Shown here: piece after piece, positions 1-64,000 of the stretch
How the letters are laid out: the number at the start of each line of letters is the position of its first letter
How positions within the stretch are numbered: position 1 is the stretch's first letter
Program-made: the position numbers and the translations under genes
Assembly (NCBI GenBank): GCA_963663475.2
Contig: CAXXJV010000001.1
Coordinates: 1,088,001-1,152,000 of the forward strand
DNA from: Candidatus Cloacimonadales bacterium
Lineage (GTDB): Bacteria; Cloacimonadota; Cloacimonadia; Cloacimonadales; JAFGVF01
DNA: 64,000 nt
Direction of reading: 5' to 3'
Notes under the pieces: generated by a model
Seen by the model: only the letters and a program-made list of their open reading frames with translations
Told to the model about the DNA's origin: nothing
Database searches by the model: none

Positions 1-1
1 T

Positions 2-607
2 AGTAAGTTTGAAGTAACTCAAGCAGAATATGAAGCTATAATTGGATCAAATCCATCTAGTAATTATGGTATTGGAGATCACTATCCTGTAAATAATGTA
101 AGCTGGTATTCTGCACTAACTTATTGTAATGAGTTAAGTATAGCTGAAGGACTAACTCCTTGTTATGATTTAGAAACATATACTTGTGATTTTACAGCTA
201 ATGGCTATAGATTACCAACCGAGGCTGAGTGGGAATATGCAGCAAGAGGTGGAGCTAATGACAGTGGTTATATTTATTCTGGTTCGAATGACTTAAATAG
301 CGTGGGTTGGAATATGGATAATTCAGGTAATACCAGTCATCCAGTGGGAGGAAAAGCTCCAAACATATTGGGCATATACGATATGACTGGAAATGTATGG
401 GAAATCTGTTATGATAGATACGCCGCTTATGACTCAGAACCTCAAGTAAATCCTACAGGACCTAGTACAGGTAATACAAACGTCTATCGAGGAGGCAGTT
501 GGTATAATGGTAGCTATCATTGCAGAATATTTAAGAGAAATAGTAGCTCATTATCTTTAGCATCTTTAAATGTAGGTTTTAGGTTAGTAAGAAGTAGTAT
601 TGAATAA
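2..607 (+). CDS. Formylglycine-generating-enzyme (FGE-sulfatase/SUMF1) domain protein, 5'-partial
   Basis: Frame 2 is open from the window edge (SKFEVTQAEY...YPVNNVSWY..YCN...GYRLPTEAEWEYAARGG...GIYDMTGNVWE...RGGSW...VGFRLVR). The ORF track shows only the last 101 aa. Confidence 0.9.
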   Translation, partial: SKFEVTQAEYEAIIGSNPSSNYGIGDHYPVNNVSWYSALTYCNELSIAEGLTPCYDLETYTCDFTANGYRLPTEAEWEYAARGGANDSGYIYSGSNDLNSVGWNMDNSGNTSHPVGGKAPNILGIYDMTGNVWEICYDRYAAYDSEPQVNPTGPSTGNTNVYRGGSWYNGSYHCRIFKRNSSSLSLASLNVGFRLVRSSIE

Positions 608-634
608 AATTTAAATAAAATTCAGAAAATAAAA

Positions 635-676
635 AAGGGATTCGATTAGCAAAATGTTTTAACTCCGAATCCCTTT
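635..676 (+). terminator. Probable intrinsic terminator
   Basis: Inverted repeat AAAGGGATTCG...CGAATCCCTTT just after the stop at 607; the loop is long. Confidence 0.5.
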
Positions 677-720
677 CTAAACTTTAGTAATTGAATATTA
701 CTTAACAAGATATCAAGTTG

Positions 721-883
721 AACCCAATAATGCATTAGACCTTTGCGAATAGCAGAATATTCTTCTGCAAAAGTAAGATCCATAATTTCTCCGAATATAT
801 AAAATATATGCGTCAAAATTCTGTAAGCTATTTGCTAAAAGAATCTAGTACTCTTCATCAAAGTTCTACTGCACCATTCGATT
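721..883 (+). mobile_element. MITE-like repeat family A, full copy
   Basis: AACCCAATAATGCATTAGACCTTTG ... CAAAGTTCTACTGCACCATTCGATT; core shared with copies at 15786, 29286, 35942, 50584, 54213. Confidence 0.8.
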
Positions 884-935
884 GAAAAAAACATATTGAC
901 GAAAATTTTATCTTAAATAAGTCTGAATCCTATAT

Positions 936-1712
936 ATGAAAAATAGAATAATTGTTATAGATATTGGAAATACAAACCTAGTTATTGGTCTATATGATAA
1001 TGACTTACTACTTTCTTCTTGGCGGATTCATACAGATAAGAATCGCACGGAAGACGAGTATTTTGTTGTCATATCATCATTGCTTATATCGATTAAGGAG
1101 GATATAGGGAATATTGCTATAGCTGTTTTATCGTCAGTGGTTCCGCAGTTAAATAGAGTAATTCGCAAGATGTTTGAGAAGTTTTTTGACTGCAAGTTTG
1201 TGCAAGTTAATTCTGAAATGGAATTGAATTTAAAGTTTTTAGTAGCTGATTACAGTCATGTAGGAGCTGATTTATTAGTGAATGCATATTCATCGATAAA
1301 TAAGTATCAGACAAATACAATTGTCTGTGATTTAGGTACAGCAACCACAATTCAATTAACAGGCAAGGATGGCACTTTTTATGGTGCATCTATAATTCCA
1401 GGAGTTAAGAGTTCTTCTAATTTATTATTTGAGAAGGCTTCTCAGTTAGCAGATATTAAACTAGAAAGACCTAAAAATATCTTAGGTCAAACTACTAAAG
1501 ATGCCCTTCTTACTGGAATTATTAATGGACATGCCTTCATTTTAGATGGATTTATCCGCAAGATTAAAGAAGAATATAATCTGGGAGAATACAAAACTAT
1601 AGCCACGGGTGGTATTGCAAGATTGATTTGTAGCTGTTCACAAGAAGTTGAGATTATTGATGATTCATTAATCTTAGATGGCTTGAACCTTATCGGTAAA
1701 AATATTAAATAA
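936..1712 (+). CDS. coaX: Type III pantothenate kinase
   Basis: Motifs IDIGNTN, SSVVP, GADLL (GxDR-like), DLGTATT, G..IIPG, TGG. Confidence 0.93.
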   Translation: MKNRIIVIDIGNTNLVIGLYDNDLLLSSWRIHTDKNRTEDEYFVVISSLLISIKEDIGNIAIAVLSSVVPQLNRVIRKMFEKFFDCKFVQVNSEMELNLKFLVADYSHVGADLLVNAYSSINKYQTNTIVCDLGTATTIQLTGKDGTFYGASIIPGVKSSSNLLFEKASQLADIKLERPKNILGQTTKDALLTGIINGHAFILDGFIRKIKEEYNLGEYKTIATGGIARLICSCSQEVEIIDDSLILDGLNLIGKNIK

Positions 1713-1730
1713 TAATTAGGATTGTTATTA

Positions 1731-4700
1731 ATGATTAAATTATATAGAACAATAATCTTGTTCGTAATACTAGTGTCTTGTGTAAGTTTGTTTGGAATTG
1801 ATTATAAATTAGGTGATTTTAAAAACTTTTATGGTAACAAGATAGACTATTATGACTTGGGAGCTAAACAGTTTCAGGATAATATATTTTGGAGTGGGAG
1901 GTTTCCTACAACTGAAGAAGAAATTGATTTTACAAACAATAGAGTTGGGATTATTACCAAATTCAACTCTGTACAAGCCTATCCTAAGATTTATATAACA
2001 ATTGACCAATATTTCGATAACTTATTTGCTTATTCATTCGATAAGTTACTTTATGATAAGACAATCGAATTTTTCCAGCAAGAGGAAAGAGAAGAATCTG
2101 GAGGTTTAATACCAGATTTAGTCTTTGATTTACCTAAGTTTGCTAGGTCCAAGACTGTTAAGCGAATCTTCGGTGATAAAGCAGGAAGATTAAGCTTCTT
2201 TGGTAGTGAACGCCTAACAATTTCCGCTACTAGCACCAAAAATGATAACATTGCCCTCTCTGAAGGTTCTAATGCCTCAACTCTTACACCTAAGATGGAA
2301 CAGAAGTTAAATATGCAGTTAAAGGGTACAATAGGTGAAAAAATCCATGTTGACCTTAAATATAATTCAGATCAAGAAGAGACTTTCTTTGACCCTAATA
2401 ATATTAATATTTCTTATAAGGGCTTTGATGATGAAATTATTCAGTCTATTGAAGCTGGTGATATCTCACTTGATTTATCAGGTTCTTCTCAGTATGTTGG
2501 TTCTATTTCTTCTTCACAAGGACTTTTTGGTATCAGAACAGACTTAAAGGTTGGAGCTTTGGAAATCACAGCTATTATGAGTCAGGAAGAAGGAAAGAAA
2601 AATAAGATGACCTTTGAATCTAAGGCTCAAGCAGACTCTTCTGTAGTTAATTCAAAGGATTATACTAGAAGAGATAGGTATTATATAATCAATCCTTATG
2701 AGCTATACATGCTTTATCAAGATGGCGATGTGATAGCTGGTACTTCAACACCAGTTCCTCAAGGCTGGATAAATAATGCAATCAAGCTGGATAATAACGG
2801 TTCTCTCTTGCTCTTTGATGACCAAAAGTTACCTGCAGATGGTTCTCTCTTAGTTTATTTAGATGATATGAATGCTACTAATAATACTGCTACAATTCCT
2901 GGCTTTGAAGATGTTCAAGCTTCAAGTCCATTTACTCCTCAATTTGATTTATTGGAAGAGGGAGTTGATTACTTCTATGACTATGATTCTGGTATTTTAA
3001 CGTTAAATAAGACCATTAATAGAAACTATACACTTGGTGTTAGATATGTGCAGAGAAATGGACTATCAGTACCTAGGAATGACCAAACAAATGAAGAAGA
3101 AGTCCAAGTAAAATATATTAGGGTTAGCAACCAAGAATATGATCCAACTATTAATCCTAATCAACCTAATTTTGAAATGACGGATAATGATAACGACTCT
3201 CTTCCTGATAATAGATTCTATACTTGGCATTATCAAATGAGAAATGTTTATAGCCTTAATTCTCGCAATATCAATAATGAAGACTTTTCTTTAAGGGTCT
3301 TTACTAATGATACTGCTGATAATACTAATGATTATTTTGTACCTGAAGATGTCGATAATGCAGGTTTTTCTACCCTTAATGAATATCTGCGCTTAGACAC
3401 TAATGGAGATGGCAAAGTTGATGGTTCAGACTCTTCAGTTAATCTTACAAGCGGTTTGATTTTCTACCCATGGTTAGAACCATTTAAGCCTTTAGGGGAT
3501 AGTCTCCTCTATCAAAAAGAAAATGAGAATATTTCTTCAACAGAATATCGTTATAAGATGATTGTTAAAGGCAAAATTGGAACAGATGAAATTGCCTTAG
3601 GACAAACTAATATCTTAAGAGGTTCCGTTAAGGTTAGAGTTAATGGTAGTTTGCAAAATGAGAATATTGATTATTTAGTAGATTATGATTTTGGTAGAAT
3701 AACATTCTTGACTGCTGCTGGTAAGGATCCAAATGCTAAAATTGAAATCGATTATGAGTTTAAATCAGGATTTGGCTTAGATAAAAGACAGCTTTTTGGT
3801 ATCAGGGCTGATTATAAAGGTTTTGATAATTTCAATATCGGTGGTACTGTAATCTATAGATCTGAAACTGTTCAGGATAAGCGACCTAAGATAGGTGAAG
3901 AAAATATGGAGCTCTTTTTAGCTGATATTGACTCTTCTTTTGAAATCAAACCTAGATTCATGACTGATATTGTAGATTGGATTCCTCTCATCGAAACTGA
4001 TAGTGAATCATCCTTTAAACTTTCTGGAGAAATTGCCTTTTCTGCTCCTAATATTTATGGTAATCCTGATGGAAAGAAGAAAGAAGCTTATATTGATGAT
4101 ATGGAAGGTATTCTAGATCAATACCCTTTAGGAATTACAAGAAAGACATGGGTGCCAGCTTCTCAACCAGTTAATACTATTCTGTCAAAGGCTCAAACCT
4201 ATTGGTTTAATCCTGAAAACATTCAAAGAAAAGATGTCTATGACCCTGCGACTATGGATGAAGAAGAAGAAAAAGAAGATATAAGTATTCTCGCCCTCAA
4301 GATTGTTAAGCCTGAATTAAACCAACCAGATACATTTAATCGAAGCTGGGGCGGTATTATGAAGTATGTGGGTAATCAGGTTGATTTTTCTGAAAAGAAA
4401 TATATTGAAATTCTGGTAAAAGTTGATACTACTTATGGAAATGGTCCAGCTAATGTTAATTTAAGATTGGACTTAGGTGATATTAGTGAAGACTATTATA
4501 CACGTAATGGGGGAGAAGGCTTCCTTAACACTGAAGATGGTATTGCTGATGGGATTATTGATGGTATCTTAGATGTAAGAACTGAAGATTTGGGTCTTGA
4601 TGGTATTAAAAATGGTATGCCTGGAGATGACCCATATGATAACTTCAGTGATAATAAAAATAGTGATGGTGATTATTTAGAAATCAATGGTACTGAAGAT

Positions 4701-7700
4701 AACAATGTCCTGGATACTGAAGACCTTAATGGCAATGGTAACTTAGATGTTCTTAATCGCTATCTAGAATATTCTTTACCAATTTCTGCTGATAATAACG
4801 AATTCCTTCAATCTGAATATCGGGGTTGGAAATTATACAGAATTCCAATAAATAATCTTAATAATTATAGCAGTATAACTAATAATCCAGCAATTATGCC
4901 ATCTTTGAGTAAGATATCTTATGCTAGACTTTGGTTTGAAGTAGATAAAACAGTTCGTATTAAAGTTGCTGAACTCAGTATTGTGGGAAATAAATGGGAA
5001 GAGAGACCTATCTTACAGGTAAATGAAATTGACTCTGTTTTTGTGGAATCTTCTGTAAATCCAGATATTTTAGATGCTAATAACACCTCAATTCTAGCTG
5101 GGATTACAGATAATCAAAAAGATAATCACTATACTCCACCTCAAGGAACTTTTGAGAAGACTGACGGTGTAGAGTCTTTTGAACAATCTCTAACTTTCTC
5201 TGTTACTAACTTACAGGAAAATCAGATAGGTATGCTAAGAAAGAAATCAACACAATCTACTAACTACCTATTATATAATAAATTGCGTTTCTGGGTTTAT
5301 CCTGAGCTTCCTCAAGGAAATCTAAATGTAAATGATTCCTTAAATGTGATAATTCGAGTAGGTTCTGATTCGACTCGTTATTATGAAGTTAAAGAAAAGA
5401 TAGCACCCATCATCTATGAAACAAAGATGAATCGAAATAACTGGGTGCAAGTGGAAATTGATTTTAATGATTTAACAGAACTGAAAAATATCGGACTATT
5501 GACTAATAATGATGCTGACCAGTATTATGTTAAAGGAAACAGAACCTATCGGATGAAGGGGGATGTAACGCTTTCTAATATCAAGGAAATTAACCTTGGT
5601 ATTGAACCATTACCAGGTTCTACTTACTCTGGAAGAGTTTACTTTAATGATATTAGAGTTGCAGATCCTTACGAAGATACTGGCTATAAGGCTAGAGTTT
5701 CTATGAATACTTCCTTTGCTGACTTTTATACTACTTCTCTTGATATTGTTAAATCTTCAGATAACTTTATTAACCAACCTTCCCGTAATACTTCTTCTGT
5801 TACTTCTAGCCAAGAAACAACCTCACTTAACTTCAAAAATAACCTAAGATTAAATAAATTCTTTAGTGATGACTGGAAAATAAATATGCCTCTTACTTTC
5901 AACTATTCAAATACTGAAAGTATTCCTCGCTATAAACAAAATTCAGATATACTCAGAGATAATCTTGACCCTATCGAAAAGGAAAGAGAAAAAAGTAATA
6001 CTGAAAAGTATGATGCTTCCTGGAATTATAGTAAATCAAAGACTAATAATCCTTGGGCAGACTATACTCTTGGATCTATATCTCTATCAGCAAATGCTTC
6101 TTTAACAGATCAGATTACACCAACTAGTGCTGATACCACTTATACCTGGAAGGGGACTGTGTCTTATAATTTAAACCTAGGAAATTTACCACGCGGTTTT
6201 AAGATTTGGAATGATTTGAAACTTAATCTATTCCCTTCTTCTATTGATAATACTTTCACTATGGATGCAAAAAATCCACAGAAATATGTACTCACTAGAA
6301 CTGATACTCTTGTTTATTGGCGAGATGATACATCATCATCAAATATTAATTCTAAAATTGCTACTACTGCTAATACTGTTACATTCCCTATTCTTACAGG
6401 GAAAAATAAAACTTACCTGAATACTACCTATAAACTGACAACTACTCGTGATTTGAAATATGAGAAAAGAATTAATGATATTAATATTGGTGAAGAAACA
6501 AAATATAATCAGATAATGACTTATAGCTTCACTCCAGACCTCTTTACTGATTATTGGAATTTCTCTTCTAATGGTGAGGTTAGATTTAATGAAAAAAGAA
6601 CTCAGAAATCTAATGTAGCTGCTGTAATTGAAGAAGAAGGTATCCAATTTAAACATGATGGTGATGTTGATAGATCATTAAACTTCAATATGACTTTAAG
6701 AAATTCAGATTTACTTTCTTCACTAGCAAACTCTCTGCAAGCTAAAAGAACTGCTAGAGAAAATAACCAGTCTGCCTCTGAACAAGAAAGCTCACCAGAT
6801 CTTGATAAAGGTATTTCAACCCAAGAAGATAAAGACAAAATAGATAATGATAATGAAGAGAAAGACCAAGACCAAGAAAGTGAAAAAATAGAGGAAAAAG
6901 CAAAGCTTGCAGAAAAAGAAAATCAAGAAGCTGAAATTAAAGATGAAATGTCTGTCAAAGATAAAAAAAGATTAAGAGATTTGCAGAATGAAGAAAGAAA
7001 AATTATGCAGACATTAAATGAAAAGTTAAGCCCAGAAGTTAGAAAAGAAATGGAAGGTAATATCGAACGAATTAGAAAGGAAATAGCAGAACTCTCTAAT
7101 GAAATATATCGTCCTAAAGATCAAACAAACCCTAAAGATAAAGACTATGCTGAGACAGGTCCTGATGGTGACCAAACAGCTGAAAGCCAAACTGGTAAAA
7201 GCTTTAGGTTTGGTCTGACCGATATCGTAACTTTCTTAAGTAAAATAGAAAACTTAGACATTTCTTACTCTAATGATTATTCCATGAACTATGATAACCT
7301 AGAAGAAAGACCATCTTATAACTTCCAATTATCTATCCCTTATTCCCTAGATAATGAGTTTATTAATGTCAAAGAAAATAATAATACTATTGACCTCTCT
7401 TCAGGCCTTTCTTTAAACAGATTTGACACCCAATTCGGTTACTCGCTAAATGATAGGAAAAGATGGTCAAATACTACAACCCAAACTATTACAACTGTCT
7501 TTCCTGATATCTCAGTTAACATTAATGATATTCAGAGATATATAAGATTACAAGACTACTTGACTAGCTCTTCTGTAGGAACTAACTTCTCTTATCAAGT
7601 TAAAGAAGAAGGTGAAATAGGCTTTACTGAACCTAATTCTCAAACTCTTACTACTTCTTTCTCACCCCTCTTGAGCTGGCGAGGAAATTGGATAAATAAT

Positions 7701-8117
7701 GTTCAAACTAGTATCTCTTATAATTGGTCACAGACTGAAACTACAACCAATAAAGTCTCCTTTGATTATGTAACAAACGTTAATAATCAAAGCTTAAATG
7801 GTAATATTAACTGGGCATTTAGAGCTGTTGATGGTTTTAAATTACCATTCATCTCTAAAACAATTGTTATTAAAAATGATATGACTCTAAAAACAGACTT
7901 TAGCTGGGATAAGAGCTATTCTACTGAAAAAGGTAATGCTCAAGAAATTGTTACTAAACACCTTGTGAATTATTCTATTGTGCCTGGTGCTGCCTATAAC
8001 TTCCATAGAAATATTAAAGGTGGTACTGATTTTTCTTATAAACTTACTCAAGATAAGAAAAGTAATAGAGATATTCAGATCACTTCCTTTGCTATATGGA
8101 TTGAGATTACTTTCTAA
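1731..8117 (+). CDS. sprA: SprA-like large outer-membrane beta-barrel (T9SS translocon homolog)
   Basis: ~2130 aa with signal peptide; GTIGEKI, YKGFDDEIIQSIEAGDISL, QGLFGI, GSVKV, DYLVDYDFGRI, AYIDDMEG, LDLGDISED, DTEDLNGNG motifs; C-terminal Phe. ATG 1731 follows AGGA; the ORF is open from TTG 1722. Confidence 0.85.
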   Translation: MIKLYRTIILFVILVSCVSLFGIDYKLGDFKNFYGNKIDYYDLGAKQFQDNIFWSGRFPTTEEEIDFTNNRVGIITKFNSVQAYPKIYITIDQYFDNLFAYSFDKLLYDKTIEFFQQEEREESGGLIPDLVFDLPKFARSKTVKRIFGDKAGRLSFFGSERLTISATSTKNDNIALSEGSNASTLTPKMEQKLNMQLKGTIGEKIHVDLKYNSDQEETFFDPNNINISYKGFDDEIIQSIEAGDISLDLSGSSQYVGSISSSQGLFGIRTDLKVGALEITAIMSQEEGKKNKMTFESKAQADSSVVNSKDYTRRDRYYIINPYELYMLYQDGDVIAGTSTPVPQGWINNAIKLDNNGSLLLFDDQKLPADGSLLVYLDDMNATNNTATIPGFEDVQASSPFTPQFDLLEEGVDYFYDYDSGILTLNKTINRNYTLGVRYVQRNGLSVPRNDQTNEEEVQVKYIRVSNQEYDPTINPNQPNFEMTDNDNDSLPDNRFYTWHYQMRNVYSLNSRNINNEDFSLRVFTNDTADNTNDYFVPEDVDNAGFSTLNEYLRLDTNGDGKVDGSDSSVNLTSGLIFYPWLEPFKPLGDSLLYQKENENISSTEYRYKMIVKGKIGTDEIALGQTNILRGSVKVRVNGSLQNENIDYLVDYDFGRITFLTAAGKDPNAKIEIDYEFKSGFGLDKRQLFGIRADYKGFDNFNIGGTVIYRSETVQDKRPKIGEENMELFLADIDSSFEIKPRFMTDIVDWIPLIETDSESSFKLSGEIAFSAPNIYGNPDGKKKEAYIDDMEGILDQYPLGITRKTWVPASQPVNTILSKAQTYWFNPENIQRKDVYDPATMDEEEEKEDISILALKIVKPELNQPDTFNRSWGGIMKYVGNQVDFSEKKYIEILVKVDTTYGNGPANVNLRLDLGDISEDYYTRNGGEGFLNTEDGIADGIIDGILDVRTEDLGLDGIKNGMPGDDPYDNFSDNKNSDGDYLEINGTEDNNVLDTEDLNGNGNLDVLNRYLEYSLPISADNNEFLQSEYRGWKLYRIPINNLNNYSSITNNPAIMPSLSKISYARLWFEVDKTVRIKVAELSIVGNKWEERPILQVNEIDSVFVESSVNPDILDANNTSILAGITDNQKDNHYTPPQGTFEKTDGVESFEQSLTFSVTNLQENQIGMLRKKSTQSTNYLLYNKLRFWVYPELPQGNLNVNDSLNVIIRVGSDSTRYYEVKEKIAPIIYETKMNRNNWVQVEIDFNDLTELKNIGLLTNNDADQYYVKGNRTYRMKGDVTLSNIKEINLGIEPLPGSTYSGRVYFNDIRVADPYEDTGYKARVSMNTSFADFYTTSLDIVKSSDNFINQPSRNTSSVTSSQETTSLNFKNNLRLNKFFSDDWKINMPLTFNYSNTESIPRYKQNSDILRDNLDPIEKEREKSNTEKYDASWNYSKSKTNNPWADYTLGSISLSANASLTDQITPTSADTTYTWKGTVSYNLNLGNLPRGFKIWNDLKLNLFPSSIDNTFTMDAKNPQKYVLTRTDTLVYWRDDTSSSNINSKIATTANTVTFPILTGKNKTYLNTTYKLTTTRDLKYEKRINDINIGEETKYNQIMTYSFTPDLFTDYWNFSSNGEVRFNEKRTQKSNVAAVIEEEGIQFKHDGDVDRSLNFNMTLRNSDLLSSLANSLQAKRTARENNQSASEQESSPDLDKGISTQEDKDKIDNDNEEKDQDQESEKIEEKAKLAEKENQEAEIKDEMSVKDKKRLRDLQNEERKIMQTLNEKLSPEVRKEMEGNIERIRKEIAELSNEIYRPKDQTNPKDKDYAETGPDGDQTAESQTGKSFRFGLTDIVTFLSKIENLDISYSNDYSMNYDNLEERPSYNFQLSIPYSLDNEFINVKENNNTIDLSSGLSLNRFDTQFGYSLNDRKRWSNTTTQTITTVFPDISVNINDIQRYIRLQDYLTSSSVGTNFSYQVKEEGEIGFTEPNSQTLTTSFSPLLSWRGNWINNVQTSISYNWSQTETTTNKVSFDYVTNVNNQSLNGNINWAFRAVDGFKLPFISKTIVIKNDMTLKTDFSWDKSYSTEKGNAQEIVTKHLVNYSIVPGAAYNFHRNIKGGTDFSYKLTQDKKSNRDIQITSFAIWIEITF

Positions 8118-8135
8118 ATTACTGAAATTCTAATC

Positions 8136-8198
8136 TTTAAACCCAAATGGTGAAGTAGCACTCTTCATCAAAGGTTTAATGTATTATTTGGGTTTAAA
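8136..8198. repeat. Family A internally deleted copy (mostly the two termini)
   Basis: TTTAAACCCAAATGGTG...TATTATTTGGGTTTAAA, 13-bp perfect terminal inverted repeat, just after the sprA stop. Confidence 0.7.
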
Positions 8199-8334
8199 GC
8201 CTAAATTACATAAATTTATGAATTTTAAATAGGTAAATAACAGTCTATTATTGCTTTTAAAAAAAAGGGGTTGACACTAAATCTAAGGATTAAAATAAAT
8301 GGCTTTATAATAAAATAAAACTTAGGAGGAGATA

Positions 8335-9576
8335 ATGTCTGAAAACTTAAAATATGGATCTATTAGTTCCACTCAGGCCATGGAGTTAGAAAACAAGTAT
8401 GGTGCACATAACTACCATCCACTACCAATTGTTATTGCAAAAGGAGATGGTGCTAAAGTATGGGATCCTGAAGGAAATGAATATTTCGACTTCCTTTCAG
8501 CTTATTCAGCTGTTAACCAAGGACACTGTCATCCAAAAATTATTGATGCTCTCATCGAGCAGGCTAAGACTTTAACTCTTACTTCAAGAGCTTTTTACTC
8601 AAATAACTTAGGTGATTATGAAAAATTCATTACTGAATTCTTCGGATTTGATATGGTATTACCTATGAACTCTGGTGCTGAAGCTGTTGAAACTGCTATC
8701 AAATTATCACGTAAATGGGGATATGAAAAGAAGGGTATCGAGAATGGAAAAGCTGTTATCGTATTTGCTGATGGTAACTTCCACGGTAGAACTGTAACTA
8801 TTATTTCTGCTTCAGTAGATCCAGATTGTAGAGAAGGATTTGGTCCTTTCACACCTGGTATCCACAAAATACCTTACAACAATGCTCAAGCTTTAGATGA
8901 TTATTTAACTGCTGAAGGCAAAAATGTAGCAGCTTTTATCGTTGAACCTATTCAAGGTGAAGCTGGTGTATTTGTTCCAGATGATGGTTACTTAAAAAGC
9001 TGTTACGATATCTGTAAAAAACATAATGTGCTCTTTGTTGCTGACGAAGTTCAAACTGGTGTAGCACGTACAGGTCGACTTTTAGCTTGTGACTACGAAA
9101 ATGTACGCCCTGACATTCTTATTCTTGGAAAAGCTATCTCAGGTGGTGTTTACCCAGTATCTGCTGTCTTAGCTGATAAAGAAGTTATGTTAGTAATCAA
9201 ACCAGGACAACATGGTTCTACTTACGGTGGAAACCCTCTTGCTTGTGCTGTTGCTAAAGCTGCTCTCGAAGTTGTTAAAGAAGAAAACTTAACTGAAAAG
9301 GCTTTCGAATTAGGTAAAATCTTCCGTCAAGAATTAGAAAACTTCAATCATCCAATGATTAAATTAGTAAGAGGAAGAGGACTCCTTAATGCTATCGTGG
9401 TTGAACCTAAAGATGGTAAAGAAGCTTGGGATGTATGTGTATTACTCAAAGAAGCTGGTTTATTATGTAAGCCAACTCATAGACATATCATCAGATTTGC
9501 TCCACCTCTAGTTATTACTGAAGAAGAACTTAGACAAGCTCTAGAAATTATTAAAGGTGTTTTTAACGCTTTATAA
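8335..9576 (+). CDS. rocD: Ornithine--oxo-acid aminotransferase
   Basis: [66 protein letters not shown]. Confidence 0.95.
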
Positions 9577-9599
9577 ATATTAATTGCTTAAATAGAATA

Positions 9600-9625
9600 A
9601 AAGGTCCTTGAAATCAAGGACCTTT
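9600..9625. terminator. Bidirectional intrinsic terminator
   Basis: AAAGGTCCTTGA-AA-TCAAGGACCTTT between convergent rocD and the gcvT-like gene. Confidence 0.8.
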
Positions 9626-9646
9626 CTTATTATATCTATAATTTAT

Positions 9647-11035
9647 TTATAAATTCTCTATCTTCTTCAGTGGTCTAGGAGCTGTTCCAGGAGTAACTCC
9701 ATCTGCTGAAATATAACCTAAAACAGGTTTTCCTTTAGGGTTACCTTCTTTATCAGCTTTGAAAAAGTCTACTGGTATTCTAACTGCTTTTCCATCTTTT
9801 TCTAAGATATCATTACCATCAGCATCAACTTCAAAAGGATTGATATCTAGCCAGCATAAACCAATAGCTGCCACACCATCTTGGCCATTTACTGAAGCTC
9901 TTTTTGAACCAATAAATTCACGTTTTTCTTGGCTTACGTTTGGAGAATTAATACTGGAAGTACAGATACCAATCTTCTTTCCATCAAGATATACATCTCT
10001 ATCCACAACAATACCTTCAGAGATAACTAATACCATTTTGCGAGTGCAACCCTCATTAATAACTTTCATAATTGCATCTTTGCCAACGAAATCTTTAGTT
10101 AAATCGAAAGCAGCATTGAAGAGGGGAGCATTAACAGGAGACCATTCAGGTTTATACTCTTGTCCCATGAGAGGAAGTCCTACGTTACCAGCAGAAAGCC
10201 TGTTCTCATCTCTTCCACCTAAGCCAACTAATAATCCACCTAAGTCAAGAGCTTTTTCTATAATGCGTTTGTATTGTTCAACAGCAACTTTAGCAGGAAC
10301 ATATAATTCCCAACCCCATCTGTTAGTATATCCAGTTCTAGAAATATAATAATGATTACCTTCATAATCAAATTCATTAAAAGTGAAGAATCCCATATTT
10401 TTCGCTGGATTGTTCCTATTTCTGAGAACTTCTTGACCATATAATTCTTTGATAAGTTTATAAGCATAAGGTCCTTGCACGTCAATTTTTGCTAAATCAG
10501 CAGAAATATCTTCAACAAGAACATCTTCATCTGCTTTTTTATATTTAAGGATTCTATCTGCATCAGAGATGACTTCCACTTCCTGTCCATGATCCATACC
10601 TTTACCTGTTAAATCATGTCCAGCATTAATAACTAAGATGAATTCTTCCTCAGTAACTCTCATTATGATAAGGTCATCTTGAACACCGCCATTTTCGTTT
10701 AAGAGCAGGGTATATTTACATTGACCAATCTTCATAGATTCTACATTTGCAGGAAGGGTTCTGTCTAATAATGCAACAGAATCTTTACCTGTGAATCTAA
10801 TTTGAGCCATGTGATCAATATTATAAACTGCAACTTTTTCTACAGCTTGAGCTTCTTCAATTACTGAAGTCAAATAATTAACAGCCATATCATACTGACC
10901 AAAATTACTTTTCTTCATCGATGTCATTTCTCTATTTAATTTTTTAGCAAGAAAGGGCATATACCATTGTTCTTCAACTTCGCTTAGTATTGTTTTACGA
11001 GGTTGAGCAGGGAAATCAAAACCAATTTTACTCAT
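9647..11035 (-). CDS. gcvT: Aminomethyltransferase (glycine cleavage T-protein family)
   Basis: IDHMAQI, GQCKYTLLLNENGGVQDD, VINAG, VQGP, ISRTGYT...G.E, GLGGRDENRL; longer than a typical GcvT and with no gcvH/gcvP adjacent. Confidence 0.75.
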   Translation of the reverse strand: MSKIGFDFPAQPRKTILSEVEEQWYMPFLAKKLNREMTSMKKSNFGQYDMAVNYLTSVIEEAQAVEKVAVYNIDHMAQIRFTGKDSVALLDRTLPANVESMKIGQCKYTLLLNENGGVQDDLIIMRVTEEEFILVINAGHDLTGKGMDHGQEVEVISDADRILKYKKADEDVLVEDISADLAKIDVQGPYAYKLIKELYGQEVLRNRNNPAKNMGFFTFNEFDYEGNHYYISRTGYTNRWGWELYVPAKVAVEQYKRIIEKALDLGGLLVGLGGRDENRLSAGNVGLPLMGQEYKPEWSPVNAPLFNAAFDLTKDFVGKDAIMKVINEGCTRKMVLVISEGIVVDRDVYLDGKKIGICTSSINSPNVSQEKREFIGSKRASVNGQDGVAAIGLCWLDINPFEVDADGNDILEKDGKAVRIPVDFFKADKEGNPKGKPVLGYISADGVTPGTAPRPLKKIENL

Positions 11036-11445
11036 TTGTATATCCTCTAATATTATTTTTAGTTATTAGATTTTATTTTATGATTTTTGTAAAGAAAAAT
11101 TTGTAAGTAATGAAAAGAAAGGATTATTATTCTAATTAATCTTATTAAAATCTAAGGCAACTTTAACCACTTTTAGTAATTCGGAAAAAGCAAAAAGTAA
11201 AATTCTAACCAGAAATAGATTCATTTTTAAATTACGTATAACTATTTTTTTTAAAAATCGAAATAATTTTCTTTACATATTTTTTTTATTATAAATAAAT
11301 TGTAATATATATTCAGATAAAATATTTTTACATATAATCCTGTGTGTAATTATAGATAAACTACTATATTTGTTTATCGAAACTATATTAGAAACTAAGG
11401 AAACAAGAATAGAACATGACACAAATTATCCTGAAGGAGGATTGA

Positions 11446-12423
11446 ATGAGAGGGAAAAACATTTTTTTATTGTTATTGCTGGTCCTTTCTACAATTGGAT
11501 TACTATCATTAACAAGAGAAGAAGTAATTGAAGAAACACAATATCTAGAAATCACAAAAGATATTAACATTGAGAAAATTCTGATTTATAACAATGAATA
11601 TTACAATGATTGGTATGAATATACTCACAACAATCAGCAAGATGCTAATGTCGGAGACTATGTTTATGTTAGTTTTCCTTTCGGAAACAATAAAGGAGGC
11701 TATCGTCGTTTTTATGAGTTTCCTTTCATGGATCCACCTGAAGGTTGGGAGATATTATCTGTAACACTAAAAATTTATCAAAGTTCTTCTTGTGGTGATG
11801 GAGAGATTAATCAATTCCCTACTTTTATTAACGCAGACTTTTTTTTCTTAAAAGTAGCACTCTTAGAAATTGATATGGATAATCTTGCTTTAACCTTTGC
11901 TCCCTCTGTTTTTGAAGAAATTGGTGTTATAAGTAATAATCCAATCCACGAGTGGAAAGAGTTAGATGTTACCCAGGCATATTTAACCGCTAGAGATGAG
12001 TTGAGCTACTCAGCATTTTGTTTAATGTTATATTTTGATTTAATTTCTGATTCAGATGGGGAAGATGATTATTTATCTATTGCTACAGCTAGTAGTTCAA
12101 ATAAGCCTAAATTACTTTTTCAATATGTAAGAGCTACTTCCAATAATGAAAGTGAAAGTGAATCTATACCCCCACTTATAAATTGTTATCCTAATCCTAC
12201 ATCTGAAGTATTAACTATTAAAAATATCAGCGAAAAGCCTATTTCAACAATCAATATCTACAATATTAAAGGTCAGAAAGTATATTCTAATCATAATATA
12301 TCTACAAAAAATGGTGAAGTTAATCTAGCATTACCAACAAACATCGCTAGCGGTATTTATTTTGTAAAGTTCAAACTAGATGGAAATCTACAAACAATAA
12401 CAAAAAAAATATTTGTTAAATAA
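11446..12423 (+). CDS. Secreted protein, DNRLRE-like beta-sandwich plus T9SS-type C-terminal sorting domain
   Basis: Signal peptide; R.F..F...I.SVTL..Y, W..LDVT, P.L pattern; tail CYPNP...IYNIKGQKV...ASGIYFVK...KKIFVK. Confidence 0.8.
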   Translation: MRGKNIFLLLLLVLSTIGLLSLTREEVIEETQYLEITKDINIEKILIYNNEYYNDWYEYTHNNQQDANVGDYVYVSFPFGNNKGGYRRFYEFPFMDPPEGWEILSVTLKIYQSSSCGDGEINQFPTFINADFFFLKVALLEIDMDNLALTFAPSVFEEIGVISNNPIHEWKELDVTQAYLTARDELSYSAFCLMLYFDLISDSDGEDDYLSIATASSSNKPKLLFQYVRATSNNESESESIPPLINCYPNPTSEVLTIKNISEKPISTINIYNIKGQKVYSNHNISTKNGEVNLALPTNIASGIYFVKFKLDGNLQTITKKIFVK

Positions 12424-12432
12424 GGAGGAAGT

Positions 12433-13401
12433 ATGAGTCTAAAGAGATTAATGTTCATTCTAATTACTTTATTAGTAATTTCTTTATTATCAGCCCAGAT
12501 AAAAGAGGATGATTATATTGAAGAAATTGTGTATTTAGAGGAAGATAGTGATTACAATATCGTTAAAGTATTGTTTGATTTAGAAGGTTGGCATGACAAT
12601 CTGTATAATGTCTATTTAACCCATAGTTTTTCCATTGTTGGTGATGATGTAAATTATTTCACTCAAGAGAAGAGCGCTGTTAGAAAATACTATAGATTTC
12701 CTTTTCAAAACCCTCCAGAAATTTGGGAAATTGAATCAATAACTCTGAATGTATATCAAAATGGGACAATGAGTGGTGTTTATACAAATGTATGGCCATC
12801 TTTTTATGGGAATTCAAATCATGGGTTAAAAGTTGCCTTGTGTGATTTTAACATTGAGAATTTATCCTCTAGCTTCAATGCAACAAACTTTATGGAAATA
12901 GGGGAGATAAGTAATAATGCTAGTGTTGGTTGGAAGCAACTCGATGTAACTCAAGCATATTTATTGGCTAGAAATTCAATTGAATTCACAGACTTCCCAT
13001 TAATGCTCTATTTTGATTATATTACAGATTATGATAATGGTTGTGATTTAGTTGGGATTAGCCATGCCTCCACATCTAACCAACCATATCTAGAATTTCG
13101 TTATCATGATACCACTCCTACTTATGAAAGAGAGTGTGAGATTGCACAAGTAAATCTTCAATGTTATCCTAATCCAGTATCTGATTTATTAAGTATTAAA
13201 TCAGATAGCTCTATCAATATTAACCAAATATCGATTTATAACATCAAAGGGCAAAAAGTTTTATCAAAAGAAACCCAAAATTTCTCCAAAGGAGAGATTA
13301 GCCTTAATTTACCAGAAAATTTAGCAAGCGGTATCTATTTTGTAAAGTTCAAACTAGATGGAAATCTACAAACAATAACAAATAAAATATTTGTTAAATA
13401 A
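12433..13401 (+). CDS. Secreted DNRLRE-like/T9SS-tail protein, tandem paralog
   Basis: Same architecture as 11446; near-identical to 13411..14379 (978-bp period). Confidence 0.85.
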   Translation: MSLKRLMFILITLLVISLLSAQIKEDDYIEEIVYLEEDSDYNIVKVLFDLEGWHDNLYNVYLTHSFSIVGDDVNYFTQEKSAVRKYYRFPFQNPPEIWEIESITLNVYQNGTMSGVYTNVWPSFYGNSNHGLKVALCDFNIENLSSSFNATNFMEIGEISNNASVGWKQLDVTQAYLLARNSIEFTDFPLMLYFDYITDYDNGCDLVGISHASTSNQPYLEFRYHDTTPTYERECEIAQVNLQCYPNPVSDLLSIKSDSSININQISIYNIKGQKVLSKETQNFSKGEISLNLPENLASGIYFVKFKLDGNLQTITNKIFVK

Positions 13402-13410
13402 GGAGGAAGT

Positions 13411-14379
13411 ATGAGTCTAAAGAGATTAATGTTCATTCTAATTACTTTATTCGTAATTTTTTTATTATCAGCCCAAATAAAAGAGGATGATTATATTGAA
13501 GAGATTGTGTATTTGGAGGAAGATAGTGATTACAATATCGTTAAAGTATTGTTTGATTTAGAGGGTTGGCATGACGATTTGTATAATGTCTATTTAACCC
13601 ATAGTTTTTCCATTGTTGGTGATGATGTAAATTATTTCACTCAAGAGCAGGGCTGTGTTAGAAAATACTACAGATTTCCTTTTCAAAACCAGCCAGAAAC
13701 TTGGGAAATTGAATCAATAACTCTGAATGTGCATCAAAATGAGACAATGTGTGGTGTTTATACAAATGTATGGCCATCTTTTTATGGGAATTCAAATCAT
13801 GGGTTAAAAGTTGCCTTGTGTGATTTTAATATTGAGAATTTATCCTCTAGCTTTAATGCAACAAACTTTATGGAAATAGGAGTAATCAGTGATAATGCTA
13901 ATGATGGATGGAAACTACTTGATATAACACAAGCATATTTATTGGCTAGAAATTCAAGTGAATACACAGACTTCCCATTAATGCTCTATTTTGATTATAT
14001 TACAGATTATGATGATGGTTGTGATTATGTTGGGATTAGCCATGCCTCCACATCTAACCAACCATATCTAAAATTTCGTTACCATGATACCACTCCTACT
14101 TATGAAGGAGACTGTGAAATTGCACAAGCAAATCTTCAATGTTATCCTAATCCGGTATCTGATTTATTAAGTATTAAATCAGATAGCTCTATCAATATTA
14201 ACCAAATATCGATTTATAACATCAAAGGGCAAAAAGTTTTTACAAAAGAAACCCAAAATTTCTCCAAAGGAGAGATTAGCCTTAATTTACCAGAAAATTT
14301 AGCAAGCGGTATCTATTTTGTAAAGTTCAAACTAGATGGAAATCCACAAACAATAACAAAAAAAATATTTGTAAAATGA
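13411..14379 (+). CDS. Secreted DNRLRE-like/T9SS-tail protein, tandem paralog
   Basis: Direct duplicate of 12433..13401 with scattered substitutions. Confidence 0.85.
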   Translation: MSLKRLMFILITLFVIFLLSAQIKEDDYIEEIVYLEEDSDYNIVKVLFDLEGWHDDLYNVYLTHSFSIVGDDVNYFTQEQGCVRKYYRFPFQNQPETWEIESITLNVHQNETMCGVYTNVWPSFYGNSNHGLKVALCDFNIENLSSSFNATNFMEIGVISDNANDGWKLLDITQAYLLARNSSEYTDFPLMLYFDYITDYDDGCDYVGISHASTSNQPYLKFRYHDTTPTYEGDCEIAQANLQCYPNPVSDLLSIKSDSSININQISIYNIKGQKVFTKETQNFSKGEISLNLPENLASGIYFVKFKLDGNPQTITKKIFVK

Positions 14380-14386
14380 GGAAAAA

Positions 14387-14623
14387 ATGAACAGAAAAAT
14401 TTTCTTAATCATGATTATTTTGCTATCTGTAATTTCAGTTTTCGCCACACATGAGGAAGGAGCTCTATTGTTTTCAACATCAGAGCCTGTAACATTGTCT
14501 CAAACATATACTGACTCAATTGTTACCGATACTAGTTGGCTAAATGATTTATCTAAGGTTTATTCTATCAATGAGCTTTATCATATTTATGAGATTAATA
14601 CTATTGAAGAACAAAGATATTGA
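14387..14623 (+). pseudogene. Short or truncated secreted protein gene
   Basis: RBS plus signal peptide (VFA) but stops after 78 aa inside an 11-bp inverted repeat. Confidence 0.45.
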
Positions 14624-14703
14624 CATTAACAGCATAGAATGTCAATATGGATATCTAGATTATGTCCGAGAGCAATATTATATAATTAGGGGGTTTTAGG
14701 GAA

Positions 14704-15786
14704 ATGAAGAGTTTAAGAGTTTCAAAAGTGGTCTTTCTTTTTGCTATTTTAATATTAGTGGTTGGATGTGAACTTAAATGGGACGAACCTGAAGTAGGTG
14801 AAGGTGCCTGGCCTGAAGAATTCATAGCTACAATGAACATTGATGGTTCTGATGTACAACTAATACAATCACAAAATCAAACTTCTTTTGCTGGAGCAAG
14901 GCCTTACTTTGTTAGAGACTTAGCAGGAAATTATGATGATGAAGTCATACTCTTAGACTTTAAAAACAGAATTGAAATTATGTCACTTAACGGAGAGTAT
15001 AGAAGAACTATCATTGATTCTTTGGGAGGAGTAAAATATTTTAATCAAGATAGAACAAAAATGATTGTGAACCATGATCAAAAAGTTTATTTCTGCAGTG
15101 TCGATGGCTCAGAAGTAAAGAAGGTTTCGCTTGACTATGTTTCTTCGCGTTATCCATCATTCGCATTTGATGAAAATTCAATCTTATATAATTACTCAAT
15201 TAGCTATGAAAGCACTCTTCTTGAAACTGGAATCATGGAATATGTTATTGCAACAAATGAATCAAAAAAGTTAGTTAGAGCACCTGTGCAGAGAGACTAT
15301 CAGTATGAAACATTTTACTCTATAGCTAAGATTAGTGATGAAGCAATAGTATATTCTTATGGTGTTAATAATTATTCAGATATTGACTCTATTCATGTTC
15401 TTACAAATATCATGAATGATTATCGAATGCATAATCTAAGCACAGGTGAAATTGAAACAATATGGGAACAATCACAATATATGAAATATTCCCATTTGAA
15501 AGAATTTGCATATTTTAGTTATGATTGGCTTCTTAATTTAGCAACACTTTCATCATTACAAGTTGAATCAAGTGTTTATAGTGCAGATGATGCAAGCTTT
15601 AGTCCAAATGATCGCTTTTTAATGCTAAATGAGATTATTTATGACATTAGTGCAGACACTACAAGCTGTGTAGAAGATGGTGATTTCTTTGGGAAATATC
15701 ATCATGTTTCTAAGACTCATCTGAATTTAGGTAATACTAAATTAGTGGGGATTGTGCGTTATCTTCACTATATACCAGTTGATTAA
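14704..15786 (+). CDS. Lipoprotein, TolB-like/beta-propeller-like
   Basis: Lipobox LVVG-C; repeated 'IATMNIDGS', 'IMSLNGE', 'SVDGS', 'PSFAFD', 'ASFSPND'; paralog of 32971..33981. Confidence 0.65.
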   Translation: MKSLRVSKVVFLFAILILVVGCELKWDEPEVGEGAWPEEFIATMNIDGSDVQLIQSQNQTSFAGARPYFVRDLAGNYDDEVILLDFKNRIEIMSLNGEYRRTIIDSLGGVKYFNQDRTKMIVNHDQKVYFCSVDGSEVKKVSLDYVSSRYPSFAFDENSILYNYSISYESTLLETGIMEYVIATNESKKLVRAPVQRDYQYETFYSIAKISDEAIVYSYGVNNYSDIDSIHVLTNIMNDYRMHNLSTGEIETIWEQSQYMKYSHLKEFAYFSYDWLLNLATLSSLQVESSVYSADDASFSPNDRFLMLNEIIYDISADTTSCVEDGDFFGKYHHVSKTHLNLGNTKLVGIVRYLHYIPVD

Positions 15787-15949
15787 ACCCAAATAATGTA
15801 GTATACCTTTGTGAATAGCAGAATATTCTTCTGCAAAAGTAAGATCCATAATTTCTCCGAATATATAAAAAATATGCGGCAAAATTCTGTAAGCTATTTT
15901 GCTAGAATAATCTGCACTCTTCACTAAAGCCTACTACACTATCTGTGTT
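15786..15949 (+). mobile_element. MITE-like repeat family A, full copy
   Basis: Begins at the TAA stop of the upstream gene; same core as the other copies. Confidence 0.8.
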
Positions 15950-15973
15950 AAAGAGAAATAATATCCAAAAGTA

Positions 15974-15997
15974 AAAGCCCCACTTAAGTAGGGCTTT
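15974..15997. terminator. Probable bidirectional terminator
   Basis: AAAGCCC...GGGCTTT hairpin between convergent genes. Confidence 0.6.
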
Positions 15998-16197
15998 AAT
16001 TTATATTCTGTTTAGTCCTTAATAATTTGGACTAGTTTATTAGTTCTCTTCTTGTTATCCAGTTGTCCCCTTTCGCTTCGAACCACTTCTTGGTGGATCA
16101 TGTGGAGTGTCTTGCCAACACTCTCTATTAGATGCCATCCCATCGGGATTTAAGAGGTCTTAATTCGCGTAAATTCGTGTGAATAGCTTTCTGACTG

Positions 16198-18240
16198 TTA
16201 TACCCCAAACTCTTCCAAAGGTTTATTAAGTTCTTCAGTTCCAGGAACAGCGAATCTACCGTCTCTGATAATATCAATCTCTTTTCCGTCAGCAGTGATA
16301 GCTACGATGAAATCTAAGTCTTCATAAGGAAGAGTAATATCAGTGTGGCAATTAGTATAAGCTGCTTGGATATCTGTTTTTCTTTTAGCTGAGTGAGTGT
16401 TTTCCCTAGCTGTAATTTCTTTACCATCGATAGGGTTAAAGACAGCGAAATCTTCTTCCCATGAGAAGCAAGTATCACCAATAGCGAAGTGAGGTCCCAT
16501 TTTTTCTACTATAAGAATAGGAAGTAAGTTTAGAATATCAAACTTTTTAGCCATTACATAAGCTGGAGTGTTAGTACCGATAGCAAATTCTCCAAGTGGA
16601 AGTGTCTTGTGGGGGAAGAGTAAATCTTCTTGAATAAGCTTTTTATTTTCTTCTTCATTTTCCATATTTCCACAGGTATATTCTTCCACATAACCATCTT
16701 TAAAGTGTAGTTCTAGTTCTTTAAAAGTGATATTGTTAAGGAAGCTTTCTTGTACATGGAGAATACCATTTGTCCCTTCTAACATTGGAGAAGTGAATAC
16801 TTCCCCTACAGGGATATTTACATCAGCTCCACAATTTACGAAGTTAGTGTGTTTATTTGGGTCAGCTAACTTTTGCATTTTAACTTTAATATCTGTTTTA
16901 TTTCCATTTTTGCCTTTAACATGAACATATTCTGCTTGGTCCATTACATCAACTATTTTTTGTTGAATTTCTTCCCAGTGAAGAGTATCGATCATGTTAA
17001 TATCTGAAGTTGCTTCGAAGATTTCTTCAAACTTAGGTCCGATTTCAGGAACAGGGAAACCGATAATACAGAAACTTGTTTCTGTACGAGGCATATATTT
17101 TTGAGAAGTTTTGCTACGAGCAATATTGAGCTGTTGAGACAATTTTTGTTGTTCTTCTGAGAGCTTTAAATTTTCTACTTTAGCTTTAGGAGAAAATGGT
17201 TTTTCACCGAAAGCATCAAAAGCGACAACACCAGCATACTTGGTTAGTACATCTGAGCAAATTTCAGAAACAGTATCTTGATCAATTATCAGCTTGTCAG
17301 TGTATTCTCTATCAAGGACCATTGCTGAATCAAATCTATGGTCATAACCATATTGTTTATTTGCAACTGTAGAAGATGCTCTTGAAAAAAGAGGTTTGAG
17401 ATTATAATCTTCAAGATTCTTAACCAGTTGGCGGACAATTCTTTCTTGTCCTAAATTATATACAATCAAAACAGTTTCTTTGATTGATAAGTCTTTTTTA
17501 GCTAACTCAAATCCACGGATAAAGGCTTTAGTGAGTTCATCAGTTAGTTTTAAGATTTTATCTTCAGGGTATTTATTAAGGAATTGAGCAGTTTTAATCT
17601 CATTTTCAGTAATATATTTTCCATATTGATAGAGATATCTAATATCACTTAAATCTGCTTCCATTACAATTTTTCCAAAAGCATAATTGTCAGGATCAAA
17701 TGTTGATCTAGTATTTAACTCTTTCTCTTCTAAAGTTAAATTCATTACATAATCTTTATAAATAGCAAAGATAGAATCATAATCTTTCTTATCAGCTTTC
17801 ATAGAGGCTACGATGTCTAAGAAAAGTTGATTTTTTTTAGCTAGCTCATTAATCTCGAAGTTAACTACATGAGAGAAGCAACTTCTATAGCCAATATAGA
17901 TAGCTGATAATAATTGTCCAATTTTATCACCATATTGAGCAACTGCGTAAGCAGGATTAGCAAAAGAAGTTTCATAATTTTCAGCTAAAATTTCTGAATA
18001 GATTTCAGAATTGAATTTGGCTAATTCTTTTAGATCATGGTGTTTAAAATAGTTATCATTATACTCTTCTTTGAACTGATCTGCTTTGAGAATCTTTTCT
18101 GCTATCAATGCTAAAAATGGCTTAAATGTCCCATCGCATTCTTCAATTTCTTTCTGTAGTTTTTTTATTTCTTCAATTGTTTCATTATACTTGGGAATTG
18201 CTGTTTCATTAATACTTTTTTTCAATTCTAAAAACTTCAT
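16198..18240 (-). CDS. Aminopeptidase, M29 (thermophilic metalloprotease) family with long N-terminal region
   Basis: NIPVGEVFTSP, LGEFAIGTN, EKMGPHFAIGD, HTDIT, IIRDGRF. Confidence 0.88.
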   Translation of the reverse strand: MKFLELKKSINETAIPKYNETIEEIKKLQKEIEECDGTFKPFLALIAEKILKADQFKEEYNDNYFKHHDLKELAKFNSEIYSEILAENYETSFANPAYAVAQYGDKIGQLLSAIYIGYRSCFSHVVNFEINELAKKNQLFLDIVASMKADKKDYDSIFAIYKDYVMNLTLEEKELNTRSTFDPDNYAFGKIVMEADLSDIRYLYQYGKYITENEIKTAQFLNKYPEDKILKLTDELTKAFIRGFELAKKDLSIKETVLIVYNLGQERIVRQLVKNLEDYNLKPLFSRASSTVANKQYGYDHRFDSAMVLDREYTDKLIIDQDTVSEICSDVLTKYAGVVAFDAFGEKPFSPKAKVENLKLSEEQQKLSQQLNIARSKTSQKYMPRTETSFCIIGFPVPEIGPKFEEIFEATSDINMIDTLHWEEIQQKIVDVMDQAEYVHVKGKNGNKTDIKVKMQKLADPNKHTNFVNCGADVNIPVGEVFTSPMLEGTNGILHVQESFLNNITFKELELHFKDGYVEEYTCGNMENEEENKKLIQEDLLFPHKTLPLGEFAIGTNTPAYVMAKKFDILNLLPILIVEKMGPHFAIGDTCFSWEEDFAVFNPIDGKEITARENTHSAKRKTDIQAAYTNCHTDITLPYEDLDFIVAITADGKEIDIIRDGRFAVPGTEELNKPLEEFGV

Positions 18241-18268
18241 TGCATCTCCTTTGTTGCATTTTTGGTTT

Positions 18269-18760
18269 CTATTTTTTTAGTTTTTTAATTATTTCTCTTA
18301 ATATATCATTCTCTTCAATATCGTCAATAGAAAAATTTGCTACTTCCTCATAAAGAGCTTTTCTTGCCTGATAAATGGCAAAAAGTTCTTCTTTAGTATT
18401 TTTCTTTACTAGGGGGCGATTACTGTTTTTAATTCTATCATAGAGAATGGCCCATGGAGGATTTAGCCAGATAACTTGATAGCTCTTTAGGTATTTTCTA
18501 TTGTTTGGACTAGAAATAACCCCACCTCCGGTAGAAATAACTCCAGAAGGCGGGGAAGAAAGGAGGATATCTCGCTCTAAAGAACGAAATTTCTTTTCAC
18601 CATAAGTATGAAAAATATCTTTAATGGATCTCATACACTCTTTCTCCAGAAGGTAATCGAGATCATAATGTTCTAGCTTCAAAACATCAGCCAATAAACG
18701 ACCAATATGGCTTTTGCCTGAACCCATAAATCCAATAATAAATATTTTTTTACTAATCAT
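18269..18760 (-). CDS. aroK: Shikimate kinase
   Basis: IGFMGSGKS, DLD, GE..FR.LE, STGGG, RPL, R..LY. Confidence 0.93.
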   Translation of the reverse strand: MISKKIFIIGFMGSGKSHIGRLLADVLKLEHYDLDYLLEKECMRSIKDIFHTYGEKKFRSLERDILLSSPPSGVISTGGGVISSPNNRKYLKSYQVIWLNPPWAILYDRIKNSNRPLVKKNTKEELFAIYQARKALYEEVANFSIDDIEENDILREIIKKLKK

Positions 18761-18974
18761 ATGACTATAAAATATTTTCTTAGAATCATGTCAAGAAAAA
18801 ATTAACCTATGGTTTATTAAATTATTTAAGAAGTAGAGGCAAAACATCTTTTGCTCTATTAAAGACATCTTTCGCCCATTTTCTCTTTAGTCTGCGGTGA
18901 ACAGACTTATAGTTAGCTCTTCTTGCTTTATTCCTAATTATGAATATATTATATATTAAAAAAGGTGGATTTAT

Positions 18975-19499
18975 ATGTTAAGGATCTCACTTATGCTAAT
19001 AATTTTAGCATCTTCATTAGTAGTTAGTGGTAAAGAACCAAGCCCTGTTGATAATGTAGATCTTGTTCAATACCAAGGAAGATGGTATGAAATTGCAAAA
19101 CTACCCAATTGGTTTCAGAAAAAGTGTGTCAAAAACACTACAGCTTCTTATAAATTAAGAGAAGATGGTTATATCTCAGTAATTAATCGTTGTATAGAAG
19201 AGGATGGCCATGTTAACCAAGTTGAAGGTAAGGCTAGGATAGTAGATAAGCAAAGTAATGCCAAATTAGAAGTATCTTTTGCAAGGTTCTTATGGAAGAA
19301 CTGGTTTTGGGGTGACTATTGGGTGATTGGATTAGCTGATGATTATTCTTGGGCTATTGTGGGAGGACCTAACTATAAGTATGCCTGGATATTAGCAAGA
19401 GAAAAACGTTTAGACAATTCTACACTTGTTGAGATTTTTGATATTCTAGATCATCAAGGTTATAAAACTGATAAATTTGAATTTACTCTACAAGATTAG
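18975..19499 (+). CDS. blc: Bacterial lipocalin
   Basis: Y.GRWYEIAKLP.WFQK.C, GDYWV, Y.WILAR. Confidence 0.9.
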   Translation: MLRISLMLIILASSLVVSGKEPSPVDNVDLVQYQGRWYEIAKLPNWFQKKCVKNTTASYKLREDGYISVINRCIEEDGHVNQVEGKARIVDKQSNAKLEVSFARFLWKNWFWGDYWVIGLADDYSWAIVGGPNYKYAWILAREKRLDNSTLVEIFDILDHQGYKTDKFEFTLQD

Positions 19500-19582
19500 A
19501 TGGCTAAAGAAAATATATCTCTTGACATAATATGATATTTTTTGTTTATAATAATTAATATTTCTTAATTGAGAGGTTTTGA

Positions 19583-19834
19583 ATGTGGTTATTCTTTAAA
19601 TATGATTTCAGAGGTCTTAAGGAAGGCTTTAATAAAGCTGGGTGGATAGCTTTTTTTATTAGCATTTTAATACAAATAATATTATATATATTTCATAGTT
19701 TTAATTATGAATCTCCTAAACATGCTATAGCTTATAATATAGGTGGAGTAGTTATTAACGGACTAATAGTAGCACTTCTTGCTCATATAATTAGCTCAAT
19801 ATTTACAAAACCATATCCTGATAAAAAAAAGTAG
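19583..19834 (+). CDS. Small membrane protein, unknown function
   Basis: GAGG RBS; two hydrophobic segments. Confidence 0.55.
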   Translation: MWLFFKYDFRGLKEGFNKAGWIAFFISILIQIILYIFHSFNYESPKHAIAYNIGGVVINGLIVALLAHIISSIFTKPYPDKKK

Positions 19835-19888
19835 TATGTTTAACTCGAGTGTTACCTTATATAAAATCTGTATGGGAGGTTATACAGC

Positions 19889-20155
19889 ATGAATACCTTA
19901 TTATTTTTCATTAAATTAGTTGGTGTGTATATATTATCACTAGGTTTGTTGCATCTTGCACATGGTTTACAAGTTATAAGCGGAATGATAAAATTCAAGT
20001 TCTTATTATTCATAGGAAACATGCTTTTTTCAATTAAACTTATTATGACCTTAATTGATAGTAGTAGCCCAATATACTCAATCGAAAATATAATCATTAT
20101 ATTATTTATAAGTATTATTTGGTTAATATATTTTGTTTATTATTATCGGCATTAA
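19889..20155 (+). CDS. Small membrane protein, unknown function
   Basis: GGAGG RBS; three hydrophobic segments. Confidence 0.5.
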   Translation: MNTLLFFIKLVGVYILSLGLLHLAHGLQVISGMIKFKFLLFIGNMLFSIKLIMTLIDSSSPIYSIENIIIILFISIIWLIYFVYYYRH

Positions 20156-20167
20156 GAGGAAGTAGCA

Positions 20168-22362
20168 CTAATCTAAATCAAAATTTACACATTGAGGAGA
20201 AGCTTGGAAAAATGATACTTGATCTTCATATCTTGAAGTTAATATATCAGGGTTTAATGTATTCATTAAGCCACTACTATCTTCAACAAAATCAGTACGC
20301 CTATTCACAAGCATATACTTCTGATGACCATATTCGTCTTCAAAAAATCCGATGTGAATGTAGCCATTATAGGTGTCTCTATCATTATTATTCCCAATAC
20401 TAGGAGTTTTTATTCCTCCAGTTGGGAAGTATTTATAGATACTATTATTAAGGGGTTTATCTTCACCTTCTTCCTGATTTTGACCAATAATATAGATTTC
20501 AGAATCTAGAGCTTGAATACCATTTGCTTTAATAGTAGTAGCATCTAGCCATGTTAAATCTTTAAGAATATTTCCATAGCTATATACTTTTTCATTGGCT
20601 TCTTTTATTGCATAGTATTGTGGTGTAATATGCCGTCCATTAGGATGAATGGAATCATTATCATCATCATTAACTAGGGCATACCAGCGATGACCATTAT
20701 CTTCAGGGTCATTATCATTAAATGTAGTATCTTTATAAAATGGAAAATCAATTATTCCATCAACCCCATAACAGAGAGGTAAATATTGCAAGCATTTAAT
20801 CATGTTAATTGTTGGATATTGATAGCCTACCCATTCATTATTTCGATTATCCCATTTACCAGCAGTACAAGGTACAACATAGAAAGGTCTATCTTCAGCT
20901 TTATGTTTTGCTCTTCTATAGTTTGCACAAGCCCACCAATCTATTAGGAATTGAACAAAATTATCATCATCAATATTATTCCAATTAGCGTCAGGTTTTA
21001 GTGGATAAAAATCTATCATTAAATCATCAGGTTGGGCTTGTTCTACAAATTGCCCTGGATGAAAATATCTAGTATTATTTGGTTTTTTCTCTTTAAAATT
21101 TATTGGCCAATTAGTTGTGATTATGTTATAATTATTAAGTCTTTCATCTATCAATTTATGAGAATCAAAGTGAGTAAACTTGGGCTCATCTACAGTATAG
21201 TGATTATGTACTGAGGAGTATTTATTTAATCTATTTTCTAAAGCATCAAGTGCCACGCCATCAACAATTTGCTTATGTACGTCATCTTCAAACTCAATAT
21301 AATCGATTCTAACATCATGATTACCTTCCCAGTATATGTATGGGGTTATGCCATTTAATCTTTTTCTGCTATGAAAGTTATATAGATATGATCTACTATC
21401 ATCATTGTCTCGACTATTAATTTCTCCATCCAACAAGCTAGATAATTCTAACTCTAAAGTTATCTTCCTAAAACCATCTTGTTGTTCAGGGTTGGCTATA
21501 GTTGTAATTGTTGGATCATTAAGCTCTGTGGCAGTATAAGTCAACATGGAACCATAATCATTATTCATTGTATTTCTAATCTCTTTAAAATACCACTCTT
21601 CATTATCGTTGGCATCAATGTTAAGTAACTTTAGACCAAATTTTAAAGCAGAAGAGGTGTCTGAACTAACCTTATAACAAACTGTCATATATAACTTATT
21701 GTACTGGATATAATTTAATTCATCACTACCATTAGAGAATTCAAATGCTTCCTTGTAAGGTAAATAATCAGCATTATCAATAAAATCTCCATCAACACCA
21801 TTTTTGTGATTTTTCCACCTATGCCTTAAATTATCAACAATAACATCTTCTGTCATTGTAGTAGGTGAACAAAACAGGAATCTTCTTCCGAATGCTTGAT
21901 TTATAGCCCCAATTCTATCAATATCAAAATGATAATGGTAAATGTCATTATTCTCTTCTATATGCCTATCACTTTCAGGAATATTGTTATCTTCTCTACT
22001 ATCAAACTCAGCTTCGAATTTTGCTATATACCCATGGAAAGATTTCTTGGGCTTATTTCATTTATCACACCATTGGAATAATTAGTATAATTATCATAAA
22101 GAATTGGAGTTAAATCGCATTGCTCCATTTTACTTAACATTGTACTCAAATCTCCCCATGGATACTGGGTAAGTTTTACCGGCGAACAAATTGATGAATT
22201 ATAGTTGGCTTCTTGCATTAAAGTGAACAATCTAGTATATGAAGTTTCTCCATAAGCTGGATGAATGTAGCCATAATTACCAATAAGGAAATCATCTCTA
22301 ATTGATGACCAACAACTTAAAACAAATATTGCAAGTGATACTGTTACAAATAACCTTTTCAT
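20168..22362 (-). pseudogene. Large secreted protein gene, frameshifted near 22024-22030 and probably 3'-truncated
   Basis: Signal-peptide ORF 22362..22024 and ORF 21856..20168, whose frame stays open back past 22030. Removing one TA from ATGGGTATATAGCA joins them. No sorting tail. Confidence 0.65.
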
Positions 22363-22372
22363 TTTTTACTCC

Positions 22373-24004
22373 TTATTTTATTAAATTAAACTTACTAGAA
22401 GCCAAGACTTTATTGTTTTCTTTAATTTCAGCAATGTAACATCCTGATGGGACTTGAGGTATGCTAATTGTGTTATCTTTACTATTAATACTTGTTGAAT
22501 AAATTTTTTGACCTTTAATGTTGTAGATAATTAGCTGTGTACCCGAAATATCTCTACTTAAGGAACCTTTAATAGTGTACTTAATATCCATACTAGATTT
22601 AGAAGGATTCGGGTAGATATTTAATCTTATACCATGATTTTCTTCAACTTCTTGGTCACTATTAGCTACAGCCGTATCAGCTAAATCAGTTGATCCCTTG
22701 TAAATATATACCTGGCCATTAAATCCATCCTCTATAGATCCAGCACAATGAGGAGAAGAGATAGCAATATCATCCAATCCATCACCATCAAAATCTCCAA
22801 CTTTGACTTTATAGCCAAATTGGTGGCAAACAGTTGGGTATAGTAATCTAATATCACAATCACCATTCGGGGTTGCCCTACCAAACCAGACTCCAGCAGC
22901 TCCACTATTACTTGCATATTCCATATTAGAACCAACAAAATCACTATAACCATCACCATTAAAGTCTCCGTAGTCTATAGTGTACGACATAGGTCTAGAA
23001 GCGTCTAGTAAAGGTTGGTCATAATAAAATTGTTCTACATGAAGTTCATCTGACTCTAGTATCTCGTCAGCTCGTATGGCTAAGGCATAATAGTCGTTTG
23101 ACGCATTATTTGGTACTGGGAAAAGAAAATCATTTAATCCATCCCCATTAAAATCACCAATAGTCTTTGCCCCTTTAAACATGTATTCGGAATTAACATA
23201 GTGTTTGTAGTCAATAAAACTAGTTGTAAAATCTTCTCCTCCATAGAATATTCTTGTATGTTGATGTTCCGTACCATGTGCTTCATATCCATAACCAACT
23301 GAGAAATCAGCTATTCCATCATTGTTGATGTCTCCCATAGGTTCAATATTTGGAAAAAATAAAGTTGATTCCTCAGCCGGAATAATCTCCACAAGTTCTA
23401 GTGTATTACCAAGTAATATCTTTAAAGGATAACCAAAACCTTCATATTCTAAAGGCTCATGGCACTCTAGTGCGATATCATCATATCCATCATTGTTTAC
23501 ATCACCTAAACAGCTTCTAATGCTGTACCAATCATAGTCATTATCACTATATGAAAATACTTGATCAACTTCAAGGTCAGGATTAGGCCCACCAAAGTAG
23601 TAGCGAATTTCATATTCTCTTGATGGTCTTATACCATCACTATTCATTAATCCATGATTGATGAAATCATCGTAGCCATCACCATTAACATCTCCGCAGT
23701 AGTAGACTCCATAAGCTAAACTTCCAAGATATTCTCCTTCAATTACCATATCAGGTTCATTACCAAAGTCATCACCACCAAAATAGATGTTTAAAGCTCC
23801 GTAGTATTCATCTTGATTTCCCCCATGAGAAACAATTAAATCGTCAATACCGTCAGCATTAAAGTCTAAGACTGTCATGTTTCTACCAAACCAGGATGGA
23901 GCCCACTCTCCACTAAGGGTTATCCAAGGTTCTAGGTCGTTGTCTGCGTATAGTTGTAGAATTGCGGTCAGCAACAATAGAATTAATAGTACAAATTTTC
24001 TCAT
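22373..24004 (-). CDS. FG-GAP (integrin-alpha-like beta-propeller) secreted protein with T9SS-type tail, copy A
   Basis: Seven GD.N.DG..D repeats; tail IYPNP...IYNIKGQKI...PSGCY. Confidence 0.9.
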   Translation of the reverse strand: MRKFVLLILLLLTAILQLYADNDLEPWITLSGEWAPSWFGRNMTVLDFNADGIDDLIVSHGGNQDEYYGALNIYFGGDDFGNEPDMVIEGEYLGSLAYGVYYCGDVNGDGYDDFINHGLMNSDGIRPSREYEIRYYFGGPNPDLEVDQVFSYSDNDYDWYSIRSCLGDVNNDGYDDIALECHEPLEYEGFGYPLKILLGNTLELVEIIPAEESTLFFPNIEPMGDINNDGIADFSVGYGYEAHGTEHQHTRIFYGGEDFTTSFIDYKHYVNSEYMFKGAKTIGDFNGDGLNDFLFPVPNNASNDYYALAIRADEILESDELHVEQFYYDQPLLDASRPMSYTIDYGDFNGDGYSDFVGSNMEYASNSGAAGVWFGRATPNGDCDIRLLYPTVCHQFGYKVKVGDFDGDGLDDIAISSPHCAGSIEDGFNGQVYIYKGSTDLADTAVANSDQEVEENHGIRLNIYPNPSKSSMDIKYTIKGSLSRDISGTQLIIYNIKGQKIYSTSINSKDNTISIPQVPSGCYIAEIKENNKVLASSKFNLIK

Positions 24005-24153
24005 AGATAATCCTTATTTTTTAGTTAAAAACTTACTAATTGGCAAAATCTCATCTTCTGTTAAATTTCTGTAAACAAAATCCTAGTAAATATGCTAAAG
24101 ATATTTAAGCCGTATGTTCTAGTAATACAAATAACCTTTTCATTTTTTACTCC

Positions 24154-25785
24154 TTATTTTATTAAATTAAACTTACTAGAAGCCAAGACTTTATTGTTTT
24201 CTTTAATTTCAGCAATGTAACATCCTGATGGGACTTGAGGTATGCTAATTGTGTTATCTTTACTATTAATACTTGTTGAATAAATTTTTTGACCTTTAAT
24301 GTTGTAGATAATTAGCTGTGTACCCGAAATATCTCTACTTAAGGAACCTTTAATAGTGTACTTAATATCCATACTAGATTTAGAAGGATTCGGGTAGATA
24401 TTTAATCTTATACCATGATTTTCTTCAACTTCTTGGTCACTATTAGCTACAGCCGTATCAGCTAAATCAACTGATCCTTTATAAATATAAACTTCTCCAT
24501 TAAATCCATCTTCTAAAGAACCTGCTCGGTGAGGAGAAGAGATAGCAATATCATCAAATCCATCACCATTAAAATCTCCAACTTTAACTTTGTAGCCAAA
24601 TTGATGAACTACAGTTGGACTATTTAATCTAATATCACAATCTCCGTTTGGGGTTGCCCTGCCAAACCAGATTCGGGCAGCTCCATCATCTATAGCATAT
24701 TCCATATTAGAACCAACAAAATCACTAAAACCATCACCATTAAAGTCTCCGTAACCTATAGTGTAGGACATAGGTCTAGAAGCGTCTAGTAAAGGTTGGT
24801 CATAATAAAATTGTTCTACATGAAGTTCATCTGAATCTAATATATCTTCAGCTCGTATTGCTAAGGAAAAATAGTCGTTAGAAGCATTACTTGGGCTAGG
24901 GAAGAGAAAATCATTTAATCCATCACCATTAAAATCACCAATAGTCTTTGCCCCTTTAAACATGTATTCGGAATTAACATAGTGTTTGTAGTCAATAAAA
25001 CTAGTTGTAAAATCTTCTCCTCCATAGAATATTCTTGTATGTTGATGTTCCGTACCATGTGCTTCATATCCATAACCAACTGAGAAATCAGCTATTCCAT
25101 CATTGTTGATGTCTCCCATAGGTTCAATATTTGGAAAAAATAAAGTTGATTCCTCAGCCGGAATAATCTCCACAAGTTCTAGTGTATTACCAAGTAATAT
25201 CTTTAAAGGATAACCAAAACCTTCATATTCTAAAGGCTCATGGCACTCTAGTGCGATATCATCATATCCATCATTGTTTACATCACCTAAACAGCTTCTA
25301 ATGCTGTACCAATCATAGTCATTATCACTATATGAAAATACTTGATCAACTTCAAGGTCAGGATTAGGCCCACCAAAGTAGTAGCGAATTTCATATTCTC
25401 TTGATGGTCTTATACCATCACTATTCATTAATCCATGATTGATGAAATCATCGTAGCCATCACCATTAACATCTCCGCAGTAGTAGACTCCATAAGCTAA
25501 ACTTCCAAGATATTCTCCTTCAATTACCATATCAGGTTCATTACCAAAGTCATCACCACCAAAATAGATGTTTAAAGCTCCGTAGTATTCATCTTGATTT
25601 CCCCCATGAGAAACAATTAAATCGTCAATACCGTCAGCATTAAAGTCTAAGACTGTCATGTTTCTACCAAACCAGGATGGAGCCCACTCTCCACTAAGGG
25701 TTATCCAAGGTTCTAGGTCGTTGTCTGCGTATAGTTGTAGAATTGCGGTCAGCAACAATAGAATTAATAGTACAAATTTTCTCAT
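24154..25785 (-). CDS. FG-GAP secreted protein with T9SS-type tail, copy B
   Basis: As copy A. Confidence 0.9.
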   Translation of the reverse strand: MRKFVLLILLLLTAILQLYADNDLEPWITLSGEWAPSWFGRNMTVLDFNADGIDDLIVSHGGNQDEYYGALNIYFGGDDFGNEPDMVIEGEYLGSLAYGVYYCGDVNGDGYDDFINHGLMNSDGIRPSREYEIRYYFGGPNPDLEVDQVFSYSDNDYDWYSIRSCLGDVNNDGYDDIALECHEPLEYEGFGYPLKILLGNTLELVEIIPAEESTLFFPNIEPMGDINNDGIADFSVGYGYEAHGTEHQHTRIFYGGEDFTTSFIDYKHYVNSEYMFKGAKTIGDFNGDGLNDFLFPSPSNASNDYFSLAIRAEDILDSDELHVEQFYYDQPLLDASRPMSYTIGYGDFNGDGFSDFVGSNMEYAIDDGAARIWFGRATPNGDCDIRLNSPTVVHQFGYKVKVGDFNGDGFDDIAISSPHRAGSLEDGFNGEVYIYKGSVDLADTAVANSDQEVEENHGIRLNIYPNPSKSSMDIKYTIKGSLSRDISGTQLIIYNIKGQKIYSTSINSKDNTISIPQVPSGCYIAEIKENNKVLASSKFNLIK

Positions 25786-25934
25786 AGATAATCCTTATTT
25801 TTTAGTTAAAAACTTACTAATTGGCAAAATCTCATCTTCTGTTAAATTTCTGTAAACAAAATCCTAGTAAATATGCTAAAGATATTTAAGCCGTATGTTC
25901 TAGTAATACAAATAACCTTTTCATTTTTTACTCC

Positions 25935-27551
25935 TTATTTTATTAAATTAAACTTACTAGAAGCCAAGACTTTATTGTTTTCTTTAATTTCAGCAATGTA
26001 ACATCCTGATGGGACTTGAGGTATGCTAATTGTGTTATCTTTACTATTAATACTTGTTGAATAAATTTTTTGACCTTTAATGTTGTAGATAATTAGCTGT
26101 GTACCCGAAATATCTCTACTTAAGGAACCTTTAATAGTGTACTTAATATCCATACTAGATTTAGAAGGATTCGGGTAGATATTTAATCTTATACCATGAT
26201 TTTCTTCAACTTCTTGGTCACTATTAGCTACAGCCGTATCAGCTAAATCAACTGATCCCTTGTAAATATATACCTGGCCATTAAATCCATCCTCTATAGA
26301 TCCAGCACAATGAGGAGAAGAGATAGCAATATCATCCAATCCATCACCATCAAAATCTCCAACTTTGACTTTATAGCCAAATTGGTGGCAAACAGTTGGG
26401 TATAGTAATCTAATATCACAATCACCATTCGGGGTTGCCCTACCAAACCATATTCCAGCAGCACCATTATCAATAGCATATTCCATATTAGAACCAACAA
26501 AATCACTATAACCATCACCATTAAAGTCTCCGTAGTCTATAGTGTACGACATAGGTCTAGAAGCGTCTAGTAAAGGTTGGTCATAATAAAATTGTTCTAC
26601 ATGAAGTTCATCTGACTCTAGTATCTCGTCAGCTCGTATGGCTAAGGCATAATAGTCGTTTGACGCATTATTTGGTACTGGAAAAAGAAAATCATTTAAT
26701 CCATCCCCATTAAAATCACCAATAGTCTTTGCCCCTTTAAACATGTATTCGGAATTAACATAGTGTTTGTAGTCAATAAAACTAGTTGTAAAATCTTCTC
26801 CTCCATAGAATATTCTTGTATGTTGATGTTCCGTACCATGTGCTTCATATCCATAACCAACTGAGAAATCAGCTATACCATCATTGTTGATATCTCCCAT
26901 AGGTTCAATATTAGGGAAAAAAAGAGTTGACTCTTCAGCAGGAATAATTTCCACAAGTTCAAGCGTATTACCAAGTAATATCTTTAAAGGATAACCATTA
27001 CCCTCAAATCTTTTAAGCCCAATATCATCATAACCATCATTATTAACATCTCCTAAACAGGTTCTTATCCCATACCAATCTTGATCATTATCACTATATG
27101 AAAATTCTTGATCAACTTCAATATCAGGATTGGGTCCACCGAAGTAGTAGCGGATTTCATATTCTCTTGGTTGTCTAGTATCTTCGCTATAAACTAAACC
27201 ATGATTTATGAAATCATCATAGCCATCACCATTGACATCTCCACAGTAGTAGACTCCATAAGCTAAACTACCGAGATATTCCCCCTCAATTACCATATCA
27301 GGTTCATCTCCAAAGTTATCACCTCCAAAATAGATGTTTAACGCTCCAAAGTACTCACCTTCATTCCCTCCGTGTGAAAGAATTAAATCATCAATACCAT
27401 CAGCGTTAAAGTCTAAGACTGTCATGTTTCTACCAAACCAAGATGGAGCCCACTCTCCACTAAGGGTAATCCAAGGTTCTAGATCGTTGTCTGCGTATAG
27501 TTGTAGAATTGCGGTCAGCAACAATAGAAATGATAGTGCATTTTTTTTCAT
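25935..27551 (-). CDS. FG-GAP secreted protein with T9SS-type tail, copy C
   Basis: As copy A; 5 aa shorter. Confidence 0.9.
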   Translation of the reverse strand: MKKNALSFLLLLTAILQLYADNDLEPWITLSGEWAPSWFGRNMTVLDFNADGIDDLILSHGGNEGEYFGALNIYFGGDNFGDEPDMVIEGEYLGSLAYGVYYCGDVNGDGYDDFINHGLVYSEDTRQPREYEIRYYFGGPNPDIEVDQEFSYSDNDQDWYGIRTCLGDVNNDGYDDIGLKRFEGNGYPLKILLGNTLELVEIIPAEESTLFFPNIEPMGDINNDGIADFSVGYGYEAHGTEHQHTRIFYGGEDFTTSFIDYKHYVNSEYMFKGAKTIGDFNGDGLNDFLFPVPNNASNDYYALAIRADEILESDELHVEQFYYDQPLLDASRPMSYTIDYGDFNGDGYSDFVGSNMEYAIDNGAAGIWFGRATPNGDCDIRLLYPTVCHQFGYKVKVGDFDGDGLDDIAISSPHCAGSIEDGFNGQVYIYKGSVDLADTAVANSDQEVEENHGIRLNIYPNPSKSSMDIKYTIKGSLSRDISGTQLIIYNIKGQKIYSTSINSKDNTISIPQVPSGCYIAEIKENNKVLASSKFNLIK

Positions 27552-27697
27552 AGATACTCCTTATTTTTAAGTTAAAAACTTACTAATTGGCAAAATCTCA
27601 TCTTCTGTTAAATTTATGTAAACAAAATCCTAGTAAATATGCTAAAGATATTTAAGCAGTATGTTTTAGTAATGTCAAGTAATTTTTAGTAATTTTT

Positions 27698-28596
27698 GGC
27701 ATACCCCCATTTTTTTTAAGAAAAATTGATCCTCAGCTGTAACTTGTCATGATATTCACCTTTGCAGGGTAAAATCTTGTTAAGTTTTGTATTGCTGAAT
27801 ATATGTTTTATGACTCTGCTAAGCTTATAATATACATATTTATATGTCTGTTCTTTTAAATTTCCAAATTCTGGGTATAAGTATAGTAGTTGATCTAAAT
27901 ATTTTATAGCAGAGTATATTATATCAACTGCGACCATCAGGATTGTATTTAAATTTTTTAATCCTACATAACTCATTAACTGGATATTTTCCTAGTTAAA
28001 CTCTTGTTTTACATGTCTATGAAATTCCTCAATTTTCCATCTGTACCCATATCTTCTTAATGCTTTTTCAATTATCTCATAGTCTGTTAAGTCTTTGGTA
28101 TTAAAGTTACATAGCAAATAGAATAAACCCCCTTTTTTACCATGTCGAGCAACTACTAGATGAGTCTCTACTGTATCTGACTTTTTAGTTTTATGAGGAT
28201 TTGTTCTTATTTTTACCCTTTTAACTCCACACATATAAATCTTATTTTTGGAAGTTTTAAACTTGTGTTTTCTCTTTGCAATTTTATTATATTCTTTTTT
28301 TTTAATCCATTGTTTAAAGTGCTCCTTTTGTTTTTATTTTTGGATAATCTAATTATATTTAGGGGCACTTTTTAGCAATATTTTTTTTAGTTATTTTATT
28401 ATATATCATTTACTTACAATTCATTAAAAAGTGGCTTAATATTAGAGCCGTGTGGCTTGTTTAATTAAAATTTTAACTAAAAAGTGGTTTTAATATAGAT
28501 GTCTCTCAAAACTGCTTAAACTTGACATTAATCAACTTTAAACAGTTATTATAATGCATCTTCAGATAGATGTTTGCAGTTTTTTGGGGGTATGCC
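27698..28596 (-). mobile_element. Decayed, internally deleted IS4-superfamily insertion sequence
   Basis: Terminal IRs GGCATACCCCCA (27698..27709) and TGGGGGTATGCC (28585..28596) enclose a transposase remnant. Confidence 0.75.
27716..28370 (-). pseudogene. Transposase pseudogene (DDE, C-terminal part)
   Basis: YGYRWKIEEFHRHVKQ matches the Y-2-R-3-E-6-K signature. An in-frame TAG at 27992..27994 splits two same-frame ORFs, and the N-terminal half is missing. Confidence 0.8.
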
Positions 28597-28674
28597 TGCA
28601 AAAGAAATATTTCTCTTGACATATTTCTTTCCCTTTCAATAATTAGGTAAATAAAAATATAAAGAAGGTGTAAG

Positions 28675-29148
28675 ATGAAAAAGATTCTTATTTTTGTTGT
28701 AGCAGTTTTATTTACATTAACTATAAATGCAAATCCAGATACTAATAATGAGTTTACAGGCTCTTTAACTATTCTCACTCAATATATGGATGGTTATCAT
28801 AATGTCCAATTAAAATGGGAAGATAACTCAGTTTCTAACGACTATTATGCTTATATCATCACAGAAGGTAACTCTGATAATGAAGAGAATCATGTTGTAA
28901 AGGGTTATACTAGAAGCAATTCTTTTGCTATCTTTAATGTACCTAACCTAGCCAACATCTCACCTCAATATAATGTTTATAAAATGAACTTTAATCAAGA
29001 GGTTCAACTAGATGACATTATTACAAATGATAGTGATAATCAATTTAGAGTAGCACTTACTTGGTCTCAAATCAAAGAACTTCTTAAGAAGAAAAGTAAC
29101 AATATCTGGAAGATTAGAAGAAATAATATTCCTACAAGTATGCAATAA
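28675..29148 (+). CDS. Secreted hypothetical protein
   Basis: Signal peptide (INA), AAGG RBS, upstream TTGACA, downstream terminator. Confidence 0.7.
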   Translation: MKKILIFVVAVLFTLTINANPDTNNEFTGSLTILTQYMDGYHNVQLKWEDNSVSNDYYAYIITEGNSDNEENHVVKGYTRSNSFAIFNVPNLANISPQYNVYKMNFNQEVQLDDIITNDSDNQFRVALTWSQIKELLKKKSNNIWKIRRNNIPTSMQ

Positions 29149-29170
29149 ATTATTGCCTTAAATAAATTTT

Positions 29171-29198
29171 AGGAGGCTGGAAACAGTCTCTTTTTTTT
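29171..29198 (+). terminator. Intrinsic terminator
   Basis: GGAGGCTG-GAAA-CAGTCTCT followed by a T-tract. Confidence 0.8.
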
Positions 29199-29285
29199 AT
29201 TGTCTTAAATATGGAGAAACTTGACCTTAGCACCAATGGAGTAATTCTCAGAGACTAATTTCTTAAGTTGTTAATGTAGTGCTTT

Positions 29286-29450
29286 AACCCAAATAATGCA
29301 GTAGACCTTTGTGAATAGCACTATATTCTTCTGCAAAAGTAACTTCCATAATTTCTCCGAATATATAAAATATATGCGTCAAAATTCTGTAAGCTATTTT
29401 GCTAGAATAATCTGCACTCTTCACTAAAGCTCTACTACACTATCTGGTTT
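29286..29450 (+). mobile_element. MITE-like repeat family A, full copy
   Basis: Near-identical to 54213..54377. Confidence 0.8.
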
Positions 29451-29634
29451 AACCCAAATAATGCAGTAGATCTTTGTGAATTTACTTGTAGCATCCTTAT
29501 TCCTTCCTTTACACTCTTTCGATGAAACCTGGACTTTCATCGAAAGAGTGTAAAGGAAGGAATAAGGATGAAAGGAGAAAAAAGTTGGTTTTCCAAATAG
29601 TACTTTCTCTAAATCCTACTACACCATTCGGGTT
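29451..29634 (+). mobile_element. Family A termini enclosing a different core with a 36-bp-arm perfect palindrome
   Basis: AACCCAAATAATGCAGTAGATCTTTGTGAAT ... CTAAATCCTACTACACCATTCGGGTT; palindrome at 29492..29570. Confidence 0.75.
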
Positions 29635-29708
29635 AAAAGAGAAGAAGAAAAAGCTCCAAGTGTCTAAAAAAATCAACACTCAGAGCTTAGAAAGGTTTGT
29701 AAATTAGC

Positions 29709-31022
29709 TTATTGTTTAGCGTACTTTTCTTGATTATCAATGAGAGCTTGTACAGGCTTCATTCCAAATGGAGAACCTTGTTCAATAGAGTTAAGAACAG
29801 CTCCACCACCAGTAAAGAAGTAGTAGTCATCTCGTTCGATAGCTTTTAAGTAAGTTTCATAAGCAACAGCTTTAAATTCTTGGAGAGTATCACCGCCACC
29901 AAACATTTTCATAGCAGCTTCATTCTTTGAGATAATATCATAGAGGTCTTTAGTTCCTTCGCTAAAGTGAGGAGCAAAACCCATAACTGCGTTACAGAAG
30001 AACATATTAGCTCGGGAGAAAATTTCTTTGATATGGCGTAAAGACCAAGTTTCCCAAGATACATCTAAGATATAATTTAGTTCTGTGCCTGGTTTTAAAT
30101 CATAAATAAAATGAGTACGGTATTTACCAGGTATCTTTTCACCTAAAACATCTGATTCCACGATATAAGGTAATTCCACAATTCTTTGAGGGAATTCATT
30201 TGCTTTTTCTAAGAAAACACGGGCGTGCTCAAGGTCTTTTTCAGTAATACCTTTTATTTTAAGGTCATATTTAACTGCCAAGTAGGCATTATAGATAACA
30301 CCACCCAATACCAAATAATCAACATGTTCTAGAAGATTATTTAAAGGTTTGATCTTTGTATCAAATTTAGAACCAGCGACTATACCTACGAAAGGTCTGC
30401 GAGGTTTGAATACTTGCTTAAGATGGGTAATCTCTTTTTGCATTAAAATTCCAGAGTAGGAAGGCATATAGTAGGTTGGCTTCATAGTAGAAGTATGTGG
30501 CTGCCAAGAACCAAAAGCATCATTAACAAAGACATCTGCGATATTAGCTAAGGCCTTACCTAAATCATCAGAATCTCCATTCATAGACTCTTCACCTCTA
30601 AACCATCTTGTATTAGGAAGATAAATCATGTCAATTTTATTATTTCTTAAGTCCTCTATGAGAGAGTATATTGATTCATCTTCAACCTCAATCCCGTTAT
30701 CCTCACGTTTATACCATTTAGGAATCTCAATATTTAACGATAACTTTGATTTCATATAATCTACAATTGGGGTAACTGAATCATCATCAGAAATAACTAT
30801 CTCTCCAGTTTTTTTATCTACTGGGCGACCATTGTGTGTCATTAAAATTAATTTCCCACCACGCAAGGCAATGTTTAATAAGGTAGGAACTGTAGCATCA
30901 ATACGTTCTGTGTCTTTTATTACACCATTTTTTACAACGTTATGGTCAACTCTTACTAAGACAATCTTGTCTTTTAAATCCGCATCTTGAATTCTTGGTA
31001 AATTACGATTTAACATCTTCAC
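29709..31022 (-). CDS. pgk: Phosphoglycerate kinase (divergent)
   Basis: VLVRVDHNV, THNGRP, PNTRW, FVNDAFG, AGSK, GGGDT, TGGGA. Confidence 0.88.
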   Translation of the reverse strand: MKMLNRNLPRIQDADLKDKIVLVRVDHNVVKNGVIKDTERIDATVPTLLNIALRGGKLILMTHNGRPVDKKTGEIVISDDDSVTPIVDYMKSKLSLNIEIPKWYKREDNGIEVEDESIYSLIEDLRNNKIDMIYLPNTRWFRGEESMNGDSDDLGKALANIADVFVNDAFGSWQPHTSTMKPTYYMPSYSGILMQKEITHLKQVFKPRRPFVGIVAGSKFDTKIKPLNNLLEHVDYLVLGGVIYNAYLAVKYDLKIKGITEKDLEHARVFLEKANEFPQRIVELPYIVESDVLGEKIPGKYRTHFIYDLKPGTELNYILDVSWETWSLRHIKEIFSRANMFFCNAVMGFAPHFSEGTKDLYDIISKNEAAMKMFGGGDTLQEFKAVAYETYLKAIERDDYYFFTGGGAVLNSIEQGSPFGMKPVQALIDNQEKYAKQ

Positions 31023-31519
31023 TCCCAGATATGTTCTTTATATAACCAAATAAAAGTATTTGATTAAAGTAGGCAAGTTTTTTTTTAAATTCAAGACTCT
31101 ATCTCGGACAGAAAGAATAAGCAATTTATTGATACTTAGAGGATGAAAGCGGAGTGAAATTGTGGAGAATGGATAAAACTTTAAAAGCAGATTTCTTGTC
31201 CTGCCTCCTGGAGGCTGTGGGATGAATTTCGAACTTCTTAGATCTAGTAAAAAAGCTAGTAAAAAATTCCCTAATTGTATTATTATTTAATGTAACTATT
31301 TATAGATAATATGTTTACAGAACATTCCACTCCTACACTACGATTAAAAGTTTGTTAGCAATAATTATTAATTTGAAATAATGGTTATTAAAAAAATAAA
31401 AAAATTGACAAAAAATGTATCAATAAATTATTAGAAGTAATTAATTATACTTACATAGAGAGGTATAGAAATATATAGGGATGTAATGAGAAATTAATAC
31501 TTTGGATGAATTAGGAGCT

Positions 31520-32058
31520 TAAAATTGAGGATTTGTCGATACTTTATTAAAATAGTAATGAACCTACTTTATCAAAAAGATTAAGAGGAGAATTACAATT
31601 ATTTTTTTTCGGGAAGTGACTTTTCAATTATAGCTAATGAAAAATGGATTAATCATCAAGGGAATTTATTTAGACTAAGAGAGGAAGAAAAAATTGATAG
31701 AAATCTTTAGGACTTAGTTAAACATATCAATGGTGATAAATTAAAATTATCAAAACTCGGAGATATAAATTTACATATAAAGTACAGATTTGTACTTTAT
31801 ACTAATAGATGGTGTCATAATGATACTTATCAAAATGAAAGAACGTTCGAAGGCTGGACTGTTTACTTCAATTTTAATCAAGATAATATTAAATATCCTG
31901 CTCAAGTATTTGATGCTTTTGAGTATCTTTGGAACATTTCAAACGATGAAAAGATGTCTGCAAAAGACCTCCAATCTTATATAAATAAATTGACAGACTG
32001 GATTAATATAACCGAACAGAACTTCCCACCTTTCTTATCAAAAAATAATCTTATGTAG
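31520..32058 (+). pseudogene. Degraded gene of unknown function
   Basis: Protein-like frame (...YTNRWCHNDTY...RTFEGW...IKYP...FEYLW...LQSYINKLTDWINITE..FP) ending at TAG 32058, broken upstream by in-frame stops and a frameshift. Confidence 0.5.
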
Positions 32059-32241
32059 AAGCATGTATGTTAGAGTTTGATATTGGATATCTTACTTTCA
32101 TGATGTTTTAGGATGGAAAGGTTAAATAGCAACAAAATCTAAAATTAGATGGAGGTTAAAATGACATAATTGAACTAGAGAAATTGGAAAAAAATTAAGG
32201 AGAAATGATGAAACCTCAGAATTATAATATAAGGAGATATT

Positions 32242-32970
32242 ATGAAGTTACTTAAAAAGGTATTTCTATTGTTAATGATAACATGCTGTAGTCATAATCT
32301 ATTTGCAGATGATGGCCAAGAAGAATATTTAAGAAAAATTGCTGGAATTATCCAGAAAACTGCTGAAATGCGTTTTGGTGGAGATCTAAATGTTGGTGAT
32401 AAAGTGAAATATGAATATAGAGATGATTCACAAGCTGAAGAATTTAAGTTTCACAGTCTGGAAGTAGTATCAAAATATTCAGATAAAGTTACCATACTTG
32501 AAAAGTTTGAAGGAAATAATTTAATTATATCATACAATCCTAAGAACTTTGAAGTATTAGAGATAAAAGGAAATGATATAGTAGGCAAAGAATACACTCT
32601 TTCTCTACTAAATAAAAATGAATTGAAAGCTTTTGATTCAGTTACAGCATTGCCTTTTATGCAAGAGATTACAGATTTGTATAGGCTTAATAAGACAAAA
32701 ACTACTAAATCTATAAAGGGAAAATCAAAAATATCTTGTCAGAAAATTGAATTGAACCCAGATAAAGTTAGTTTTCTAGGTATGTATAAGAAAGAGATGA
32801 TAGAAAATGATAGTCATATAATGACAGTATCTCATGATGTACCAAAATTATTACCTTTAATACCTGTTTCTCTAAATAACTACTCGATGAAAGATCTACT
32901 AAAAAGAGAAAATTGTGGACTTGTAGAGAATAACTTATTAAAACTAATAGATTTTGAAAAGGTGGAATAG
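32242..32970 (+). CDS. Secreted hypothetical protein
   Basis: AAGGAG RBS, signal peptide (LFA), 242 aa. Confidence 0.75.
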   Translation: MKLLKKVFLLLMITCCSHNLFADDGQEEYLRKIAGIIQKTAEMRFGGDLNVGDKVKYEYRDDSQAEEFKFHSLEVVSKYSDKVTILEKFEGNNLIISYNPKNFEVLEIKGNDIVGKEYTLSLLNKNELKAFDSVTALPFMQEITDLYRLNKTKTTKSIKGKSKISCQKIELNPDKVSFLGMYKKEMIENDSHIMTVSHDVPKLLPLIPVSLNNYSMKDLLKRENCGLVENNLLKLIDFEKVE

Positions 32971-33981
32971 ATGAATTTTATTAAAATAATATTTGGGGTT
33001 ATATGTCTAGCATTTTTATTAAACGGGTGTATTGAAATCCCTTTTGAAACTAGCCAAGGTGAAGGTAATTATTCTGATCATATAGCTACAGCTAATATTG
33101 ATGGGACTGGTAGATTTGATATTATGGAAAGGGGATACGCATTATTTGTTACTGATCCTAACGATATCACTCAGGAAAAGTTATTACTTATTCATGACAA
33201 ACTTTACTTAATGGATTTAGATGGTACTAACAAAATCTTGTTGTTAGATATCGAGATTGAAAAAAGCTTTGGGCTTAATAATAGCAGAAATAAACTACTT
33301 TATATGCTAAATGATGATTTAATACTATATGATTTTAGAAGTGGTAGTCAAATCCATATTGCAGAAGATATAGACGTAAGTCTTGTTGATGCAAATTTTG
33401 ATAATACTGATAATAAAATTATTTACACTATAAATAAATCAGGTGTGTATTCAGCGATTAATTCTTATGATATTAATATCGGGGTAACTGAAGAACTTTA
33501 TAAAATTGAACTTGCTTCTGTTAGCGCAGACCATGTCAATATAAAAGACGTTTATCAACTTAACAATGCTGTTTTTTTTAAAAAAGCAATAAGAATTGAT
33601 AATTCTGATGGCACTATAACAGTTGTTGTTGAGATTAATAAACTAAATCTAATTTCCAGAGAAATTGATGTGCTTGATCAAGGAAACCGAATAATCCAGT
33701 TTAAACTTGATTACACTACCGGGAATATTGTACTAAAAAAAGACAATCTTTTCTTAACAAATATTTCTAATGTATCTGAACAGGTAGTAATACCACATGA
33801 TGATACATATTATTTTACAGGAGCTGATGTTAGTATTTTTAATGAATTTGTATATACTGCTAGAGGAATATATAATATTGATACTGAAGAATTTATTGAA
33901 ACATCGTTGTGGATTAATGACATCAATAAAAACAAAACCAAAATAATAGGAATTGCTGATTCACCAGCAGAGGAGGAGTAA
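32971..33981 (+). CDS. Lipoprotein, TolB-like/beta-propeller-like
   Basis: Lipobox LLNG-C; GEGNY...IATANIDGT, LYLMDLDGT; paralog of 14704..15786. Confidence 0.65.
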   Translation: MNFIKIIFGVICLAFLLNGCIEIPFETSQGEGNYSDHIATANIDGTGRFDIMERGYALFVTDPNDITQEKLLLIHDKLYLMDLDGTNKILLLDIEIEKSFGLNNSRNKLLYMLNDDLILYDFRSGSQIHIAEDIDVSLVDANFDNTDNKIIYTINKSGVYSAINSYDINIGVTEELYKIELASVSADHVNIKDVYQLNNAVFFKKAIRIDNSDGTITVVVEINKLNLISREIDVLDQGNRIIQFKLDYTTGNIVLKKDNLFLTNISNVSEQVVIPHDDTYYFTGADVSIFNEFVYTARGIYNIDTEEFIETSLWINDINKNKTKIIGIADSPAEEE

Positions 33982-34177
33982 CAAAAACATGAAAAAAATA
34001 CAGAATATCCAGAAATAAATACTTATAGTGAAGAATGGCAAAAAGCTGGACTTAATGTGGAATTCCCTGCGAATAATGAATATAATGTAGAGAATTTATC
34101 AAATGCTAATGGAAGTAATATAAATGACTTGATAGATTCATACGATAATCTAGCAATAAATAATCAGTTGCTTATAA

Positions 34178-35830
34178 CTAATCTTTCCGACACCTAAGTT
34201 ATTGCAAATAAACTACAAATTTGTGCATCATAGAGACTCATGTGTCTCTTTATCAGTTGATTATGCAATTCTGCCATTATACTGAATATCTACTTCTGTG
34301 ATTTTATCTATAATTTCTTCATTTTCAAAGAATTTTCTTATCATAATATCAACATCCTTTCTTAACTCAGTTAAATTTGTGTATCCATAAGCTATTGAAT
34401 AATCGATGAAGTCTTTTACTTTTTGAGTAAAAATCGTATTGATAAATATTATTAATGAAGCCTCTTCAAGCTCTTCATAAAATTCAATTAATAGTTGTTC
34501 CATTGAAGGATATGGCTTTTGCTGTTTTTTATAACATAGCATGTTATAAAATACGTACCTAATAGTCAAATCAGCAATCATTGCTAAGTATTTTGAAGAA
34601 TGACTCTGATTATATCCGAAATATTGTTTCATTTCTTTAAATACACATTCTATTGACCATCTTCTCATATAAATCTTTAGAACTTCTATTTCTGAAAGTC
34701 GTAAATCAGTTGTTAAGATAGCCTTCCATCTTTTAACATTAGGGTACTTAAAAAAACATATTTTTATCTTGTCTATTACTCTTCTTTCATTTATTTTTCT
34801 TGAACTTGAAGTATCCAATACTTCAACAATAATTGATTTATGTTTTATTCCAGACTTTCTATCACAAAACCATTTACCAGCTATTTTATTTAGAGTTTTC
34901 AAATCATAATATTGACCATTGAACTTATATTTCTGGGAACCATTTTTTAACATAGACACTAGTGTTATTCCAAGTGGTACAAGTCTTTCAAATACAAAGT
35001 TATAACTTGTGTTGTTATTGAACCATGAATCCCATAATACATATTTAAAAGGTATTTTTCTCTGAATAGTGCGTTTTATCATTTTAATGATAATTTGAGT
35101 CTTTTTTTCTTTTGAGAAACGATTTCTTTGCTCAGTATGAGTGCCTTTGTGGTATCTGGGTCTTTTTGACTTCTTGACTTTTTTCTTTCCAATTTTTAAT
35201 TCAAAATCTAATACAACAGCTGAGACCCCATTACTCCACACTTCAGTTATGTTTTGAAACCCCTTGAAGTATTTTGATAAACAGTGATCATGAAACCAAC
35301 TGATATATTCTGTCTTTTTTCCTGTTTTTACTTTCGATGTATCATCAAAAATTATACAATTATCATTTTCACAGGAAGTATCACTTAGCTTAATAAACCT
35401 TAAAGCAACTTTATATAATAATTTTCTCCATTTATAATTTGAGTTGTTTAGCATATCATTTATTGGTGTTTTGAATTTTGATATATTATTGAATTTTAGA
35501 CCAAAATATAAGGACTTTTTATTCTCAAGAATCATGAACATGAAAAGAAGCATCAGTTCTATAATAGTATGCCCCTTTTGTTTTACTATACCAACTTGCT
35601 TCAAAATACTCCCAAATTTAAATATTTCAAATAAATCTATTATTAATCCTGAATTCAAGCTTGACACTTTTACCTGTTTGTATTCTTTTAGCATATATAC
35701 CTCGTTTTTTATAGTTTCGTTTATTTCCGTAAACAACTAAACTATAATCATATACGAGGTATTTTTGTCAAAAAGTAATTTTACTTATTTTATTGTTAAA
35801 CAACAACTTAATTCATGTCGGAAAGATTAG
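34178..35830 (-). mobile_element. IS4-superfamily (IS701/ISH3-like) insertion sequence, apparently intact
   Basis: Perfect terminal IRs CTAATCTTTCCGACA / TGTCGGAAAGATTAG (extendable by TAA/TTA); no clear target duplication. Confidence 0.88.
34261..35736 (-). CDS. DDE transposase
   Basis: IFDDT, VLWDSWF, YMRRWSIECVFKEMKQ. Confidence 0.92.
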   Translation of the reverse strand: MFTEINETIKNEVYMLKEYKQVKVSSLNSGLIIDLFEIFKFGSILKQVGIVKQKGHTIIELMLLFMFMILENKKSLYFGLKFNNISKFKTPINDMLNNSNYKWRKLLYKVALRFIKLSDTSCENDNCIIFDDTSKVKTGKKTEYISWFHDHCLSKYFKGFQNITEVWSNGVSAVVLDFELKIGKKKVKKSKRPRYHKGTHTEQRNRFSKEKKTQIIIKMIKRTIQRKIPFKYVLWDSWFNNNTSYNFVFERLVPLGITLVSMLKNGSQKYKFNGQYYDLKTLNKIAGKWFCDRKSGIKHKSIIVEVLDTSSSRKINERRVIDKIKICFFKYPNVKRWKAILTTDLRLSEIEVLKIYMRRWSIECVFKEMKQYFGYNQSHSSKYLAMIADLTIRYVFYNMLCYKKQQKPYPSMEQLLIEFYEELEEASLIIFINTIFTQKVKDFIDYSIAYGYTNLTELRKDVDIMIRKFFENEEIIDKITEVDIQYNGRIA

Positions 35831-35891
35831 TTAATATAGCATTTGAAAATTATTTGCAGTTTGTTCTTTACCTTTGTCTAGGGATATTATT

Positions 35892-35924
35892 AACCCAATA
35901 AAGCTCTATTGCACCATTGGGATT
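35892..35924. repeat. Family A minimal derivative
   Basis: AACCCAAT fused to AAAGCTCTATTGCACCATTGGGATT. Confidence 0.6.
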
Positions 35925-35941
35925 AACTTCTGCTTCAATTA

Positions 35942-36105
35942 AACCCAATAATGCAGTAGACCTTTGCGAATAGCACTATCTTCTTTTGCAAAAGTAAGCT
36001 ACATAATTTTCAGGAATATATATATTATATGCCTTCAAATTCTGTAACTTATTTTGCTAAAAGAATCTAGCACTCTTCATCAAAGTTCTACTGCACCATT
36101 CGGTT
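35942..36105 (+). mobile_element. MITE-like repeat family A, full copy
   Basis: Same termini and core as the other copies. Confidence 0.8.
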
Positions 36106-36111
36106 AAAACT

Positions 36112-36299
36112 GGATCTCTCTCAAGTAGAGTGGGAACTAATTATAACAGTGAATCAAGTAGCTTAAAATCCTCATAGCTCTATGGTCCGACATCTTTGTA
36201 GATATGTGATGCAATACTCTTCTATCTGCAACAATTTGTTTCTTATGATGAGACTTGTTTTCTTATCTACCTGATACACACCTTACTTGAGAGAGAGTC
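36112..36299. mobile_element. MITE-like family B, copy 1
   Basis: GGATCTCTCTCAAGTAGAGTGGGAAC ... ACACCTTACTTGAGAGAGAGTC imperfect terminal IRs. Confidence 0.6.
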
Positions 36300-36322
36300 T
36301 TAAACCTTTATGGCTTTAAATG

Positions 36323-37042
36323 TTATTTCTTCGCAATTACAAGCATTTCTATCTCCTCAAACCCTAAAGAATTTTTAGTAAAAACGCCATCTTTACAAGA
36401 AAATACTTTAATGTCGCTAAATCCTGCTAGAGTTAATAACATAGTTAGCTCGGAGGGTATATAGACTCGTTGAACTTCTTTTAGAATGTTACCTTCCGAA
36501 ACTTCAGCACTCCAAGTAAATTCGCCCTTTATAAAGTCAAACTTAGGGTTTTCATCCTTAGATTTAAGATATCTTCTTAAACCATTAAAACATGTAATCA
36601 CAAATTTTGAACCTTCGTTTAGTAAGTTAAAAACCACTTTATAGAAGTTAAGTTCTTTTTCCAGATTACCCAAAACACCGATACCTGCTTCATTTAGACA
36701 GATAACTCCATTAAAACTATTTTTTGGAAAGTTTAGTTTGTTAATTTCTGCTAGATTTGCTTGAATGAAATGTAGGGTTATTCTGGCATTTTTAGCTCTC
36801 TTTCTAGCTTCAAGAAGCATATATTCAGAAATATCTATACCCGTTACTATAAACCCTTTTTTAGCTAATGATATAGAATGTCTGCCTGCTCCACAACCTA
36901 AATCTAATATTTTACTTTCTTTGTCTAATAACATTTCTTTAATAATAAACTCTACTTGTTGCTCTGTTTTTTGTAGAAAATTATTATCTATTTGCTTGAT
37001 AGATAATTCACTCATAGTTTTATTTTGCCAAGGACTACTCAC
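36323..37042 (-). CDS. Class I SAM-dependent methyltransferase
   Basis: ILDLGCGAGRHS, VTGIDIS; AGGAG RBS before GTG. Confidence 0.9.
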   Translation of the reverse strand: MSSPWQNKTMSELSIKQIDNNFLQKTEQQVEFIIKEMLLDKESKILDLGCGAGRHSISLAKKGFIVTGIDISEYMLLEARKRAKNARITLHFIQANLAEINKLNFPKNSFNGVICLNEAGIGVLGNLEKELNFYKVVFNLLNEGSKFVITCFNGLRRYLKSKDENPKFDFIKGEFTWSAEVSEGNILKEVQRVYIPSELTMLLTLAGFSDIKVFSCKDGVFTKNSLGFEEIEMLVIAKK

Positions 37043-37141
37043 TGTTAAACTCCTATATATTTTCTATTATAAGCAATTAGGACTATCTGATTAAAGTAGG
37101 CAAGCTTTTTATTTTCTTTTATTGGGAAAGATGAGAGGATA

Positions 37142-37326
37142 GCTCTCTCCAAAGTAGAGTGGGTTCTGAATATAAAATATCTAATGTCTATAAGAAAAAT
37201 TGCTGTAATTATGCAATGAAGCATCTTTGTCGGAAGGTGGACGGCCTCGTCCGCCATTAGTTTCAAAAAAAATTTGTAGTATTTTTTCAGTATTATAGTA
37301 GTACCCACTCTACTTAAAAGAGATCC
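37142..37326. mobile_element. MITE-like family B, copy 2
   Basis: GCTCTCTCCAAAGTAGAGTGGGTTC ... GTACCCACTCTACTTAAAAGAGATCC. Confidence 0.6.
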
Positions 37327-37587
37327 TAAAATAATAAATGCTTTAAACTGAACTAAACCATGTTTTTAAAAAAAATGAGAGAACTATAACCATTTTTAAG
37401 AAAGTGGACTCTATAGTATTGGGATGGACAGATTCTCTTCATCTTTTTCATGATTCTGTGTCATCTGTGTTAAGGATCTACTTTTCAGTGTAATTCGTGA
37501 AATTAGTGGATAGAAGATTTTTATTGATAGTTTTTAATTGACACTTCTTTCCCCCTTTTTAGGATAAATTCAAAGGTGTAAGAAAAT

Positions 37588-38052
37588 ATGAAAATTAGAA
37601 TAATATGTCCAGGCAAGACTAAACAGAAATTTATAGAAGAGGGAATAGCAGAATACACTAAAAGGTTAACTGCCTTCTGCAAGTTAGAAATTATTGAGAC
37701 AGCAGATGTTAAGTTATCTTCTTCCAATAATATTGATATAGTTAAAGAAAAAGAAGCAGAAATAATTGGGAAATATATAAAAAATGATAATTATCTAATT
37801 GCCCTAGATGAGAAGGGAAAACACTTTAGTTCAGTAGATTTTGCGGGATTTATTGACAATTATAAGGGAATAAGAAATATTGACTTCTTGATAGGTGGAG
37901 TATATGGTTTAGCTGATGAATTAAGGCAGAGAGCTGATCTTTTGCTGTCTTTTTCTCAAATGACCTTTACTCACAGAATGATAAGAATGTTATTAGTAGA
38001 ACAAATTTACCGCAGTTTTTGTATATTAAATGGTAAAAAATATCATTATTAA
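37588..38052 (+). CDS. rlmH: 23S rRNA (pseudouridine1915-N3)-methyltransferase
   Basis: IALDEKGK..SS..FA, FLIGG.YG, SFSQMTFTH.M.R..L.EQIYR, YHY. Confidence 0.95.
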   Translation: MKIRIICPGKTKQKFIEEGIAEYTKRLTAFCKLEIIETADVKLSSSNNIDIVKEKEAEIIGKYIKNDNYLIALDEKGKHFSSVDFAGFIDNYKGIRNIDFLIGGVYGLADELRQRADLLLSFSQMTFTHRMIRMLLVEQIYRSFCILNGKKYHY

Positions 38053-38063
38053 AAGAGGTGATT

Positions 38064-38201
38064 ATGAGTGATTTAATGTTAGCTGTTAGTTTTATGTGGA
38101 AAGGTATGTTGGGTATTTTTGCTTTTATGTTTCTTTTCTATGGAATCATAACTAGCTTAGACAGAATATTTGTGAAGAACAATAAAGGAAAAACTAAATA
38201 G
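38064..38201 (+). CDS. 45-aa single-pass membrane protein, OadG-related small subunit-like (not in ORF track)
   Basis: GAGGTG RBS; MSDLMLAVSFMWKGMLGIFAFMFLFYGIITSLDRIFVKNNKGKTK; fills the rlmH-rsmG gap. Confidence 0.7.
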   Translation: MSDLMLAVSFMWKGMLGIFAFMFLFYGIITSLDRIFVKNNKGKTK

Positions 38202-38202
38202 A

Positions 38203-38817
38203 ATGGCAAACAAAGAAATTTTCTTTAAGTATCTTGAAGATAACTTTCCAGAAAGATCTCTTGCTTTAAAGGCTAAATTTGAAGAATACTATCATGTTTT
38301 AGTTGAAGCTAATTCCAAGATAAATCTCTTTTCCAGAAAAATGCCCTTAGAAGAGATATGGACAACCCATTTCTATGATTCTCTTTTGCCTTATAAGTTA
38401 ATTGATTCTAGTAAAAAGAGACTTTTAGATTTTGGTACCGGTGGTGGTTTACCTGGTATTCCAATGGCTATTATCTACCCTCAAATGCAGGTTAATCTCT
38501 TAGATGGAACTAAGAAAAAGATCATGGTGATTAATGAGATGATAGAAATTCTTGATTTACCTAATGTTGGGACTATTTGGTCTCGGATTGAGGATTATAA
38601 TACAATTAATAAGTATGACTACATAATCTGTCGTTCAGTTAAAATTACTCCTCAGTTTAAACAACCCCTACTAAATGTACTTTCTCCCAAAGGTAAGATA
38701 ATTCTCTATAAGAGTAAAATCCTGGATGATGTAGTCCAGTTTGATAAATATAAGATACATAACTACAGTAATGAAATTTTAGGAACTAGAAATATAGTAG
38801 AGATAAATTATGAGTAG
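38203..38817 (+). CDS. rsmG: 16S rRNA (guanine527-N7)-methyltransferase
   Basis: NL.S, HFYDS, DFGTGGGLPGIP, LLDG..KK, RIE. Confidence 0.93.
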   Translation: MANKEIFFKYLEDNFPERSLALKAKFEEYYHVLVEANSKINLFSRKMPLEEIWTTHFYDSLLPYKLIDSSKKRLLDFGTGGGLPGIPMAIIYPQMQVNLLDGTKKKIMVINEMIEILDLPNVGTIWSRIEDYNTINKYDYIICRSVKITPQFKQPLLNVLSPKGKIILYKSKILDDVVQFDKYKIHNYSNEILGTRNIVEINYE

Positions 38818-39568
38818 AATAATTTCAATAGTAAATCAAAAGGGTGGTGTAGGTAAGACCACAACAGCTATGAACTTAGCTGCAGGCTTGGCTGTTATGG
38901 AGAAGAAGACTCTCCTGATAGATTTAGATCCCCAAGGTAACTCATCTAGTGGCTTAGGTATTGATAAGAATGAAATTGAAAAACATGTATATCATGTGAT
39001 TATTGGTAAGATAGATATTTCTGAGACAATTATGCCAACTTCAATGGATAACTTAGATATTGTACCTGCAAATATTAATTTAACTGGGGCTGAAATTGAG
39101 CTTGTTAAAGAATTTGCCAGAGAACAAAAACTCAAAGAAGCTCTTAAATCTATCTCAAATAACTATGAATTTATTATTATAGACTGTCCTCCTTCTTTAG
39201 GTCTTCTCTCAGTAAATGCTCTTACTGCTTGTACTGATGTTATCATTCCTATCCAGTGTGAATATTTTGCCTTGGAAGGGGTAAGTCAACTCTTAAATAC
39301 TATCAGACTTATTCAGCAGAATCTAAATCCCAAACTCAATGTTTTTGGCATTCTGCTTACGATGTATGATAAAAGACTTAACTTAGCTAATCAAGTAGTA
39401 TCCGAAGTAAAACGTTATTTCAAAGAACAAGTCTTTGAAACTATGATAAATAGAAATGTAAAACTTAGTGAAGCTCCTTCTTATGGGAAATCTATCTTTG
39501 AATATGATATCAAATCTGTAGGTTCCCAAAATTATCTTGAGTTAGCTTCCGAGGTGGTGAATAAATGA
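38810..39568 (+). CDS. parA: Chromosome partitioning ATPase ParA/Soj
   Basis: NQKGGVGKTTT, DLDPQGN, IDCPPSLG, QCEYFALEG, EAPSYG. Confidence 0.95.
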   Translation: MSRIISIVNQKGGVGKTTTAMNLAAGLAVMEKKTLLIDLDPQGNSSSGLGIDKNEIEKHVYHVIIGKIDISETIMPTSMDNLDIVPANINLTGAEIELVKEFAREQKLKEALKSISNNYEFIIIDCPPSLGLLSVNALTACTDVIIPIQCEYFALEGVSQLLNTIRLIQQNLNPKLNVFGILLTMYDKRLNLANQVVSEVKRYFKEQVFETMINRNVKLSEAPSYGKSIFEYDIKSVGSQNYLELASEVVNK

Positions 39569-40413
39569 GTTTTGAATTAGGCCGTGGATTAGATTCCTTA
39601 ATTTCTAAATTACCTGAATCAACTAATAATGAAACAGGGATAACAACTGTCAAAATAGACTATATTCATCCCAATAAACTCCAACCCAGAAAGCTATTTG
39701 ATCAAGAAAAGCTTGAAGAATTAGCCAATTCAATTAAAGAAAATGGTATAATTCAACCAATAATAGTTACTAAAAGAATGGATGAAGACGGCTATGAATT
39801 AGTTGCTGGAGAAAGACGTTTGGAGGCTTCTAAATTAGCAGGCTTTGATGAGATACCAGTGATTATTCGGTCGATTTCTCCCAAAGAAAAGCTCCTCTAT
39901 GCTATCATAGAAAATGTTCAAAGAGAAGACTTAAATGCCATTGAAGAAGCTTTAGCTTATAATCAGTTGATAGATGATTTTGGTATGTCTCAGGCCCAGG
40001 TAGCTGAAATGATGGGTAAAGATCGTTCTACAATTACTAACACCCTTAGAATGCTTAAGCTTGCCCCACCTGTCCAAAAACTCCTTCTAAATAATGATAT
40101 ATCAGCAGGTCATTGTCGGGCTATTTTACAAGTAGCTCAAGCTGAACAAGAAGATTTTGCCAATATGATCCTGAAAAACTCCTTATCAGTTAGAAAGGCA
40201 GAAGAATTGGCTAAAAATTGGCAAGGAAAAGCTAAGAAAAAACAAGCTGCATTTCAACGGAGAAAAGATGTAGAGGGTATTTTAAAAAATCAACTCAATC
40301 TTAAAATTAAAGTTGAAGAAAAGAATGGTAAGGGTAAGATTGTGATAAATTATTCTAACCAAGAAGAATTAAATAAATTACTTAAATCACTTGAAAGAAA
40401 ACAGCATGTTTAA
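39565..40413 (+). CDS. parB: Chromosome partitioning protein ParB
   Basis: LGRGL, QPRK.F, GIIQPI, AGERR, ENVQREDLN.IEEA, HTH GKDRST. Confidence 0.95.
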   Translation: MSFELGRGLDSLISKLPESTNNETGITTVKIDYIHPNKLQPRKLFDQEKLEELANSIKENGIIQPIIVTKRMDEDGYELVAGERRLEASKLAGFDEIPVIIRSISPKEKLLYAIIENVQREDLNAIEEALAYNQLIDDFGMSQAQVAEMMGKDRSTITNTLRMLKLAPPVQKLLLNNDISAGHCRAILQVAQAEQEDFANMILKNSLSVRKAEELAKNWQGKAKKKQAAFQRRKDVEGILKNQLNLKIKVEEKNGKGKIVINYSNQEELNKLLKSLERKQHV

Positions 40414-40639
40414 AAAGTATGAGGGATTTGACCCAAGTTTACTTAAATATCTCAGTCTAATCACCCAGCTGGGACTTTCAATGATTAGTTCAATCGTTAT
40501 TTTTTTATTGATTGGCCGTTGGCTTGATTCCTTACTTGAAACTGAAAATGTATTTTTAATTACAGGTATTATATTAGGTATCCTTAGTGGTATCTTATCA
40601 AATTACATGCTTTTAAAGAAATTTTATGGAAATCAATAA
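40406..40639 (+). CDS. atpZ: AtpZ/AtpI-family ATP synthase accessory protein
   Basis: Two TM segments, G.WLD motif, first gene of the atp cluster, overlaps the parB stop. Confidence 0.8.
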   Translation: MFKKYEGFDPSLLKYLSLITQLGLSMISSIVIFLLIGRWLDSLLETENVFLITGIILGILSGILSNYMLLKKFYGNQ

Positions 40640-41012
40640 ATATATTCTTAGAATTATTAGAATAATTATCTTGACAAATATACCCCTTGTTATATCGATA
40701 TTTATATCTAATAAAGAGTGGGTCAGCTTTAGTTATATTTTAGGTTCAATAGCTAGTGCGGGGAATTTTATCTGGCATAGCTTTGTTGTGCGAAATGCAC
40801 TATCAATGAACGAGAATGCAACTAAACTGCGGGTGGTTAAAGGCTTTTATTTACGCTATGTCGTATTTGTGCTTTATGCCTTTATCATAGCTTTTTTATT
40901 CAGAAATCAGATTGATATTATCTGGTTTGGATTTGGATTATTATCTGCCCAAATCTCTATCTATTTAGATACGATTTGGACTTTAATAAAAAAATACTTA
41001 AGAATCGAGTAA
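40626..41012 (+). CDS. atpI: ATP synthase protein I
   Basis: Four TM segments, N.., ..LRY motif, located before atpB. Confidence 0.75.
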   Translation: MEINKYILRIIRIIILTNIPLVISIFISNKEWVSFSYILGSIASAGNFIWHSFVVRNALSMNENATKLRVVKGFYLRYVVFVLYAFIIAFLFRNQIDIIWFGFGLLSAQISIYLDTIWTLIKKYLRIE

Positions 41013-41015
41013 ACT

Positions 41016-42023
41016 ATGACAAAAAAGAAAATTATTTTAATTGCTTTAGGCATTGTCTTTGTTGTTGAACTTGTTCTATCATTCTATCTAAACTTCAGTA
41101 TAAACTTAGGTACTAACCCTGAAACAGGTAAGTTCGGTATTTATGTTACTGAAGAAGTGGTAGCAATGCAGGATAAAATCAATGAAGAGACTCAACCTGA
41201 TCAGCATTTAATGGATTCTCAAGTAGTAACCAAGTATAAGACTGATAATCCAGACTGGACTATCGCTAATGTTATTGAAAATATTGAATCAAGCCAGGCT
41301 GAGGAAGATTTAGAACACATCAAGGAATATTTACCTTGGGGATCTACTTCCATCTATCTCTTCTTCCATAAATTTCTGGGTGATTCTGCAACTATAAGTG
41401 CAATTCGTATGATTCGCATGATGTTTATAGTTGATCTAATTTTGATAATCTTAGCCTTAATGGTCCGTCGTAAAATTCAGTTTAAACCTGGTAAGCTACA
41501 AGTCGCAACAGAGTGGATTTACGATTCTTTTGAAGGTTTAGTTGGTGAATCCTTAGGGAAGAATAACAAACACTTTACGCCTTATCTCTTAACACTATTC
41601 CTCTTTATCTGGATTAGTAATATGATAGGCTTAATTCCTATTCCAGGAATAAGTGAGCCAACTAGGAATTTGAATGTCACAATCGGTCTTGGTATCATTG
41701 CCATTATAGTCGTACAATACAACGCCATTAAAAAGAAAGGGTTATGGACTCATCTAAAGAGTTTTGCTGAACCTATGTTCTTCTTGGCCCCCCTTAACAT
41801 CATTGGTGAACTTTCCAAAGTAGTTTCCATTGCCTTCCGTCTTTTCGGTAATATAATGGGTGGGGCAATTATTATCTTAGTGGTGTCTGAATTAGTCAAA
41901 TATATCATGGTGCCAATTGTTTTATCAGGCTTCTTTGGACTCTTTGCTGGGTCTGTGCAAGCATTTGTTTTCACAATGTTAGCTATGAGTTACTTGGCAG
42001 TAGAAATTAATTCAGAAGAGTAG
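41016..42023 (+). CDS. atpB: Fo subunit a with N-terminal extension
   Basis: PGKLQ, N.IGLIP, PT.NLN, PLNIIGE, RLFGN, QAFVF.ML. Confidence 0.93.
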   Translation: MTKKKIILIALGIVFVVELVLSFYLNFSINLGTNPETGKFGIYVTEEVVAMQDKINEETQPDQHLMDSQVVTKYKTDNPDWTIANVIENIESSQAEEDLEHIKEYLPWGSTSIYLFFHKFLGDSATISAIRMIRMMFIVDLILIILALMVRRKIQFKPGKLQVATEWIYDSFEGLVGESLGKNNKHFTPYLLTLFLFIWISNMIGLIPIPGISEPTRNLNVTIGLGIIAIIVVQYNAIKKKGLWTHLKSFAEPMFFLAPLNIIGELSKVVSIAFRLFGNIMGGAIIILVVSELVKYIMVPIVLSGFFGLFAGSVQAFVFTMLAMSYLAVEINSEE

Positions 42024-42031
42024 GAGGAAAA

Positions 42032-42784
42032 ATGATACAAACAGATAGTTTTTTACTAATCAGTGCCTATTTAGGTGCTGCATTAAGTACAGGATTAGCT
42101 TCCATTAGTGCTGGTATAGGTGAGGGATATGCTGCTGGAGAAGCAGCTAAAGCTCTTGCTAAGCAACCAAAAGCAGGAGATGGACTCTTAAGAACTATGC
42201 TAATTAGTCAAGCTGTTACAGAAACAGGGGCTATTTTTGGTTTAGTTATCTCACTTCTTCTCATTTTTGGTGGAGCAGGCCATATTGCTGGTTCCTGGTT
42301 CAAGGTAGGTGCACTTTTAGCATCTGGTTTGGCAATGGGACTAGGCTCAATAGGTCCTGGTTTTGGTGCTGGCTATACTGGTGGACAGGCCTGTAGTGTG
42401 ATTTCCAGACTTCCAAAAGAATCAAACAGAGTAACCACAAATATGTTAATAGGTCAAGCTTTGGCACAAACTGATGCAATCTTTGCCTTAGTAGTTGCCT
42501 TACTTCTATTATACAGTGTTCCTAATCCAACAGCTTCCACAGGTCTTGGTCATTTTGTTGTGAAGATATCTGCCTTTCTCGGAGCTTCATTAGCAATAGG
42601 ACTAGGTACTTTAGGACCTGGAATGGGAATAGGATTCGTAACAGGCCGAGCCTCTAACATGTTGGGACGTTTTCCTCGAGAAAGGGGAGCAATTTCCAGA
42701 ACAATGTTCTTAGGTGCAGCTGTTTCAGAATCAACTGCTATCTACGCTCTTGTAATAGCATTCTTGTTAATTTTCTTCTCATAA
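42032..42784 (+). CDS. atpE: Fo subunit c, fused three-hairpin form
   Basis: Three c repeats with loops KQP, RLP, RFP and outer helices QAVTETGAIF, QALAQTDAIF, AAVSESTAIY. Confidence 0.9.
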   Translation: MIQTDSFLLISAYLGAALSTGLASISAGIGEGYAAGEAAKALAKQPKAGDGLLRTMLISQAVTETGAIFGLVISLLLIFGGAGHIAGSWFKVGALLASGLAMGLGSIGPGFGAGYTGGQACSVISRLPKESNRVTTNMLIGQALAQTDAIFALVVALLLLYSVPNPTASTGLGHFVVKISAFLGASLAIGLGTLGPGMGIGFVTGRASNMLGRFPRERGAISRTMFLGAAVSESTAIYALVIAFLLIFFS

Positions 42785-42834
42785 TGAGAATACAAATATA
42801 AAAATAAAAAAATAAAAAATCCGTTGGAGGAATA

Positions 42835-43080
42835 ATGGATCTTAATCAAGCAATAGTAAAGGCTGCAGCTTTATTAGGCGCAGGAATCGCAATGGGAATT
42901 GGTGCTTTAGGACCAGGATTAGGTGAAGGTTTCACAGCAGGAAAAGCATGTGAAGGTATAGCAAGAACTCCAGAAAACGCAGGTTTAATTACCAGAACAA
43001 TGCTTATCGGTCAGGCTGTGTCTGAATCAACAGGTATTTACTCATTAGTGGTAGCATTATTATTAATATTTACTGCTTAA
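42835..43080 (+). CDS. atpE: Fo subunit c, single hairpin, Na+-type signature
   Basis: [22 protein letters not shown]. Confidence 0.95.
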
Positions 43081-43102
43081 TTCTCAATATATTGGAGAAA
43101 GA

Positions 43103-43582
43103 ATGATTAGTATAGATGTCTCAATGGTAGTAGTTATTTTAAACTTCCTACTCTTAATGTTCATCTTAAAAATGGTATTATATAAACCAATTAAAGATAT
43201 GATTAATGAGAGAGAAAGTAAAGTTGCTGCTGATATTGATGATGCCAATAAATCTAAAGAAGAGGCTAAGAAATTAGTCTTAACCAAAGAAGAAGAGTAC
43301 AAAGAAGCTGTAGTAGAAGCGAGGAAACTACGTGATAAAATCAGAAAAGAAGCTGAATTTGATGCTGAGAAGATTATCCAGCAAGCTTATGAAAATCGCA
43401 AATCTATTGTAGCAGAGACTGAAGAACAGCTTGCCCATGAAAAGCAGAAAGTTCAGCAAAAACTTCAAGCTGAACTAGCTGGTCTTGTCTCACAACTAAC
43501 AGGAAAAGTTTTGGCTCAGAAGATAGATTCTGATAAAGATTTAGAGCTTATAAACTCTATAATTGATAGTCGGAGTGAATAA
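43103..43582 (+). CDS. atpF: Fo subunit b
   Basis: N-terminal TM (NFLLL..IL...LYKPI...ERE) followed by coiled coil. Confidence 0.92.
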   Translation: MISIDVSMVVVILNFLLLMFILKMVLYKPIKDMINERESKVAADIDDANKSKEEAKKLVLTKEEEYKEAVVEARKLRDKIRKEAEFDAEKIIQQAYENRKSIVAETEEQLAHEKQKVQQKLQAELAGLVSQLTGKVLAQKIDSDKDLELINSIIDSRSE

Positions 43583-44121
43583 TGAAAGATACTAAAACTG
43601 CAGAACGCTACGCTAATGGATTCTTGGCAGCATTTACTAGTAATGATTTGCCTAATTTATTAGAAGAAGTTAGGGTTCTTCAACAAGTATTAAGAGCTAA
43701 TTCAGACATTTCTCGAGTGCTCTCTTCCCATGTTATCAAAGAGAAGGATAAACTACATATTATTGAACCCTTCATAAAAGAATGCAAGCATGGTGATTAT
43801 TGGCAAAACCTAATTATGTTGCTCTCAGAAAAGAATAGATTAAATCTTTTTGATGATATAAACTATTTCTTAGAACAATATATTTTAGATGAATTAAATA
43901 TAGTGAAAATTACAATAAAAACTGCTCATGAACTCAAAGAGGATATGAAAAATAAGATGGTTAACTTCTTATCAGATAAAATTAAGAAGCAGGTTGAAGC
44001 ATCTTTTGTTACTGATCCCCAAGTTCTGGGTGGCTTTATTGCTGAATCAGATAACTTCATTGTCGATTCTTCAGTAAAACGAAGCTTAGAACAGTTCAGA
44101 CTAAGCTTAATTAAAATGTAA
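43582..44121 (+). CDS. atpH: F1 subunit delta
   Basis: AERYA, KNRL, DP.VLGG, DSSVK. Confidence 0.9.
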
Positions 44122-44131
44122 GGAATTAAAT

Positions 44132-45634
44132 ATGATAAGACCTGAAGAAATTAGTTCAATCATAAGAGATAGAATAAAGAAATTTACCTTAGATCAAGAT
44201 ATAGCTGAAACTGGAAAAGTTATTCAGGTTGGCGATGGTATTGCTCGTGTATATGGCTTAAAAAATGTTATGTACAACGAGATGTTGCTATTCCCTAATG
44301 ATGTTTTTGGTATGGCTCTTAACTTGGAAGAGGATAGCGTTGGTTGTGTTCTCTTTGGTGATACTACTAAAGTTAAAGAAGGCGACATTGCTAAAAGAAC
44401 TAAGAGAATCTTAGAAGTCCCTGTAGGTGAAGCTTTGCTAGGTAGAGTAGTTAACACTCTAGGTCAACCTTTAGATGGTAAAGGTGAAATTAAGCAAACT
44501 GAATTCTATGAAATGGAAAGAAAGGCTCTTGGGGTAATTGCTCGTCAGCCTGTTGTAGAACCACTTCAAACTGGTATCAAGGCTATTGACTCTATGATAC
44601 CTATTGGTAGGGGACAACGTGAATTAATTATTGGTGATAGACAGACTGGTAAAACTGCTATCGCCTTAGATACTATTATTAACCAAAAAGGTAAGGATGT
44701 TTTCTGTATCTATGTAGCAATAGGACAGAAAGAATCTTCAGTTGCTAAATTTGTCAGAACCCTAGAAGAATATGGTGCTATGGAATATACTACTATTGTT
44801 ATGGCTGGTTCAAGTGAACCTCCTTCAATGCAATACATGGCTCCTTATGCAGGTTGTTCAATTGGTGAATACTTTAGAGATAATGGCAAACATGCCTTAA
44901 TTATCTATGATGATCTTTCTAAGCATGCTGTTGCTTACCGTGAAATTTCCCTTCTTTTGAGAAGACCTCCAGGACGTGAAGCTTATCCTGGTGATGTTTT
45001 CTATCTTCACTCAAGATTGTTAGAAAGAGCTTCTAAGCTTAGTGATAAATTAGGAGGCGGTTCTTTAACAGCTTTACCAATTATCGAAACTAAAGCTGAA
45101 GATATCTCTGCTTATATTCCTACTAACGTGATTTCTATCACTGATGGACAAATCTATCTCTCAAGTAGATTATTCTATTCTGGTAGAAGACCTGCTATTA
45201 ATGCTGGTCTATCTGTTTCACGTGTGGGTGGCTCAGCTCAGATTAAAGCTATGAAACAAGTTGTTGGTCAGCTAAGATTCGCTCTAGCTCAATATACTGA
45301 GCTTGAATCATTTGCTAAATTTGGTTCAGACCTTGATAAAGCTACTCTAGCCCAGTTAAGAAGAGGACAGTCTATTGTGGAAATCCTTAAGCAAGGTCAG
45401 TTCTCTCCTCTATCAGTCCAACAGCAAATCATGATTATTTTTATGGCTAATGAAGGCTATTTAGATGAATTTGATGTTGAAAAGATAAGTGAAATTGAAA
45501 AAGAGCTTTATATTACTTTAGATACTGAGTTCAAAGACTTTACCAAAACACTTGCTGATGGTGCCTTAACAGATGACAAAAAAGCTAAGATGGCTGAAAT
45601 CTGTGAGCATGTAGCAGCTAAATTCAGATCTTAA
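44132..45634 (+). CDS. atpA: F1 subunit alpha
   Basis: [46 protein letters not shown]. Confidence 0.98.
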
Positions 45635-45647
45635 GTAGAAGGTTAAG

Positions 45648-48302
<2,655 letters not shown>

Positions 48303-48328
48303 AAGTATTAACTTGTTTGATAAATATT

Positions 48329-48357
48329 AGCTCTCTACTTGGTAGGGAGCTTTTTTT
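48329..48357 (+). terminator. Intrinsic terminator of the atp operon
   Basis: AGCTCTCTAC-TTG-GTAGGGAGC followed by T7. Confidence 0.85.
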
Positions 48358-48388
48358 GTGATGGAGAAATGAAAAATAAGAAAAAAAC

Positions 48389-48442
48389 TTAACACAAAGG
48401 CACAAAGAAGAGACTATCCACGGATTACACTGATTAACACAG
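48389..48442 (+). repeat. 54-bp intergenic repeat (ACACAAAG/CACGGATT/CACTGATT units)
   Basis: 51/54 identical to 50525..50578. Confidence 0.8.
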
Positions 48443-48801
48443 CCTGCTTTTTGTTGGAGACCGGAGTTCCTCAGCCGTAGGCAAGGGACTTCGGGTGAAG
48501 AGTGTCGGAAGTCGCTACTCCGTGAGTAACTCCCGTCACTCTTCATATAATCTTACTTGTAACTTTCTATTATTCAAGCAATATGCTATAATGAAAGTCT
48601 CTTATTTACCACCAGACTTGAACAAGAGCCGATTTTAAGATAGCGTGGTTAACTATTCTGTCACCAGTTTATAGCTATGGATAGTATTATATTGTATTTT
48701 ATTGCATTGTATTGAGCAAGCAAAAATCTAAGTAGCTAACATACTGTAATACTTATTACAATAAGCATTAATAAAGTTTTTAAAAAAATATCAAATAAAT
48801 A

Positions 48802-48830
48802 TTGACATCTAAAATCATAAATCATATCTT
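48802..48830 (+). promoter_or_regulatory. Sigma70-like promoter
   Basis: TTGACA-17 nt-TATCTT upstream of the FG-GAP gene at 48878. Confidence 0.6.
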
Positions 48831-48877
48831 AGGATTATAACTTAAATAGTAAAGTTACTAACCTCATAGGAGGATCA

Positions 48878-50518
48878 ATGAAATTATTAAAATATTGCTG
48901 TGTTACTCTAATGTTGCTTTTATCTCTGAATGCCTTTGCCCAAAATTATATGGATACAATGAATACTTTTGAAGGACCGTGGGGAAATAGTAAATATGGA
49001 GAGTATATGGCAACTTTGGATTTTAATGCAGATGGGATTGATGATCTGTTTGTTTTGGCGAGAAATGGTCCATCATCAATTAGTGAAGTACATGTCTTTT
49101 GGGGAGGAAATAATTTTGGAGATAATAACACTCCTGATTATATAATACCTATGACTGGATCAAATGGCAGTGATGGAGTCTTTGCCTGCGGAGACGTTAA
49201 TGGAGATGGCTATGATGATATAGCTATTGCTGGATTAGTACTTTTTGATTCTCCTTCCCCAGATTTTCGCTATTTCCGCTTCTATTACGGTGGACCTGAT
49301 GTTGTACTTGATTTCACAGATTACGATTATGAATACGGTTACCTGGTAGGTCCAGGATATTATAATAATAGAGAAGCATTTTCTTCCTGCTTGGGAGATG
49401 TAAATGGTGACGGATGTGATGATATGGGATTTGGCTTACAAAGGGAGTCTGGGTCAAGAGATCTCGGAATCATGGTAGGTGGAACTTTTGAGATTATTAT
49501 TGTGGAAAATTTTCTACAGCCATTAGCCTCTAATATTGAAGCAATGGGAGATTTGAATAATGATGGATTTGCTGATTTTGCTGTAGGGTATCTGAATTTT
49601 TCCAATGAAAATATTACTAAAATATATTATGGGGATTCTACCTTATCGCTTACTAATAATAACATAATTTGCAATTATGATCTAACTTATGATTTTAACG
49701 GTGCGATAACAGTTGGTGATATGAACGGAGATGGATCACCTGATTTTCTTTTTCCTACTACAGAAGAGAATACCTCTGATTATTTTGGCTTAGCCCTTTG
49801 GCAAGATACTTTTGAAAATTCAAATATATTACCAATAATATGCAATCAATATCATCCTACATACATTAGCGGATCTTCAAGCTTTGGTAGAAGAATTAAG
49901 CACGGTGATTTAAATGGAGATGGCTATAGTGATTTTGTTGGAAGTAATTCGTCCTATGGCTTATGGGATGGGACAGCAGCTATATGGTTAGGAGGAGAAA
50001 ATCCTAACGGCATCTATGATTTACAGCTAACATGTCCAATATATCCTGAGTTTTCAGGATATTTTGGTTTAAATGTAAATGTTGGAGACTATAATAATGA
50101 TGGCTATGATGATATTGCTATTTCAGCTCCAGATGATTGGGGAGGTTATGCTACACCGGGTTATGTAACAATTTATGCTGGTAATCCCAATTTAACAGAC
50201 ACAACAGTAGCTAATGAAGATAACGATGTTTCACCTCAAGCAAGCACTAATTTAATCATCTATCCGAACCCAGTTTCCAGTAAAGATCTTAAACTTAATC
50301 TAAAACTTGAGGGTGCTTTACCCAAGAATATAGAAAACGCGATGGTTTCTGTCTATAATATCAAAGGACAGAAAGTTCATGAGAGAAAACTCAACCCTTC
50401 AAATATCAAAAACTCTAGTGATGCCATTAAGTTAGAATCTTTAGCATCAGGATTATACATCGCAACTATCAAAATTAATAACAAGAGACTAGCAACATCA
50501 AAATTTTTTGTTAAGTAA
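48878..50518 (+). CDS. FG-GAP secreted protein with T9SS-type tail (distant paralog of copies A-C)
   Basis: LDFNADGIDDL, CGDVNGDGYDD and further repeats; tail IYPNP...VYNIKGQKV...LASGLY. Confidence 0.9.
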   Translation: MKLLKYCCVTLMLLLSLNAFAQNYMDTMNTFEGPWGNSKYGEYMATLDFNADGIDDLFVLARNGPSSISEVHVFWGGNNFGDNNTPDYIIPMTGSNGSDGVFACGDVNGDGYDDIAIAGLVLFDSPSPDFRYFRFYYGGPDVVLDFTDYDYEYGYLVGPGYYNNREAFSSCLGDVNGDGCDDMGFGLQRESGSRDLGIMVGGTFEIIIVENFLQPLASNIEAMGDLNNDGFADFAVGYLNFSNENITKIYYGDSTLSLTNNNIICNYDLTYDFNGAITVGDMNGDGSPDFLFPTTEENTSDYFGLALWQDTFENSNILPIICNQYHPTYISGSSSFGRRIKHGDLNGDGYSDFVGSNSSYGLWDGTAAIWLGGENPNGIYDLQLTCPIYPEFSGYFGLNVNVGDYNNDGYDDIAISAPDDWGGYATPGYVTIYAGNPNLTDTTVANEDNDVSPQASTNLIIYPNPVSSKDLKLNLKLEGALPKNIENAMVSVYNIKGQKVHERKLNPSNIKNSSDAIKLESLASGLYIATIKINNKRLATSKFFVK

Positions 50519-50524
50519 AAGAGA

Positions 50525-50578
50525 TTAACACAAAAGCACAAAGAAGAGTTTATCCACGGATTACACTGATTAACACAG
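50525..50578 (+). repeat. 54-bp intergenic repeat, second copy
   Basis: Direct repeat of 48389..48442. Confidence 0.8.
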
Positions 50579-50583
50579 ATTTT

Positions 50584-50748
50584 AACCCAAATGGTGCAAT
50601 AGAGCTTTGAGAATAGCAGAATATTCTTCTGCAAAAGTAACTTACATAATTCTTCCGAATATATATATTATATGTGTCAGAAATCTGCAAGCTATTTTGC
50701 TAAAAGAATTTGCACTCTTCTCTAAAGGTTTATTGCACCATTTTGGTT
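50584..50748 (+). mobile_element. MITE-like repeat family A, full copy
   Basis: AACCCAAATGGTGCAATAGAGCTTTG ... AAAGGTTTATTGCACCATTTTGGTT. Confidence 0.8.
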
Positions 50749-50886
50749 AAAAACTAAAGAAGTCCTAAGATTAGATAAGTGTTATCTAAAACTAATTGCC
50801 TAAAATAGCAAATACTACTTGACAAAATAAACAAATTGCTTATTATATCCCAAAAATAAGAACTGATGTAAATCAGAGGAGGAATT

Positions 50887-52242
50887 ATGTTAAAGACAGA
50901 TGTATTAGTAATAGGATCTTCTGCTGGTGGTATGGTAGCTGCAGTAACTGGTAAAAGAATTAATCCAGACAAGAAGTTTACAGTTGTTACTATAAACGAG
51001 AAGACATTAGTGCCTTGTGGAATACCTTATGTCTTTGGTACTCTTGGAACTACTAATAAGAATATCATACCTGTAGCAGAGAATTTTGCTAAGATGGGCA
51101 TTGAATTTATTAATAATGAAGTTACAGAAATTATTAAAGAAGAAAAAAGGGTTAAATTACAGGATAAGAGGGAAATTGAATTTGATAAATTAATTATCGC
51201 AACTGGTTCATTCCCCTACAAACCATTATGGTTAAAAGGTGCAGATTTTGATAATGTTTATGCGGTGCCAAAAAATAAGATTTATTTAGATGAAATGCAA
51301 GAAAAGTTAGCTGCTGCTAATAAAATTATTGTTATCGGAGCTGGTTTTATTGGAGTTGAATTATCTGATGAATTAAAGAAGGTGGGTAAGGATGTAACAC
51401 TAATCGAAAGACTTCCCAATATACTTTCCTTAGCTTTTGATACTGATGTGTCTGACAGAGCAGAGGCTATTCTTAAAGAAAATGGTGTTAAGGTGCTGAC
51501 AAATACTACTGTAAGCGAGATAACAGGTGATGCTAAGGCTGATGGTGTATTATTAGAAGACGGAAGTAAACTTGAAGCTGATGCTGTAATTCTTTCAATG
51601 GGTTATAAGCCTAATAGCCAATTAGCTATAAAGTCCCATTTAGGTATTAATGATGCTGGCTTTATCAAGGTTGATGAGTATATGAGAACTTCTCATCCTG
51701 ATATCTTTGCAGTAGGTGATTGTGCTGAGAAAAAGCATTTTATCACAGGCCAGTCAGTCCCTATGATGTTAGCTTCTACAGCTTGTGCTGAGGCAAGATT
51801 AGCAGGGATGAATCTCTTTGGTATCTCTGCTATTAAGACTTTTAGTGGTACTATATCTATCTTTGCAACAGCATTGGGTAAGACTGCATTTGGTGTTGCA
51901 GGTATTACTGAAAAAGAGGCTAAAGAAATTGGAATAAATTATGTAACTGGTTCCTTTGAAGGTGTTGATAGACATCCAGGAAGTTTATCAGACACTTCCA
52001 AGCAGTTTGTTAAATTTGTTGTTGCTAAGGATTCAGGTGTTATTTTAGGTGGTGAAGTTGTTGGTGGCTTATCTACTGGTGAAATGACTAATACTATTGG
52101 TATTATGATTCAAAATAGGATGAACATCAATAGTTTATTAACTGCTCAGATAGGTTCACATCCACTTCTTACAGCTTCCCCAGCTGGTTTCCCAATGATA
52201 AAAGCAGCTGAAATGGCTGTCTTTAATATGCTTAAGAAATAA
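50887..52242 (+). CDS. FAD-dependent pyridine nucleotide-disulfide oxidoreductase (NADH oxidase/CoA-disulfide reductase-like)
   Basis: VIGSSAGG, single redox Cys in PCGIPY, IATGS, VIGAGFIG.E, TS.PDIFAVGDC. Confidence 0.88.
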   Translation: MLKTDVLVIGSSAGGMVAAVTGKRINPDKKFTVVTINEKTLVPCGIPYVFGTLGTTNKNIIPVAENFAKMGIEFINNEVTEIIKEEKRVKLQDKREIEFDKLIIATGSFPYKPLWLKGADFDNVYAVPKNKIYLDEMQEKLAAANKIIVIGAGFIGVELSDELKKVGKDVTLIERLPNILSLAFDTDVSDRAEAILKENGVKVLTNTTVSEITGDAKADGVLLEDGSKLEADAVILSMGYKPNSQLAIKSHLGINDAGFIKVDEYMRTSHPDIFAVGDCAEKKHFITGQSVPMMLASTACAEARLAGMNLFGISAIKTFSGTISIFATALGKTAFGVAGITEKEAKEIGINYVTGSFEGVDRHPGSLSDTSKQFVKFVVAKDSGVILGGEVVGGLSTGEMTNTIGIMIQNRMNINSLLTAQIGSHPLLTASPAGFPMIKAAEMAVFNMLKK

Positions 52243-52260
52243 TAGATATATTTGAAATAG

Positions 52261-52302
52261 AAGCAAAACTGGAATATGCTTATTTTGGTTTTGCTTTTTT
52301 TT
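52261..52302 (+). terminator. Intrinsic terminator
   Basis: AAGCAAAACTGGAAT...ATTTTGGTTTTGCTT followed by a T-tract. Confidence 0.65.
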
Positions 52303-52303
52303 A

Positions 52304-52829
52304 GGCTCTTGTTCAAGTCTGGTGGAAGAAAATTAGTAAAAATACAAAATTTTATAATTAGTTTGATTATCCAAAACATCCCTGTAAGGGATTAGTAATT
52401 TAGCCTAGGGTAAGCTACCACAGGGAGCGTCACCCTAGGTACAATGACCTAAACAAAACCGTAACCCTGTAAGGGTTTCATATAATTCTAACAAGTTATT
52501 ATAATAAGTATCTTGCTGATTTTATATGGAATGGAAGCATCCTTGCTTCCACATTTTTCTTATGGCAAGGATGCCATAAGTCCATAATTAAACCCTTTCA
52601 GGGTTACCAACTTTAGATGCATCAAAACCCAGGGTGGCAATCCCTTCAGGATTTTACCCTGGGCTAATTTATTCATCCCCTCTGGGGATATAAGACCTAT
52701 CCTTTCAGGATTAAGTCTTATTCAGCAAAAACCAAGAACCAATATAACAATATAATCCGTAAACTACTGTAATACAATATCTAGTTCAAAATAATACTAA
52801 ATTATTTCCACCAGACTTGAACTTGAGCC
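52304..52829. mobile_element. MITE-like family C (24-bp terminal IRs) containing nested REP-like inverted repeats
   Basis: GGCTCTTGTTCAAGTCTGGTGGAA / TTCCACCAGACTTGAACTTGAGCC (22/24); a solo copy of one end is at 48609..48630. Confidence 0.75.
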
Positions 52830-52892
52830 GAAAAAATCCACTCTTCTTGCAGCTACAAAGATGTCGCTACTCTGGAGCTTATAGGTATTTTT

Positions 52893-54050
52893 TTATTTAA
52901 TTCTCTCAATATTCTTTAGTTTCTCTAAAATATTATTGAATAGAGTCTGGTTATTAATGATTTTCTCAATTACTCCAGTCTCAAGGAGAAAGATAAACTC
53001 CTCCTCTAAGTTAAGATAAGTAATTTTCTTCATTTTACTCAATTTATTTTTAAAGTTCAGGTACCATGCTTTGTAATTTTGATAAGATTCTAGTAATCTA
53101 TCAACCTGGGAATGACTACGATATTGATATTTAAGGTGTTTTAAGTAAATGAATATTACCTCATAGACAGGAAATCTTTCTTTGTAGAGCCGAAAAGGAA
53201 TAATGGGAGATAAAGCATACTTATTCATCAGATTATAGACACGTTGATAAAAGGGTTCAGAAAAAGACCGTAAAGGAGAGCCTGATATAAAGTCTTGTTG
53301 ATACATTTTTTGATATATATCCAAGTATTGAGGATAATATTTCTTAATCATTTGCATATAAATGTCTTTATTTCTACCTGGACGAAGAGTTAAACCACCT
53401 GGTAAGACAAAAGAAACATCTAATGACTTGTAAAGGGTGAAAAGTCTTTCTAAATCTTGAGGGTTATCTACTATTTTTGGGAGTATGGGCATAGCTGTAA
53501 TACCAATAGTAATACCTCTATTTTTAAGGATTCTTAAAGAATCTACTCTTTCTTCAATAGAAGAGGCATTGGGCTCAATAATCTTGCGATGTTTATCATC
53601 AGGAAAAGTCAAAGATGAAGATACTGTAACACCTGCTAGCTGATTAAGTTCATCTAGGAGGTCAATATCTCTTAAGATGCTAGCTGATTTAGTTATGATA
53701 AATAGTGGGTATTTATGTTTGATTAAGACTTTGAGACTTGCAGTCATTATTTCTTCTTCTAACTCACAAGGTTGGTAAGCATCTGAAATACCTGAACCAA
53801 CCAATATAACCCCCCAATCTCTTTCTTTTGTCAGATCTTCATCTAATTGTTGAGCTGTGTTCTTACGGACAACTATATCCTGTTCAAAATCACCTTCTAC
53901 ATAATAGCGTTCAGCTCTACCGTCACAATATTTACAAGCATGCTGACAGGCCATATAAGGTGAAAAAGAGTATTTACTGGCGAAATAAGAGTCAATATAA
54001 TTATTTTTCTTTAAGATCTTTTTTACTTCTTTGTAGTGTTTATTTATCAT
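52893..54050 (-). CDS. Radical SAM protein (spore photoproduct lyase-like family)
   Basis: SPYMACQHACKYC (CxxxCxxC), SDAYQP.E, ITKS..I.RD.D, EP.AS. Confidence 0.88.
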   Translation of the reverse strand: MINKHYKEVKKILKKNNYIDSYFASKYSFSPYMACQHACKYCDGRAERYYVEGDFEQDIVVRKNTAQQLDEDLTKERDWGVILVGSGISDAYQPCELEEEIMTASLKVLIKHKYPLFIITKSASILRDIDLLDELNQLAGVTVSSSLTFPDDKHRKIIEPNASSIEERVDSLRILKNRGITIGITAMPILPKIVDNPQDLERLFTLYKSLDVSFVLPGGLTLRPGRNKDIYMQMIKKYYPQYLDIYQKMYQQDFISGSPLRSFSEPFYQRVYNLMNKYALSPIIPFRLYKERFPVYEVIFIYLKHLKYQYRSHSQVDRLLESYQNYKAWYLNFKNKLSKMKKITYLNLEEEFIFLLETGVIEKIINNQTLFNNILEKLKNIERIK

Positions 54051-54212
54051 ATACTGATTAAGAATAATTTTGAAATTCTGTCAATCAGAAAAGAATATAA
54101 TCCAAGCATAACCAATATTTAGTCTATGATGCTATTGAGTAAATTGATGAGCTGATTTACCTATATTCTAAGTTTGTGGGTTATAAAAGGATAAATTATG
54201 AATATGCTATTA

Positions 54213-54377
54213 AACCCAAATAATGCAGTAGACCTTTGTGAACAGCACTATATTCTTCTGCAAAAGTAAGATCCATAATTTCTCCGAATATATAAAATAT
54301 ATGCGTCAAAATTCTGTAAGCTATTTTGCTAGAATAATCTGCACTCTTCACTAAAGCTCTACTACACTATCTGGGTT
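54213..54377 (+). mobile_element. MITE-like repeat family A, full copy
   Basis: Near-identical to 29286..29450. Confidence 0.8.
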
Positions 54378-54670
54378 AAAAGCTAAGTAGGTTAAAAACA
54401 TCTTTTCAAACGTAAGAATTTACAAACACATTCCTTATAAATGTGAGTACCATGAGAAGTTGCAATTACGGATCACTTTCTCTTTAAAAAAAATGGGTGT
54501 ATGCTAACAAAAACTCTATAAATTACTTGACAACTAATTTATTATTTCAAAAATTTGAAGAGTGTCAAAATGACTTTTATAGATTAATATAGAAATGCCA
54601 AAGATTGGTAAGCTTATACTTATCATAACTAGCTTGAATTACACCACATAATTTAACAAAGGAAGCAATT

Positions 54671-57600
54671 ATGAAAAGCCTCTTAATAGCTATGATTATT
54701 TTTATGGCAATTGTACAATGTCTTGCAGTTGATGATTTTTATCATATAGCATTTAATTTTAATGAGAATACTCCTAATTATGAAACATTAGTTTCTCGTT
54801 ATGACACGGTAATGACAGTCAATACGACAATGACAGATGATGGATATTCCATCTATGATCCAGACTATTTTTCAGACAATACGTTCAGGTCAGAAAGATT
54901 TATAACTGAGCAATTAGGTATGGTCGATACTACAAATGATACTGTTTTTGTTGTTCATTTTTATCCAACTTATACAGATTCTACAGAAACCAGCAAAGTT
55001 AAAACTATTATACCTTGGAAATTTGATTTTTGCCTGGGAAAATTCGATTATGATAATGTCAATTGATCCATTATTATATGAGGAATATTTTAGCAGTTAT
55101 TTTAACAGTATAGTTGAAGCACCAAACTATATTGACCCTGAGTTTGTTATTATTGATACTGGAAGTAAAACAGGTTTATATGATTTGAATGGCAATACTG
55201 CAGTTACTAGATTATGCAGAGAAGATACTTATTCAGAAATCTATAATGAAATGGGTCACTTTTTCATCATAGGATTGTCTTTTGTAAGAAGTAATAGTTC
55301 AAATTATGATAGAAATACTCCAGCAATCTATACTGAAACAACCTTAAATATATCTTCTTGTGTCTTTGGATCAAGAAGTGATAATCAAAATTTTGGAATA
55401 AGTGTCAAGGGTTCTGCAATGGGCCATGACTATTATGCACCATTTTTTAGAGTCTCTTATTGTTCTTTTATTGAATCTTCAAACGAAGATAACTATGTGT
55501 TAGATTTTCAATGTCTTCCCACACATAGAGTTAGCCCAATTATAAATAATAATTATTCAGTAGATAATAACTTTTTTTTGCTTGCTGATGTTTCATTATT
55601 TTATCTAGTATCTGACAATCTAATTATTAGGAATGAGAACTGTAATGAATATTCTCAAGCTATTAATATTTACCAAATAAGTGCTTTATCAACAAATAAT
55701 TTTGGTCATGATATGAAGCTTGCAGGCATGCCTGGTACAATAGATGGAAACAGCATCTATAACTATACACAAGCTATTGATATAATATCAGACGGTGGCT
55801 TTTTTGATGATCTTAACAGTTACTTTGGATCAAAAATCACTAATAATATTCTCCGAGAATGTTACCAAGGTGTCAATTCAGCTTATAGAGAAATTGGTGG
55901 AAATATTTCAAGAAATATTATTGAGATAAATCCTGAGAGAAGAGCTGATAATTTTACAGAAGAAAGTTATGCTTTCAAGATTAATTTAGTTGATTCAAAT
56001 TTAGGTATAGAAAAAAGTGATTATTTTAATAATACAGTTATAAATATTTCCACAGATCAAAGTGTGAAAATCATAGTTAATAATAGCCAAGCAAACAAGC
56101 TTATCAACAATATAATATATGGATTTAGTTTTGCTAACCAAGAGGATAATAATGATCAGTTTATCAGCAATGCAATAAATCAGGATTTTGGTCTCAATAC
56201 TATTCGATTCGATATTTTATCAGACATTATTGATTATCAAGAAGCGTTTTCTTCAGAGACAGCTTTTACAGATGATTTTGAATTTAATCTATTTTGGCAA
56301 AGTGAAAATCAAAGAAAATCACCTTGTATAAATCGTGGCTATGATGATACCCATGAGTATGATGAAAATGGTAGAAAACTTCAGTGGGATGAACAAATAG
56401 TTTATTTCCCAGGTGTTCAACCCATATATGCAAATACAGGATATTATGATATTTTACTTTGCAATTATGTGGATGAACAAAGCTTTACACGTATCCCTTC
56501 AACCAGAGATAAGGATCTAACTCGTAAAGATATTGGAGCTATACCCTATATTCCAAAAAGAGATAGTCTTGAATTTACTAATCAAGATTATATCCTAGGT
56601 GGGGGAAGACATATGCTCATTGATCCTGACTTCTATGACCCCAATCGGCCATATCGATGGCTTTCTTTTCCAGCAATTGACCAACTTATCCCTAATCGAG
56701 TTGATGTCAGTTATTGCTTTGAAGAACAAGCTAATCAGAATTTGTTTATCCCTAGTCAAGATCAACAATTAATTGAAAACATTGAGTATAATTATGATAA
56801 TGAAAATCAATTCATTTTGAACAATGGTACTGAGTGGTCGTTTTTAGGTTATCAGATAACGTCTCCTCAGGGATTTAAGCTTAAATTACATGCAGATGCA
56901 GATCTTTCAAGCCCCTTATATATAGATTATGATGGTTTTGTCCCTGGGATAGCTGAGAATCCTCAAAGCGAGATAGAATTAAATCAATTTGATGAAAACA
57001 GCCAAAAATCAACAACCTTAATTGGTTATTATTTAAAGGATACTAAGAGACTGTTTGATGTAATACCCTCGGAAATATTGGATAAATTAACAGTGATTAA
57101 ATGTCAAGATTGGGCTGCTGTAAATATTGGTCATTTAAATCAAACAGCTAAATCAACCTGGTTGACTAGTATGGGGCAGACAGTAGTAAATTCAACTATA
57201 AGTTATGGAGACGCAATTGAGCTGGTGCATGAAGAAAATGAAGATATAAACTTTCACTGGAATACTTCAGGAACACCTGTAAGACCCGAGTATATTGATT
57301 TACCTAGTCATTTTGATTATGAACAAGAAGCTGGATATATGCCTATTATTTGTGAATTAGATTTAGATGAATATGATGATGGTGATAAACCTATTGAAGT
57401 TGCTATCTTTGTTGATGAGATTTGTAAAGGTGCTGAAGTAATTAAAAGTGATCAGGTTATCCTTAAAGCATACATTGTTGATGATCCATCATTAATAGGA
57501 AAGGAAGTGGTTTTTCAACTATATTTCTCTCATACTAAAGCTAAAAAAGAGCTTGATAATTATCTGGTAATGGATTTTGCTAAAAAAGTATTTATATCAA

Positions 57601-57959
57601 GGCCTCTCACAATCAATCCTCAAAAAAGTTATGAATTTGTAACTTTCAAAGATATAGAATATAATAATAATATACCCCAAGTAGATTGCTTACTTGGTAA
57701 TTATCCAAATCCTTTTAACCCTGAGACAACAATCAACTTTTTCATAACAGAGAAAACCACAGGGTCTTTGAAAATATTTAATTTAAGAGGACAACTGGTA
57801 AATACAGTAATCAATAAAGAAGCATTTTCTAAAGGATATCACAAAGTAACTTGGAATGGGAAAGATAGCTCTCAACATAGGGTAACATCAGGTATCTATT
57901 TTTACAAATTAGAAACCGAGCATACTTATGATGTTGGGAAAATGATTTTACTCAAATAA
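54671..57959 (+). pseudogene. Large secreted beta-helix-like protein with FlgD-Ig/T9SS-type tail, split by a single frameshift near 55040
   Basis: Signal-peptide ORF 54671..55066 overlaps ORF 54936..57959. Deleting one base in GGGAAAATTCG gives ...FDFCLGKSIMIMSIDP... Tail NYPNPFNPETTI...IFNLRGQLV...WNGKD...SGIYFYKL...KMILLK. Confidence 0.7.
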
Positions 57960-57962
57960 AAT

Positions 57963-57985
57963 AAGGGTGCTAATAAGCACCCTTT
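57963..57985 (+). terminator. Intergenic hairpin (weak terminator or stability element)
   Basis: AAGGGTGCT-AATA-AGCACCCTT-T; identical copy at 60416..60438. Confidence 0.6.
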
Positions 57986-57997
57986 CAAGGAAAATAA

Positions 57998-60412
57998 ATG
58001 AAAAAAATATTAATAATTTCATTACTTTTTTTGTTATTGAACTGCCTGAATTCACTAACAAGAGTAATTGGCTTATCTGGTAATGAAGAATATTCATCAA
58101 TCCAAGTAGCTATAGATGACTCTGCTCCAGGTGATACCTTGTTGGTCTTACCCGGCAGGTACTTTGAAAGTCTGTCGATAGAAACTGATAATCTGACTTT
58201 GCAAAGCAATTATGCTTTAACAAATAATAGAGAAGATATTGATAACACTATTATTGATGGGAATGCAGTAAGTAATTGTCTTGATATTGAGGCAAATAAC
58301 ACAGTGATAAATGGCTTAACATTTACTAATGCTTTTAGTCTAGCTTCAATTAGAATATTGACTCAAGCAGGAGCTTGTAATATACTAAATAACGTTGTTA
58401 AGAATAATGAATCAACAGGGTTATATTGTGGTTATAGTAATACTATGTTTTTATCTGGTAATATTATCAAAAATAACTATGGCGGGGATCATTCTGGTAT
58501 GGGTTTGTTTGTTGCAGGTAGTTATAGTTACTCTCCCACTACAGTAGAATTTGATCAAGTCAATCTAAATAGTATCTTTAATAATTATGGAAATGTTCAA
58601 GATATTTATTTTAAAGATGTTTTGTGTGATGCCATATATTTAGATACTATTAGTGTTGCTTTAGACTATCCTGATAACTTCTTTATTTTTTGTTCTGTAG
58701 GAGAGTTGACTACTGCTGAAATACCTTATCCTCAAATTTTCTACCAAAACACTTATTTAGAACAGATTGATGCAGATCTTTATGTTTCGCCAGATGGTAA
58801 TGATAGTAATAGTGGCTTATCTATGGATGAGCCTTTTAGAACAATTCAATATGCTACAAAAATGATAAAATCTAATCCTCAACAAAGAAACAGTGTTTAT
58901 CTTCTACCTGGAACCTATAGCAAGTTACTAAATGAGCAGATATTCCCTATCTCCTTGCCGGCACATACCAGGCTGTTAGGATTAGGAGAGTCTCCCGAAG
59001 CTGTAATTATAGGAGATGAACCAGATAATGTCAATATTGCCATGATAGCAACTCAAACAGAGGCAGGTAACTTTACGGTTAGATCTAATACAAATAGTTA
59101 TTTTTCTGCTATCGGCATCTATGGTAAAAAAAGAGATTTTGAGGAGGAAGAATACTATTTGCATGATGTGATTTTGGAAAATTGTTCTCCTGATGGACAG
59201 TCTCTCTCAGTTCAATTAGTTAAAAATGCTACCATCGAAAATATCTTGATAAGAGATGTAACAGTTACTGATCACCATGATGCAGGATATGTCTTTGGTT
59301 GTTATCAAGCAGAGGTTAACTTAAACAATATAGAAATAACTAATATTAATAGTTATATAGATGATTTGGTTTTAGTAATGAACTTCGGATTGTCTAGTGT
59401 AAATGCTAATAATCTAATTTTCCATAATAATTATTCTAATACAGGTTATTTAATGCAGTTCACTAATTATGAAGGTATTAATCATACAGACAATCAAGCA
59501 AATTTCTCAAATGTTTTAGCCTATAGAAACTACTTTTCGGCTAATATTGCGATTATGTGGCTTAGCAATGTTTACCAACCCATTAATTTGAGTAACTTTA
59601 CTCTTGCCCATAATACCTCCAGTAACTATGCCTTAGGGGCAAGGGGAGATATAAAAATTAGAAATAGTATCTTTTATAATCATAATAATCCTAGAGAGAT
59701 TACTTTGGGTAATAATCCTGACATTTCTGGTCCCACAATATTGGATATAGATTATTCTTTAATTCAAGGAGGGATAGAAGGAATAGGTAATGCAACGACA
59801 GGGGATAATTCTTTAATCTACGGAGAGAATAATTTGGATACTGATCCTCTTTTTAGAGGAGATTTAGATGCTTCTTTAGAGTTAGAAGATTACCGAAGGG
59901 TTCAATTGACTGAAAATTCACCCTGTATTGACAGTGGAACAACTCAAGATTTGGAAACAAATATCACAGACTATGATATTGCCGGCAATCCACGAATCTG
60001 GGGTGATGGTATTGATATGGGAGCTTATGAGTATAATCCAAGTGTTGGAAATAATAACGATGAAGTTACTGAAACAGCAAGCGATATTATTGTTAATCAA
60101 TATCCTAATCCTGTTAATCTGACTCGAACTAATTGTGCTTATCTAGATTTTTTGCTTCCCCTAGAGAGAAAAGGAAAAGTTAAAATAGCAATTTATAATT
60201 TGAAAGGACAGAAAGTCAGAGATTTAGATGTTAGTAGAAGCATCTTTGATATTACCGCATCAAGGAAGGAAAGTAATGCTGGACAAAGGTACTCAAAAGT
60301 ATGGAATTTAAGAAATAATGATAATCAAAAAGTAGTTTCAGGTCTGTATTTATATAAGATTAGGATTGATGATGATGATTTGTATGTTGGAAAAATGATT
60401 TTACTCAAATAA
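57998..60412 (+). CDS. Secreted right-handed beta-helix protein (DUF1565-like) with T9SS/FlgD-type tail, copy 1
   Basis: YSSIQ.AID...GDT..V.PG.Y.E; LYVSPDGND.NSG....PFRTI; SPCID.G...R......DMGAYE; QYPNP...IYNLKGQKV. Confidence 0.88.
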   Translation: MKKILIISLLFLLLNCLNSLTRVIGLSGNEEYSSIQVAIDDSAPGDTLLVLPGRYFESLSIETDNLTLQSNYALTNNREDIDNTIIDGNAVSNCLDIEANNTVINGLTFTNAFSLASIRILTQAGACNILNNVVKNNESTGLYCGYSNTMFLSGNIIKNNYGGDHSGMGLFVAGSYSYSPTTVEFDQVNLNSIFNNYGNVQDIYFKDVLCDAIYLDTISVALDYPDNFFIFCSVGELTTAEIPYPQIFYQNTYLEQIDADLYVSPDGNDSNSGLSMDEPFRTIQYATKMIKSNPQQRNSVYLLPGTYSKLLNEQIFPISLPAHTRLLGLGESPEAVIIGDEPDNVNIAMIATQTEAGNFTVRSNTNSYFSAIGIYGKKRDFEEEEYYLHDVILENCSPDGQSLSVQLVKNATIENILIRDVTVTDHHDAGYVFGCYQAEVNLNNIEITNINSYIDDLVLVMNFGLSSVNANNLIFHNNYSNTGYLMQFTNYEGINHTDNQANFSNVLAYRNYFSANIAIMWLSNVYQPINLSNFTLAHNTSSNYALGARGDIKIRNSIFYNHNNPREITLGNNPDISGPTILDIDYSLIQGGIEGIGNATTGDNSLIYGENNLDTDPLFRGDLDASLELEDYRRVQLTENSPCIDSGTTQDLETNITDYDIAGNPRIWGDGIDMGAYEYNPSVGNNNDEVTETASDIIVNQYPNPVNLTRTNCAYLDFLLPLERKGKVKIAIYNLKGQKVRDLDVSRSIFDITASRKESNAGQRYSKVWNLRNNDNQKVVSGLYLYKIRIDDDDLYVGKMILLK

Positions 60413-60450
60413 AATAAGGGTGCTAATAAGCACCCTTTCAAGGAGAATAA

Positions 60451-62859
60451 ATGAAAAGGATATTAATAATTTCATTACTTTTTTTGTTATTGAACTGCCT
60501 GAATTCACTAACAAGAGTAATTGGCTTATCTGGTAACGAAGAGTACTCCTTAATACAAGATGCTATAGATGACTCTGCTCCAGGTGATACCTTGTTGGTC
60601 TTACCCGGCAGGTACTTTGAAAGTCTGTCGATAGAAACTGATAATCTGACTTTGCAAAGCAATTATGCTTTAACAAATAATAGAGAAGATATTGATAACA
60701 CTATTATTGATGGGAATGCAGTAAGTAATTGTCTTGATATTGAGGCAAATAACACAGTGATAAATGGCTTAACATTTACTAATGCTTTTGAGTGGCCTGC
60801 TGTTAGATTATATTATGATATTGGGAATGTTACTATTCTCAATAATGTAATAAAAAATAATTGTGCTACTGGACTTGCTGGCTCATGGGGCTCTACTATA
60901 TTTCTAGCTGGCAATGTGATAAAGAATAATCAAGGCAGTTTCTTAGGAACAGGAATGATGATTATTGGTAATTCTAATCATAATCCAGCTACAGTAGAAT
61001 TTGATCAAGTCAATCTAAATAGTATCTTTAATAATTATGGAAATGTTCAAGATATTTATTTTAAAGATGTTTTGTGTGATGCCATATATTTAGATACTAT
61101 TAGTGTTGCTTTAGATTATCCTGATAACTACTTTATTTTTTGTTCTGTAGGAGAGTTGACTACTGAAGAGATTCCTTATCCTCAAATTTTCTACCAAAAC
61201 ACTTATTTAGAACAGATTGATGCAGATCTTTATGTTTCGCCAGATGGTAATGATAGTAATAGTGGCTTATCTATGGATGAGCCTTTTAGAACAATTCAAT
61301 ATGCAACGAAAATGATAAAATCAAATCCTCAACAAAATAACAGTGTTTATCTTCTACCTGGAACCTATAGCAAGTTATTAAATGAGCAAATATTTCCTAT
61401 CTCAATGCCGGCAAATACCAGGCTGTTAGGATTAGGAGAGACTCCCCAAGCTGTAATTCTCGGAGATGAACCTGATAATGTAAATGTTGCAATGATAGCA
61501 ACTCAAACAGAGGCAGGTAACTTTACGGTTAGATCTAATACACATAGTTATTCTTCTGCTGTAAGTATCTATGGTAAAAAAAGAGATTTTGAGGAGGAAG
61601 AATACTATTTGCATGATGTGATTTTGGAAAATTGTTCTCCTGATGGACAATCTCTCTCAGTTCAATTAGTTAAAAATGCAACCATAGAGAATATCTTGAT
61701 AAGAGATGTAACAGTTACTGATCATCATGATGCAGGTTATGTCTTTGGTTGTTACCAAGCAGAGGTTAACCTAAATAATATAGAAATAACTAATATTAAT
61801 AGTTATATAGATGATTTGGTTTTAGTAATGAACTTCGGATTGTCTAGTGTAAATGCTAATAATCTAATTTTCCATAATAATTATTCTAATACAGGTTATT
61901 TAATGCAGTTCACTAATTATGAAGGTATTAATCATACAGACAATCAAGCAAATTTCTCAAATGTTTTAGCCTATAGAAACTACTTTTCGGCTAATATTGC
62001 GATTATGTGGCTTAGCAATGTTTACCAACCCATTAATTTGAGTAATTTCACTCTTGCCCATAATACCTCCAGTAACTATGCCTTAGGGGTAAGGGGAGAT
62101 ATAAAAATTAGAAATAGTATCTTTTATAATCATAATAATCCTAGAGAGATTACTTTGGGTAGATATCCCGAAGCTGGTCCCACAGAATTGGATATAGATT
62201 ATTCTTTAATTCAAGGAGGGATAGAAGGAATAGGTAATGCAACAACAGGAGATAACTTTTTAATTTATGGAGATAATAATCTAAATACTGACCCCCTCTT
62301 TAGAGGAGATTTAGATGCTTCTTTGGAGTTAGAAGATTACCGAAGGGTTCAATTGACTGAAAATTCACCCTGTATTGACAGTGGAACAACTCAAGATTTG
62401 GAAACAAATATTGCAGACTACGATATTGCGGGTAATCCACGAATCTGGGGTGATGGTATTGATATGGGAGCTTATGAGTATAATCCAAGTGTTGGAAATA
62501 ATAACGATGAGGTTTCTGAAACAGCAAGCGATATTATTGTTAATCAATATCCTAATCCTATAAATTTGACTCAAACTAATTGTGCTTATATAGATTTTTT
62601 GCTTCCCCTAGAGAGAAAAGGAAAAGTTAAAATAGCAATTTATAATTTGAAAGGACAGAAAGTTAGAGACTTAGATGTTAGTAGAAGCATCTTTGATATT
62701 ACCGGATCAGGGAAGGAAAGTAATGTTGGACAAAGGTACTCAAAAGTATGGAATTTAAGAAATAATGATAATCAAAAAGTAGTTTCAGGTCTGTATCTAT
62801 ATAAGATTAGGATTGATGATGATGATTTGTATGTTGGAAAAATGATTTTACTCAAATAA
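60451..62859 (+). CDS. Secreted beta-helix protein with T9SS/FlgD-type tail, copy 2
   Basis: Tandem duplicate (2453-bp period) of 57998..60412. Confidence 0.88.
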   Translation: MKRILIISLLFLLLNCLNSLTRVIGLSGNEEYSLIQDAIDDSAPGDTLLVLPGRYFESLSIETDNLTLQSNYALTNNREDIDNTIIDGNAVSNCLDIEANNTVINGLTFTNAFEWPAVRLYYDIGNVTILNNVIKNNCATGLAGSWGSTIFLAGNVIKNNQGSFLGTGMMIIGNSNHNPATVEFDQVNLNSIFNNYGNVQDIYFKDVLCDAIYLDTISVALDYPDNYFIFCSVGELTTEEIPYPQIFYQNTYLEQIDADLYVSPDGNDSNSGLSMDEPFRTIQYATKMIKSNPQQNNSVYLLPGTYSKLLNEQIFPISMPANTRLLGLGETPQAVILGDEPDNVNVAMIATQTEAGNFTVRSNTHSYSSAVSIYGKKRDFEEEEYYLHDVILENCSPDGQSLSVQLVKNATIENILIRDVTVTDHHDAGYVFGCYQAEVNLNNIEITNINSYIDDLVLVMNFGLSSVNANNLIFHNNYSNTGYLMQFTNYEGINHTDNQANFSNVLAYRNYFSANIAIMWLSNVYQPINLSNFTLAHNTSSNYALGVRGDIKIRNSIFYNHNNPREITLGRYPEAGPTELDIDYSLIQGGIEGIGNATTGDNFLIYGDNNLNTDPLFRGDLDASLELEDYRRVQLTENSPCIDSGTTQDLETNIADYDIAGNPRIWGDGIDMGAYEYNPSVGNNNDEVSETASDIIVNQYPNPINLTQTNCAYIDFLLPLERKGKVKIAIYNLKGQKVRDLDVSRSIFDITGSGKESNVGQRYSKVWNLRNNDNQKVVSGLYLYKIRIDDDDLYVGKMILLK

Positions 62860-62930
62860 CTCCCTAATTTAAGCCTCATTAAAAAAATAATTACCTTTCA
62901 TCTGAGTACTGGCCAATCTAGTTTTAGGTG

Positions 62931-63017
62931 TATCCATCCTTTTCCCTTCCTTTACAGTCTTTCGATGAAAGTCCGCCTTTCATCGAAAGACTGTAAAGGA
63001 AGGGAAAAGGATGGATA
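62931..63017. repeat. Perfect palindrome with 41-bp arms and 5-nt loop
   Basis: TATCCATCCTTTTCCCTTCCTTTACAGTCTTTCGATGAAAG-TCCGC-reverse complement; homologous to 29492..29570. Confidence 0.9.
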
Positions 63018-63047
63018 AGGGGAAAATAGTGAGATTTCACAAGATAA

Positions 63048-63129
63048 AACCCAATAATGCTCTATATCTTTGAGAATAGCGCAAAAGAAAATGCACTCTT
63101 CTCTAAAGCTCTATTGCACCATTTGGGAT
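63048..63129 (+). repeat. Family A internally deleted copy
   Basis: AACCCAATAATGC...GAGAATAGC / TGCACTCTTCTCTAAAGCTCTATTGCACCATTTGGGAT. Confidence 0.7.
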
Positions 63130-63255
63130 AAATGAAAATTAATCTGATAATAATAGCTAGATAATGAACAGTCTTATAGGCTGGTAAGCAAAGAAAAAAG
63201 AATTTTATTGACGATTGAATTATTATTATAAAATATGTTATTAAGGAATATTATA

Positions 63256-63702
63256 ATGTACACAGATAAAAATTTAATCTATAGAAATCTAAGTTATAGT
63301 AGTAAGCGAGAGCTTTTAGAAGAGTTATGTGGTAATTTAGAAAATGCAGGGATTGTGTCTTCTGCATCAGAATTTTTCCAAGCAATTTGGCAAAGAGAGG
63401 AGAATTTCTCTACTGGGATTGGGAGGAATGTTGCAATTCCACATGGTAAGAGTGAAGGTGTAAAAGAGACCAAGTTAATCTTGGCTTTACTACCTGATGG
63501 TATAGAATATGATTCTCTTGATGGCCTTCCAGTAAAAATAGTTTTTATGTTTGCGGTGCCAAGGGGAAGAGATAAAGAATATATGGCCTTACTAGCTAAG
63601 GTAACAAAATTTGTTAGAGATGAATCTAATCGCAATAAGCTTTTAGATGCTATTGATGAAGAAGAAATTTTAGACCAGATAAGAGAAGTGATCAATGAAT
63701 AA
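63256..63702 (+). CDS. PTS EIIA (Fru/Ntr-type) domain protein
   Basis: RE..FSTGIG..VAIPHGK, DSLDG.PV; ATG 63256 follows AAGGA. Confidence 0.88.
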   Translation: MYTDKNLIYRNLSYSSKRELLEELCGNLENAGIVSSASEFFQAIWQREENFSTGIGRNVAIPHGKSEGVKETKLILALLPDGIEYDSLDGLPVKIVFMFAVPRGRDKEYMALLAKVTKFVRDESNRNKLLDAIDEEEILDQIREVINE

Positions 63703-64000
63703 GAATTTAATTCTAATAGTGGGTTTGATACTAGTAGTTTTGCCTATATGGGCAATAGGTGATGATGCGGGGACAAGTGGCTTTAATAGTTTGAAGATTA
63801 TCTATTCAGCTAGGGCAAACGCTATGGCAGGGGCATTTACTTCCCGAGATGATGACATTGATGTAATCTTTTTTAATCCAGCTAATTTGGGAGGATATGA
63901 AGTAAAAAGGGAGGTCACTTCCACCTATATGAACTATTTTGATGGTTATAATGGTGGGGCTCTTGCTTACCAGTATCAGAGAAGCAACAAAGCCAATGTA
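63695..64000 (+). CDS. PorV/PorQ-family outer-membrane protein, 3'-partial (not in ORF track)
   Basis: MNKNLILIVGLILVVLPIWA-IGDDAGTSGFNSLKIIYSARANAMAGAF...IFFNPANLG matches the GT...FL.I...AR..AMG.A...NPA.L N-terminus of the PorV/FadL-like family. Confidence 0.75.
   Translation, partial: MNKNLILIVGLILVVLPIWAIGDDAGTSGFNSLKIIYSARANAMAGAFTSRDDDIDVIFFNPANLGGYEVKREVTSTYMNYFDGYNGGALAYQYQRSNKANV

Follow-up and report, generated by a model that had tools for sequence, protein, structure and literature searches.

A three-hairpin c subunit beside a Na+-type c subunit in the F-type ATP synthase operon of Cloacimonadota, and the mixed rotor that it predicts

Introduction

The number of ion sites on a c ring sets the ion cost of ATP, and the textbook view of bacterial F-type enzymes is one hairpin, one site. 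To our knowledge, the single exception among them is the hybrid ring of Acetobacterium woodii, with 10 sites on 11 hairpins. An F-type ATP synthase operon from a Candidatus Cloacimonadales bacterium (assembly GCA_963663475.2) encodes two c subunits, one of 81 residues and one of 250 residues, hereafter c3x. The operon lies in a stretch of 64,000 nucleotides (the window; contig CAXXJV010000001.1, positions 1,088,001 to 1,152,000), and all coordinates below count from the first letter of that stretch. A first-pass annotation had read c3x as three fused hairpins that share a ring with the shorter protein. The locus raises two questions: how many of its hairpins could carry an ion, and do the two proteins build one rotor?

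Results

The operon with c3x is a complete canonical F-type ATP synthase operon, delta included, in the order AtpZ-like, AtpI, a, c(250), c(81), b, delta, alpha, gamma, beta, epsilon. In the open reading frames of the window, c3x occupies 42032-42784 and the 81-residue c 42835-43080, both on the plus strand. The features are:

40391..40639, plus strand: AtpZ-like small membrane protein (ATPase_gene1), the operon's first gene (Pfam PF09527, E 1.9e-15)
40626..41012, plus strand: AtpI, assembly factor family (Pfam PF03899, E 6.5e-07)
41016..42023, plus strand: Fo subunit a, 335 aa (Pfam PF00119, E 1.1e-48)
42032..42283, plus strand: c3x hairpin 1, residues 1-84 (E31, E64, T65/G66/F69, loop K44-Q-P)
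42284..42535, plus strand: c3x hairpin 2, residues 85-168 (A113, Q146, T147/D148/F151, loop R126-L-P)
42536..42784, plus strand: c3x hairpin 3, residues 169-250 and stop codon (I200, E233, S234/T235/Y238, loop R213-F-P)
42785..42834, plus strand: A-rich 50-nt spacer between c3x and the 81-residue c, with a GGAGG ribosome-binding site 5 nt 5' of the start of the latter
42835..43080, plus strand: single-hairpin c, 81 aa, two-carboxylate Na+ motif E31/E64/S65/T66/Y69
43103..43582, plus strand: Fo subunit b (Pfam PF00430, E 1.6e-19)
43582..44121, plus strand: F1 subunit delta (OSCP) (Pfam PF00213, E 4.3e-32)
44132..45634, plus strand: F1 subunit alpha (Pfam PF00006, PF00306, PF02874)
45648..46502, plus strand: F1 subunit gamma (Pfam PF00231, E 2.4e-91)
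46517..47920, plus strand: F1 subunit beta (Pfam PF00006, PF02874)
47907..48302, plus strand: F1 subunit epsilon (Pfam PF02823, PF00401)
48329..48351, plus strand: terminator-like stem-loop of 10 pairs, then a T run, directly 3' of the epsilon gene

Each c gene has its own strong ribosome-binding site, an arrangement that would suit two alternative homomeric rotors, made of c3x only or of the 81-residue c only, which might be condition-dependent and switch the enzyme between two ion/ATP ratios. Against separate rotors, the two c genes share an operon, and the 50 nt that part them hold no terminator-like site; the stem-loop after epsilon is the only terminator-like plus-strand site outside coding sequence, and promoter-like sites are not enriched (35 versus 29.2 +/- 6.6 in shuffles). 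One DNA run carries the whole stretch on a single contig. Three metatranscriptome runs hold 7-17% of the sampled words, in short exact contigs such as 42039-42192, for which carried-over DNA is a possible source. Subunit a can be aligned to its Bacillus PS3 counterpart (6n2d_a) over residues 120-332, Arg motif included, the essential Arg lying within an FRLFGNI motif. Ahead of the aligned part it carries some 119 extra N-terminal residues, an extension present in 16 of 30 related loci.

Profile searches place both proteins among F-type c subunits. c3x matches Pfam ATP-synt_C (PF00137) in three separate stretches (E 1.6e-43, 147.2 bits, cut-off 24) and the 81-residue c matches it once (E 5.1e-18, 65.5 bits); both pass TIGR01260, with 107.5 and 65.0 bits (cut-off 43.95). 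Every hairpin of c3x scores as F-type c, and the best NCBIfam F0F1 model reaches 156.5 bits versus 68.5 for V-type K. The N-ATPase c was rejected on its profile (TIGR03322, 126.9 and 66.5 bits, below the cut-off of 130.85) and on the canonical gene order, which includes delta. An archaeal A-type proteolipid was likewise rejected, as the best V-type K model stays below its cut-off of 211, the operon is F-type and the genome has no second rotary ATPase. In a genome-wide profile search this operon is the sole rotary ATPase, and all four ATP-synt_C domains of the 3.30-Mb, 99.2%-complete genome fall within it. An AlphaFold2 model of c3x (pLDDT 93.1, pTM 0.90) has six long helices in three hairpins. 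The ATP-synt_C scan that the first-pass annotation had proposed thus returns the three domains it expected in the 250-residue protein, and profile and model together bear out its count of hairpins.

To read the ion sites, the c3x hairpins were aligned with the 81-residue c and with the solved chains of Ilyobacter tartaricus (1yce), Fusobacterium nucleatum (3zk1) and A. woodii (4bem). At positions 32/65/66/67/70, hairpin 1 has E31/E64/T65/G66/F69, hairpin 2 has A113/Q146/T147/D148/F151, without a carboxylate at the ion position, and hairpin 3 has I200/E233/S234/T235/Y238. The 81-residue c, with E31/E64/S65/T66/Y69, holds all five residues of the two-carboxylate Na+ site and aligns to 3zk1 (E 3.3e-22) and 1yce (E 9.1e-22). 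Not every hairpin has an ion-position carboxylate: E64 and E233 of c3x and E64 of the 81-residue c are present, and Q146 stands in hairpin 2. All three c3x loops carry the [RK]-x-P motif. These residues are exactly those that had been listed from the sequence for the three hairpins and the shorter protein.

The grouping of the residues into sites came out differently. In a c ring, each ion site lies between two neighbouring hairpins, with position 63 supplying a backbone carbonyl and positions 66, 67 and 70 side chains. We therefore regrouped the residues by interface, taking 32 and 65 from hairpin k and 63, 66, 67 and 70 from hairpin k-1, a direction for which we take the structure of Enterococcus hirae NtpK to be part of the basis. 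In NtpK and in eukaryotic V-ATPase c, the Glu of a later hairpin and Thr/Gln/Tyr of an earlier hairpin form one site. Like c3x, those proteins spread one ion site over more than one hairpin, and the c3x fold matches the double-hairpin 2bl2_A over two hairpins (TM 0.82 normalised to the target); they differ in being V/A-type and four-helix, in rings that are homomeric (NtpK) or built of V-type paralogues. Ser66 and Val63 are contributed by the adjacent subunit in the available text of PMC3692424, and the accessible part of a preprint (10.64898/2026.10.01.756066) describes double-hairpin subunits as needing Glu in hairpin 2 and a [STQ][STQ]xxY motif in hairpin 1.

Regrouped in this way, the site of hairpin 1 would combine E31 and E64 with the Ser-Thr-Tyr of the preceding subunit into a complete two-carboxylate Na+ site, and that of hairpin 2 would pair A113 and Q146 with T65/G66/F69 and be ion-blind. 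E233 would sit with I200 and T147/D148/F151 as a carboxylate in a ligand-poor pocket, where it may bind H+, bind Na+ weakly with the aid of D148, or just stay protonated, and the Ser-Thr-Tyr of hairpin 3 would complete the Na+ site of the single-hairpin c that comes next. The original hairpin-by-hairpin assignment consequently has to be revised: by interface, it is hairpin 1 and not hairpin 3 that has the complete Na+ site.

Judged by sequence, c3x is not peculiar to this organism and falls in a large family together with other F-type c subunits of 3 to 6 hairpins. F-type c subunits of 4-6 hairpins beside one normal c are widespread in Desulfobacterota, including the cultured Desulfatibacillum, Desulfosarcina and Desulfocarbo. 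Their operons share the design a, multi-hairpin c, mono c with E/E/S/T/Y, b, and their multi-hairpin proteins likewise have E32/E65 in the first hairpin, Gln in internal hairpins and S-T-Y in the last. They differ in having 4-6 hairpins with one or two carboxylates, rarely three. A last hairpin that retains its Glu has Glu32 as well and comes after a Tyr70 hairpin, giving a canonical site, whereas hairpin 3 of Cloacimonadota is non-canonical. A weakly supported tree of 83 columns, with 61 of the 116 inner branches unresolved, gives a hint that hairpins group by position across the two sets, and fits common origin as well as convergence, and fusion as well as duplication. Proteins of 7-15 hairpins also occur among distant multi-hairpin representatives. 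The first-pass annotation knew of no characterised bacterial F-type example, and full-text literature searches returned none with more than two hairpins; earlier hybrid-rotor work and closed supplements might bear on novelty.

The same family allows the interface rule to be compared with residue patterns. In a set of 105 representative proteins with 3-5 hairpins, 96 carry a carboxylate in the first hairpin and only 3 have Tyr70 there; Tyr70 stands in the last hairpin of 96, and 27 of these last hairpins are without a carboxylate of their own. Across 80 Desulfobacterota-type loci, every internal hairpin with Tyr70 precedes a carboxylate hairpin (30/30), versus 4 of 245 without it. On the tree of the 80 loci, this association comes down to three to four independent changes, two in the same direction, none opposite and one with no change, and a sign test on so few contrasts is not significant (p 0.5). 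Hairpin 3 of c3x is an exception to the Tyr70 rule, its carboxylate following a hairpin without Tyr70.

Conservation was surveyed in a sample of 151 genomes of the phylum, whose homologues bear the name Cloacimonadota. The survey that had been suggested from the single sequence found the pair conserved, with c3x and mono c together in 79 of the 151 genomes and 13 of the 15 families. The 77 full-length intact c3x orthologues in these genomes are 45-98% identical and have no internal stops; the 72 genomes without c3x gave zero matches to the query, and no F-type c was detectable in them with that query. Mono c directly follows c3x in all 30 loci read, with Glu at position 32 in 29 and Gln in one. 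c3x is under purifying selection, with a whole-gene dN/dS of 0.02-0.07; per hairpin it is at most 0.10, save for a single 0.16 between two almost identical sequences, the ion-blind hairpin 2 being constrained equally to hairpins 1 and 3. The c3x/c pair is not chance or artefact. An assembly error, three tandem c genes joined by read-through or a decaying gene, for which we found no support and to which we give practically no credence, is ruled out by the intact orthologues, the low dN/dS, the pLDDT of the model and the single-contig DNA run.

Individual columns of the 116 family members differ in how firmly they are kept. At E64 in hairpin 1, 72 have E, 40 Q and 4 G. The Q146 column of hairpin 2 is Q in 115 and the F151 column F in all 116. 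In hairpin 3, S234 is kept in 116/116, T235 in 113/116 and Y238 in 115/116; the E233 column has E in 99 and Q in 17, and 115 have I or V at position 200. Three carboxylates occur in one member, two in 60, one in 49 and none in 6. Hairpin 1 has lost its Glu in 44 members, leaving 38 with only the hairpin-3 carboxylate and 6 with none, and S/T/Y is kept in these proteins. Glycine motifs and loops, too, stay conserved despite the carboxylate losses.

These losses bear on what c3x is for. In species whose c3x lacks the hairpin-1 Glu or any carboxylate, the retained S-T-Y can serve only the Glu of mono c, and a ring of c3x only could not work. In the organism at hand, E31/E64 of hairpin 1 could be completed by S/T/Y from hairpin 3 of another c3x, as separate rotors would need; across the family, conservation of c3x with S/T/Y in the 6 carboxylate-free members and in the 38 with only the ligand-poor hairpin-3 residue speaks against them, as does the only solved precedent, 4bem, which is a mixed ring. 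We consider separate rotors decidedly unlikely. S/T/Y conservation could have a structural cause unrelated to ion binding.

On a further reading, c3x would chiefly serve ring structure or assembly, a single copy nucleating each ring, setting its size or providing an asymmetric contact for gamma/epsilon, with any shift in ratio a by-product of little physiological weight. The family's tolerance for losing one, two or all three carboxylates fits such a role, as do the motifs conserved meanwhile and the AtpI and AtpZ-like assembly genes of the operon. This role also needs incorporation into the ring, however, and so overlaps with a heteromeric rotor, and the stepwise series of 3-6 hairpins with one or two sites in other phyla looks like tuning of the site count. 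As the main function of c3x we find it unlikely.

We return to a mixed ring. It is likely, on sequence and on analogy with A. woodii, that c3x and the 81-residue c assemble into the same heteromeric, Na+-coupled ring, which would be the rotor of the only F1Fo ATP synthase in the cell; c3x would join mono c there as c1 joins c2/c3 in A. woodii. Our view of c3x as part of the ring, of its copy number, of the coupling ion and of how the hairpin-3 site behaves is inference. Among solved proteins, A. woodii c1 is the best relative both by sequence (4bem_J, E 5.5e-27, residues 17-164) and by fold, over 163 columns (rmsd 1.5, TM 0.83 normalised to the target); the first-pass annotation had already named this two-hairpin c1. 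The c1 of A. woodii and Clostridium aceticum, like c3x, is a multi-hairpin c directly 5' of a single-hairpin Na+-motif c in an F-type operon; A. woodii c1 also has Glu in the first hairpin and Gln in the second, and hairpin 2 of c3x aligns to the Gln hairpin. It differs in size, with two hairpins in 182 aa against three hairpins and six helices in 250 aa, and lacks the added third hairpin with its Glu and its Ile32. Here Glu32 is the second ligand, in a two-carboxylate site, versus Gln32 in A. woodii. c3x is, moreover, spread through a whole phylum unrelated to acetogens, and its ring is a prediction from genes, unlike that of A. woodii, for which 9 single-hairpin subunits and one c1 (n = 3.3) are given in the available portions of PMC9171764, PMC5662883 and PMC7911925.

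Two other systems help to place the proposed ring. F. nucleatum c (3ZK1) shares E32/E65/S66/T67/Y70 with the 81-residue c and, by interface, with the hairpin-1 site. In archaea, Methanocaldococcus jannaschii has three hairpins and Methanopyrus kandleri 13; the blind hairpin of M. jannaschii is the first, unlike c3x, in which it is the middle one. Archaeal A-type proteolipids resemble c3x in their several fused hairpins and in having fewer carboxylates than hairpins, and differ in belonging to A1Ao enzymes rather than to an F-type one; archaeal c subunits with 1, 2, 3 or 13 hairpins are mentioned in the accessible text of PMC9171764. The F. nucleatum ring, as described in the text available from PMC3692424, is a homomeric c11 ring of single hairpins without a fused subunit.

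The coupling ion was weighed separately. An enzyme coupled to H+, or to H+ and Na+ together, would fit the hairpin-3 site, whose Ile32 and partner Phe70 are residues that H+ sites typically have. Replacement of Gln32 in P. modestum reportedly abolishes Na+ binding and spares that of H+, which we counted on the same side. Two-carboxylate sites can be promiscuous, and M. acetivorans is discussed so in the available text of PMC3692424. The mono c and the hairpin-1 site have, on the other hand, the full E/E/S/T/Y set, which binds Na+ in the F. nucleatum structure as the same text describes it, and several primary pumps of the Na+ type are present in the genome, with two Rnf/Nqr-type loci, two beta subunits of Na+-decarboxylases and a membrane pyrophosphatase among its genes. 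We hold coupling other than to Na+ to be very unlikely.

Discussion

All the comparative evidence agrees with the first proposal of a heteromeric Na+ ring in which a six-helix subunit has one or two working sites and lowers the ion/ATP ratio; the allotment of sites to hairpins had to change. Each copy of c3x would add three hairpins but only one or two translocating sites, and with fewer such sites than hairpins, the Na+/ATP ratio would fall below hairpins/3. In an 11-hairpin ring of one c3x and eight c, for example, there would be 10 or 9 sites, equivalent to 3.3 or 3.0 Na+ per ATP; a ring holding c3x twice would have 9 or 7 sites. The rotor thus probably moves fewer Na+ per ATP than its size suggests.

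For annotation, the interface rule has a practical consequence, in that sites of a multi-hairpin c are to be read with positions 32 and 65 from hairpin k and 66, 67 and 70 from hairpin k-1. Read so, the third hairpin in Cloacimonadota brings in a carboxylate whose pocket is of H+ type (Ile32, Phe70, sometimes Asp67), and one ring may in consequence carry two kinds of site, as a mixed Na+/H+ rotor.

We tentatively suggest that c3x and its relatives mark an undescribed class of bacterial F-type ATP synthases, whose rotors would mix normal c with blocks of 3-6 hairpins bearing none to two sites, with a Na+/ATP ratio below any measured for F-type enzymes and possibly with mixed Na+/H+ use. If so, such rotors would run below 3.3 Na+ per ATP, possibly near 2 in the six-hairpin forms, and would have to turn through long ion-blind arcs. 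With cultured carriers of multi-hairpin c in existence, and with the A. woodii operon having been expressed in E. coli (in the available text of PMC9171764), the question is directly testable. Fusion combined with the loss of sites is how archaea and eukaryotic V-ATPases tune their rotors, and bacteria appear to have come to it independently. A three-hairpin c throughout a phylum, with relatives of 4-6 hairpins in sulfate reducers, would show bacteria tuning the ion/ATP ratio in larger steps.

The fused c protein belongs to the genome's only rotary ATPase

On its + strand, the window carries the full set of F-type ATP synthase genes in a canonical operon, in which the 250-residue fused c protein (c3x) is followed by an 81-residue single-hairpin c (mono c):

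40391–40639, +, AtpZ-like protein (PF09527)
40626–41012, +, AtpI (PF03899)
41016–42023, +, subunit a (PF00119)
42032–42784, +, c3x, 250 residues (three ATP-synt_C domains, E = 1.6e-43)
42835–43080, +, mono c, 81 residues (ATP-synt_C, E = 5.1e-18)
43103–48302, +, b, delta, alpha, gamma, beta and epsilon (Pfam)

A terminator-like stem-loop lies 3′ of the last operon gene (48329–48351), and we found no such site between the two c genes. Both have strong ribosome-binding sites, AGGAGG for c3x and GGAGG for mono c, each 5 nt upstream of the ATG. The genome (3.30 Mb, two contigs, 99.2% complete) encodes four ATP-synt_C domains, every one inside this operon, which is thus its only rotary ATPase.

Subunit a (335 residues) has an N-terminal extension of ~119 residues (41016–41375), in which a single predicted membrane helix leads into an acidic soluble segment. 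Solved a subunits offer no match for this extension; among 30 related loci, 16 have a recognisable version. Putative RsmG-like (204 residues, read from sequence), ParA-like and ParB-like ORFs lie 5′ of the operon (38203–40413), and cumulative GC skew reaches a minimum at ~30 kb (profile around 28000–32000). Given these neighbours and the skew minimum, a replication origin may adjoin the window.

c3x is an F-type c protein of three hairpins

The first-pass annotation had read the 250-residue gene as three c hairpins, and the profile check recovered exactly three domains. Each hairpin falls with NCBIfam F0F1 c models (best 156.5 bits). A V-type K identity was rejected (best model 68.5 bits, cut-off 211), as was an N-ATPase c identity, whose NCBIfam model scored under its cut-off. 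The hairpins are 37–38% identical to one another, mono c is closest to hairpin 3 (52%), and all three loops contain [RK]-x-P.

An AlphaFold2 model built on a 125-sequence alignment has six long helices in three hairpins (pLDDT 93.1, pTM 0.90). The top solved Foldseek match is Acetobacterium woodii c1 (4bem_J), the two-hairpin subunit of a hybrid Na+ rotor, over 163 columns (rmsd 1.5, 38% identity); Foldseek returned no solved chain spanning all three hairpins (top query-normalised TM score 0.61). The sequence alignment of c1 covers hairpins 1 and 2 (E = 5.5e-27) and places its Gln-bearing hairpin over hairpin 2. Alignment of the three hairpins with mono c and solved c subunits reproduced exactly all the ion-site residues named in the first pass.

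Residues at positions 32/65/66/67/70 (Ilyobacter tartaricus numbering), in each protein's own numbering
Hairpin 1: E31/E64/T65/G66/F69
Hairpin 2: A113/Q146/T147/D148/F151
Hairpin 3: I200/E233/S234/T235/Y238
Mono c: E31/E64/S65/T66/Y69

c3x and its pairing with mono c are conserved across the phylum

A word-indexed search yielded 539 c3x homologues at E ≤ 1e-5. Among the 120 listed, 115 have 242–257 residues and five have 400–406; those named come from Cloacimonadota or Cloacimonetes MAGs. Conservation in related genomes, which the first-pass annotation had left to a survey, proved broad: c3x is matched in 79 of 151 sampled phylum genomes, spread over 13 of 15 family groups. The two groups lacking a match are one large (0/69) and one small (0/2); in genomes without c3x, the c3x query matched no single-hairpin c either. 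A full-length, stop-free frame is present in 77 of the 79 genomes (45–98% identity), and the copy in one genome (G145) is interrupted by a contig end. Within genus and family, dN/dS is 0.02–0.07, similar hairpin by hairpin, the ion-blind second hairpin included. Mono c with E-S-T-Y directly follows c3x in all 30 loci read; its position 32 is Glu in 29 and Gln in one.

One genome, G081, encodes a 161-residue two-hairpin c (L115:655–1140, −) corresponding to hairpins 1 and 3 without the blind middle hairpin, followed by mono c. In this protein, too, a T/G/F hairpin precedes one that combines Ile32 with Glu65, and protein P0166 has the same form. This form is either an ancestral state or a secondary deletion.

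We counted site residues in 116 proteins, namely the window's c3x and the 115 three-hairpin homologues among the 120 listed. In hairpin 2 the ion position is Gln in 115, and Phe70 is present in all 116. In hairpin 1 the ion position is occupied by Glu (72), Gln (40) or Gly (4), with E31 paired with E64 in 61/61 and S31 with Q64 in 40/42. Hairpin 3 has Glu (99) or Gln (17) at the ion position and Ile or Val at position 32 (115/116; Glu or Gln in none), and conserves S234 (116/116), T235 (113/116) and Y238 (115/116). Three carboxylates occur in one protein, two in 60 (the window's type), one in 49 and none in six. Asp148, at position 67 of hairpin 2 (42473–42475), is present in 18 of 116, all having E233.

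Fused c subunits beyond the phylum

Searching 1.84 billion representatives exhaustively and without a profile returned 1455 proteins at E ≤ 1e-3 (68 at E ≤ 1e-30), the best 150 of which include proteins of 2, 3, 4, 5, 7, 9, 12 and 15 hairpins. One three-hairpin representative bears the name Margulisiibacteriota. Five c-like proteins of 524–1139 residues (P0160, P0174, P0183, P0193, P0261) have 7 to 15 hairpins with Glu in most, some as near-identical repeats. A tree built from 119 hairpins has poor resolution, but hairpins at equivalent positions tend to cluster.

A five-hairpin alignment searched against species genomes gave 353 relatives. The best 80 loci (L035–L114) belong to Desulfobacterota, apart from a few in Bacteriovoracaceae MAGs, and include the cultured Desulfosarcina variabilis (L058), Desulfatibacillum alkenivorans DSM 16219 (L069) and Desulfocarbo indianensis (L071).

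Hairpins in fused c + mono c, best 80 of 353 loci
4+1: 51
5+1: 18
6+1: 8
4+1+1: 1
5 alone: 1
4 alone: 1

Mono c with E/E/S/T/Y follows the four-, five- or six-hairpin c in 78 of these 80 loci, and the fused c mostly has just one or two carboxylates. The D. alkenivorans operon (L069:5557–9435) reads AtpZ, AtpI, a, c (325 residues, four domains), c (82 residues), b′, b.

Ion sites read across hairpin interfaces

Ion sites of c rings are formed where two hairpins meet. In fused subunits such as Enterococcus hirae NtpK, the earlier hairpin supplies positions 63/66/67/70 and the later hairpin positions 32/65. The same rule is applied to double-hairpin subunits in 10.64898/2026.10.01.756066. As PMC3692424 describes the site, one subunit contributes Glu32 and Glu65 as Na+ ligands and its neighbour contributes Ser66 O-gamma and Val63 O, with a water ligand held by Thr67 and a hydrogen bond donated to Glu65 by Tyr70.

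Hairpin occupancy agrees with this rule. Of 105 representatives with three to five hairpins, 96 have a carboxylate in the first hairpin and 76 have E/Q at position 32 there, with Tyr70 in only 3; the last has Tyr70 in 96 (27 lacking their own carboxylate) and E/Q at position 32 in only 8. In the 80 loci of Desulfobacterota and allies, the last hairpin has S-T-Y in all 80, and a carboxylate hairpin comes after 30/30 internal hairpins with Tyr70 against 4/245 of those lacking Tyr70, counts that on a tree of the 80 loci reduce to only 3–4 independent changes (sign test not significant).

The first-pass annotation had judged sites hairpin by hairpin; the interface rule corrects this and assigns the complete Na+ site to hairpin 1. 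That site would comprise E31, E64 and the S/T/Y of the preceding subunit, making it complete and of the two-carboxylate Fusobacterium nucleatum type. The hairpin 2 site (A113 and Q146 with T65/G66/F69) would be dead, which would account for the degenerate 66/67/70 residues of hairpin 1. The hairpin 3 site (I200 and E233 with T147/D148/F151) would keep a carboxylate and lack the position-32 ligand and Tyr70; Asp148 may stand in for that ligand as a relocated second carboxylate. The S/T/Y of hairpin 3 would complete the site of the following subunit.

A probable heteromeric Na+ ring

Hairpin 3 S/T/Y is retained in the 44 relatives that lost Glu from hairpin 1, and in the six without any carboxylate. 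Where the hairpin 1 Glu is lost, S/T/Y can serve only the Glu of mono c, and a ring of c3x alone, judged by its predicted sites, could not translocate ions in those relatives. This argument adds to the first-pass proposal. S/T/Y retention, the invariable gene pairing and the A. woodii precedent together favour a heteromeric ring of c3x and mono c.

The A. woodii ring is given as nine single-hairpin c and one c1, n = 3.3 (PMC9171764, PMC5662883), and PMC3692424 gives 11 hairpins for all characterised Na+ F-type rings. With 11 hairpins, one, two or three c3x copies would leave 10, 9 or 8 sites counting E233, and 9, 7 or 5 without it.

Mono c and the hairpin 1 site present a full Na+ ligand set, and the genome has two Rnf/Nqr-type loci as well as genes for a membrane pyrophosphatase and for two Na+-decarboxylase beta subunits. 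Published Cloacimonadota genome analyses assume a Na+ F-type enzyme, according to PMC8542988. From these three lines, the enzyme is likely Na+-coupled.

The first pass knew of no characterised bacterial F-type example, and we found no description of this design in the searchable literature. We infer that the heteromeric Na+ ring is the best available interpretation, strengthened by the comparative data; relative to A. woodii, the c3x design would extend the single known bacterial hybrid rotor.
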